Translations under genes and position numbers: made by a program
The notes under the pieces: model-generated
What the model was told of the DNA's origin: nothing
Seen by the model: only the letters and a program-made list of their open reading frames with translations
Databases searched by the model: none
Assembly: GCA_024679065.1 (NCBI GenBank)
Contig: JAGIQG010000011.1
Location: 73,098,001 to 73,162,000 of the forward strand
Direction: 5' to 3'
Length of the DNA: 64,000 nt
Origin: Sphyrna mokarran
Taxonomy: Eukaryota
Shown: piece after piece, positions 1 to 64,000 of the stretch
Layout: the number at the start of each line of letters is the position of its first letter
Numbering within the stretch: position 1 is the first letter of the stretch

Positions 1-227
1 CATACACTCCCAATTATGTCATCAAAAACATTTAACAAGCTGTTTTTTTAAAGTACTGTCAATTTCAAACCGTTTAGTATACCCTCGTTCTGATGAACTG
101 AGTGGTGAGACATTTTCTCCTTGTTTTCAGTGTCAGCTTTGAATCAGCAGAGGTTAGGAATGGCAGGGATAAGATGCAAACTAAAGTTTCCATTATGTTG
201 TATCTAGTTCAGAAGAAAATTAGCACG

Positions 228-575
228 CATAGAAACTAGAAGCAGGAGCCCTTCAAGCCTGCTCCACCATTCATTTTGATTATGACTGATCATCAAATTC
301 AATATCCTGATCCCCCTCTTCCTTTGATACCCCTTGATCCCTTTAGCCCCAAGAGCTATATCTAATTTCTTCTTGAAATTGGGTGAAGTTTTGGCCCCAA
401 CTAATGAATTCTACTGATCCACCACTAGCTGGGTGAAGAAATTTCTTCTCACCTCATTTCTAAAATGCTTACCCGTTTTTCATCTGTGACCCCTAGTTCT
501 GGATCCCCCACTATTGGGAACATTCTTTCTGAATCTGATTGTCTAACCCTGTTAGAATTTTATAAGTTTCCATAA
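228..575 (-). mobile_element. CR1 LINE 3' fragment
   Basis: Reverse strand ends in a CR1-type tail (..ctcctgcttctagtttctatg); closely similar copies at 18174 and 33037. Confidence 0.8.
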
Positions 576-584
576 AGAAAGCTG

Positions 585-887
585 ATAATTAAGGACCCCA
601 TGCATCCTGGACATTCTCTCTTCCACCTTCTTCCTTCAGGAAAAAGATATAAGCATCTAACGTCACCTCAAGAGTATCTTCTACCCTGCTGCTGTGTGAC
701 TTTTAAACAGACTTAGCTTGCGTTAAGTTGATTTTTCTCTACACTCTAGCTATGACTGTAACACTACATTCTGCACTCTCTTGTTTCCTTCTCTATGAAC
801 AGTATGCTTTGTCTGCATAGCGTGCAAGAAACAATACTTTTCACTGTATGTTAATACATGTGACAATAATAAATCAAATCAAATCAA
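585..887 (+). mobile_element. Rex1/Babar LINE 3' end
   Basis: Translates IIKDPMHPGHSLFHLLPSGKRYK (Rex1 C-terminus); ends tgtgacaataataaa(tcaaa)n; second copy at 44045. Confidence 0.85.
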
Positions 888-1186
888 GCCTGTATTGATC
901 ATGATGCCATAATTAAACTGAAAAAAATGTTCTGCCCTTACTCAGTCTCTATCTCTCTGTTCCCTCCCTATTCATGTAGCCATCCAAATGCCTGCTTCCA
1001 CTGCCTCCTCTGGCAGTGCATTCTAGGCACCCACCACTCTGTGTTAAAAATGTCCTCCCCACATGTCCCTTAAACTTCCCGCCTCTCACCTTGAACCTAT
1101 GCCTCCTTGGAATTGACACTTCCATCCTGGGAAATAACCTCTGACTCTCCACCCTGTTTATGCCTCTTATAATTTTGTAGACTCTT
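888..1186 (-). mobile_element. CR1 LINE 3' fragment
   Basis: Minus ORF 949-1263 contains VYKIIRGINRVESQRLFPRMEVSIPRRHRFKVRGGKF (CR1 ORF2 C-terminus). Confidence 0.85.
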
Positions 1187-1299
1187 GCCCCAATTACTTG
1201 GGGCAGGTTTGCGGGCGAGTGAATGGAGAGGTTAGGGCAGGACAATAAAATAAACGTCTGCACTACAAATCTTTCTGTTGGCTCATGCTTTTACCAGGG

Positions 1300-2278
1300 G
1301 CGGATCAAGGTATTCAGTGCAGTTGACGTCTACATGGACCTTAGCAAAGCATTTAACAAGGCTCCACATGGTAGGTTGTTGCATAAGGTTAAATCTCACA
1401 GGATCCAGAGTAAGGCAACCAAATAGATACAAAATTGGCTTGATGACAGAAGACAGAAGATGGCTGTAGAGGGTTGTTTTTCAAAATAGGGGCCTGTGAC
1501 CAGTGGTGTGCCTCAGGGATCAGTGCTGGATCCACTGTTATCTGTCATTTATATTAATGATTAAGCCAGCATTTAGGAGGCATTGTTAATAAGTTTGCAG
1601 ATGACATTAAGATCGGTGGCATTGTGGACAGTGAAGCAGGTTACCTAGGATTGCAATGGGATCTTGATCAATTGACCCTGTGGGCTGACGAATGGCAGAT
1701 GGAGTTTAATTTAGATAAATGTGAGGCGATGCATTTTGGCAGATTGAACCAGGGCAGTACTTAGTTAATGGTAGAGTGTTAGGGAAGAACAAAGGGATCT
1801 AGGAGTACAGTTCATAACTCCTTGAAAGTGGAGTCATAGATGGACAGAGTGGCGAAGAAGGCATTTGGCATGCTTGGTTTCATTGAGCAGAACATTGAAT
1901 GCAGGATTGGGAAGTCTTGGTGAAGTTGTACAAGACATTGGTAAGGCCACACTTAGAATACTGTGTGCAGTTCTGGTCATCCTATTATAGAAAGAATGTT
2001 TAAAAACATGTTTAAAAACTAGAAGGAGTGCAGAAAAGATTTACTAGGATGTTACCAGGACTTAATGATTTGAGCTATAAGGAAAGGCTAGATAGATTCC
2101 TTGGAACGTGGGACACTTTAGAGTGATCTTATAGCGGTCTATAAAATAATGAGGGGCATTGATCATATGGGCCAAATGTGGGCAATTGAGAGTAGCTTAG
2201 TGCTTAAAAAGGGATAACATGGACAAATTGGACCAAAGGGCCTGTTTCCATGCTTAAACCTCTATGACTTCTATGAAT
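1300..2278 (+). mobile_element. CR1 LINE, degenerate RT domain to 3' end
   Basis: [53 protein letters not shown] with stops/frameshifts; ctatgacttctatg tail. Confidence 0.93.
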
Positions 2279-3169
2279 CATTGATGGCAGCAGTGGGAAG
2301 CCAACTAAGGTAGTTAAATAGGTTATTAACAATGAGCCAATATTTGCAGCCTTGCTATTGCACAACTGGAAGACATTTTTGTACTCTATCATCAATTTAC
2401 ATGGGCAATTTCATGTCCCTACCATGCTCTGTGAGTTTAAAACAATGAGCAAAATTCTCTTATCCGGTTTCGTGACAGGTCAGAATGAAGAATCCAATGG
2501 GAGCTGAAAGGTCAGAAACCCATTGGTGTAAAAACAGTTTGCAGTTCTCCCAATGGTGTCTGAATGGTGGGTTAGTTCTTCCCCAGACTGGTAGTGTGAA
2601 TGCCATTTGCATCACATGAATGCTCATTAAAATAGCTGATCACCAGAATCCTGTCAGGCCTTCCAATTTTGCATCATGCCAGGCTGAAATCATTTTGCCA
2701 TCAAACCCATTTGAAAAAGATTGATATGTACAAAGCGTGCCCCAATTCACTCGAGATTTTGAGTGCAACATACATAACCAACCTGCCTTAGTGCTGTGCC
2801 ACTCCTATTGCACTGCATACCAATTTTGCTGAAGCTCCCGGATTCATGCCCACCAGTTTCCATCCCAAGTTGACCTTTATGGACAGCACTAAGCTACAAG
2901 ACTCCTGTACCCTCCACTCCAATGATTTAAGGTTCAACCGAATGTGAGGTAGTAGGTGAGGAAAGGGCTGACAAAGACAATGGTGGGGGCAATGTGGAAG
3001 GAGGGCTGTGCAAGGGGTGGAAGTGCAAGAGTACATGATGGCAGGCAGAAGGACAAGGAAGTTCATAAAGAAAAGAAGGCAGAGAGAAAATCGAGGAAAG
3101 AGGAGCCGAATCCCGACAAGCCTGCATGAAAACTTCACAAACAAGGGTGGGGAGGGTCAAAGGGAAATC

Positions 3170-3325
3170 ACATCATTCAATAGAAGGGATTGCATGAAAA
3201 CTTTCAATGGAGGGAGTAAAAGTTATGGGGAAAAGGTGGGAGGATGGGGTTGAGAAACTTATCAGCCATGATTGAATGGCGGAGCAGATTCAATGGGCTG
3301 AATGGCCTAATTCTGTTCCTGGCTT
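3170..3325 (+). mobile_element. CR1 3' UTR fragment
   Basis: atcagccatgattgaatggcggagcagattcaatgggctgaatggcctaattctg, a CR1 3' end motif recurring in the window. Confidence 0.7.
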
Positions 3326-3465
3326 AAGCATACTTCTCTTTGACCCCCATCTTAAGAGTGTGCGCTACTTCTATAGGTACCTTCCCCCAAAACTACCAAC
3401 CCAACTACTGTGATAGGTACCTTAGCATGATTGCTTCCCTTCCCTGAACTCTTCCTTTCTTTTCC

Positions 3466-3662
3466 AGGGGATGTGGTATCATCGTGATAATATCACTCAA
3501 CTCGTAATCCTATGACCCAGGAAACCTGCGTTCAAATTCCACCATGGCAGATTGTAAGAATTGAACTGAAATCTGGAATTAAAAGTCTAACGATGATCAT
3601 GGAGCCTTTGTCGATTTGTCAAAAAAAAAACAAATGGTTCGAAGAGTTGACTCTTAACTGCT
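3466..3662 (+). mobile_element. tRNA-headed SINE family B (partial)
   Basis: B-box-like gttcaaattcc followed by caccatggcag..atctggaattaaaagtctaa body shared with 9829 and 13894. Confidence 0.75.
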
Positions 3663-4274
3663 AATGGTATTTAAAATAGATTGATATAGTGACTTAAATA
3701 AATTATTCAGCTCCTCACTGATTTCTGGCATGGAGATGGCGGCATCAGAAATCCGGTTTTCAGAGACATATAGAAGCCGTTGTACCCTGCGGGAAGCTGG
3801 CTACATGGCCTCTGCTCAATTCTTCCAGCCCATTGTGCTATAAAGCTGGGTAGCAGGGATGGGAGAATCGCCCCTGTTGACTCCTGCATTCTAATTAGAT
3901 ATGTTAAAGACTATAAATATGTTTAAGTCTGTTTATTATTGCTGCATTCTACATCGTGGTGCTTGGAAATCATTGGCGGTTTAATCCTTATGTTAATCTT
4001 CTCCTGAATAGTAGCTATGACGCCTAAGTGATCCAACAATGAGTGTTTATGTATAATTTACACCATTGTATTGTGTATCTGTAAACAAATGCTTGCTGCT
4101 GATTACTTTTTAGAAAGGTACATCGCTCTTTAGACATAAACACTATTGCAAGTAGCCAGAAATTGCTAGTTACAAAACAGGAAGACAGCAAAGCATTTAA
4201 AAATGAGTGGCTCAGGTGCACAAATTGGCTGCCTGTTTTCACTTACAAACAATAGTTTTTTTTAATTCATTCGT

Positions 4275-4975
4275 ACGAACATACGAATCAGGAGCAGATG
4301 TAGGCTAATCAGCCCCTCAAGCCTGCTCTGCCTTTCAGTAAGATCAAGGCTGATCTGGTTGGAACCTTAACCTCATATTCCTGCTGACCCCAATAACCTT
4401 TCACCCTCTTGTTAGTCAAGAATCAATCTAACCCCAATTTCGGGGTGGGTGTGGCAGTAAAATTTCAGCCAAAGCCTCTGCCTCCATTGCCTTTGGAAGA
4501 AGAGAATTGCAAAGTCTCATGATCCTCTAAGGGAAAAGAAAATTCCTCATCCCTTAGTCTTAAATATGGTGATCCCTTATTTTAGAACAGTGACCCTGAG
4601 TTGTAGATTCTCCATCAAAAGGAAACATCCTCTCCACTTTTAACTTGTCAATACCCTTCAGGGTCTTAAATGTTTCAATCAAGTCACATCTTAATTTTCT
4701 AAACACAAATTGATACAAACCTAACCTTTCCAACCTTTCCTCATAAGACAACCCATCCATTGCTGGTATTAGTCCAATAAACTTTCTCTGAATGCTTCTA
4801 ATCAGTTACATCCTTAAGAAGACCAATATTGTACGCAATACTCCTGATGTGGTCTCACAAAATGCTCTATAAAACTGAAGCATAACCTCCCTATCTTTGC
4901 TATTAATTCCCCTTGCAGTAAATAATAACCTTCTATTAAGTCTCTAATTACTTGCTGTACTTATAGACTAATCTT
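4275..4975 (-). mobile_element. CR1 LINE 3' part
   Basis: ORF 4560-4760: GLSYEERLERLGLY..KLRCDLIETFKTLKGID. Confidence 0.9.
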
Positions 4976-4977
4976 TA

Positions 4978-5200
4978 CTGATTCATTAGATGTGGGCATT
5001 TATTGCCCATACATAGCTGCCCTTGAGAAGATGGTGGTGAATTGCCTTCTTGAATGCTGCTGTCCGTGTCGTTGTAGGTACATCCATAGGGCCTGTTAGG
5101 AAGGGAGTTCCAGAATTTTGACTCAACAACAATGAAGAAACGGCAATACATTTCCAAGTCAGATTGGCAAGTGGCTTGGAGAGGAAACGGTGGTGGTGTC
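4978..5200 (-). mobile_element. CR1-group (Zenon-like) LINE 3' end
   Basis: VVESKFWNSLPN, then tail ttctcaagggcagctatgtatgggcaataaatg; same family as 19925, 26695, 46875. Confidence 0.8.
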
Positions 5201-5774
5201 AGAGATAAAATGATGTTCGGACACAGCTATCATGAGTGATGGATCCTTTATTGCCTTTTTATCGATAAGAAGATTGTAACTGAAAAATTCTTCAAGGTAC
5301 TTCAGTCTACTCTGTGTACAATCGTGTACAGTCAGTCTTTTTTATAGGGAATTTACAACTTATAGTAAAGATTGTTACTACAATCTTGAGAGGCCTGAGA
5401 CGTGCTGTTAATTGCATCCCATCGATAATGTCATAATCTTCAGTTGTGGACAGATGGAATGTTCGTTCAGACAATGGTCACTTTCTCATGTAATTATTAC
5501 AGTTTTGATGCTGGTAGCAAAGATATTCAGCTCTGTCCTGTTAATAGATATCGTAAAGCATCCACCTTTTGCTTGCCCTATTTCATGTATGTGGAGACCC
5601 TCAGCACAGTGAGGGACTAATTTTTCTGGACCCCTGACCAACCTCCTGCTAAGCCCAGTTCTTCTCTTCCACAGTGGAGAACAATTCAAAAGTAATTTAT
5701 TGGCTGTAAAGCATGATCACTTTTGCGAGTCCATAACTTAAATGTATACATAATGCCAGTACAATGAAAAAAAT

Positions 5775-7560
5775 GGGGGTGATTTTGAACCCGCACTCTC
5801 CGTCTCGAAATGGTGGTATATGCTCAAAATCTGGAGGATGTGATTCAAGCCAGTGAGTTTCCCAGTCCAATTTTCCCAGCCCCTCGCTGGTGGAATGGCA
5901 TGAAACTCACTACAGAAATGCAGACACTCATCTTAATACATTAGCATATCATTAGTGAGCTCTCCGTGCATGGAATTTCAGCCAGCGCCAGTGAACCTGG
6001 TACTTTCACCTCTGAAGAGGGGTTTCAGAGGCGAGTGCTGAGGCAGACAGCATCCTTCTTAGTGTACTCTGCTCACACCATTTAGAGAACTCAGGGGATA
6101 CAAATAGTTCAACTAAGGTCTGGGGGTCGGGAGTCCCAGAATTGACATTTTGGGGGGAGGGACCAAGAGAGATCACTTGCAGGCTAGACCTTTCCTTCAC
6201 TTTAAGGCACTTCTTGCCCTAGGGGTTGTGAAGGCTGATACGCAGGCAGTGATTCCAGTGACCTCCATCCTGGGTTTCAACCCATATCGCAGCTGAGGAT
6301 GAGCTCTTCCTTAGTGTGGGCTGGCAAGAGGATGGGACAGACATCGCATTGCCATTCTCACACTCCACAGGGATGAGGTGAGAGCAGTGGTTCCTCCAAA
6401 CTTGGTTGAATGAACAGACAGGGTAGAGACTCTGTGGGTGAATGAATTGAAAATTATTGACAAACATTCAGAACAAAATGATGACCTATCTGCAAAATGA
6501 TAATCTATCAGGGTCTTCTGGCTGGAGGACGCTCCTGCCAATCCTCTTCCCTTCAGGTTCCCAGGTGCTTCTCCGTGTGTTCCTCCGTGAGATGGAGGGG
6601 ACAGCTAAAGTGACTTCCAGAAGACCGTAATATTCTCTGGCGTTGATGCTCATGGATTCCTACCAGTGCCTGCACCATGAATTGAAGCCCTGCACCATAC
6701 AGTTGAAGCCCTGCACTATGGTGCGACATAGAGTGCACATCCTGAGCTAATGTCCCCACTGCAGATGCCAACCTCGCAGTGTTGGCTTCAGTGCACTGCA
6801 GTGATGGCACCATCTCCTCGGATAGAAGGAGATTGGACTCCTCCAGTCGATCTTGCATTCTTTGGATGGCTGCTGTTATCCCTTCCTGATACTCGTGACT
6901 CTGCCTTTACATCTTCAGCATCAATGGGACACCTGGGCCCAGAGGTATATCATCAGCCTTGGGCTCAACAGAGACCTGAGCTCCGGCAATCTTCTGAGTG
7001 TCTGTTCCCCGGGGCATTCTTGCCTCCACCAGCCGTGGATCTTTAGTTGTGAGGTGCTGGCCAGTGAGTGACCCAGCAGCCTGCCTACTTATTGGGCCAT
7101 GATGTGGAGATGCCGGCGTTGGACTGGGGTAAACACAATAAAAAGTCTCAAATCACCAGGTTCAAGTCTTTCCACACACCTGACGAAGGAACAGCGTTTC
7201 TGAAAATTTGCGGGGTTTGCAATCAAATAAACTGGTTGGACTTTAACCTGGTGTTGTGAGACTTTTTACTGTACTTATTGGACCAACTGAGGTGTGAGTA
7301 ACTGAGTGCAGATGACAGTTGTGACGCATTTTGAAGAATGAGCTCTGGGGAGTCTCATTCTGCACTGCTAGAGCTCAGTGGTTCCAGGAACCGCAAGGAT
7401 GATCTGACCTGTTCCAGTGGTCAGCCGGCAAGAGAAGGCACATGGCACCATTACATCACAGGGGGTACTGAAGGAACATTGTTTACTCAGTAGAGAGTTG
7501 AGGAATGATAGAGTATCTGTTGAGGATTCTCATATTTCTCTGCTGCCCCCATTTCACTAA
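5775..7560. mobile_element. Degenerate PIF/Harbinger-like DNA transposon remnant
   Basis: Starts ggggtgattttg (like the MITE termini in this window); GC-richer interior with a broken coiled-coil-like minus ORF (6553-6858); interrupted at 7100 by a Penelope-derived insert. Confidence 0.45.
7100..7271 (+). mobile_element. Penelope-derived mini-element with inverted pseudo-LTR ends and hammerhead core
   Basis: Inverted arms (~7130-7162 vs ~7245-7277); ctgacga..gaaa at 7180-7205; 14-bp flanking duplication tacttattgg(g/a)cca at 7086-7099 and 7272-7285. Confidence 0.85.
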
Positions 7561-8241
7561 ACTTCTGAAGATGCTCAGTCTACATTTACAGAGCTAATTT
7601 TTCCTCAGTTCAATCATTGTTTCAACTTCAATAATAGATAAAAGGAAACCAGCAACTGGGCTTTATATGAAAGATTATTAGGTGTTCTCATAAGTCAGGA
7701 TTTGCAGACACACATTATCCAGTGAAATTTAATACCTTATAAAATGTTTGAAAAAAAAGAATCTACCCAGAAAAATGAAAATTAGCAAGCTTAATGAAAT
7801 TCAAAAGCTGTTTTCTTTTACAGATATTTCAGTTTGACAATTTAATGTCACAATTTCAAATGCAGTTAGTCAAAGCTCGCCTTAGCTCTCAGTCCTTGAG
7901 CTGTTTGGCACCCAGATGAGTAAATAAATTACAGAAGTATGGCATAAATAAGTTATAAATTATATAAACTATAAATATTTTACACTGTGTTGATATAAGA
8001 CAAGATGAACTCTTTATTTAAATGTGGGCCAAGAAAAAGCATTATGCATCTTTTAAAATGAATCTTCCTATGATACTTTCTGGGTTTGAATAACATTTGA
8101 ATATAGGCCTCTGGATTGCTTTGCACGCTGATTGCCATGCGGACTTTGTGCTTACTTGAGACTACCATTTGGGTGGTTTTTGATATTTGATCGGCTGTAC
8201 ACATCAGCTGGGAAGCCAAATTTATATCTTACCAGTACCAA

Positions 8242-8540
8242 GGTGGTACAGTGATTAGTACTGTTGCCTTACAGCACCAGGAATCCAGCTTCGATTCTCA
8301 ACTTGGGTCACTGTCTGTGTGGAGTCTTTCTTTATCTCCGCATGGGTTTTCTCCAGGTGCTCCAGTTTCATCCCATAGTGTGAAAGATGTGCTGGTTAGA
8401 ACTTTGGCCACATTAAATTCTCCCTCAGTGAACCCAAACAGATGCCGGAGTATGGCGGCTGGAGGTTTTTCACAATAACTTTATTGCAGTGTTAATGTGA
8501 GCCTAGTTGTGACACTAATAGATAAATTTTAAACTTAAAA
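8242..8540 (+). mobile_element. V-SINE/HE1-type SINE, tail B
   Basis: tRNA-like head, V-domain (gggttttctccaggtgctccagtttc), tail ..ttgtgacactaatagataaa. Confidence 0.9.
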
Positions 8541-8664
8541 CCAGTTAAAACCTCTCTGCACAGCTGAAATCAATCATGCTCTACTTAAAGACGAGGCGCA
8601 TTGTGGTTGCAACAGGCACCAGCAGTTGTACAGAAAATGAATCTGAACAAGGAAACTGTAAAGA

Positions 8665-8885
8665 ATGGAACAACATTCAACAGAGCGAATACCAAGCTCA
8701 TCTAGTAAAAGCCTTAGAGCAATATCTGGAAAGTGAGAGCAAAATTCTACAGTCGCAGTTGGGGAGGAGGCCGCACTAACACACTTCAAAAAGCAGTGAG
8801 CATAGATAGCCATGGAAGACCTGAGGTCCTCGACACAGTGCAGTGAAATATTGAATGACCTCACATGTGTAGTGAAGGTCAGTCA
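8665..8885 (+). pseudogene. Degenerate Myb/SANT-like exon of a Harbinger transposon
   Basis: With frameshifts reads MEQHSTERIP../ALEQYLESESKILQSQLGRRP../KKQ*A*IAMEDLRSSTQCSEILNDLTCVVK, then gtcagt donor-like site. Confidence 0.6.
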
Positions 8886-9030
8886 ATATGCCTTCTCCTG
8901 TCATATGCTACCAAGAACACAATTAGCCTGAGCCATTGCTCAAATCACCATACTCCATTACAGATCTGCCAATAATCTTTATTGGCCTTATATTTATCAA
9001 TCGTATGCTTCTCCTCACCCTCATGCAACA

Positions 9031-9281
9031 GGCGGTACCGAGGCACAATGGTCAGCACTCCTGACTCACAGCGCCAAAGACCTAGTTCAATTCTGGCTTC
9101 GGGTGACTGTCTGTGTTTGTGGGTTAGGTTGATTGGCCATGCAAAATGGCCTCTTATTTCTGGGGGATTAGCGGGGTGAATATGTGTGTTACGGAGATAA
9201 GGTCTGGATGGGATTGTTGTCAATACAAGGCTCCTTGGGCCAAATTATCTTTTACTGCACTGTAGGAACTCTATGATTCTA
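9031..9281 (+). mobile_element. V-SINE/HE1-type SINE, tail A, internally deleted
   Basis: Head ggcacaatggtcagcact..gttcaattc; CR1-type tail ctgcactgtaggaactctatgattcta. Confidence 0.88.
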
Positions 9282-9828
9282 TTTAGCACTGATGTATGCC
9301 TCACATTTGCACCTCACAACTTGCGTACACTGTTAGCTTTTTGGTCATGGCACAACAACTAAACAACAACAACACTCACTGTCACACACAGATACAGCCA
9401 CCATGTAATTTAGGGCACAGTATAGATGCGGGATCTGCATGTTAATACTATGGGCACGAGTGGCCTGTAGGAAGAACAGGGGGAAAGGAAAGTAAAATAT
9501 CGACTCACCAGAGGATGAAGAGACATATAAGTTCACTCTACAGAGGAACTATTGATCGGAAGCCTACAGAAAAAGGCTGAATGCGTACACACACACACTG
9601 AAATACATGGTGCTTTGGAAAACCTTTCAGAAAATCAGCATTTGAGGAGCTTGCAGCAGTCTGGCTCAAAATTGGATTTTGTGTCAAGCTCTGAGGCCCA
9701 TGCTCTCCCGCATTGGAGGTCAAGTTCATTTGCACACTTGTGGACCTAGCCATAAACGGTGTCCAGTTTCCACTGTAGCAAAAGCAGCTACCACCTACAA
9801 TGTGAGTTCTGCAGTAGGAACTTTTAAA

Positions 9829-10385
9829 TGGTGATCTAATGGTAATTTGGGTGGTCTAATAATTCTGTGTCCGGGCTCTGTGGGACACAGGTTCAAATCC
9901 CATACGATTGATAGATATGAGGCCAGATTGATAGAGATACAGGTGCTTCTGAAAGTTAATTCAATTAATTAATAAATCTGGTATTTAAGAAAAATCCCAT
10001 AATTGGTGACTGTGAAACTACTGTTCATGTTCACAAAAAGCCCCTTAGTGCACTAATGCTCTCTACGCAAGGAAATCTGCCATTCAGACCTGATCTGTCC
10101 TAGATGTGACTCCAGATCCACACCAGACTGATTGACTTTTATATGATCTAACCAATTATTCAGTTGTACCAAATCAGTACAGAATAGTCAAAAAGGAATG
10201 AAACTGAATGAAACAACAACAGCTCACACAGCCTGGTTGACCCTGCAAGATCTTTCTTGCTAAACCTGTGTGTTTGTGCTAAATTGGGAGAGCTGTCGCA
10301 CTGACCAGTCAAGCAATAGACTGGCAATAATCATACTCACCAGACAAAATCCTACGGACAATATCCCAGATACCACCAGCATTGA
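9829..10385 (+). mobile_element. Zenon-like CR1-group LINE 5' end: tRNA-like head, 5' UTR and start of APE endonuclease
   Basis: B box ggttcaaatcc 9890-9900; family-B body; then KLGELSH*PVKQ..IIILT..TDNIPDTT-like endonuclease N-terminus. Confidence 0.75.
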
Positions 10386-10420
10386 ATATATTCAAGAAAG
10401 GGTTAACATGGTTTTATTTG

Positions 10421-10957
10421 TGTAATGACCTCAACAAGGCCTCTTGATGTATGAACTCTCTGATTGAGATAATGATTGTCTACCCAATCAGGGGGTCTCA
10501 ACTTATATACATACATATATATTGAGGAATGTAAGGACTAAGGACAAGCCAGATTCTAACTTTGTACTCTTAAGAGTGGAGTTGAGTTTGTAAAGAAAGG
10601 AATGTGGTGAAGGGACACCATACTCTGAGGAGTGGCACAATGGCACAGTAGTTCACATTGCTGCTTCATAGTGTTAGGACCATAAGTTTGACTCCCAGCT
10701 TGGGTTACTGTCTGTGTGGACTTTGCACATTCTCCCCATGTTTGCCTGGGTTTTCCCTGACTGTTCTGGTTTCCTCTCACAGTCCAAAGAGTACGGGTTA
10801 GGTGGATTGGCCATGCTAAATTGCTTCTTCATGTCAGGGGGCTAGTTTGGGTAAATGCATGAAATTATGGGGTTAGGCCTAGATAGGATTGTAGTTGGTA
10901 AGACTCAATGGGCAGAATGGCCTCTTCTGCGCTGTATGATTTTTATGAGTTATTTCA
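10421..10957 (+). mobile_element. Probable solo LTR (Gypsy-type), interrupted by a SINE
   Basis: Begins tgtaat, ends atttca (TG..CA); internal ccaat, TATA-like run and degenerate poly(A) signal; no clear TSD. Confidence 0.55.
10630..10948 (+). mobile_element. V-SINE/HE1-type SINE, tail A
   Basis: Head, V-domain and CR1-type tail all present. Confidence 0.9.
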
Positions 10958-11114
10958 TTCCACAAATGAGAGGCAGGTTATGGGGGAAGAGGTGGGTGAA
11001 GGCAGAAAAGTCGACTTAAGCCCACAATCAGATCAGTCATTAACTTATTGATTGGTGGGGCAAATGCAATATGATGAATAGCCAATTCCTGCTCCTATTT
11101 CTTCTGAGCTTATG

Positions 11115-11295
11115 ATCACCACTCTTGGATATGCCTTGCTTCATTGACAGAACTGACACACCAGAGGTCGTGGACACAGTGGTATACGTTCAGGAGGGAA
11201 TTATCTGGGGAGTACCCAACATGGATTCCAGACCCCATGAAGTTTAATGGCATCAAGTCACACTCAGGCATAGAAACATTCTGCTGATGATCTCC
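11115..11295 (+). mobile_element. Continuation of the Zenon-like LINE endonuclease
   Basis: Degenerate GY..H*QN..TRG..TVVYVQEGIIWGVPNMDSRPHEV*WHQV; picks up where the 10385 fragment stops. Confidence 0.7.
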
Positions 11296-11814
11296 AGTAT
11301 GCCAACCAAATTGCAATTTGAAGGAGCTATGGAAAATAATAAATGCATAACAACAGCCAGATGACATTAGTCAAGAGTTAACCTTGAGGTAGTTAATGGC
11401 TGATGGTCCCTTTAAATATTGCTGAATTAACGTCACTCCCTGCTGCACAATGTGTGTTCAACTGAGCAAGGCTAAGGGATGGTGTTAGTTGTAATGTTAA
11501 ATTTTGAAATGGCACCACTGCCATAATGTGTCTGCTCTGTGAATTTTCTGCAGATGTTCACTGCGGGTGTGTGAAGAACTTTACTAATATAGGATCCAGT
11601 GTGATTCTTCACAAATATGAACGTATACCCTGGGTGCCATATTGGAGTTATAAAGGCAACTGTAACAACGTGCCCAATTTTTGCCTTTTAATCTTCTTGG
11701 TAACTGCACCATTGAAGTCTTACATGAAACTGAGTGAAAATGTGTCATGCTTATCAAATCCACAATGATAAGAAGGAGAAGTCCAAGTATAGTAGAAATG
11801 GCTAACATCAAAAT

Positions 11815-12154
11815 GGGTGGCACAATAGCACAATGGTTAGCACTGCTGCTTCACAGTTTGAAGGTCCTGGATTTGATTGCTGGCTCGGGTCACTGTCTGT
11901 GTGGAATTTGCACATTCTCCTTGTGTCTGCGTGGGTTTCCTTCGGGTGTTCCGGTTTCCTCCCACAGTCCAAAAATGTACAGGTTACGTTGATTGGCTAT
12001 GCTAAAATTGCCCCTTAGTGTTGAGGGATGTGTAGGTTAGAGAGCATAGCAGGTAAATGTGTTGGGTTATGGGGATAGCGCCTGGGTGGGATTGTGTTCA
12101 GTGCAGACTCGAAGGGTCTGTTTCTGCACTTAGGGTTCTAAATTCTATGTTCTA
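11815..12154 (+). mobile_element. V-SINE/HE1-type SINE, tail A
   Basis: Full head, V-domain gtgggtttccttcgggtgttccggtttcctcccacagtcc, ttctatgttcta tail. Confidence 0.92.
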
Positions 12155-24800: not shown

Positions 24801-26293
24801 TGCCTTTTTTTTTCACCGTAAACTAATCATGCAGCTCTGCTCATTCCTCCTCCCATTCCAGACTCGGGGGATGCTTCGGAAGATGCTAATCACCAAAACC
24901 CAAATAGTGCAAAAAAAAAACGGCCTTTCTCCGGGAGGCTATGACATTATTCCCTCAGCTGAAGTAGCATTCTATCACTGAATTCTCTGGCCTCTCACGC
25001 ATGGTTATCACTGCCAGCGAGAATGGGGAACTTGGCACCCAGCCAAATCTCCATTCACAGCAGCAAGACTGCAGAATCCCAGCTGCAACAGGGTTAGAAA
25101 TCTGGCCAGTGCTGTCTCATTTTAGGTGAAGTCCTAAGAGACATCCTCAAGTCTTGGTGGAGTCCTGACAAATTGTCTCAGAAAGTATCCTGATGTACAT
25201 CAGAAGTCCTCATGCCCAACAGGAATGACCATGTAATGGTAAGTACCCTTCAACCGTTGAGTATTGCTTTAAGTCGTAACATCAGTTTTATTGCCAAACA
25301 GCTGGTTGCTCTTAAGAGAGGGTTGAATAAAAGCAACCAAAATGCCATGCCATCTCTTTATTGAGTGCCAGGTGGTATTTTGTACACCATTCAGTCTCTC
25401 AGCAGCTGTTCCCATAGCATTTGGATTCAACACTTTTACTAAGATGGCATCTTGTACTACATGCGAATAAAACTAGTGCTTGAGAATGAAACCCCATCCT
25501 GGTCATCTCTTTGTTGTTCGAGACTTTTGGGGAAAATTGCCCTCTGCTTGGTGCTAATTTTACAATTAATTTTAATTGGATTCTGCTAAGGAAAGGATAC
25601 ACAGAGGATGGAATTTTCCCATCCGGCCCGCACAGGAATTGTAGCAGGCAGGACAGGATCATGCAAACACCTGTTGATGCGGATGGGATTATCCAGTCTT
25701 GGGGTGAGTGTGGATGGGAAATCCTACCCAGAATCTAACATTTCCAAAGTATCTTTAAAACAGCATTCTCCATTGCACAACCTGTCTACACGACAAAGGA
25801 ATGGCAAGACTCATGGCAGACAACTTTAGGGACTGCTAATTATTCTAGAAATTCATATTATCTTTGAATTTTGTGCTGGATTTAAATCAAGAATGCAATT
25901 GGTCCTACAACATCAATGGTTTGCCAGTTTTAAAAATTAAAATCCTTTACGCTGCCTGACAGTCTGTTTAAAAATGGAGTTTGGAGCTGCAACTTACTTT
26001 ATAATGTAAAATCTAATACCACTCCACCCACGATGTTTAGATCAGTAACTTAGACAACAATATGCATGAGTGATATTTTACAGGGGATGAAATCTATACA
26101 TGTTGAAGGGACAATTGTTACCTTAAAACATAAAAAATACTTATCATTTACCAACAAACTACACCATGTTTTCAGTAGACTAACCAACAGTAACACTAAT
26201 AAAGATTTATCTTGCACTCTAATTCTTGTTAATTGTATGCTATTCTCTCCTATCATTTTTTGTACCAGAGGAAAATGTGAGGAACATGTACAT

Positions 26294-26600
26294 GGAGGGT
26301 GGCACAGTAGCACAGCAGCTAGCACTGCTGTCCCACAGTACCTGGGACCTGGGTTTGATTCCTGGTTTGAGTCATTGCCTGTGTGGAGCCTGCACGTTCT
26401 TCCCATGTCTGCATGGATTTCTTCCGAGTGCTTTGGTTTCCTTCCATATTCCGAAAGATGTGCTGGTTAGGTGTATTGCCATATTAAATTCTCCTTCAAT
26501 GAATCTGGACAGGTGCTTGAATGTGGCGACTGAGGGATTTTCTCAGTAACTTCATTGCAGTATTAATGTAACTCCACTTGTATCAATAATAAATAAACTC
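26294..26600 (+). mobile_element. V-SINE/HE1-type SINE, tail B
   Basis: Head, V-domain, cagtaacttcattgcagtattaatgtaa..aataataaataaac. Confidence 0.9.
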
Positions 26601-26694
26601 ATAAATTTTTTAAACATATTCCTAAAGAATTAGTAGATAGGACTATAATACCAGGAAATTAAAACTACTGGCGGTGACAGGTAATTTTTTTTTC

Positions 26695-27210
26695 TCTATT
26701 CATTTAGGAAGTGTTGGCATCACTAGCAAGGCCAACATTTATTATCTATCCCTAATTTCCCTTCAGAAGGTGATGGTAAGCTGTCTTCTTGAACTGCTGA
26801 AGTCTTTAAAGTGTAGTACATCCATAGTACTATTAGGAAGGGAGTTCTAGGATTTTGACCCAGCGACATTGAGAGAACAGCAATATATTTCTAAGTCAAG
26901 ATGATGAATGGCTTAGAGGGGTCTCTCTGGTGGTTGTTCCATGAATCCGCTGCCTTTGTCTTCTAGACTGTTGTGGAAGGCTGTCTAATGAGTCTTGATG
27001 AGTGGCTGCAGCTCACCTTGTAGGTGATGCACAATACTGTCAATGTGCATCAGTGGTGGAGGGAATTAATATTTTTGGATGGAGCTGCTTTGACCTGGAT
27101 AATGTCAAGCTTCTTGGCTGCTGTTGGAGATTCAATCTTCCAGAGACTACACTTGACTTTGCCTTGTAAATTGTGGACAGGTTTTGGGAGTCTGAATGTA
27201 AATTATTCGC
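26695..27210 (-). mobile_element. Zenon-like LINE 3' part
   Basis: SQNLSTIYKAKS in minus ORF; same tail as 4978 and 19925. Confidence 0.8.
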
Positions 27211-27339
27211 CATACAATTTAGATTGACATTGGTTATTTTAGAAGGTAGTATTATAGAAAGACAATTTCTGACCTGATGGTACTGTTGGTAGTGTATGTC
27301 CTTGTTTTGATGGCATCCCATCTCGGTTATAAAGCTTTA

Positions 27340-28160
27340 CAGCATAGAATGAGGACCTTTGGCCCATCATATTTGTGCTGGCCATCAAACATCTATCTAT
27401 CTTAACCCATTTCCAGTATTTAATCCGTATGATATGTCATTTCATGTGACCATCTAAATGCTTCTTAAATGTTGTGGTGGTTCCTGCCATTCTTTCAGGT
27501 AGTGAGTTGCAGATTCCGACCACCTACTGGGTGAAAAAGTGTTTCCTCAAATCCTCTCTATATCTCTTACCTGTTCATTATCTTCTCTACCATCTACTAG
27601 GGGGGATACTTCCTTCCTATTTATATCCCTCATAATTTTGAACACCTCAATCAAATCCACCCTCTCTGTTCCAAGGAAAACAACCCCAGCCTGTCCAACC
27701 TCTCTTCATAGCTGAAACATTCAGCCCAGGCAACACCCTGGTGAATCTTCTCTGCGTCCTCTTTATACAATCACATCCTTCCCATAATGTGACCACATGA
27801 ACTGCGCACAGTGCTCTATCTGTGATTCGACAAATACTTTATACAGCTATATAATAATTTCCCTGCTTTTATATTCTATGTCTCAGCTAATAAAGGCAAG
27901 AATCCCATTTGCCTTCTTAACTATCTTATATACCTGCCCTGCTGACTTTCGGGACCTTTGGACACATGCCCTAAGAACTCTCTGGTCCTGTGTACTTCAT
28001 AGAATCCACTCTGTATTCCCTCACCTTGTAAATCCTCCCAAAATGCATCATCTCACACTTTTTGAGGTTAAATTCCATTTTCCACTGTTATCTCTATCTG
28101 GCCAGTCCATCTATGTCATCCTGTAACCCAAGACTTTCCTCATCACTATTTACCATCCTA
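27340..28160 (-). mobile_element. CR1 LINE 3' part
   Basis: Reverse strand EHCAQFMWSH, RRFTRVLPGL..SYEERLDRLGLFSLEQR motifs and CR1 tail. Confidence 0.85.
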
Positions 28161-28338
28161 TTGACAATTCATGTAGCTTTATAAAACATAATATGGAAAA
28201 CATTGTGATTCAAGTGTAGAGGATTTAATAGTTTTGGGAATATGACCGTAACATCAATAAGCTATAATTACTGTGGTAATATGCGTTTTCATCAATTTGG
28301 TAAAGTGTTGTACACAAGAAACATGAAGTAACACATAT

Positions 28339-28455
28339 GCTGGAATTTTCCTATCCCGCCCATCACGGGAATCATAGTGGGTGGGGTTCACCCATGCAAA
28401 GGTATGTTGGACAGGATTTTCCAGTTTTGGGATGAGTGCTGAGAAATCCTGTCCA
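28339..28455. mobile_element. Harbinger-type MITE (~120 bp)
   Basis: gctggaattttcc..gaaatcctgtcc termini; shared core. Confidence 0.65.
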
Positions 28456-29916
28456 TTGTTCCACCTTCCCTCAAAACCTGGGGTTGACTTAACACATGAT
28501 ATGTGAAAAGTTATGGATTTTTGGACCAAAAATCTGGACTCAACTTCTACATGAGAGGGATTGACGACTGTTCAAGTGTATAAGGTAATTCTCAACATGA
28601 ATCTCATACCCTGGCCAATGAATTACCACATTCAACTCTGCTTGACAACTAAGCAGATTCCAGATTACATCAGCAAATTATTCCTTTCAGCTTTTTCCTT
28701 TCAATCTTTGGCAAAAATAAGTTGAGCCAAAATTGTCACAGTGAATGTTGCAAAGGAACAAAATGCAAACCTCATTAGCTCGCTCCAGTCTTCAATAGGT
28801 TAAGCCAGCAGAATTGCTCTTCACGAATATAAGCACAGCTGTTTGCCAAATCTGAATGTTTCATATTTATTAACGGCACCAGATTGTCCAACATCTGCAA
28901 TGTTGCAAAAACAGGGAGGACCCCTAATCATCTTTTCTTCCTTTAGGAATTAAGCTGTTTCCTTCACGTCGAGTGACCTAATACCAACAATTTAAAAAGG
29001 CAATTGTCCTGGGTGCGGTATGAATATGGAACGTGTCTAATTATATGGTGTTGCATGAGACTCCTTCTGACACATACATAGCACTTTGGATGCAAATATC
29101 TGTGACCCACCCACCCCCTCCAGTAAATGTTACTGTTAGCCAATCGTGCCAACTTGGATTCTAGTCGAATAGATAATTTCAAATGCGATCTCAACATCTG
29201 TTTGGTCGGGTAAAGGACCACAGATCAAAAGAGTCGCTGCTGCAAAAAGAGAAGGATTGAAAGTCTGTTAGAAATGACCCATCTAAAATGACAAAAATAT
29301 TTGGAGCTTCACATTCCAGCTGAATGTTATGCTTTGAGCAATTTTTAGATTGATACTCCCAGGCAAACAGGGAAGTTTTAACAGTTTTAAACATACCGTG
29401 GAAATGAGACTGGAGCTTACGGATTTAACTCTCCTCCGCAAGAATTGCCTTGCTTGTGGAAAGCAGAGGCACTTGCCAAAACAAAGGCCACAGGAATCTC
29501 TATCTGAAGGCTCAAGTCCAGCATATATATGTCCCAGCCTGTTTGCCAAACCTTCTGCAGAACTCCTGCCAGAGTTAAAAAGTTATGACAGAGTACATCA
29601 CAAGCAGCAGAGAAATTCAGCCATGAATTCAGAATAAGCTTGGAAGATTGTGACGCTAATTATGGCCAGGGTTAATTAAATACCTGGTGTAGTCTGGCTG
29701 TTTCTATGTTGCTGTGCTCCTCTGAAAAGTCTGCTGATAATCTACCAGTCACTGTTGAATAGTGAGTGGATAGCTTTGTGTTCTCAAGCCGTTTTAACAA
29801 GGATGAAACTAGGCACGATGATAGATGAGTGAGAAACTATGACAAAACAGATTTTGCATGGTCTATGGTCGAAGCGAGCCTTTCTCATACTGCCATTCAT
29901 GGAAAGTACAGCAACA

Positions 29917-30225
29917 GGGCAGCATGGTGGCACGGCAGTTAGCGCTGCTATCTCACAACGCCAGGGACCCGAGTTCAATTCCAGCCTGGGGTAACTGCCC
30001 ATGTAGATTTTGCATATTCTCCCTGCATATGTGTGAGTTACCACTGGGTGCTCCAGCTTCCTGCCACAGTCAAAAGGTTCGTGGGTTAGGTTATTGCTAA
30101 GTTAACCCTTACTGTCAGGGGTAAATATATGTGGTTATGGGGCTAGACCCTGGGTAGGATTGTTGTTGGTGCAGGCTTGATGGGCAGAGTGGCCTCCTTC
30201 TGCACTGTAGGGATCCTATAATTCT
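29917..30225 (+). mobile_element. V-SINE/HE1-type SINE, tail A
   Basis: Head, V-domain, ggcctccttctgcactgtagggatcctataattct tail. Confidence 0.9.
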
Positions 30226-31270
30226 GCAATGCCCAAAGAACATCATGCAATCTGAATTTTTGAAAGTCTACAATATCTTCACCAAATCGAAAATATATCA
30301 ACTTACATCTAAAATCTATATATTCCACTCAGGATAAAATCATATTACTTCAATAGTAAAAAAGGAAACTTAAAATGAAATCAGAACAGAAAAATAAGGT
30401 ATTATATCCTACTACATAACACTACTTTGAGATCTTGCCTGCCTGGAACACATATTCCAGCACGAATTAAGCACAATTTTTTGATCATTCCTTGAATGAA
30501 AAACTGGCCATCCAATATTTTTTCAGCAAATATAACTTGCTGTAGAATCTATGGGGCTTGAATTTCATTCCCAATAAAGGCCTCAGTACAGGTACTGTTG
30601 GCATGGCAGGGTGTCATTTGTTATGGAGCACTAAGACAAACAGAACTTAGGTTCAGCTCAATCTGTAACAGTAGGATTCTCTCCTTTTACAGCCTAGTTT
30701 AATTATATAACCCATTAGTAATTGCAGCACATCTGGGGTGGGGTGGGGGGGGGAGGTGGTTAAGGGTGGCTGATTGGGAGGAGGTAGTGGGATAGTGAGG
30801 CGGTAAGGAAGGAGCTGGGCTTTGAATAAAAAAGATTTGCCAACTGTTTTCATTTTCCCACTATAGACTTATTGAGTGCAGCTGCCTGTAGTGGTGCAAT
30901 GTTCTGCCATTGAAAGCTTGTGAATCAAGTTTAATTTATCCTTTCCCAGACTTATTAGTTCCCTAAGCTTTTTTTAAGCTATAAATCTGTTTGGCTGATC
31001 TCTGCTCTTGAAAATCAATCTGTCCTTTTTTTCTTAAGCATGTGGATAAATGTATTTATTTAAGAGTGCAAGGGAGCCATACTTCATTCCGAACAGGGGA
31101 ATGCTATTCAAATTTTGGTCATTTATACTTCCTTAAAAATAATACAGCTTGATCAGGGAGAGAATGGATACAGACAAGATTTACAAAAGTAACACAGGCA
31201 TCTTGAAAAGCAATTAAATACAGCTCAAATCTTTATTTGTGCTTAAGACTTGTCATTAAATTGGGTACAA

Positions 31271-31568
31271 GGCGGCACGATGGTTAACACTGCTGCCTCA
31301 CAGCGGCCGGGTTCGATTCTGGCTTCGGATAACTGTCTGTGTGGATTTTGCATGTTCTCCCCATGTCTGTGTGGGTTTCCTCTGGGTAATCTGGTTTCTT
31401 CCTGCACTCCGAAAATGTGCGGATTAGGTTGATTGGCCATACTAAATTGCCTCTGAGTGTCAGGGGGATTAGCAGGGTAAATGGGTGGGAAAGGGCTTGA
31501 GTGGGATTATTATCGGTGCAGGCTCAATAGGCAAAATGACCTTCTTTTGCACTGCAGGGATTCTATGA
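31271..31568 (+). mobile_element. V-SINE/HE1-type SINE, tail A
   Basis: gggttcgattct B box, V-domain, gggattctatga tail. Confidence 0.9.
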
Positions 31569-32344
31569 CACTGAAATTCTTTAAGTAAGGCATTAATATA
31601 GAGTTTATGCATGAAACACAATAAAAACTTGATACAATTAATCAAGTGAGGAAAAAGAACAGTTATTGGGCAAAGATATTTTTCCATCTTTATTTTCACT
31701 ATATGAAGTTCATTGCCAAAATGTACTTGCAAAAAGTTAACCCCATGGAAAAAAAAGTTAATGCCTGTTATTTTCTTGTTCAAGGCAATAAGGAATTTTG
31801 CTAGTAATGAAATCGATAAGAAGGTTCATTGCTCATTTATTGCTGTTAATTAGCTTTACAAAAGAAGGTTGACCATAGCAATGAGAGAATTGAATTATAA
31901 TTATTACACAGGGCACAGAGCTAGTGGAGAGGGAGGCTGGGGAACTCAAGAGGCCATAGGAAATGCACTACTCATAAAACAAACTGCTCGCCTTCATTTC
32001 AAGCAACATTTCAAAAGTAATTCATGAGATGTGAAACACTTTGGAATATCCTGAGGACATGAAAGGCGTTATATTGATGCAAGCTCTTTCTTCCCTCTTT
32101 ACTCCAGGGAGTGGATTTACTGCAATGAATGCAGTTACCTCACAGATAACAGTGCACGAGGACACTGAGGCTCAGCAGGGAAGCTGTTTTTTTATATAAA
32201 AAAGTGTGACCTAGCTCATGATAGCCTGCAGAGACGAGTCAACCGAACATTGCACCCACACTAATATGGCGCAGGTTCCTCGCAGTCACCCAGAAGGGAT
32301 TTCTCAAATGTCAGTTGCTATGTTTTACATTGTATTAATGTAAC

Positions 32345-32368
32345 CACACACACACACACACACACACA
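32345..32368. repeat. (CA)12 microsatellite
   Basis: Direct reading. Confidence 0.95.
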
Positions 32369-33036
32369 CCACTCCATAAACTTAAGCGTGAATTACCAAC
32401 AGAGGGATGGGAAGCAACTGAAGTTTGGGGCGATCAATTTCCTCGTAGATTTTACCACTTCGTTTTTTGCTTGAAAAGGAACAAGAATGTAAATCTGCAT
32501 TCTTTACAATCAAAAGATATGAAAAATATCTTACTAAAAGTCCATTTGAGTGATTATCATACGCACAATCTAACACAATTAATAAATAAAACTTTAAGAG
32601 ACTTGTACTGTAAGATATAATTACTACATTGAAATATTTATCAGTCATATTTATTTCTTAGGCCATTAAGCAACATTGTAGTAAATCAGTGAAAGAATTA
32701 GGTAATAAAAAAGGAAAAGGAATCTTCTAGTCTACATTCTAAGCTAACAAATATCCTTCCACCCTGTGAAAAAGGCTTTGTCAGCTGCAATTTTAAAAGT
32801 AATAGTTCTATTTTTTTCATTTAAAAAAAATCAATGAAAAATCCCTTACTGAGTAATTCAATGCATTTTTGTGCTTGTGTGTTAATTTTTTTTTCCGACA
32901 ACTCCAGGAGTTAAAAGTTTCAGAGGAGATTTGTCAGAGGCACTCAAAGTTGAGCAGATTTTGGTAGATTGGATAGAGAAGCTGTTCCTGCCAACAGAAA
33001 TGTGAGCAACCAGAGGTCACAGATTCAGAAATGAGG

Positions 33037-34955
33037 AAACACGGAAGCTAGAAGCAGGAGTAGGCCATTCTCCACCATTCACTTTGATCACGGCTGATCA
33101 TCATATTCAATACCCAGATCCAGCGCTCTTCCCATATCCCTTGATCCCTTTAGCCCCAAGAGCTCTAGCTAATTTGTTCTTAAAATCAGACAACATTTTG
33201 ACCTCAACTACTTCCTATGACAGTGAATTCCACATATTCCCCACCCTCTGTGTGAAGAACTTTCTCCTCACCTCAGTTCTGAAAAGTTTACTCTCAAACT
33301 ATAACTCCTAGTTCTGAGACCTTCATCATTGGGAACATTCTTTCTGAATCTAGCCTGGCTAACCCAATTAGAATTTTATAAGTTTCTATGCGAACCCTGC
33401 TCACTCATCTAAACTCCAGTGAATATAATCCTAATCAACTTAGTCTCTCCTCATGTGACAGATCTGCCATCCCAGGAATCAGTCTAGAAAAACTTCACTC
33501 TACTCTCTCTATAGCAAGTATATCCTTCCTCAGATAAGGACACCAAAACTACACACAAGATTCCAAGTGTGGCCTCATCAACACCCTACACAATTGCAGC
33601 AAAACATCTCTATTGCTATACTCAAACTCTCTCATTATGAAGGCAAACATATCATTTATCTTCATTATTGCCAGTTACAACTGTACGCTTACTTTCAGCA
33701 ACGGGTGATGAGGACAGCAAGATCTCGCTAAGTATCCACTTCTCTCAATTTACGCTTGTTCAATTACAAAGAACCAAGAACAAAGAAAGTACAGCACAGG
33801 AACAAGTCCTTTGGCCCTCCAAGCATGTGCTGATCATGATGTTCTAACAAAGAAAAATCTTCTGCCCTTACTCAGTCCTTATCCCTCTATTTCCCTCTTT
33901 ATTCATGTACCCATCCAAATGCTTCTTTAATATTGCTAATGTGCCTGCTTCCACCATATCTTTATGCAGTGTGTTCCAGGCACCCACCTTTCACTGCATG
34001 ATAAAACTTACCTGCACATATCCCTTAAACTTTGCTCCTCTCACCTTGAACCTGTGCCCAGTTGCAATTGACACTTGCACTCTTAGAAAAAGTCTCTCAC
34101 TATCCGTCCTGTCTACGTCTCTCATAATTTTGTATTATGTATCTGGTCTTTCCTCAGCCTCTGCCCTTCCAGTGAAAACAATCCTTGCTTATTCAACCTC
34201 TCGTCAAAGCCTACATTTTCAAACCAGGCAACGTCCTGGTGAATCTTTTTTGCACTGTCTCCAAAACTTCCATATCCTTTTAATAATGTAATGCTCCAAA
34301 TGTAGCCTAAACCAATGTTTTATATAGCTGCAACATGATTTTCCAACTCCTGCATTCAATGTTCCTGCTTATGATGGCAAATACACCATATGCTTTCTTA
34401 ATCATCTTGGCCACCTGTGTTGCCACTTTTAGGGAACTGTGGATCTGCACATCCAGATCTCTCTGTTTCTAAGATTTCTGCCATTTAAAGTATAATTCAT
34501 CCCTAAATTTGATCCTCCAAAAGGTATCACCTTACATTTGCCATTTCTGTGCCCAAGTCCCCAACCTATCTATAATCTATAATAATCTGTTTTCCTATTA
34601 ATGCTACCAAAATGGATAATCTTCACTTTTCCACATTATACTACATCTGCCATGCAGACGCCCACATATTCAGCCTATCCAAATCACGCTGAAGCATCTC
34701 TGTATTGTCCTCACAGCTCACCTTCCCACCCAACTTTCTAGCATCTGCAAATTTGGAAGTATTTCATTCAGTTCCCTCTTCCAAATCATTAATGTATAAT
34801 GTGAACAATCGGGGTCCTAGCACAGATCCCTGTAGAAACTTACTAGTCACCCACTGCCAATCAGAAAAAGACCCATTTACACCAACTCTTTGCCTCCCGT
34901 CTGTTAGCCAGCTTCCTATTCCTCTCAGGACATTACCTACAATCCCATATAATTG
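33037..34955 (-). mobile_element. CR1 LINE (RT to 3' end) with a second CR1 nested at ~33767-34580
   Basis: [40 protein letters not shown] in ORF 34764-34985; a second CR1 tail (ttctttgttcttgg) begins at 33767; an older + strand CR1 flanks both sides. Confidence 0.88.
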
Positions 34956-35027
34956 ATTATGGTCTAGAATGCAGTTTGGAAGCAAAATCAGAAGTAACTT
35001 TCAAAAGGGAATTGGATAGCTATCTGA

Positions 35028-35338
35028 GGGTGTCACGGTGGCATAGTGGTTGGCATTGCTACCTCACAGCACCAGGGATCCTGGTTCAATTCCTGCCTTG
35101 AGTGACTGACTGTGTGGAGCCTACACATTCTCCTCATGTCTGCGTGGGTTTCCTCCAGGTGATCCGGTTTCCTCCCACAATCCAAAGATATGAGGAATAG
35201 CCTTGGCAAATTTACTCTCTTGGGAGATTAGCAGGGTAAATATGTTGTGTTATGGACAGAGGGCCTATGTGGGACTGTTGTTGCTACAGGCTCAATGGGC
35301 TGAACAGTCTCCTTTTGCACTGTAGGGATTCTTTGATT
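35028..35338 (+). mobile_element. V-SINE/HE1-type SINE, tail A
   Basis: Head, V-domain, gcactgtagggattctttgatt tail. Confidence 0.9.
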
Positions 35339-36121
35339 CAATGAAATATAGAATGTTGCAGGGCTATGGGGAGTGTATAAGGATAGAGAAGACTGATCAG
35401 GTGGGTGACTAGATGCTCAGGGAAAGGTAGACAAATTGATGGATACATTTCACAGTACTCACTTCTTTGATGTGATCTCGGGCCTGATTGCCCTGGGGAG
35501 TAAAGGTGAGGCTGGTGGGGATTATTATGGCATATTTCCTTTTTGTACATTTTTACAATGCATTTGGCCATGCTGACTACATCACCAGTAAAAGTGTGTG
35601 AAGTCATTGACAATTCCAACATGTAACAGGGCCCATCATTTTTATGCTGACTCTTTGTTTTTGCAATACAAATCTAATCACATTGCTCTACTTCCCTTCT
35701 CTGCCATCCTACAGCCTCATACCTAGCTCTGCTGCAAATATTTATCCAATTGATTTGTAAAAGATCAAATGGTCTCTGCCTCAACCACTCCCTGTGGTAA
35801 AGCACTCCATGTGGGTAGCAATCAGAAAGTGCAAGAATGCTGCTGCTGAGCCAGCTAAAGAGCCACTTAACCAGTATAAATAGTGCTCTGTGGGCCAATC
35901 CAGCACTGGAGCATGTAATTTCTGTGAGGAATGAAAGGAATGAGGTAAGATTTACGGATTGAGAGCTGCAAATGATGGTCGAAGCCATGAGGGCACAGAG
36001 ACTGCTCTTTATAGAGTGAAAAGGCCATGCATTTGGTCAGGGAGTGTCGGAGGGAGATGGCTCCAGCATATAGGAGGCCAATGCTTCAACGTGAAGTTGT
36101 AGATCAGGGAAGCAAGACAGT

Positions 36122-36248
36122 GGGTCGGAATTTGACCATCCTACTCTTCACAGGAATTAGAGCAGCGAGGCATGGACCATGGAAAGGTCAGTTGACCTTG
36201 GGCAGGATTTTACAGTTTTGGGATGAGCGAAGCCGGAAAATCACACCC
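36122..36248. mobile_element. Harbinger-type MITE
   Basis: gggtcggaattt..aaaatcacaccc termini; shared core. Confidence 0.7.
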
Positions 36249-36744
36249 AAGATCTCCAGAAGAAGATGTGAGACATGAAGAAAAGTAAATATGAAAATGA
36301 GCATGAATCAGCTTAATGTTCTATATCAGGACACTATAAAGGCAAGTTTCAGCTTGAAAAAAAGGCTTGCATTTATAGGATGTCTTCCAAGACCTTTGGA
36401 CATCCCAGAGTGTTCTTCAGCCAATAGAGATCAGCTTATGCTTGATCTAAATTTACGCAGTTATCAGTTGTAAATACAATTTACAAGGAAGGAATGAATA
36501 TAACTGTGAATAGGGAATATGTGAATTTAGTGTTACTAAGACAGATTGAAGACAAATTACTTACATATACATCTCATAATTGCAACACATGCAGTCAGCT
36601 CTTAAAACATCCTGACATCATTTCTCTTAAAAGTTACTTTTCTTTGAGGCATAATATCATAAAATTGTTCTCCTGTTTGAAATTCATGGCACAGAAAGTA
36701 TTTCTCATTCAACACACATTTGTCTTCTCCCTGGCCAGCATTAA

Positions 36745-36892
36745 TGGCATTTAAATGGTCATTGGATAAATATATAGATGATATTGGAATAGTGTAGGTG
36801 AGATGGGTTTTCGGTTGGTTTCACAGGTCGGCACAACATCAAGGATCGAAAGGCCTGTACTGCACTGTAATGTTCTATGTCTATGTTCTATG
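36745..36892 (+). mobile_element. CR1 3' end
   Basis: ggcctgtactgcactgtaatgttctatgtctatgttctatg tail. Confidence 0.8.
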
Positions 36893-36913
36893 CAGAAGCA
36901 TGTCACCTCCTAC

Positions 36914-37100
36914 AGATGTGGAAATGCCAGCATTGGACTAGGATGGCACAGTAAGAAGTTTCAGAAAACCAGGTTAATGTCCAACAGGTTTATTTGGAAT
37001 CGCAAGCTTTCAGAGTACTGCTTCTTCATCAGGTGAGTGGAGGTAGGTTCACAAACATATATTGGCAAAGGCAGAATTGCAAGATAATTACAGATTGGAA
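36914..37100 (-). mobile_element. Penelope pseudo-LTR fragment with hammerhead core
   Basis: Minus strand tcac-ctgatga-agaagcagtactct-gaaagctt-gcga (37000-37036), then the same 3' end as 22410-22497. Confidence 0.82.
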
Positions 37101-38146
37101 TTAAGCATCAAACTCCAGATGAACAGTGTTTCTATTGACCCTTCATCACAGATATATTGACCAATGGAAAGTACACTTGAGGAAGTTTTTGGTTTATAAC
37201 TAGGCCATCAACTGAGGTAGTTTCAGGTTGAAAATGCACAAAACAAAGGATTGGAATACACAGCACAACCCTAACTTTCTCTGTACCAATGGATTTCAGC
37301 AAGCATAAATCAGGGAACGTTCTGCCTCACAAGGTGTCTGATCCTGTCAGCGCAGTAACAATATTCCCAACTGTGTCCATTGACAAGCCTTTTCTTCAGA
37401 TGGAACCCACTAGCTAGTGTCACTGAAGCACTGATCATCTCTATTCCTTCAAATAAACACTAGCCCAGAGACACAATATAATGAATGACCTGCTGCACTG
37501 AACTGAAACCGCGCCGCTAGTTTTGCTGAGTTGCTTTGTGGTTCTGACCTATGCAATCTGCTTTGAAAGGAAGGATAGTTCATGAGCACAAACAGCTGCA
37601 CCAGTTATCCTGTAATATATATGATGTTAACGGCTGGTACAACGCTGGGTGATGTTGTAAATCAAGGATTCTCTAACCTGCAGAATACCTTGGAGTGTAC
37701 AAGCATCAGTGGCGTCTACAGGTCAGACTTGAGACATGCAGACAGTAAGTGTAGTTACAGCATCGTTCGCAGCCCTCCCATTTCATGCTGCTGTGGCACT
37801 GAGACCTTGTTGAGCTACAATGTGCTGAAACGGTGGAGTGCCAGACCCGAGAATTCAGTTAGCAGCAGGGGGGAGGCATGCAACTGGAAACAAGACACCA
37901 AAGCTGGTTCTGAAGTTGGTGCCAGTTTGTCGCCTGCAGCTGTTTTTGGGAAAGTGGCAGGGAAAAGATGTGAAAGCAATTAGGCTAGGCCTTATGACCG
38001 ATGCAAGCTGATCCTGGGAAACACTCGGTTCAAACACACCAAGGTAAGGTATCAAATGAAGATTTGAAGCTGGCTACTTAGGAAGCCTCAATATTACACC
38101 AAAGTACATCATGGAGTAGAGTACAAACAGCAGAAAGCAACATTAT

Positions 38147-38270
38147 GGGTGGAGATTTCCAGCCTCGCTTGCCCCAAAATCAGAAAATCCCGTCCAAGGT
38201 CAATGAACCTTTGCATAGTAACCCCTCGCCCGCTAAGATTCCTGTGGCGAAGGGCCAGGAAAATTTCCTC
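38147..38270. mobile_element. Harbinger-type MITE with TAT flanks
   Basis: tat|gggtggagatttcc..ggaaaatttcctc|tat. Confidence 0.75.
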
Positions 38271-38439
38271 TATATATTTAACTGTTTAAAACAAACGACT
38301 CTTAGAATGATAAAATTCTCCAGGATGCTTCACTGGAGCATTATGAAGCAATATTTAAGACCATGACATTGATCAGAGAGGTAGGTTTTAAGGAATGTCA
38401 TAATGGAGGAAGGAGAGGCAGCCAGGTAACTGGTGGATC

Positions 38440-38662
38440 ATGCATTCAGTTAACAAAAGTCTCAGCAATGGTAACCACGAATCTATGATTGACTGTCATA
38501 AAAACCCATCTACCCATCCTTGCCTAGCCTGGCCCACAAATGTCTTCAGAGCAACAGTGGCACAGAGAGTTTGAAAAGGCCAGTCAATTCAAGGGCAATT
38601 AGGGATGAACAAAAAGGGCTGAACTTCCCTGCAATGTGCATGTCCAGAGAAGGAATAAAAAG
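38440..38662 (+). mobile_element. SINE family B 3' part
   Basis: taaaaacccatct body and caattcaagggcaattagggatg tail. Confidence 0.7.
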
Positions 38663-38742
38663 AAAACAAAAACACAATATTGTTTAATTTGGAGTCAATG
38701 TAGGTTAGTAACCTCAGGCGGGACAGACAAGCTGATGATGCT

Positions 38743-39042
38743 TAGAATCATAAAATCCCTATGTTGCAGAAGGAGGCCCAGCAAGTCTGCATTGAACACA
38801 ATCCTACCTAAGGCCTATACCCGTAGCCCACATAATCTCCTGACACCAGGGTCAATTTACATAGCCAATCAACCTAACTCACATGCCTTTGAACTGTAGG
38901 AGGAAATCAGAGCACCTAGAGGAAACCCACACAGACCCATGGAGAATGTGTAGACTCTACACAGACAGTGAACCAAGCCAGGGATCAAACCCGGGACCCT
39001 GGAGCTGTGAGGCTGCAGCACTAACCACTGTGCCACCATGCC
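38743..39042 (-). mobile_element. V-SINE/HE1-type SINE, tail A
   Basis: Full reverse-strand copy. Confidence 0.9.
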
Positions 39043-39334
39043 ACTTGATGTGAACATATATAGCAGAGTTTTGGGTGACTTCATATTTATGGGGGGTAGA
39101 ATTTGAAAAGCTGGTCAGAGCACATTGGTCTAATTAAGTCTGAAGTTCGCAAGCAGAGTGATGAGGATATTAGCAGCAGAGTCAGATAATTTTAGATAGA
39201 ATTAGGAGTGATGGTATGAATACTATTATACTACTCTTATATCAATGCATTAATGTACCCATACTAATTTAAACTCCATAAGGAACATTTCAACAGCACA
39301 GCATGTTTAAAACAAACAGCACTATTATTATTAT

Positions 39335-39692
39335 ATACAATATATAAGGAGCTAAATAAGGTAGATAGTCAACATCTTTTCCCAAAGGTAGGGGAATCTA
39401 AAACTAGAGGACATAGTTTTAAGGTGAGAGGGGAGAGATACAGAAGTGTCCAGAGAGGCAAATACTTCACTCATAGGGTGATGAGTGTCTGGAACGAGGT
39501 TGTAGTAGAAGTGCACATAATTTTGTCTTTTAAAGACCATTTAGACTCTTACATGGGTAAGATGGGCATAGAGGAATATAAGCCAAATGTGCACAATTGG
39601 GAATAACTTAATCGTAAAAACTGGGTGGCATGGACAAGTTGGGCCAAAAGGCCTATTTCCATGCTTTAAACTTCTATGACTCTATGACTCTA
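39335..39692 (+). mobile_element. CR1 3' end
   Basis: LFPKVGESKTRGHSFKVRGERYR..FTHRVMSVWN; ctatgactctatgactcta tail. Confidence 0.88.
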
Positions 39693-40189
39693 ATCCATAA
39701 CAAATCACCTCAAACTTTCAAATCTATGTTTATCCTCAAAATAATTTATTCCCAAAGTATTACCAAGATACGTCAACTTACTGGAAAATTTTAATGTAAT
39801 TCAAAGAAAGAACTGCTGAATTAAGACATTGGTCTACTTGAAGTGTTGCTGAGTTTCATTCCTTCAGCAGCACCATCCCATCTTCATCCTTCTGTGCACT
39901 CCTTTTAAGAGTCATGCATAAACCTCTTTTGACAGCTCCCTCATTTGGCTTGAAGTGCACCATTCTGATTCTAAGAACACTCATCAAGATATATTGCAAT
40001 GCTTATTGATATTGGAGTAGTTGCTTGAACACAACAAAAAGCCTTGGATTTCATGAAAACCTATGCCGGCGGTAGGTCATTATACCAGAATCTTATGGTG
40101 TGAGTGAATTTTCTGTCTTAAATTTCTATTTTTTTGTTTTCCTCTCCTGTATCTTCCCACTCAGTTTCCTAAACCCTCTGCCTCTCCAG

Positions 40190-40556
40190 TGTGAATCCTT
40201 CCCAACAGAACCAGCAAATATTTCAAGAGAATCTTCGTTTTAACCCTGCTGGGATGTAACGAGTCCTATTTGTTCAGGACCTTCCCCAGAATTGATCCCA
40301 AAGTTTCAGGAATCCAAACTCTTCCTTCTTACACCATTTTTTCAGCCACACATTCATCTAGTCTACTTTCTTATTCCTGCTTTCACTAATATGTTGCAAA
40401 GGGAGTAATCAAGAGATTATTACCTTTGAGTCCTGTTTTTTTATTTTTTTCCTAGCTCTCAATATTCAGATTTTAGGAACTTATCTATGTTGTTGGTATC
40501 AATACAGACCACACCTCTGGCTGTTTGCCCTCCAGCTTAAGAATGTCCTCCAGCCA
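40190..40556 (-). mobile_element. CR1 ORF1 SGNH-esterase fragment
   Basis: Minus strand with frameshifts: LEDILKLEGKQPEV..KVIIS*LLP..MNVWLKKWCKKE..DQFWGR..LHP. Confidence 0.75.
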
Positions 40557-41465
40557 CTTACTGACATTTTGAAGACGTCTCCCAATTGATCGGATAAGTT
40601 TTTGTGCAACACAAAAACGCCAACAGAAATGACAAAAAATTCCACATTGCAGGAATTCTGGAATGCCATAACTGAAGGATAGCTTGTTTCAATTCAGTTT
40701 GTCCACAAACACATGATTTTTGGTGTTACTAGGACAAGCTAGGCATCTTCCTGGGAATCATTATTATGGTAGGCAGGTCATCATACCAGGATCTTGATGA
40801 CTTGAGACGTGTCAACAACTTCGTTATTCTCACGTGGGCATAGGTTGGATGAGAAAACATGCAAAGAAGACTGGCTCATGAATAATGTCAGTATTTTCAG
40901 AGTAGCTTCATTGCAGTGTTAACGTAAGCCAATTTGTGACACTAATATATAAATAAACAAGTAAAAATAAGACTTCATAAAGAAGAGTGAGACATTCAAA
41001 AGTATATGCCACGTTAGCACAAAGCATGATTCTACATGAAGTTCCCACGTAGCCTTGGTCTAAAGTTGGATCTAAACTCTTTCACATCTATAGCACTGGC
41101 TTCATCTTCTTTACTAACTACCTTACCAAGTACCTCATTGTTCGACAACTGTAAGCAAATTATCATGAAAACTCTAAGTGCTATTGTCAGTTTACTGTGC
41201 GTTCCTGGAGAGATTATTACAGATAATGGTTCACAATTTATTGGTAAGCCATTTCAGAATATGTATGATAATTAGAATATCGATTGCACTACTTCTTCTG
41301 TTCGTTACACTGGATCTAACTGCCTAGCTGAATGAATGATTTAAATGGCTAATTTCCCAATTCTCAAATGGTAGATGGGCCAAGCAAGATCCACACATTG
41401 AAATGTTATATCTGGGAGTGACACTTTTAAATGCAACAATTCTATCACTGGCAGAGCACATGTTA

Positions 41466-41663
41466 TGATAGAACATAGAACATAGAACACTACAGCACAA
41501 ACAGGCCCTTCGGCCCATAAGTTGTGCCGAACACATCAATACCTACCCAGCCATAGACCTATCTATAACCCCCAATCCCATTGGATCCCATATACTCATC
41601 CAGGAGTCTTTTAAAAGACCCCAGCGAGTTCGCCTCGAACACCACCGATGGCAGCCGATTCCA
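41466..41663 (-). mobile_element. Short CR1 3' end
   Basis: (ttctatg)n tail with CpGs retained; ttatg on both sides. Confidence 0.85.
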
Positions 41664-41699
41664 TTATGGAGAGATGCTGGCATTGGACTGGGATAAACA

Positions 41700-41805
41700 C
41701 AGTAAGAAGTCTGCAACACCAGTTTTAAATCCAACCGATTTATTATTCGATTTATTATATAATAAATCGGTTGGATTTAAAACTAGTGTTGCAGACTTCT
41801 TACTG
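41700..41805. repeat. 46-bp-arm inverted repeat from Penelope pLTR ends
   Basis: 41700-41745 vs 41760-41805, one mismatch, 14-nt spacer. Confidence 0.95.
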
Positions 41806-44044
41806 AGCACATGTTTAGCAGACCAGCGCGTACCAATATATCAACTTTTACCCATTCTAACACTCAGAAATTACAGAGCAATCTTTAAAATTGCAAGAGA
41901 AGATAACAAATATGATGATAAAATTGCAGGTACAGAATTGTGAAGTTTCACGTTGGGACACCAAAAATCTCACAGAAGTTACGTGGCAATTAATTGACAT
42001 GACAAGGGCTTGTTTGCAATCAAGGTCCGATGAAATCATTACATTCAAGGGCACAATGATGAGATGTAACTGGGGATAAATCAGATACTTTCCAGCTCCT
42101 CAACCACCATGCCCCCTATCTCATCTAGGACCAGATATCAATTAACATTGACAGTAATAACATCCAAAAATGATAATCCCACATAACACTAAGAACCATT
42201 AAAGACACCTCCAGACAAAGTTACCATTATAAGACCTGGGCACCCAAGCAAATTACCTCTGTGCTTTTAAGGCTCATAGATTTACCAGTCCTGTACACTT
42301 ATGTAATTAAATGCGAAGATGCATCACAAGTAGTTGTACATTTTAGAAAGGGGGATCATATTTTTAAAAAGAAAGAGGAATGATGTAATATTGCCTTTAA
42401 GGACTGCAGCATGCTGTGGCTGTGCTATGTGATCCAGTCTCAGTTTCATGTTTGCCTGTGAGCACAGCACAGCACGCACAGCTCTGCTGATATCTTCAAG
42501 CGATATACCTATGCATATCTGTTTCCATGTGCCTAATCTTAATAAATGAACACAAAACATATTTATCTTATGAGTGTTTGGTGCCTTTCTATAATTTTGA
42601 AAACATGACTCCAATCTGGGGTAAGAATTCCAAAACTAACGATCCTTTGAGAGAAGAATTTCCTCCTCATCTTCACCTTAAATGGGACACCCCTTACTTT
42701 GAAAGTGTGCATCCCATTTCTAGATTCTCCATGAAAGGAATGATCCTCTCAAGGCCCCTCTCAGGTACACTGAAGATCCTATGGCTGAATCACCTAAAGA
42801 GCAGCAATTGTCATTGGATTTCTGCTCTACTCAAACTTTCCTCCATCTCGATGCAGCTCTGCTTGTTTTTCCAAGTGAAGCTTTACCAGAAATGTGGAGT
42901 GCAGCATCCAACCAGAAGCTCCTTCACAGAGGAGTAGAATTGGAGGAGGGTGGTGGGGATGGCATGTGCCTTTTATGGCACTTGCTGCTGTATTGTAAAT
43001 TTAAATGCCCAGTATGAATGTTAATGAATTGGTGAGTTGATGAATGAGTGAATGGGTAGGTTTCAGTGTGGGCAGGTTGGGTGAGATGGTAAATGAGTAA
43101 GATGGTGGATGTGCAAGATGAAAGGTGGGTAAGGAGTGGGATGCATAGAGGCCAGATAATTGAGGTGGCAGGTGGGCAAAGTGGCATGTGGGTTAATGGG
43201 CAGGGTGGATAGGTGAATGAAGTGAGTCGATCAATGAATGATGAGGAGTAGTCATACTGGGTAAGGTGAGGTGGTCAGGTCAGGGGCTCTTGAGATTGGG
43301 TCAGACAGTAGTCAGGTGCTGGTCTTGTAGTCAGGTGGTCACAGGTTAGTCACGGTGGGTTGGAAGTGTCACCCTTGGAGTGGAAGGTGGAGTCAATGTG
43401 ATCATATGAGTTACTGGTGGGTCAGTTGTGTAGTTTCCTAGGAGTTAAACTAGGGGTTGGAGTTCTCCAGTCTTGCATACGCCACTATCACTGCCAACGA
43501 GATCGGAGAATTCTGGTCTAGGTTTTTTTTAATCATCATATCCAAGGTACTTATTTAGATAAGGAAATCAAAACGTCCAAAGTTTCTGAGTCTAGCTTAG
43601 AGTTAGAAACACTTGCAAAGGTTTCCAGGGAGCAACAAAATTACCGATTGGAAGCTGAAATTTCCTGGACAATTTTCACAGATGTCAGTGCACCACTATT
43701 TCCATGATGTCCGAACACACTTCCAAGATCACATGTCTGATCTCTGACAATCCAAAGACTGCAATTTGGCCTGATATATTTGGTTTCAATTGAAAAATCC
43801 TGTTGGGGAGAGGGGCCATAAAATTCCATTCTAGTGGTCTCCCATTTAAGAATGGGATGAGAAGAACTTTTTTTTGAATCTTTGAAATCTTCCCCAGAGA
43901 TTAGCAGAGCAGAGTCAATTTATATTTTTAAAGATAGAGGTAGATAGATTCTTAACTAACGAGGGAGTTAAAGGTTACTAGGGGTTGGCAGGAATGAGGA
44001 GTTGAGGTTACAGTCAGATCAGTCATGATTAAATAACTTCAACT

Positions 44045-44546
44045 CTCTATTCCTGCCAACTTTTATAGATGCACCATAGAAAACAATTTTTCTGCTTGTA
44101 TCACAGTTTGGCATGGCTCCTGCTTTGCCCAAGACCACAAGGAACTACAAAAGATCATGAATGTAGCCCAATCTATCACACAAACCAGCCTTCCATCCAT
44201 TCACTCTGTCTACACTTCCCACTGCCTCAGCAAAGCAGGCAGCATAATTAAGGACCTCACGTACCTTGGACATTCTCTCTTCCATCTTCTTCCTTCAGGA
44301 TAAAGATACAAAAATCTGAGGTCAGGTACCAACCGATTCAAGAGCAGCTTCTTCCATGCTGCTGTCAGGCTTCTGAGGAGATCTACCTCAAATTGATCTT
44401 TCTCTACACCCTAGCTATGACTGTAACACAACATTTTGTACTCTCTTGTTTCCTTCTCTATGAATGGTATGCTTTATGTGCAAAAAACAATGTTTTTCAC
44501 TATATATTATGTGTGACAATAATAAATCAAATTAAATCAAAATAAA
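44045..44546 (+). mobile_element. Rex1/Babar LINE 3' part
   Basis: NFYRCTIEN..CITVWHGSC..LQK....AQSI....LPSI..IIKD..GHSLFHLLPSG*RYK..FKSSFF..AVRLL; tgtgacaataataaatcaaa tail. Confidence 0.9.
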
Positions 44547-44569
44547 TGTGAATGAATTGTTCTCAATAT

Positions 44570-45330
44570 ATTCACATCTCATTCTTCTAAACTCCCACCA
44601 TTATGGATACAGCCTGTTCAACCTTTTAAACATATTTGAAACCTATTCACACAAATTAGGAGTAGGATAGGTCCTTCAGCCCTTTGAGCCTGCTCCACCA
44701 TTCAAGAAGACCATGAATGATCTAATTGTAACATCAACTCCCCATTCCTGACAACTTCTGACAACATTTGACTCCCTTGTTAATTAAGAATCTATCTTTC
44801 TTTGCCTTAAAAATATGAATTGGCCTTCCCTCCTCCTCTCTCTGGGGAAGATTCCAAAGATTCACAAAAAAAAAGTTCTCTTCATCTCATTCTTAAATGG
44901 GAGACCCCTTGGGTGGAATTTTGTGGCCCCTCTCACTGGCAGGATTTTCCAGTCTTGCTGAAGTCAATAGACTTTTGAATGGCATGCCACATTTTCCGAC
45001 ACTGCCCATGACACAGTAGGTTATAAGATTCTGCTCCTAATTTTTAAACTGGCTTAAATTTCCCTCATGGGACAACCCTCAGGAATCAACCTCATGAGCC
45101 TTCTCTGAACAGCTTCAATTCAAGTATATCCTTTTTAAATAAAAAGACCAAAACTGCACGCTGTACTCTGGTGTGGTGTTTCCAATGCCCGAGGCAAGAC
45201 TTCCATCAAAGCTAACATTCCACTTGCCTTCCTAATTACTAGCTTTACCTGCACACTAACTTTTTTATGATTCATATGCAAAGCCACCTGGATCTCTCTG
45301 CATTCTGCCGTCTCTCCCCAAATATTATGG
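44570..45330 (-). mobile_element. CR1 fragments with a MITE inserted at 44911-45036
   Basis: VQVKLVIRKASGMLA in minus ORF; CR1 tail at ~44650; MITE flanked by ctt/cta. Confidence 0.75.
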
Positions 45331-46007
45331 GATGTTATATAATTTAGGTAATCTGAGGCAAATAGGTTGAGTGTTATACACTTTGATTGATATTTACAGT
45401 GTATCACTGTTTGTGCTCCTTCATTGCAGGAGTGACATAATTCTTAGGTGCTTCCCTTGATGAGACACAGCAGAACTGAGTCACCACCTTCCCTTCCTTT
45501 GATTGTAGGTGTTAGCTCCTGGAGAGGCAAATCCATAAGTCACCGAAGCTCGGCTGCAGTAGTATATACTTGTGCCTGAGGTTTTTAACCACCCACTTAC
45601 TGATCCGTCAAGTTGTCCAACACAATTTTAACAATTTGATGTTCTAATAAGTGTCATTCTAAATGAGGAAGAGCAGAACTTTATTGAAGCAAGAAGCGCT
45701 TTTATAAGCACAAATCTTCCTGGTGCAATGAACCAAGAGATTTTATGGCTTTAATTAGTTTATGACTTTTCCATGGTTTCAACTCAGCGCAGAACTTCCC
45801 TCACATTTAGATCAACAGCTGAAGTCCATTTTTCAGTGGTTATCTTTCAAGTTAACATTTCATGTTTGATCTTTAAAATGGACTCCAAACAATTAATCAG
45901 GCATTGCTGCAATAATACATGCACGTTCAGAGCATGTTGTGAATTCATGCAGGATTTATGAAAATTCACTGAATTGTTAGCTCTCATCACTGAATTGCTT
46001 GTCCAGT

Positions 46008-46084
46008 AATATAACAACTGTGCTATCATACAGTCATATGATCACTGGGCTAACATACAGTATTATGACCACTGTGCTATCATA
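46008..46084. repeat. ~26-bp tandem repeat x3
   Basis: ataacaactgtgctatcatacagtc / atatgatcactgggctaacatacagt / attatgaccactgtgctatcata. Confidence 0.8.
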
Positions 46085-46874
46085 TTCAGCATCTGGTTGT
46101 CAACAGCCACAACGCAGCATTGTATTTTTCAAACTCCTCAGGCTATAAGTGTCACCATTAAAAGAATGTAAAAGGAAACTAACATTGTAAATCTTTCAGT
46201 GATGTCTAACTTCAGTATAGTTTTAGCTTCTGTGAAATTCAGGTAAGTGATTGAAGCAGATGGCTTGGAGCCCAATCTGCTGTCAATTGCCCATTTCAGG
46301 GAACACTGCATAGGCGCAGAGCCGTAATGACCATTACACTAGTACTAGGGACAAATACTTCGAACAATAATCCACTAAGCATCAGTAACGTTCATCTAAA
46401 TTTCAATAAACATACCATGTGATACTTAAAATATATTGTTATAATTCCAGGACACTATCATTAACATGTTACTGACAAAATTCCAAAAATAATTTAATGG
46501 TTCCGTTGCAGACACAAATGGCATGAGCGTATATCCAATATCACAGCCCATAGCGACTATTGAAACTTTGCCTCTTGCCACTCCATTCCCCCCACAAAAA
46601 ATCAAATATTGAATTCTCAAGTAGCAAATCTTGCAAGCCTAACAGGAAATATTTTTCCATGCAGGGAGGATGTTACTTTTCTGTTTACCGAACACTTCAG
46701 TGCAAACTGTGTTTTGGATTTGACAATTTCACAGTTTGAAGTACTGTGCACACATGATTAGATCAAAATACTTCTCCCCCCCAAAAATTACTAGCAGATA
46801 ACTAATTAAAGATTAGGGGTTGTGCAGTCTTTTCTCTAACAGCAAAAGAGGGAAGTGGAAGCCATTTTTCAAAA

Positions 46875-47530
46875 CTTCACTCATGGGATGTGAGCTTAGT
46901 TGGCTGGATCAGTATTTATTGCCCACCATTAATAGCTTTTGAGAAGGTGGTGGTAAATTGCCTCCTTTAACTGCTGCCATTTGTATGTGTAGGTGCATTG
47001 ACTGTGCTGTTAGTTTAAAGTTTATTTATTAGTGTCATAAGTAGACTTATATTAACACTGAATGAAGTTACAGTGAAAATCCACTTTCTGCCTGTTTGGA
47101 TACACTAAGGGAGAATTTAACATGACCAATACATCTAACCAGCATGTCTTCCAGACTTTGGGAGGAAACCAGAGTGCCACGAGTAAATCCACGCAAACAT
47201 GGGGAGAACATACAAACTCCAGACAGTGACCTAAGCATGGAATTTAACCTGTGTCCCTGGCACTGTGAGGTAGCAGTGCTAACCACTTCCAGACTTCCAC
47301 CCAGCAACAGTGAAGGATAGTGATATATTTCCAGATTAGGATGGTGAGTGACTTGGAAAGGAACTTGCAAATGGTGGTGTTCCCTAGTCCTTTTATGTGG
47401 CAGAGGGCAAAGAAGGTGATATCTAGGGAGTCTTGGTGAACTCCTACAGTGCATCTTTTTGATGGCACACTCTGTTGCTACAGTGCACCGGTGATGGATA
47501 CAGTGAATATTTGTAGATGGGATGCCAATT
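46875..47530 (-). mobile_element. Zenon-like LINE 3' part split by a tail-B V-SINE (47013-47288)
   Basis: IGIPSTNIHCIHHRCTVATECAIKKMHC in ORF 47068-47571; family tail at 46875-46960. Confidence 0.85.
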
Positions 47531-47587
47531 GATGTGATTGACATGTTCCCAATTATGAACAATTTTGACAAAATTGCTTATGGAAAA

Positions 47588-47790
47588 ATCAGTTCAGCTT
47601 TTTGGTTAAGACCAAACATTAGATCAAGCCCAAGATGGGATGCAATGCCTCATCTTCTCAGCTTGGAGTTTGTTTGTCTCCATTGGTGAGACTTTGAATT
47701 AGATTCAATTGTTTTTGAATTTGGTTTTTGGAGCAAGCAAGGAATGGGTTTGGGTTTGCCTGATCCATCCTGAGCACTGGCTTTGGACCT
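47588..47790 (+). pseudogene. Divergent U2 snRNA-derived sequence
   Basis: Four collinear blocks versus recalled human U2: 47596-47615 vs nt 11-30 (16/20); 47653-47664 vs nt 44-55 (10/12); hairpin gtctc/gagac at the stem IIb position; 47723-47735 vs Sm-site region nt 98-110 (12/13). Confidence 0.75.
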
Positions 47791-49809
47791 TAAGAATGGT
47801 GATTCCTATAACAAAGAGCTTAAGTAAGAGGGGACATATATAAACCTGACAAAATTGAGGGAAATAAATGAGGTCAGATGGGAAATTTTTCACTGAATGT
47901 TAACAAAGTTGGAGGATGCATTACCTGAACGGAAAGTACTGGTGGGATTGATCCTTGAAAAGAGGACAAGTGTTTTCTTTCATCCAGAATTCACCTACAC
48001 TGAATCATTATTTCATGAATCTGATTTATATAAATAGAAATGAAGGAGGGGATTTTTTACCCCTCATCTGCTCCCTCATCAAGAGGAAAAATACAGTAGA
48101 ATGTTGACTAGGTATGATGGAATGGATGAAGATTTCTGCTTTGTAGATTTTGCTGGCGGATTAAGTTAACAGTCGTTACGAGCAATGCGGTGACCACACC
48201 AATTTAACACAGCGATTATTCACAAACCAACATTAATCCATAAATTTAATGGCATAATATTGGTATGATTCAAAATATGGGGGTAATTTTCTGAGGCGTC
48301 TTCTGCTGTAACCTCTACCTCTCACCTCACCCTGAATCTTCCTTCCACTCATCCCAATCTCCTTCCTATTCTACTGCCACTTTGTCTAGCAAAGATAAAA
48401 TGCTAGGAGGTCGTTTTCCTTTACTCCCCTTCTGCCCAACCTTCTCATTTAGTTTCCTCCAAGTGACTTGATTTGCTTTCAAATTAAACATTTTTCAACA
48501 AGATAAAGAGAGATCAGGTTAGAATGAGTTGGGAAACTGCCCACCTAGATTTCTATTTGTCTTTTACGGATTGATTACAGCACAGAAAGAAGTATTTTGG
48601 CCCATTGGTCAGCTAGTCCCCAGAGCCCTGCAAGTCTTTTTTTCTCTTCAGGTGCTTATTCAATTCCCTTTTGAAATCCATGATTAAATCTGCCTCCATG
48701 ACTCTCAGAACTTAATCACTTGCAGCGTGAAAAACTAGTTACTTCACCACCTAAAATTTGTGTCTCTGATTCTCAATCCTTCTGCCACCAATAGGAACAA
48801 TCTGTCCCTATCTAATTTATTGAGGTCATGGGAGGGCATGGGGGGATAAGGCGATCAGGAATGTTGTGGGGTGGGACAATATCTGTGGGGGCCGGGTGGA
48901 GGCAAAATGATAAAATGTGGTTCAGAGTCTGTCTCACTCAATAATTGTGTGCCTCTGCTGACCCTAATTTAAATTGCCCCAGCTATCATTGTAGGATTTG
49001 AGCCCTTTTCCTCGGAGCAATAGCCTGGGTTTCTGGATTACTAGCCCAGTGATATCATCACTATCCCACCATAAAAACATGTATAGGCAGGGAATAGAGG
49101 AATACAGATAACAGAGAGGCAAAAGGTCTTTAGTTCAGAAAGGCGTCATATGTTAGCCAGGCTTAGTGGAATAAAGAGCCTCTTCCTATACTGTGATGCT
49201 CTCTGTTCTTTGTTCTACCTCCCCATCACCTTGATGCTCCTGCACTCCCTTTATAAATTGTATCCTACATTTTATATTGTCTCTCCTCGTCTTTTTTTCT
49301 ACCAAATTTTTCACTTCATATTTCTCTGCATTAAATCACGCCTGCCACAAGTAATGTCCATTACATCAGCCTATCTTTACCCTCTTGAAGTCTATCACTA
49401 TCCACTTCACAGTTCACCATACTTCCAAGTGTTGTGTCATCTGCCAATACTTCCAAGTTTTGTCACACGGTCTATGCCACAGGGGTTCTCAGCTCCGGTT
49501 TTGCAGTGGAGAAACTGTCAGCAAACCTTATCATTATTCCACTGAAGTTGACAGCCATGTTGAGAGTTTACACATGCGCAAAATAATCATGTCTGACTCA
49601 ATGTTCTCCCCAAGGGTGCAGTGTTGAAGTCCCCCTAGATTGTGATCCTGAAGCAATCAGTGAACTGATGAAAACTTCAACTTTTTTTGTTTTGTTCTCA
49701 TGAATAAAATCAGCGGAAAAGCTACAACTTTTGGAGATGTGTACAATTTTTTTAATGGGGTGTTCATTTCATAATTACTGCTAAACACCCTCACTCGATC
49801 TGAAAAGGT

Positions 49810-50163
49810 AATTGACTTTAAAATTCTCACCCTTGTTTCCATAGCCTTGTCCCTTTCTACTTTTGTCATCTCGCGCAACTCCACATCCCTTCAAAATATC
49901 TACATTCCTCTAATTCTGGACTCTTCTGCATTCCTAATGATAACTTTTCCACTATCAGTGGCCATGGCTCAAACCTAACATCTGGAATTTCTTCTGTCCG
50001 CCTGTCCACTTCTCTTCATTGCTTTCCTCCTTTAAGCTTCAACGTCTCCTTTAGTCATCTGATGTACAATTCATTATCATATTTCATTTTGCAATGCCTT
50101 TGTGAAGCATCTTCAGACTCTTCATTATGTTAAAGGTGCTATTTGAATACATTCATTGTTGTT
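49810..50163 (+). mobile_element. L2 LINE 3' end
   Basis: IDFKILTLV..HSSNSGL..; tail tgtgaagcatctt..atgttaaaggtgctat..ttgttgtt. Confidence 0.7.
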
Positions 50164-51439
50164 CTCACTTCGTTGTTTGCTGTCCGTGAGATAAATTCAA
50201 TATGATTTGCAACTCACCCTGCTTTACTTTGTTGGATTCTCGGAGATTGCCCTGATTTGGAACTGAATTTAAACTATCATCAGGAGTGGGGAAGTCCACA
50301 TTACAATGAAAATTTGTAAAATTTGCTGAAAATTTGTGGGTAGCTTTCCCAGAGATCATCTATTTATTTGTCAGTAACGCAAAATCCAATCCACCTTTTC
50401 CTCAGAAATTATCCAGACCAGCTACCATAACTTCAGAGAAAGTTTGGTGGTTTCTACATTCATGCAATCTATTCAGAGTTTCTCTCAATCTTTCACCAAC
50501 GTTGCTGGCAGCTGATTCAGAGAGTATGCAAGATTATTCTTGGTGTCTCTCAGGTATAAACCATTAATAAACCAGAAGCGAGATAACTGGCAAGCTGATG
50601 AATTTAACATTCTTTATTTTGAGAATTGAAGTGATGATACTAACTGAAGGAGGTCACCCTCTGTCTCCCTCTACCCCCCACCCCCCATTTCCTTTCACTC
50701 TCTGTTTCTCTTCACCATCTTCCTGCTTCCTTCTCTTGATAAATTGAGCATCAGTTTCAACAGTTATTGGGAACCTAGTGACCTACAGACTGTGTTATAA
50801 CTCTACAGACTGCTGGCAGGCTAATTTACTGCTTATTGTAAAAAAGGCAACTCTTGTGTTATGCATTGCGACATCTTTAACATTGAAAATACCTGTCAAA
50901 GGGTAGACCATACATTACACGGTGTAATGCCCTGATCATCATAAACAAGGCATCCTTCAGCCTTAGATATTTCCAAAGAACGTGTAATTTGTTTTGGCTT
51001 GTATTTTAATATACTGCTAGTATCTTGTGTAGGGGCAATTTTATAAATGTGTACTCCCTCAGTGAGAAGCCTCACCTGCCAGAACACAGAATGAAAGCAT
51101 GGCAATGATGTGCTACCTTTTAAATCTAAGCAATGCCATCCAGTTAATCCGCCTACTGAACAACTTGATTTAAATAAAAATAGTAGGCATAAACCAGGTG
51201 TTTTGAATGATGAGAACCATCCATAATGTGATGGTAAACAGTCACTTTGTGATGTTCTAATCAAACCATTAAAAGTTAGAAATTACGATTAGCTGTTAAG
51301 CATTCTGATGCCACCCACCATCATTGGCCAATTTTAAGCAACTTTTTTCTGTTTTTGCTGCCTGACTTTCTCTTTAGCTCTCCATTGCACTACCAGTGGT
51401 ATTCAATCTTAGAAAATTCTGCTCATCTCATATTCCCAG

Positions 51440-52170
51440 TGCAAAGATCACCAACTGCATGCACCTAATAACTTGATCCCACCTCTGCCATTATTTAACC
51501 CAGTTGATGTACAAAACCTCAACAGTACTTCTGCCATCACCAGCCTAATTGCTCCGATGTTGTCCAGGACAGCTGTCCATCCGCCATCCGCTTCATCCAA
51601 GACACATTCATCTACGCTCTAGCTTAATCAAATCCCATATACCCTTCACCCCTGTTCTGACTGACCGACATAAGTTCACAATACCCTGCCATCTCAACTT
51701 TCAAATTTCCACTTAAGGGATTTTCACAGTAACTTCATTTCTGTGTTAATATAAGTCCACTTGTGACACTAATAAATTAAACTTTAAACTTTATGAGTGG
51801 GATTTTGCAGCCTCGCTTGGGTGAGACTGGAAATTCCCACCCGAGATCAATGGAGGTTTCTGTTGTTGGACCTTCACCCGCTACAGAATCGGCACAGTCG
51901 AGTTCCAGTCTCCGTTTAAATTCCTACATGGTCTTGGCACTGTTTCTAACACCTCCAACACAGAACTCATTATTATTCTGTCATCACCATGCTCCCTTTT
52001 GTGATAGATTTGATCTAAATCAACCCTCAAATTCTTTTGCTGAACTTCTTTGCCATTTTGAGCACACCTTTGATCATCCCTCTTAATCTTCCCTCTTGGG
52101 TTTCACCGTCTGCCTTCCTTTGTGATGTTTCCAACATTAAAGATGATTTCTAAATGCAAATTGGTGGTTT
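51440..52170 (+). mobile_element. Old L2 fragment interrupted by a SINE tail B (51716-51790) and a MITE (51795-51890)
   Basis: SHIPFTPVLTDRH..LNFQI; L2-like tail at ~52120-52165. Confidence 0.55.
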
Positions 52171-52709
52171 GAGTGCTGTACTGTCATACGGCTTCACTTT
52201 AAGGGGATATTTTTTCTCCACCTAGCGCTGAGCTGGGCTGAATTCTATGGCAGGTGGGGAAGCATTGCTTGAAAACTGGCTGACTTTAACCAAAAGGCAG
52301 TCCTGCAGCAATATTGCACTATATTATGTTCTACGATTCTATGATCACGGTGCTGGCAGTCTTAATAGGCAGAGAGGGGGACTTCTGCCTCTCAGTGGAA
52401 GGAGTTTCTGCCCTCGAAACCTGCTGGACAATCAGACTGCCTACCAGCTCTCTCAGTCTCAGCAGTGGCAGACCTCAGTATTAGGCAATGTTAGGACTGC
52501 AAGTAGTCCCATGAACACCCAGGTAAGTCCCAGACTTTTTTTGGCAAGAAGGAGTGGGGGATTTGGCACCCTTCAGGTGGGGATGGCAAGGGAATGGGGG
52601 AGCAGTATTTGGAGGTGGGAAATAAAACAGGAGGTGTATAATCTTTGGGGTGGGGTGAGGTTGATCTCAACGTGCACCACAGGATGTGCACATGTCTCTT
52701 CCCAAAGAA

Positions 52710-53035
52710 TATAGAATCCTTACAATGCAAAAAAGAGGCCATTCAGCCCATCAAGCACGAACTGATTTTCCAAAATAATGTCTCATCCATGCAATCCCCT
52801 CTGCCTAACCCTGTAACCGTGAACATTTACATCGATTAATCAACCTAACCTACATACATTTTGACATGAAGGAGCAATTTAGAATGGCCAATCCACCTAA
52901 CATGGAAGGAAACCAGAGTATCTGGAGAAAACCATGCAGAATGAGGAGAATGTGCGAATGCCACACAGTCACCTAAGACTAAAATCAAATCATCACCCTG
53001 GTGCTGTGAGACAGCAGTGCTACCACTGTGCCCCC
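52710..53035 (-). mobile_element. V-SINE (tail A variant) inside a DNA-transposon remnant (52235-53200)
   Basis: Reverse-strand head, V-domain and attctat tail. Confidence 0.82.
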
Positions 53036-53529
53036 ACCCCCTAATAATTCCCTGCCTCCTGCTGCCGAGCGTATTATGCAATGGAGACAGACTGAGGTCC
53101 TGAAATGTCCATTAATTAACCACTTAAGGACTTCAATATGCTTAAGGGCAGGCAGCCCTTACCTGAGCTCCCCCCCCAGCCCCACCATACTCTGGTGACC
53201 GGGTTGGGAGTGGATGGGAAGACAGTAATAAGGGAATCAGAGGTTATGGGGAAAAGGCAGGAGAATGGAGATGAGAAAAATGTCAACCGTGATTCAATGG
53301 TGGAGCAAATCGATGGGCTGAGTGGCCTAATTCTGCTCCTATGTCTTATGGTTTTATGGAGTCAGTTTCAGCAATAAATTAACCCTTTGCTTCTTAACTT
53401 AAAGGACCTATTTTTGGCATTTTTCTTGCATCTATCTATTCACGGTTAGAATCTACATTAAATTGGATATTTCACTCCCTTGGTCTTACAAAGTCAGTTT
53501 TGTCTAGTGAATGGCAACAGTGGAACTGC

Positions 53530-53828
53530 AACATGGTGGCACAATGATTAGCACAGCTGTCTCACGGCGCCAGGGACCCCGGTTTGATTCCCAGCTAGGG
53601 TTTCTGTGCAGAGTCTGCACCTTCTCCCCATGACTACATGGGTTTCCTCCGGGTGCTGCAGTTTCTTCCCACAGTCTGAAAGACGTCCTGGTTGGGTGCA
53701 TCAGCCATGCTAAATTCTCTCTCAGTGTACCTGAACAGGTGCATGAATGTGGCAACTAGGAGATTTTCACAATAGCTTCATTGCAGTATCTATGTAAGCC
53801 AACCTGTGACACTAGTGAATAAACTTTA
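53530..53828 (+). mobile_element. V-SINE/HE1-type SINE, tail B
   Basis: Head, V-domain, ctgtgacactagtgaataaacttta. Confidence 0.9.
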
Positions 53829-53859
53829 ATCTGTATAGCTCCATATTAATGGAATTAAC

Positions 53860-54180
53860 AGTGGCATAGTGGTTAGCACTGCTGCCTCACAGCACCAGGG
53901 AACCAGGTTCGATTCCAGTCTTGAGCGGCTGTCTCTGTGGAGTTTGCACATCTCCCTGTGTTTGCATGAATTTCCCCTGGGTGCTCCAGTTCTCTCCAAC
54001 ACTCCAAAAATGTGCATGTTAGGTGGTTTGACTATGCTAAATTGCCCCTTAATGTGTAGGTTAGGGGGTTAGTGAAATGATAAATGTAGGGTTATGGGAA
54101 TTTGACCTGGATGGCTTGCTCTGTTGGAGAGCCAAATGGCCTCCTTCTCCACTGTAAAGATTCTATGATTCTACAATTCT
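53860..54180 (+). mobile_element. V-SINE/HE1-type SINE, tail A
   Basis: ggttcgattcc B box, V-domain, gattctatgattcta tail. Confidence 0.9.
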
Positions 54181-54784
54181 TTATTAGCTGCAATTAGGTC
54201 ATGGTATATTCTGAAAAAAACTGAGAGGAGCCTGCAGGACACATCATCCGCCCAGTGTCTGTCAAATATGGCAGTGAGGATCTAAAATAAGCATCAGGCC
54301 TCTGATTATCACATTTATGGACCTAATACTATTTCAGGCTATTTATGGACATGCAGAAGTTGTCAGTGTTCAATTTGGCAGTAGATGCATTTCAGACTGA
54401 GGGATGGGCACAGAGTCCCATCACCTTAAATTTATCCAGGAACACCCATTTAGTGCCCAGAATTTGAGTCATTTTCTCCTCTTTTGGTGTTGTAATGTTT
54501 GATTGATAGCAACAAGCTTTGTAATCAATGTCTGATTCTGGTTAAAATCATCCCCTTGAACAAGGGCAAAGTGGATAATAATAACTGGAACAATTGAACA
54601 CTGTATGGTTCATTACACTTGGACTAAAATACGCGATCAAATTGCTGTTAATAGTGATAGAATCCAGGAAACTATCTTCAAACAACTTTGAATAGAGATT
54701 CAAAATCAACTGAACTTATCAACAGCATTTATCAAAAAAAAATGGAAACTGTTGTTTATTGAAGAGAAAGGTGGTGGGGGGGAT

Positions 54785-55043
54785 TTTAAGTTTATTTATT
54801 GGTATCACAAGACGGTTTACATTAACATTGCAATGAACACTGTGAGAATCCCCTGGTCGCTACACTCTGGGAGAATTTAGCATAACCAATGCACCAAACC
54901 AGTACAACTTTTGGATAGTGGGAGAAGACTGGAGCACCTGGAGGGAACTCATGCAGACGCAGGGCAGAACATGACCCAAGCTGGGAATCAAACCCGAGTC
55001 CCTGGAACTGTGAGGCAGCAGTGCAATCACTGTACCGCAGTGC
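54785..55043 (-). mobile_element. V-SINE/HE1-type SINE, tail B
   Basis: Reverse-strand copy ending tgtgataccaataaataaactt. Confidence 0.88.
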
Positions 55044-55087
55044 CGAAATGCAGTCACCTGATCACCTTTTGTTAAGCTAAAAATTAT

Positions 55088-55229
55088 GGACAGGATTTTA
55101 CAGCCTGTTTGGTTGTAAAACAGTAAAATCTCAAAACTGTAAAATCTCACCCAGGGTCAATGGACCTTTCCACTGTCCACCCCTCCCCATTCTGATTCCT
55201 GTGGCGAGCAGGACTATAAAATTCTAGCT
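55088..55229. mobile_element. Harbinger-type MITE with TAT flanks
   Basis: tat|ggacaggatttt..aaaattctagct|tat; ggtcaatggacctttcc core. Confidence 0.72.
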
Positions 55230-55323
55230 TATTTGCATAATTGGTGAGTTCTTATGCATTTTTTTGAATTAAATTTATTCAATGCAACGTTAGACATTTT
55301 ATTAAAATTAATTTATGATGAAC

Positions 55324-55592
55324 TGGTGGCACAGTGATTAGGACCCAGATTCAATACTGGCCTCAGGTCACTGTCTGCATAAAGTTTGCACATTTTCTCT
55401 GTGTCTGCATGAGTTTCCTTCGCGTGCTCCAGTTTCCCCCCACAGTCCAAAGATGTGCGGGTTAGGTTGATTGGCCAAGCTAAATTGAAAAGGGGGATTA
55501 GGAGAGTAAACGGGAATAAGGCCTGTAGTGGGATTGTGGTTTATACAGACTCAAAGGGCTGAATGGCTCCTTCTGTACTGTATGGATTCTAT
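55324..55592 (+). mobile_element. V-SINE/HE1-type SINE, tail A
   Basis: Partly deleted head, V-domain, ggattctatg tail. Confidence 0.88.
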
Positions 55593-58069
55593 GGTTTACA
55601 AATGTTCTGCTAGTTACAGAATCTCTCAACACAAGGAGTTATGGATGTTGCAGCAATTCTCTCATTTTGTTAATACTATGCCACAATCTGGGATTAAATA
55701 CTCTGGCCGGAATCTCTTGACCATTCACGCCAGTGGGATTTTACCATTCCACTGCAATGAACAGAGACTTAGCTGGCTGCCAAATTAACCGCCTCCACTT
55801 TAGTGGGAGCGTGGCATGGATACCTGGTGAAAGTCATACTGTCGGGACACAAAATAATTGAATTACATTCTGGATCACTCGTGCAAAATCTGTTCAAAAG
55901 CCTTGAAATGGAACTGACCAGATTGTTATACGAAGAACTAGCGTGAATCCGACGGGGTGAATGGCCCCCTCCCATGCTATGAAAATGCCAAGACTCTCTG
56001 AAAGCCTTTATAGTCATCCTGAGATTGTGTAAGGCACTTTATAAATACAAGCAGCTCTTTTCAGCCTCCCCGTGCCTCGGATTGCGTGTGCCCCATCGAG
56101 GGATTAGCGAAAACAGCTAGTTGTGATAAGTTGCCACTAAACGTCAGATGTCAAATTTCTTTGTTAGTGCTCAAACTGTTTCTGTTTATTTCCAAAAATG
56201 TGAAATGTAAATCGTGTCAGGAGAAGTAAACGGTGCATTTTACTATTTATTTCGAAAAGGAGCAAATCAAAAAGCACAAGCAAATTAAGTATAAATAACG
56301 TGAACATAAACAGCAGTTCTTTGGTTCCAGCCAATACATTGTGGTCTCAGTGTCATGTGTGAACACTCAGCTGACTGCTTTTTGCTAGTCAGTAAGCAGC
56401 AAATCTGAATAAGTCATATCAACACCCACTCCTCCCACAATCAGTGCAGCTACAGGTGGGTAATTTTTACAGCCATCGGGACCTTCCTGTCAAGATATGT
56501 CGGTCCATCAGCTCAAGAGTTAGCACCAGTAACTGCTTGTTCTCTTCTCATAGACGCGCTCAGCCTGAATGAGGGTGCTGTGAAGCTTAAAATACTGCTA
56601 GACATCTGAAGTGCTCCGGCAGTTTTGTGCAACAAACGGAAAATTAAGTCAGGCCGCGCGAGCAACTCTCAGGAGCTTAATTACAAAAAAAAAGAAGAAA
56701 ATGAGAGCTTTGTTCGGTTTGAAGCCAAACAAAATGATTAGTATTTTGTGCTTGCTTTGTGTCACGTTCAGAAGCCATGTAACAGCCGTTCTGACAACCC
56801 CCCCCCCTCCTCCTTATCCGCATCCCCCCCCCCTCCCCACACCCCTCCCCTCGGCCCTCGCCTTCCCAAGTACACACAAACATTGAATAAACAGAAGGCA
56901 TGTTGCAGTCTGTCAGAGTTTTTTGTCTGACATGATGCCATTATCAAGGCACATCAGGTTGGGATAAATTGACCTAACTGACCACGGGCTTACAAATGTC
57001 TTGGGAAGAAGCGAAGACGGTGAATCAAAAGGTAGCTTTGCTGTATTTTCCCGAGGCCATTTTATTGACAAGAATGACAAGGGTCCCAAGATGCACCATT
57101 ATCCACAACCAGCTACCAGACATCAAATAGGGGCTGAGCTGTCTTTGTCAGAACAGAGAATATGGCTCATCGCGTACCATACAGTGCAAGGCTTATTACA
57201 TTTTGTACAGCTAAGGTTTGTCAAAAGACAGGGTCAGTGTGCAGTGCCCTAAAGGGAAAATGTTAAAAAAAAAGAGCTACACGACCATCTTCAAAATCTT
57301 TGCCTAGAAACAGAACTCAGAGTTGAGAGATAACTAAAGCCTAGACTTTCTTCATATCAAAAGGAAAAGGAGTCATTTTCACGGAATCATAAATAAACCA
57401 GACAGACCATCATTTTATGAATCAAAGAGTGGGTTTAAAACAAGCTGTTAGGTTGTTGATTCACCTCCATATTCAAGGTCGGCTATACTTTAATCATAAC
57501 TTCAGTTTCTCTTTCTACTTCTGGCTCTTGTGTTTTTTTTTTCCCTTTGTAGCACAACAGTCAGCTAATTTTTAAATCTGAACTATAGTTCTGTGCTGGT
57601 ATATCTGTGGGCACTGAGATGAAACATCGCTATACCTCCAGAACATTTTTTAAAATTTCAGAATACTCCAAGGAATGGGTGAAGGAAAGCCATGATTTTT
57701 TTTTTGATATATAACAGCATTAACTCTGAATCGAGATACATGAAAGCACGGGAACATTTTCTCTTAGGTGTCAGTGTTACCTAATTTACATTAAAACGTT
57801 CAACAATTTCTGCTGTTTTTTATACAATGGCTTGAGGAACCTTACTGGGAGAAGAGGACAGTTTTTCTGCTTTGACAAGACTGGAGAAAGGTCAGTGGCA
57901 TTGTTATATTCAATTACATACCCCAACAATTCAGTATCTTTTGTAGCCTTTGTCTACTTTCTCTGTTCCTTTGTTTACTTGTTGATGCTTGGATTTGCAA
58001 GCAGCAAGCAATCTCCAAATCCTCAGCCAAATAAATAACTGCAAGTAGTCAGTTCAGAATAGATTTGGC

Positions 58070-58330
58070 AGACTATCTGCCTGTGGCAGGTACAATAACC
58101 AGACCCAAATATCATCGAAGCCAACGTCCACATGTGTGCCTTCAATGGTATAGAGGCAGGAATGCCTTTGGGTTTTCCCAGCATAACCCAGAATTAACTG
58201 CGGTACCCTTTGGGTCCTCCGTCCCCCATTTAAATCAGTTAACTCAGCTAACAGAATGGAGATCAAAGCTAGGACCTTACTTGATCTGTACGGATCAATG
58301 GATAAATGCACTGAGCACTGGGGGATCCAC
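58070..58330 (-). mobile_element. Ancient tRNA-derived SINE (third family)
   Basis: Minus strand gctcagtg..cgtacagatcaagtaaggtcctagctttgatctcc..gctgagttaactgat; degenerate head. Confidence 0.5.
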
Positions 58331-58919
58331 AATGCATCTATCCTGCTAGCATCAGATGAGTATCAAAAAGGCTCAAGAAACTGAACACTTAACACCCAAT
58401 AGAACAAAGTGAGCAAGAGTCCCAGGGGTCGCCTGTCGCTCACTCACCTCATTAGGGGAAGTTTCATCTGATCACCACAAAACATCACATACAAAGTCAC
58501 CTGAGAGTGAAATCCAACGTAAGAGGATGGTCGGGGTGGGGGTGGGGAGCACAGTTAAAGAAACATTGTCATCCCCAGTCTCAAAATATTCTGGAGCTAT
58601 ACCTCTGCTGAATAATCACAGTGATTATGGTAATTGAGTGTCCTACCCTGCCAGCTGATTAAAAAAGTATCGTGGGGAGTAAAATGTAGCAGCAACCCAG
58701 CAATCTTGATTTTATTGCTAGGATAGTCGACCCATGCTGTTTCTCCAACTCACAACTGAAGGAGTAATTGGAAAGCACATGACATTATATTTATCAATGA
58801 AAGAGTAAGCTTAAATCATTTTAGGTATTGTCGTATTAACCTCTCCCATAAAGTTGAACTTCAGTCCTGACTGGTACAAAATTAGTTGGAATACAACGGA
58901 TCTTGATTAGTCTCATTGG

Positions 58920-60928
58920 CAGATGGGAGTTATGTACTGGCCCCCTCGCTGTAGTCAGGATGTGGGGCAGAAAATAAATCAGGAGATAGAAAAGGCATAT
59001 AAAAAGGCAATATTACAACAATCATGAGGGACTTCAATATGCAGGGGGATTGGGAATATCAGGGATTCCCAAGAAAAGGAATTTGTGGAATACTAAAAAG
59101 ATGGTTATTTTAGAGCATCTTGTGGCAGAGCCTACCAGGGAACACGCAATTCTAGATTTGGTGATGTGTGATCAGGTAGACTTGATTAGGGGACTTAAGA
59201 TAAAGGAACCCTGAGGGAGCGACGACAACAATATGATGGAATTTACCCTGCAGTTTGTGAGGGAGAAGCTAGAATCAGACATAATGGTATTACAGTTAAA
59301 TAAAGGTAACTACAAAGACATGAGGGAGGAGCTGGCCAGAGTCGTTTGGAGAGGGAACCTAGCAGGGAAGATAGTAGAAAAGCAATGGTAGGAGTTTTTG
59401 GGAGTTATTCGGGAAGCACAACAGAAATTCATTCCAGGGAGGAAGCATCATGCTAAGGGGAGGACAAGGCATCCATGGCTGACAAGGGAATTCAGGGACA
59501 GCATAAAAGCAAAAGAAAAAGCATAAAAAGTGGCGAGGATTAGTGGGAAGTCAGAGGATTGGGAAGTCTTTAAAAGCGAGCAGAAGGCAACTAAAAAAGT
59601 AATAAGAGAAAACAAGGTGACCTATGAGTGTAAGCTAGCTAGTAATATAAAAGAAGATAGGAAGAGCTTTTTTTCGATATATAAAAGGTAAGAGAAGGGT
59701 AAAAATGGACATTGGGCCACTGGAAAATGAGGTGAAAGAAGTAATAATAGGAAGCAAAGAAATGGCAAAGGAATTGAATAGCTACTTTGCATCAGTCTTC
59801 ATGGTGGAAGACACCAGCGGGATGCCAGAGCTCCAGGAGAGTCAGGGGGAACAGATGAGTGTAATGGCCATCACTGAGGAGAAGATTCTGGGGAAACTGA
59901 AAGATCTGAAGGTAGATAAGTCACCTGAACCAGATGGGCTACAACCTAGAGTTCAAAAAGAGCTGAGGAAATTGTGAAGACATTGGTGGTGATCTTTCAG
60001 GAATCGCCAGAGGCAAGGAGGGTACCGGAGGACTGGAAAATAGCTAATGTAACACTGCTGTTTAAGAAGAGAGGGAGGTAACAGGTGGGAAATTATAAGC
60101 CAATTAGCCTGTCTTCGGTCATTGGCAAGATTTTAAAGTCCATTATTAAAGATGAGATTGCAGAGTACTTGAATGTGCATGATAAAGTCAGCACAGCTTT
60201 GTCAAAGGGAGATTATGTCTAACAAATCTGTTAGAGTTCTTTGAGGAAGTAATAAGGAAGTTAGATAAAGGAGATCCAGGCTATATGGTTTATTTAGATT
60301 TCCAGTACGCCTTTGACAAGATGCCGCATAGAGACTGTTAAATAAGTTAAGAGCCCATGGTGTGAAGGGTAAGATCCTGGCATGGATAGAGAATTGGCTG
60401 ATTGGCAGCAGCAAAGAGTGGGAATAAAGGTGTTTTTTTTTTCAGGACTGCAGCCAGTGACTAGTAATGTGCCTCAGGGGTCAGTGCTGGAACCTCAACT
60501 TTTCATAATATTTGGAGGAAGGAACTGAAGGCACTGTTGCTAATTTTGTAGATGATACAAAGATATGTAGAGGGACAGGTAGTATTGAGGAAGGAGAGGG
60601 GCTGCAGAAGAATTTGGACAGGTTAGGGGAGTGGGCAAAGAAGTGGCAGATGAGTACAATGTGAAAAAGTGTGAGATTATGCACTTTGGACTGAGGAATG
60701 GAGGCATAGACTACTTTCTAAATGGGAAAATGTTTAGAAAATCAGAAACGCAAAGGGACTTACAAGTCCTTGTTCAAGGTTCTCTTAAGCTTAACATGCA
60801 GGTTCAGTCGGCAGTTAGGACGGCACATGTAGTGTTAGCATTTATGTTAAAAGGGCTAGAATATAAGATCACGGATATACATCTGAGGCTGTATAAGGCT
60901 CTGGCCAGACTCCATTTGGAGTATTGTG
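58920..60928 (+). mobile_element. CR1 LINE ORF2 (endonuclease C-half and RT), degenerate, 3'-truncated
   Basis: IMRDFN, PTREHAILDLV, PWLT, ELNSYFASVF, DKSPEPDG, NYKPISL, VPQGSVL, FVDDTK, LYKALARLHLEYC; multiple stops. Confidence 0.95.
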
Positions 60929-61053
60929 AGGAAACCCATGCAGACATAGCAAGAAGTGCAGACACCACACAGACAGTGACCCAAGCCGGGAATCGAATCC
61001 GGGTCCCTGGTGCTGTAAAGCAACAGTGTTAAACACTGTACCACCGTGCTGCC
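60928..61053 (-). mobile_element. V-SINE 5' half fused to the truncated CR1
   Basis: Head ggcagcacggtggtacag..ggattcgattcc; stops inside the V-domain. Confidence 0.88.
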
Positions 61054-62719
61054 TGCCTGCTATGGATTTATTTTCTATTCCATTGTGAGATCTCTAACTC
61101 CAAGAGATGGTACTTATCTCCTGTCAGGGGTCAGCTGCTAGGTTGTGTGATTTTCCACCATTTGCTGCTAACTTTCAGCCAAGAAAGAGAGTGATGTCAA
61201 TGGGTTTTAAAAAAGTCGAGATAATGCAATGGGTGTGCACCATGCTGCCCCATGAGGGCAGGAAATGAACTGGCTGACATGATTACCCTTTTCCCTTCCA
61301 TACCGGTCCCTATGCTCTTCCTCCAGAAACCCACTAGCAGTTAAAATCTAAGCCACACACTTTAATATCCCAGTAAAGCCATTGTATTGGAAAGCACAAT
61401 TTAATGCTTAAATAAAGGAAATATGAGAACATTTATTGAGACAATTTCCTTTAATACTACATAAAGCATAAAAGGAGATAATTCATAAAGTGTACTGTTA
61501 TCTCTTGGAAACCTTTTAAGGAATAGTTAATCTCTGTGAGATGCAGAAGTTCACATCCGTTTTTTTGTCTTAATGAAGCATCTAATATGAAAAAAATCAT
61601 ATCAAGCCCTGATTTTTATGCTAGATTTCTAATGCACATAATTGACTAATGTCAGGAAAAGGATACAGGCTACTATTGCTAAATTCATTTAGCAAGCAAA
61701 AATGCTGAATAATGAGAAAAATAAAATGAATGTTTTGTGCAGAATTATCTTGAATTTGACTAACATTTGCAATGTCTTCAGTATATAAATTTCATACGGT
61801 GAGTGAGCACATTTAAATTAGGTGTAGCCGAAGTAAGAAGGACAATGTGAATATTACATCAATGTAATTATTGCTTTTATTCAATGTAACATTATCATTC
61901 AGTGTAATCTATCATTATCGTGTAAAAACTAACTGCACAGAAGCCTGTGAAAGCGGCTTTTATACAGCTAGACCAAATGCTTTTAGAATTAAATAGAGCA
62001 ATGTAGAAGGGGATCATTTCTTCTATATACTAGTAATGAAATCCTAAACCCATTTATAAGGAACAGGTTTATAATTTTGTTAAACATAGTGCACTGAGAA
62101 AACTTTTCCCCATAATGGATTTACACGATACATTAAATAGCGATACATGCAAGAAAGATACATGCATGTGTACATGCATACAGTGAACAACTTCTTCAAA
62201 AGTCTTGTCTGATCCCCTAGGACTTAAGCTCTTTCTGACAAGATGCTTTGGAATGATTTCTAGGACCCACAGGGTCCATTCCTTTTTTTGCAGACTGCAG
62301 TATTTTTGCACTTTTTTTTTGTACGTTTTTACTTCTTCAGAGAATTAAGTGACTCCTTGAAGTTTTATATGAAGCTGAACAATATACCTGATCATAGTCA
62401 AGAGTAAAGGTTGACTGTGCTGGGATTTTGTTTTTTTGCATGTTAGAAAATGGATATTTGCTTTGAAAACTGCAAAGGCCATTTGGACTTTGAAGATGCA
62501 ATGCCTTTCGCACAAGTGTATGTCTCCACTCTCTAAGAGAAGTTAATAATGTAACAGGGGCCTTAGCTATACGGGTGAGTGGAAAAGTGATTACAGTTGT
62601 AACAAATGAATGATTGCACACTTCAGGTAATTTACAATGGTCTAAATTAGTTTGTTAGATTTTTCAATATTCTGGTGATTATGATTGTCATTCATATGAT
62701 ACATTATACAACAAAATTC

Positions 62720-63028
62720 AATAGTGGTTAGCACTGCTGCCTCATAGTGCCAGGGATCCTGGTTCATTTCCGGCCTTTGGCCATTGTGTGGCGTTTGCGC
62801 ATTCTCCCTGTGTCTACATGAGTTTCCTCCAGGTGCTCTGGAGGTGCTTCTTCCAGGTGCTCCCATACTCAAAAGATGTGTGGGTTAAGTTGATTTGCCT
62901 TGCTAAATTGCCCCTTCGTGTCAGGGGGATCAGCAAGATAAATAAATGGGTCTGAGTGGGATTGTTGTTGGTGTAGCCTTGGGCTGAATGGCCTCCTTCT
63001 GCACTATAGGGATTCTATGATTCTATGA
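62720..63028 (+). mobile_element. V-SINE/HE1-type SINE, tail A
   Basis: Head, V-domain with short internal duplication, gggattctatgattctatg tail. Confidence 0.9.
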
Positions 63029-63104
63029 ATGCAGTTATTTGAATGACAGCATTCATTGTGTTATTGATCAAGTTACTTTGACCTTTGAATGAATGATATC
63101 AGGC

Positions 63105-63420
63105 ATGGCTGAAATCCCACTATGACAAAAGCTAAATTCAATTAATGAAGCAAAAAAGCACAACAACAATATAAAGCTAGTATCAATAATATGACAGTTC
63201 AGCTACCAGGTTTGTGCAGAAATGCAACCAGTTCACCAATGTCCTCTAGGAGAAGAAACCAGTTCTTATCTAATCTGGCATATATGTGGCCCACAGCCAT
63301 GTGGCTGACTGCCACTATGAGGTGGTGCAACAAGTTACTCATATATATTTAACCCGCTGGCTCCTCATCATTTTCCCAAGGGCATTTAGGGATAGACAAT
63401 CAATCTTGGCTTGTCATCAA
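63105..63420 (+). mobile_element. Old family-B SINE variant
   Basis: gaaatcccac head end, ccagttcaccaatgtcctctagg body, ccaagggcatttagggat tail. Confidence 0.65.
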
Positions 63421-63434
63421 TATAAAGAACAAAC

Positions 63435-64000
63435 AAACTAAAATCAGACAAATTCACAGGACCTGATGGCCAACTTCCCAAAGCTCTAAAAGAGATAGCT
63501 GCAGAGATAGTGGATACACTAGCTAATCTTCCAAATTTGCTTAAATTTGGGAATGGTCCCAGCAGATTGGAAGTTGGCTAATGTTACCATGCTTTTCAAG
63601 AAGGATGATGGAGAGAAAACAGTGAACTACAGGCCAATTAAGTCTAACATTGGTTGTTGGGAAAATAGTGGGAACTATTGTTAAGGAAGTCTTAATAAGG
63701 CACTTTGGAAAGCATTGGATGATTAGAACAAGTCAACATAGTTTTATTGAAGGGAAATCCTGTGTGATAAATTTATTAGAGGATGTAATTAATGGGGTCA
63801 ATAAAGGGGAACCAGCAGATGTAATATACCTAGATTTCCACAAGACATTTAATAAGGTGCCAAAGAAAAGGTTAATAGGCAAGATAAGAGCCCATGGAAT
63901 TAGCTATAATATATTAGCATGGACAAGAAGCAGAGGATGGACATAAATGGAGTATTTTCAAATTGATAGAGACTGAGGAGTTGAGTGCCACAAGGATCAG
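63435..64000 (+). mobile_element. CR1 LINE RT fragment (runs off the window)
   Basis: DWKLANV..FKK..NYRP; SQHSFIEGKSCVINLL..DVIYLDFHKTFNKVP. Confidence 0.92.

What the first reader, a model, noticed from the sequence alone, without database searches (positions are those of the whole stretch)
9829..11295. LINE whose 5' end is a tRNA-like Pol III head, running into the endonuclease with no visible ORF1
Seen: an A-box-like tgatctaatgg, B box ggttcaaatcc and the family-B SINE body continue past the point where SINE copies switch to their tail (..attcagtt|gtaccaaatc) and within ~100 nt enter APE-endonuclease coding sequence, which resumes at 11115 after nested inserts. Known: LINEs normally use internal Pol II promoters, and vertebrate CR1 has an ORF1. 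Inference: a single-ORF CR1-group LINE carrying a tRNA-derived promoter. That raises the question of how a Pol III-type transcript would avoid T-run termination and be translated.
Basis: partly seen in the sequence, partly recalled or inferred. Interest (0 to 1): 0.7.

Follow-up and report, generated by a model that had tools for sequence, protein, structure and literature searches.

The report
Shark LINE with SINE-type tRNA head
This is a broken copy of a jumping gene (a LINE) from a likely shark genome whose enzyme-coding part starts right behind the tRNA-like promoter and body of a short non-coding SINE repeat; whale-shark copies share the joint, so the family likely carries this SINE-type start and may be transcribed by RNA polymerase III, which normally makes no protein-coding RNA.

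Summary
Observation confirmed. A box (9832), B box (9890) and the family-B SINE body run past the SINE tail switch (10165) through a 91-nt leader into an endonuclease reading frame, which breaks near 10380 and resumes at the next residue at 11115. It is not chance adjacency: of 14 relatives found (13 whale-shark gene models), the 4 that reach upstream of the endonuclease share this leader; two start in the last SINE-body bases and cross the joint, and one carries a mid-body SINE peptide. There is no room for ORF1. LINE 3' fragments in the window end in the SINE's tail, so the SINE likely equals the LINE minus its coding middle. The presumed family's sense strand is poor in TTTT (2 in 2273 nt; another LINE, 10 in 2068). 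Limits: the tRNA head was seen on this copy only; no genome was held; clade and polymerase are untested. Odds: head family-wide about 0.7, Pol III-driven about 0.47. Nine paper searches found no description; Repbase and Dfam were not searchable. This scan reported the same layout before in other genomes (unchecked notes).

The parts
9828..9904 (+). tRNA-like head of family-B SINE type; A box 9832-9842, B box 9890-9900
   Evidence: box scan with shuffles; HMM of family-B heads E 0.009
9905..10165 (+). family-B SINE body (Deu-type by recall), with a 13-nt local duplication (9906-9918, 9926-9938) and a TTTT at 10137-10140 that two aligned SINE copies lack
   Evidence: alignments; P0005 residues 1-14 match this body
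10166..10256 (+). short leader between the SINE tail-switch point and endonuclease motif I; shared with P0004, P0005, P0006 and P0010
10257..10382 (+). endonuclease N-terminus, first piece (frameshifted, stops)
   Evidence: tblastn with P0001-P0010
10383..10630 (.). younger insert, 5' part, unassigned
   Evidence: no match in the window
10631..10940 (+). nested family-A SINE copy (V-SINE/HE1-type by recall)
10966..11114 (+). 3' tail of another retroposon family (also near 53.2 kb and 3.2 kb; CR1/HER1-type by recall)
   Evidence: score 74 against a maximum of 32 in 300 shuffles
11115..11304 (+). endonuclease, second piece; similarity fades by about 11304-11343, and no RT or tail follows
13895..14268 (-). 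best family-B SINE copy, used as reference; body ends at 13962, tail starts at 13961
19915..20510 (+). 5'-truncated LINE 3' fragment (ORF C-terminus, stop at 20455-20457) ending in the family-B SINE tail
26700..27186 (-). LINE 3' fragment with the same tail
4975..5200 (-). LINE 3' fragment with the same tail
46900..47571 (-). LINE 3' fragment split by a family-A SINE

Best explanation
The locus is a decayed, 3'-truncated copy of a LINE in which a tRNA-like A/B-box head, the family-B SINE body and a short leader lead straight into an endonuclease frame with no ORF1; the head is likely a trait of the whole family, the family is likely a single-ORF endonuclease-reverse transcriptase element, and it was likely transcribed from these boxes by RNA polymerase III. 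Shown: head, body, leader and endonuclease are colinear here; the body end, leader and endonuclease are colinear in whale-shark copies; LINE 3' fragments end in the SINE's tail. Inferred: (1) these 3' fragments and the endonuclease belong to one family, so the SINE is the LINE without its coding middle (about 0.8); (2) full-length copies start with the head (about 0.7); (3) Pol III made the full-length RNA, which is why the sense strand is poor in TTTT (about 0.65 given step 2); (4) the uncapped RNA was translated by a cap-independent or non-AUG start, since the endonuclease frame shows no Met over about 45 codons back to a stop in the SINE body (weak, three copies, about 0.4). The most likely history is that an old tRNA-headed SINE 5' module was captured by the LINE as its promoter, by template switch.
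For: Joint crossed in a second species: the first six residues of P0004 and of P0010 have their single best DNA-compatible site, among about 128,000 window positions, at SINE position 13984(-), the last body bases before the tail (1 and 2 mismatches in 18 nt), and both go on through the leader into the endonuclease. P0005 residues 1-14 match the SINE mid-body 12/14 (3 mismatches in 42 nt; the next-best site is this locus). 4 of 4 models that reach upstream in related sequence share the leader (0, 0, 0 and 3 of 200 shuffles). Head. Shared tail starting in the last codons of the LINE ORF. RT: P0011 holds an endonuclease piece and an RVT_1 piece (E 0.0007). TTTT runs: 2 in 2273 nt of presumed family pieces, expected 5.5 (dinucleotide shuffle, P 0.041) or 7.0 (mononucleotide, P 0.024); another LINE type in the window has 10 in 2068 nt at similar T content (binomial P 0.013); window mean 6.3 per kb.
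Against: The tRNA head was seen on one copy only; gene models cannot show it. Gene models are spliced predictions: P0011 joins LINE pieces to a REST-corepressor exon, so P0005's body peptide could come from a separate SINE copy. P0004 and P0010 prove only the last ~23 nt of the body. 10 of the 14 relatives say nothing on the 5' end (4 have at most 4 upstream residues, 6 have unrelated upstream sequence). No single sequence joins the endonuclease to the tail. The TTTT deficit is weak, is not significant for this locus alone (1 run, P 0.59) or for T5 runs, rests on a few decayed pieces, and this copy has a TTTT at 10137. Head similarity to SINE heads is modest. Kojima 2018 (PMC5786205, passages) regards autonomous LINEs as Pol II units and holds that SINEs cannot encode a protein.
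Confidence: 0.47

Rival explanations
1. Same structure, ordinary polymerase: the family carries the SINE head and body as a captured 5' UTR, but coding RNA is made by Pol II (an internal promoter in the body, or read-through from host promoters). The boxes matter only for the SINE derivative.
For: All structural evidence above fits equally. LINE mRNAs are normally capped Pol II products (established; PMC5786205 passages). The TTTT deficit is marginal.
Against: The B box is still perfect in an old copy. TTTT is rarer than in another LINE of the same window. No in-frame Met near the endonuclease start in the copies seen.
Confidence: 0.25
2. Standard bipartite model plus a rare chimera: the LINE's own 5' UTR is only the last part of the SINE body; the SINE is head + body + (LINE 5' UTR + LINE 3' end); this locus got its head by a template switch or recombination within the shared segment.
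For: P0004 and P0010 cover only the body end. SINEs built from a tRNA head and a bipartite LINE are known for RTE and Vingi (PMC5786205). Single Alu/L1 chimeric insertions are known (10.1101/2025.02.02.635956, passages). In elephant shark, two SINE families share about 160 bp of 3' sequence that is longer than the LINE-tail match (PMC5499810).
Against: This copy has the head, whole body, leader and endonuclease start colinear, whereas the Alu/L1 chimeras usually join a 5'-truncated LINE. P0005 puts a mid-body peptide upstream of the leader in a second species. The TTTT deficit in coding pieces is unexplained.
Confidence: 0.25
3. Chance adjacency: a tail-less SINE copy lies next to an unrelated LINE fragment.
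For: SINE and LINE fragments are dense in this window.
Against: Two whale-shark models cross the same joint in register.
Confidence: 0.03

Closest known systems
SacSINE1 / LmeSINE1 Deu-SINEs and their partner LINE (L2-2_CM in PMC5499810; 'CR1-4_DR-like' in the table of PMC3747384; L2 in PMC2746220)
   Same: tRNA head, conserved body, tail shared with the 3' end of a CR1/L2-group LINE, in cartilaginous fish.
   Different: The passages read describe tail homology only. Here the SINE's 5' part also sits in front of a LINE endonuclease.
Bipartite non-autonomous LINEs and SINEs built on them (Bov-B / Bov-A / Bov-tA, RTE- and Vingi-derived SINEs; PMC5786205, PMC4494074, PMC7245038, passages)
   Same: A short element equals LINE 5' part + LINE 3' part; the parent LINEs lack ORF1 (stated for RTE).
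   Different: There the tRNA head is added to the short derivative only, and only RTE, Ingi, Vingi and R2 are listed as producing ORF-less bipartite elements. Here the head lies on a coding copy, and the LINE is likely CR1/L2-group.
Chimeric Alu/L1, tRNA/L1 and U6/L1 insertions (10.1101/2025.02.02.635956, passages)
   Same: A Pol III RNA-derived sequence fused 5' of LINE sequence.
   Different: Those are single events, mostly with a 5'-truncated L1, and the tRNA pieces are mostly halves in antisense. Here the joint is fixed across two species and the ORF start is kept.
R2 elements (co-transcription with rRNA genes is touched on in PMC5786205; uncapped RNA and non-AUG start are recalled)
   Same: A single-ORF non-LTR element whose RNA is not an ordinary capped Pol II product; a model for how translation could work.
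   Different: R2 has a restriction-like nuclease and no promoter of its own; this element has an N-terminal APE-type nuclease and internal A/B boxes.

Membership tests
tRNA-derived SINE (SINE2) | 5' tRNA-like head with A and B boxes | tested here: met
   no cloverleaf or tRNA call
tRNA-derived SINE (SINE2) | short, non-coding, ending in a LINE-type tail | tested here: not met
   no tail; runs into about 105 codons of endonuclease
DeuSINE / SacSINE1 (for family B) | match to the Deu-domain or SacSINE1 consensus | not testable with these tools
   no consensus held; the name is recalled
DeuSINE / SacSINE1 (for family B) | 3' tail shared with a LINE 3' end | tested here: met
APE-type non-LTR retrotransposon (LINE) | N-terminal APE (Exo_endo_phos) endonuclease | tested here: met
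   P0001 Pfam E 0.0014, below cut-off; Atlas 0.95; structure model unusable
APE-type non-LTR retrotransposon (LINE) | reverse transcriptase downstream in the same element | tested here: inconclusive
   absent from this truncated copy; RVT_1 E 0.0007 in the spliced model P0011
APE-type non-LTR retrotransposon (LINE) | target-site duplication and 3' tail at this insertion | tested here: inconclusive
   3' end missing; no significant duplication with the nearest 3' fragment (44 of 500 shuffles)
vertebrate two-ORF CR1 / L2 | ORF1 upstream of the endonuclease | tested here: not met
   430 nt from head start to motif I, all head, body and leader; same short leader in 4 whale-shark models
CR1 group (CR1, L2, Crack, Daphne) | placement by RT phylogeny | not testable with these tools
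   no full RT and no clade-labelled references found
bipartite LINE-derived SINE system | short element holds LINE 5' and 3' parts | tested here: inconclusive
   5' part shared with endonuclease-bearing copies and 3' part with ORF-end fragments; no single sequence links the two
bipartite LINE-derived SINE system | tRNA head present on the SINE only | tested here: not met
   head precedes the coding copy here; one copy
Pol III transcription unit | sense strand free of T4+ terminators | tested here: inconclusive
   2 runs in 2273 nt, P 0.02-0.04; decayed pieces, no consensus
Pol III transcription unit | transcription by Pol III | not testable with these tools
   needs ChIP or 5'-end mapping

The most novel reading that the evidence does not exclude
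Probability: 0.35. Interest if true: 0.85.

Novelty: new variant of a known kind. Interest (0 to 1): 0.62.

Why it matters
LINEs and SINEs are usually divided by polymerase and coding capacity: Pol II and coding, against Pol III and non-coding. A successful LINE family with a SINE head would break that split and, if Pol III-driven, would be a natural protein-coding Pol III transcript whose termination and translation can be tested. It also bears on the open origin of conserved SINE bodies: the Repbase-wide survey (PMC5786205) traced SINE middles only to RTE and Vingi 5' regions, whereas here a whole SINE 5' module lies in the 5' UTR of a likely CR1/L2-group LINE. For annotation, such copies are probably split into 'SINE + LINE' by repeat maskers, which would hide the family.

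Tried and rejected
No genome is held, so genome-wide copies could not be collected. Laying contigs gave no result, so in-genome copy structure stays open. Scans for more DNA copies found none usable: P0001 in viral and genome contigs; A3 in metagenome, viral and genome contigs; P0017 in genome contigs and viral contigs (one relative reported, no locus returned); P0016 in viral contigs. A 20-nt body motif gave 0 viral, 1 genome and 2 metagenome hits, all in bacterial-looking DNA with no further similarity, rejected as chance. SINE DNA against plasmids: none. Longer-protein searches found no full-length ORF (1 of 150 candidates; 2 of 24). PDB profile search with A3: nothing. The AlphaFold model had pLDDT 42.5 and its Foldseek rows are meaningless. 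The Atlas search with the C-terminal relative P0017 gave unnamed eukaryotic clusters only. Weak body matches of P0003 and P0012 (1 of 200 shuffles each among 40 tests) were treated as chance. The idea that 19915-20510 is this copy's own 3' end was not supported (no duplication; no middle pieces between). The Rfam mir-297 hit (E 5.6) is chance.

Full report
Setting. No genome is held for the window. The DNA is repeat-rich and eukaryotic; its LINE pieces match whale-shark gene models, so a cartilaginous fish is inferred. Two SINE families are present: family A (21 head hits at E below 1e-8, 11 of them training copies) and family B (best copy 14268-13895 minus; partial copies near 3465, 38430, 48960 and 63090). 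The names HE1/V-SINE for A and SacSINE1/Deu for B are recalled and come from no sequence test.

The observation. The boxes are at 9832 and 9890; an A/B pair of this quality arises once in 30 shuffled windows. An HMM of three family-B heads ranks 9828-9904 first among non-training sites (E 0.009), and a family-A HMM does not hit it. Pairwise, only one of three B heads aligns above shuffles, so the head is real but worn. The body aligns clearly with the 14-kb SINE copy. Three SINE copies continue into a common tail where this locus continues into a leader at 10166. The window piece 11143-11298 found 2 proteins among 1.84 billion representatives. One, P0001, is an endonuclease N-terminus (Pfam E 0.0014, below cut-off; Atlas neighbours at 0.95). 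P0004 residues 71-87 map to 10327-10377 and residues 88-107 to 11115-11174, so one frame was split by a younger block of about 735 nt. That block holds an unassigned part, a family-A SINE and another retroposon's tail. Similarity ends by 11304-11343; no RT or tail follows.

Is the joint a family trait? P0001 retrieved 13 of 19 near-length candidates (itself included) and 1 of 150 longer ones; 13 of these 14 proteins are whale-shark gene models. Four reach upstream of the endonuclease in related sequence, and all four match this locus's leader (0, 0, 0 and 3 of 200 shuffles). The other ten are uninformative: four have at most four upstream residues, six have unrelated upstream sequence. The first six residues of P0004 and P0010 fit best, among about 128,000 window positions, at 13984 minus, the last bases of the SINE body (1 and 2 mismatches in 18 nt); P0010 residues 38-56 fit best at 10211 in the endonuclease frame (13 mismatches, next 18). 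P0005 residues 1-14 match the SINE mid-body 12/14, and this locus is the second-best site. Caveat: these are spliced predictions (P0011 ends in a REST-corepressor exon), so P0005's body peptide may come from a separate SINE. Thus the body end, leader and endonuclease start are shown in two species; the mid-body in this copy plus one uncertain model; the tRNA head in this copy only. There is no room for an ORF1: 430 nt from head to motif I, all accounted for.

SINE and LINE. Four LINE 3' fragments in the window encode one C-terminal region (relatives P0016 and P0017) and end in the family-B tail, which begins within the last codons of the ORF. With the 5' sharing, the SINE looks like the LINE without its coding middle. 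No single sequence joins the endonuclease to this tail; P0011 links an endonuclease piece to an RT piece (RVT_1 E 0.0007). The SINE copy at 63090-63420 has about 28 extra bases at the switch and at least 7 more bases of LINE 3' sequence, which hints at a second breakpoint. Direction: Deu-type bodies occur with several heads and tails from hagfish to amphioxus and sea urchin (PMC7245038 passages; PMC3747384 table), so capture of an old SINE 5' module by the LINE is more likely than its birth in this LINE (inference).

Pol III. Sense strands of the presumed family pieces hold 2 TTTT runs in 2273 nt (expected 5.5 or 7.0; P 0.041 and 0.024); four pieces of another LINE type hold 10 in 2068 nt at similar T content (binomial P 0.013); five family-B SINE pieces hold 0 in 1003 nt. 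Against: this locus alone is not significant (1 run, P 0.59), T5 runs are not significant, and the pieces are old. The run at 10137-10140 is absent from two aligned SINE copies and is probably a later mutation. On translation: P0004 residues 23-32 align with P0010 residues 29-38, which run in frame into the endonuclease; neither P0004 7-32 nor P0010 29-52 has a Met, and the SINE copy has a stop in the matching frame a few codons before the switch. This suggests a non-AUG or reinitiation start, but rests on three decayed copies.

Mechanism and odds. Best reading (0.47): family-wide head, Pol III transcript kept open by T-run avoidance, cap-independent translation of one endonuclease-RT ORF, tail recognition in cis, and a SINE made of the same ends. 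Rivals: the same layout under Pol II (0.25); a standard bipartite system with this copy a chimera (0.25); chance adjacency (0.03).

Literature. Nine searches listed no paper that describes a coding LINE family with a tRNA-SINE head. Seen: PMC5499810, parts 1-2 of 6 and passages (supplements unavailable; its figure S1 may show how far L2-2_CM aligns with SacSINE1); passages of PMC5786205, PMC5753468, PMC7245038, PMC4494074, 10.1101/2025.02.02.635956 (79), PMC3747384 and PMC2746220; a supplement search of PMC4824008 without hits, one file not searched (89). Nishihara 2006 is not held. Repbase and Dfam could not be searched and may already hold this structure in a consensus. Earlier notes of this scan report the same layout, as a 3.3-kb element, in other genomes; none by sequence or place for this genome. 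They are unchecked and were not counted as support.

Verdict. A real feature and a new variant of a known kind. The structure is well supported at the SINE-body/endonuclease joint, moderately at the head, and the polymerase is untested. Interest 0.62.

Noticed in passing
window 63090-63420 (+): Family-B SINE variant with about 28 extra bases at the tail switch and a longer match to the LINE 3' end than other copies; possibly a second deletion breakpoint.
   Followed up: partly
window 45987-46110 (-): Short imperfect repeats that resemble the 5' half of the family-B head, with no body behind them.
   Followed up: no
window 10383-10630: About 250 nt at the 5' side of the nested insert match nothing else in the window; origin unknown.
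   Followed up: partly
window 59918-60758 (+), 63451-63897 (+), 1349-1797 (+), 34607-34937 (-): Coding fragments of a second LINE family (CR1-type by recall), used as the control for T runs.
   Followed up: partly
P0003, P0011 (whale-shark gene models): Pieces of this LINE are spliced into host gene models (RIMS1-like; REST corepressor). The RefSeq member P0015 lacks the piece, so mis-prediction is likely.
   Followed up: partly
window 46900-47571 (-): A LINE 3' fragment is split by a family-A SINE, as is the finding's insert, so family A was active later than this LINE.
   Followed up: no

Follow-up and report, generated by a model that had tools for sequence, protein, structure and literature searches.

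A decayed element of a probable high-copy, U2 snRNA-derived retroposon family in a shark genome

The window analysed here, a 64-kb stretch of shark DNA, carries at positions 47588–47806 of its forward strand an element homologous to nucleotides (nt) 1–188 of the spliceosomal U2 snRNA, interrupted by two expansions of +24 nt and about +17 nt. Its extent follows from a global alignment, from the span of the Rfam model and from the edges of raised contig depth, and it runs to about 47806 rather than ending at 47790, as the original prediction had it. The element lies in a ~41%-GC setting and is non-coding (no open frame of at least 90 aa crosses it); at ~220 nt between the depth edges it is also short (<500 bp). 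From 5′ to 3′ it consists of a U2 head, three 12-nt units of which the last opens a branchpoint-interacting stem-loop (BSL), relics of stems IIa and IIb, the second expansion, an Sm-site homolog, and homologs of stems III and IV. The four collinear U2 matches first proposed for this place (head, stem IIa entry, a GTCTCC/GAGAC hairpin and the Sm region) are all found in the sequence.

The reference for these comparisons was L008, a vertebrate-type rather than a shark U2, and one of 101 distinct full-length U2 genes obtained from the 131 U2 loci that a 24-nt motif search returned. In the global alignment of the element to L008, 116 of 173 aligned columns are identical, 41 differ by a transition and 16 by a transversion, and the homology extends to U2 nt 188 at 47806. 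Profile methods see this homology only faintly. Rfam RF00004 places its model positions 1–192 at 47588–47809 at a score of 15.4 bits, the cut-off being 46 (E-value 4.5 over 4227 Rfam families, with five other families equally weak in the same 2.5 kb), and across the whole window no Rfam family reaches its own cut-off. Nhmmer alone is not significant either (E 0.087 with L008; E 5.3 and 9.1 with the 101-sequence U2 profile). When transitions are taken into account in local alignment (scheme A), the element scores 62 vs 35 at the best other site among 2548 window tiles, and a second weighted scheme (C) gives 52 vs 33 at the next best site, while the unweighted scheme (B) does not separate the element from background (36 vs 35). 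A score of 62 was reached by none of 5000 dinucleotide shuffles, by none of three sets of 3000 local shuffles and by none of 200 shuffled-U2 decoy queries run over the whole window (decoy maximum 55).

If the stretch were T-rich DNA that resembles U2 by chance, the Rfam and nhmmer E-values and the failure of the unweighted scheme would be as expected; the shuffles and decoys would not, nor would the preservation of U2 nt 11–34 without change in other copies, and we regard this explanation as scarcely credible. The original prediction had named the lack of a significant covariance-model match as grounds for abandoning it. The match to RF00004 is indeed not significant, and we judge this sub-threshold score to be outweighed by the alignment statistics together with the near-intact U2 head in other copies. 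The U2 homology of 47588–47806 is genuine and old.

The head (47588–47619, forward strand) aligns to U2 nt 1–34 and ends in the first 12-nt unit (47608–47619). Over 47593–47619, 19 of 27 positions are identical to U2 nt 8–34 and all eight differences are transitions; stem I is largely decayed (-0.8 kcal/mol vs -7.4 in U2). Behind it stands a second copy of U2 nt 23–34, unit 2 (47620–47631, forward strand), which is kept ungapped in two paralogous contig records (11 and 18) and contains the agatcaag motif correctly recognized at the outset as a repeat of U2. A third unit begins at 47632 and leads into the BSL (47632–47656, forward strand, in the register of U2 nt 23–47). Identity to U2 nt 23–34 is 8/12, 8/12 and 7/12 in the three units (the last at 47632–47643), and from 47632 to 47670 the sequence aligns ungapped to U2 nt 23–61 at 22 of 39 positions. 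On this alignment, three 12-nt units of U2 nt 23–34 describe the first expansion better than some 30 nt in place of nt 37–43 would; of the earlier description the net gain of 24 nt stands, and two extra units align better than a replacement. Likewise, GUAGUA had been described as broken: it is changed, yet the branch-site sequence is mutated and not absent, its homolog being GCAATG at the aligned place in the register of unit 3 (47642–47647; three transitions).

Around this mutated loop the BSL is fully paired in this copy, with 8/8 stem pairs vs 6/8 in U2 and a predicted energy of -6.9 vs -0.8 kcal/mol (values for this copy only). Full pairing is owed to A30G and U43A together with a C28G/G42C swap. 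The homolog of U2 nt 23–47 holds only three transversions, at 28, 42 and 43, all of which make or keep base pairs. Under simulated random mutation at equal load, 8/8 pairs arose in 761 of 200000 trials and an energy as low in 817 of 20000 (4%), which, for a post hoc test of one of six stems examined in a single copy, makes it suggestive that a fully paired BSL around the mutated loop exceeds chance expectation. Two of these changes, A30G and U43A, are the two BSL-stabilizing mutants described in the accessible part of PMC13019295; there, in human cells, reporter splicing was slight or absent and expression very low with U43A or the double mutant, while A30G alone had little effect. The element thus carries both stabilizing changes plus the C28G/G42C swap.

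In the 3′ half, conservation is uneven. The stem IIa entry TCTTCTCAG is present at 47653–47661, and the stem IIa relic (47657–47675, forward strand) has mostly lost its pairing (-1.2 vs -4.6 kcal/mol in U2). The stem IIb homolog (GTCTCC … GAGAC; 47676–47692, forward strand) had been described as altered in sequence and still pairing; it does fold as a 6-bp hairpin here (z -1.0), and the alteration looks specific to this copy or its subfamily, as other copies keep a U2-type GGGGAC arm and read GGGGACCAT at this place, the same as L008 U2. Next comes the second expansion (47693–47723, forward strand), present ahead of the Sm site as predicted. In the alignment it repeats U2 nt 85–98 in several registers (identities 8/14, 10/14 and 8/14 starting at 47693, 47698 and 47710). 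It is common to other copies and also occurs in a 5-nt shorter form (11–15 contigs per run). A predicted 13-bp hairpin (47696–47727, -10.2 kcal/mol) extends from it into the start of the Sm site. The Sm-site homolog (47724–47731, forward strand; alignment to L008) has in this copy a G instead of the leading A at 47724, and is followed through TTTTTGGAGCA (47725–47735), the match to the Sm site and the start of stem III. Homologs of stems III and IV and of the U2 3′ end fill 47736–47806 (forward strand); by fold energy stem III is as in U2 (-15.1 kcal/mol) and stem IV is weakened (-3.9 vs -16.0), and the segment 47730–47808 has a z of -0.41. Folded as a whole, the element does no better than its shuffles (z -1.0, 33/200), and none of six whole-element or segment folds had a z below -1.2. 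Runs of five T occur at 47599, 47712 and 47725, and no tRNA was called on the element. Set against functional U2 (RF00004), then, the likeness is one of homology over model positions 1–192, while the element departs from it in the model score (15.4 vs 46 bits), in the branch-site sequence (GUAGUA to GCAATG), in the Sm leading A (G47724) and in stems I, IIa and IV (-0.8, -1.2 and -3.9 kcal/mol).

Evidence that this structure is shared came from contigs of 4 of 13 listed runs, one for each of four organisms (A–D), aligned to 47300–48350 at 80% likeness; run X1 may be the source of the window itself, and the other three runs are independent. The 13 include no RNA run, which carries no information about expression. 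Summed depth over 47624–47659, a stretch absent from U2, is 26,401, 13,725, 23,327 and 29,833 in organisms A–D, compared with 12.1, 5, 7.4 and 13.1 over the single-copy flank 47804–48163, i.e., a ~2,200–3,100-fold excess. All six bins across 47588–47803 are raised (depth 1,367–45,466, each at least 135-fold over the flank), from the bin starting at 47588 to the bin ending at 47803, and depth is single-copy again at 47804. Chance matches do not explain this depth, because the AT-rich flank draws essentially no extra matches. Summed depth is not a copy number; read as an order of magnitude, it points to a family of roughly a thousand members or more.

The individual matches agree with the depth. 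Of the 32 matches listed, out of a set that holds 21,203 more, 24 align only inside the element (~81–87%), mostly as parts of longer contigs with unlike flanks, and records 11 and 18 span 47600–47747 with no gaps, across both expansions; none of those listed gives a second copy over its full length. The other eight are this locus or its orthologs. Orthologous contigs, ~92–95% alike, bridge the 5′ junction in organisms B and C; at the 3′ junction they do so in D as well as in B and C. The insertion was hence in place before the sampled organisms diverged. Searches elsewhere were negative: blastn and tile alignment found no second copy in the 64-kb window (weak matches near 19200 and 27150 do not extend), and a U2 motif had no match in viral contigs. 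A family motif likewise had no viral-contig match, and its one prokaryote match (L132) stops at the pattern edge and was set aside as chance.

An ordinary single U2 pseudogene, with insertions by local slippage and with depth contributed by normal U2 genes and pseudogenes, would account for the slippage-type character of both expansions, which are short tandem duplications, and for the lack of a second copy in the window. It is largely refuted, and to us highly improbable, given paralogs that run ungapped across both expansions and a depth excess that falls on sequence U2 does not have. Two expansions common to many copies are not expected of retrocopies made independently from normal U2, which separates the family from ordinary U2 retropseudogenes. 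The depth excess, the gap-free paralogs and a family A-run at the 3′ end together point to a dispersed U2-derived family rather than a lone pseudogene. This bears out the proposal of a shark repeat family derived from U2, of which the locus is a decayed member and no plain pseudogene, with high depth confined to the element in all four runs.

The ends of the family can be glimpsed in consensuses of the loose, unaligned contig ends (24 of 1,413 rows, 30 letters each, read by eye), which, being built from contigs that fail to align at those places, may describe another subfamily. Immediately before 47621, 105–123 contigs per run (X1, X2 and X9) carry a U2 head. The X1 consensus matches U2 nt 11–34 at 24/24 positions and is followed by C, so that the head stops after nt 34; agreement is low (0.46–0.47), which would fit variable 5′ ends. 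Before 47713, 104–140 contigs (X1, X2 and X3) read GGGGACCAT as in U2 and then the second expansion, a consensus from which this copy departs at 7 of 29 positions. Downstream of 47785, 117–157 contigs in 4/4 runs continue for 18 nt, ending in the homolog of U2 nt 170–184, and then enter an A-run; the family A-run begins after about U2 nt 185. This copy has no clear A-tail (40–50% A after 47800) and ends like mature U2, unlike the loose-end consensus.

Some contigs join these ends to one another. One X1 record passes from the 3′ end through the A-run and GCTA into unit 2 (47785 to 47621), and seems to be a head-to-tail dimer whose second copy is without unit 1. Among the joint rows listed, 10 of 12 jump back by ~46–54 nt, from 47664–47676 to 47621–47632, and such joints were seen in all four runs; they are unreliable at 80% likeness, and would fit repeated head addition or an internal duplication of the stem-loop unit in some copies. 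They also hint at internal repetition in some copies, which would suit a larger repeat, such as a Tx1 LINE, a non-autonomous DNA transposon or a minisatellite, with this stretch as the one surviving piece at this locus, be it the U2-derived head or an internal part. Tx1 families with U1 or U2 heads are described in the accessible part of PMC4494074, and loose ends reveal only 30 letters. Against such a larger unit stand the A-run 18 nt after 47785 in 4/4 runs and the return to single-copy depth at 47804; furthermore, downstream no LINE-like match rises above noise, and no tandem array lies at the element. We consider this reading very unlikely.

At the flanks of this copy, an 11-nt direct repeat (47566–47576 and 47847–47857, forward strand) is a candidate target-site duplication. 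It is offset from both element ends, its right copy lying 40 nt past the U2 end and differing at 2 of 11 letters in three other organisms, and a repeat of at least this length arose by chance in 5 of 2000 random segment pairs. A CR1-like tail directly after the element was considered and rejected, the best scores (55, 50.5 and 50) being scattered and none above noise. Comparison with the flanks of L008, a weak test with a non-shark U2, gave scores that 69% and 37% of 2000 random segments equal, and a 3′-box pattern, also a weak test, had no match at this locus. Separately, a perfect 8-bp inverted repeat with a 1-nt spacer (47560–47576) lies 11 nt upstream of the element and overlaps the left copy of the candidate duplication.

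Taken together, these data lead us to read the element, with a probability of roughly 0.8, as a decayed copy of a dispersed, high-copy family that derives from full-length U2, likely a non-autonomous retroposon for which a LINE, in a shark ancestor, would have used one source locus or a few as template. Besides being old, the copy at this locus is probably inert. As a mechanism, we suggest an L1- or Tx1-type enzyme that would have started reverse transcription of the RNA at its poly(A) end, given that no LINE-derived tail is present. Transcription of the source would have been by Pol II and driven from outside the element, because the T5 runs speak against Pol III and U2 itself lacks an internal promoter. 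A fresh head of U2 nt 1–34 may have become attached to a U2 body that was older and diverged; template switching could have done this, or else a Keno-like insertion into a U2 gene, in which case a promoter would come with it. The latter is an option because the junction of Keno and Utopia at nt 39 is close (4 nt) to the nt 34 junction seen here. The weakest step supposes that the locked BSL and scrambled loop would leave the RNA unable to act at branch points, so that an abundant U2 mimic could be tolerated.

A different source is conceivable, namely a genuine variant U2-like snRNA gene of this lineage that is or was functional, with a Pol II promoter and an Sm core, and whose closed BSL and extra hairpin were adaptive; the copies would then be its processed pseudogenes. 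The whole U2 length is kept, including the homologs of the Sm site, stem IIb and stem III, the three transversions within nt 23–47 all make or keep pairs, and this copy ends as mature U2 does. Against this, no intact or young copy occurs among the matches listed (the longest paralog pieces are 81–87% alike), no promoter- or 3′-box-like similarity was found at the locus (again a weak test with a non-shark gene), the family has an A-run that mature U2 is without, and stabilized BSL mutants are poorly expressed in human cells according to the accessible part of PMC13019295. We consider this origin unlikely; the earlier idea of a variant snRNA is ruled out for this locus, and could hold for an unseen source gene.

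The retroposon reading places the family next to the SINEU elements, whose class features recur here: a 5′ head derived from U1 or U2, many copies with one rearranged structure, a 3′ poly(A), and a short, non-coding body. Also ascribed to the class are internal oligo-T with no internal Pol III promoter, target-site duplication or truncation at insertion, and mobilization by a Tx1-type LINE of like target preference, with which the T5 runs, the offset 11-nt candidate duplication and the single-copy 3′ flank of this copy may be compared. In the accessible part of Kojima's 2015 description (PMC4494074), no SINEU was detected outside crocodilians, template switching is invoked for SINEU heads, and SINEU transcription is left open; a 2017 review (PMC5381603), in its accessible part, mentions SINEU only in crocodilians. 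As SINEU-3 is described there (PMC4494074, accessible part), the shark element resembles it in being short and built from U2, in its poly(A) end and shared structural change, probably in internal oligo-T, in a U2 head broken near nt 32–34, and in abundance (~1,600 SINEU-3 copies vs a thousand or more here). The two differ in that SINEU-3 has lost ~50 bp internally after U2 nt 32, whereas the shark element shows no such loss and gains two duplications; SINEU-3 ends in ~40 non-U2 bases, whereas the shark element is U2-homologous to nt 188; and SINEU-3 sits inside Mariner-N4_AMi in 313 of 347 cases, whereas the shark copy has a single-copy 3′ flank. We infer a separate origin from SINEU-3, the two being set apart by published description and not by sequence. 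SINEU-1 and SINEU-2 are alike in the recurrent 5′ addition of U1 or U2 heads and in partial duplication within snRNA-derived parts, while the 3′ body of SINEU-1 is not snRNA-derived and the head of SINEU-2 comes from U1, neither of which holds for the shark element (PMC4494074, accessible part). Keno and Utopia, for their part, are U2-targeting LINEs after whose insertion the downstream U2 starts at nt 39 (PMC4640811, accessible part). They place a LINE body between U2 nt 38 and 39, in contrast to the shark element, which has no inserted coding sequence, just 24 extra nt, and in which a diverged U2 body follows the head junction.

In the literature searched, i.e., the accessible parts of openly available papers (among them PMC4758252, PMC5786205, PMC10468316 and PMC11979771), no shark U2-derived SINE appears, and neither SINE nor snRNA occurs as a term in the accessible supplement of PMC10620051. 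The family may already have an entry in Repbase or Dfam. Within that literature snRNA-headed SINEs are in print only from crocodilians, and the shark family would represent a second vertebrate lineage. Shared by at least four organisms in an order of a thousand copies or more, it offers material for the open question of SINEU transcription, and if the locked stem-loop were a family trait, it would link a natural repeat to the recent experiments on U2 BSL stability. We advance one bolder scenario as rather unlikely. Here, a U2 mimic disarmed for splicing would have given rise in sharks to a SINEU-type family of independent origin, with a U2-promoter source, an Sm-binding 3′ half and a locked BSL, and the source might still be expressed as a variant snRNA. 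The shark BSL would have been locked by changes that silence U2, where crocodilian SINEU-3 instead deleted the region, and if this were true, disabled branch-site recognition would in general be what opens the way for U2 to turn into a SINE.

The surrounding window is rich in tRNA-type SINE copies and LINE relics. Upstream of the element and not part of it, a LINE-like repeat fragment lies on the reverse strand at 46870–47530, pointing away from the U2 head, with other copies in the window and a depth of up to 105,684; it is interrupted by a tRNA-SINE copy at 47012–47287. We take the tRNA-type SINE to be HE1-like and the left fragment to be a LINE. HE1 is a V-SINE of sharks and rays according to the accessible part of PMC4824008. 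A chimera of the element with the left fragment was considered and rejected, the two being on opposite strands and ~55 nt apart. A LINE frame of the window has 22 homologs, including one from Scyliorhinus torazame at 79%, which fits a shark origin, and Pfam gave no match for the frame of the left fragment (46870–47530). Six window frames searched against Pfam yielded two weak matches below the cut-off: a GIY-YIG match (E 0.0026) in the frame at 21857–22147, which is likely a Penelope-type relic, and a reverse-transcriptase fragment at 63626–63946 (RVT_1, E 0.00016). Long inverted arms at 43791–44027 and 44712–44951, ~700–990 nt apart and 75–85% complementary, possibly belong to a non-autonomous DNA transposon, and a 27-nt unit is repeated three times in tandem at 46004–46084. 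Downstream of the element, a single-copy stretch at 48150–48260 contains several CpGs and TAAT motifs and has orthologs, with many substitutions, in three other organisms.
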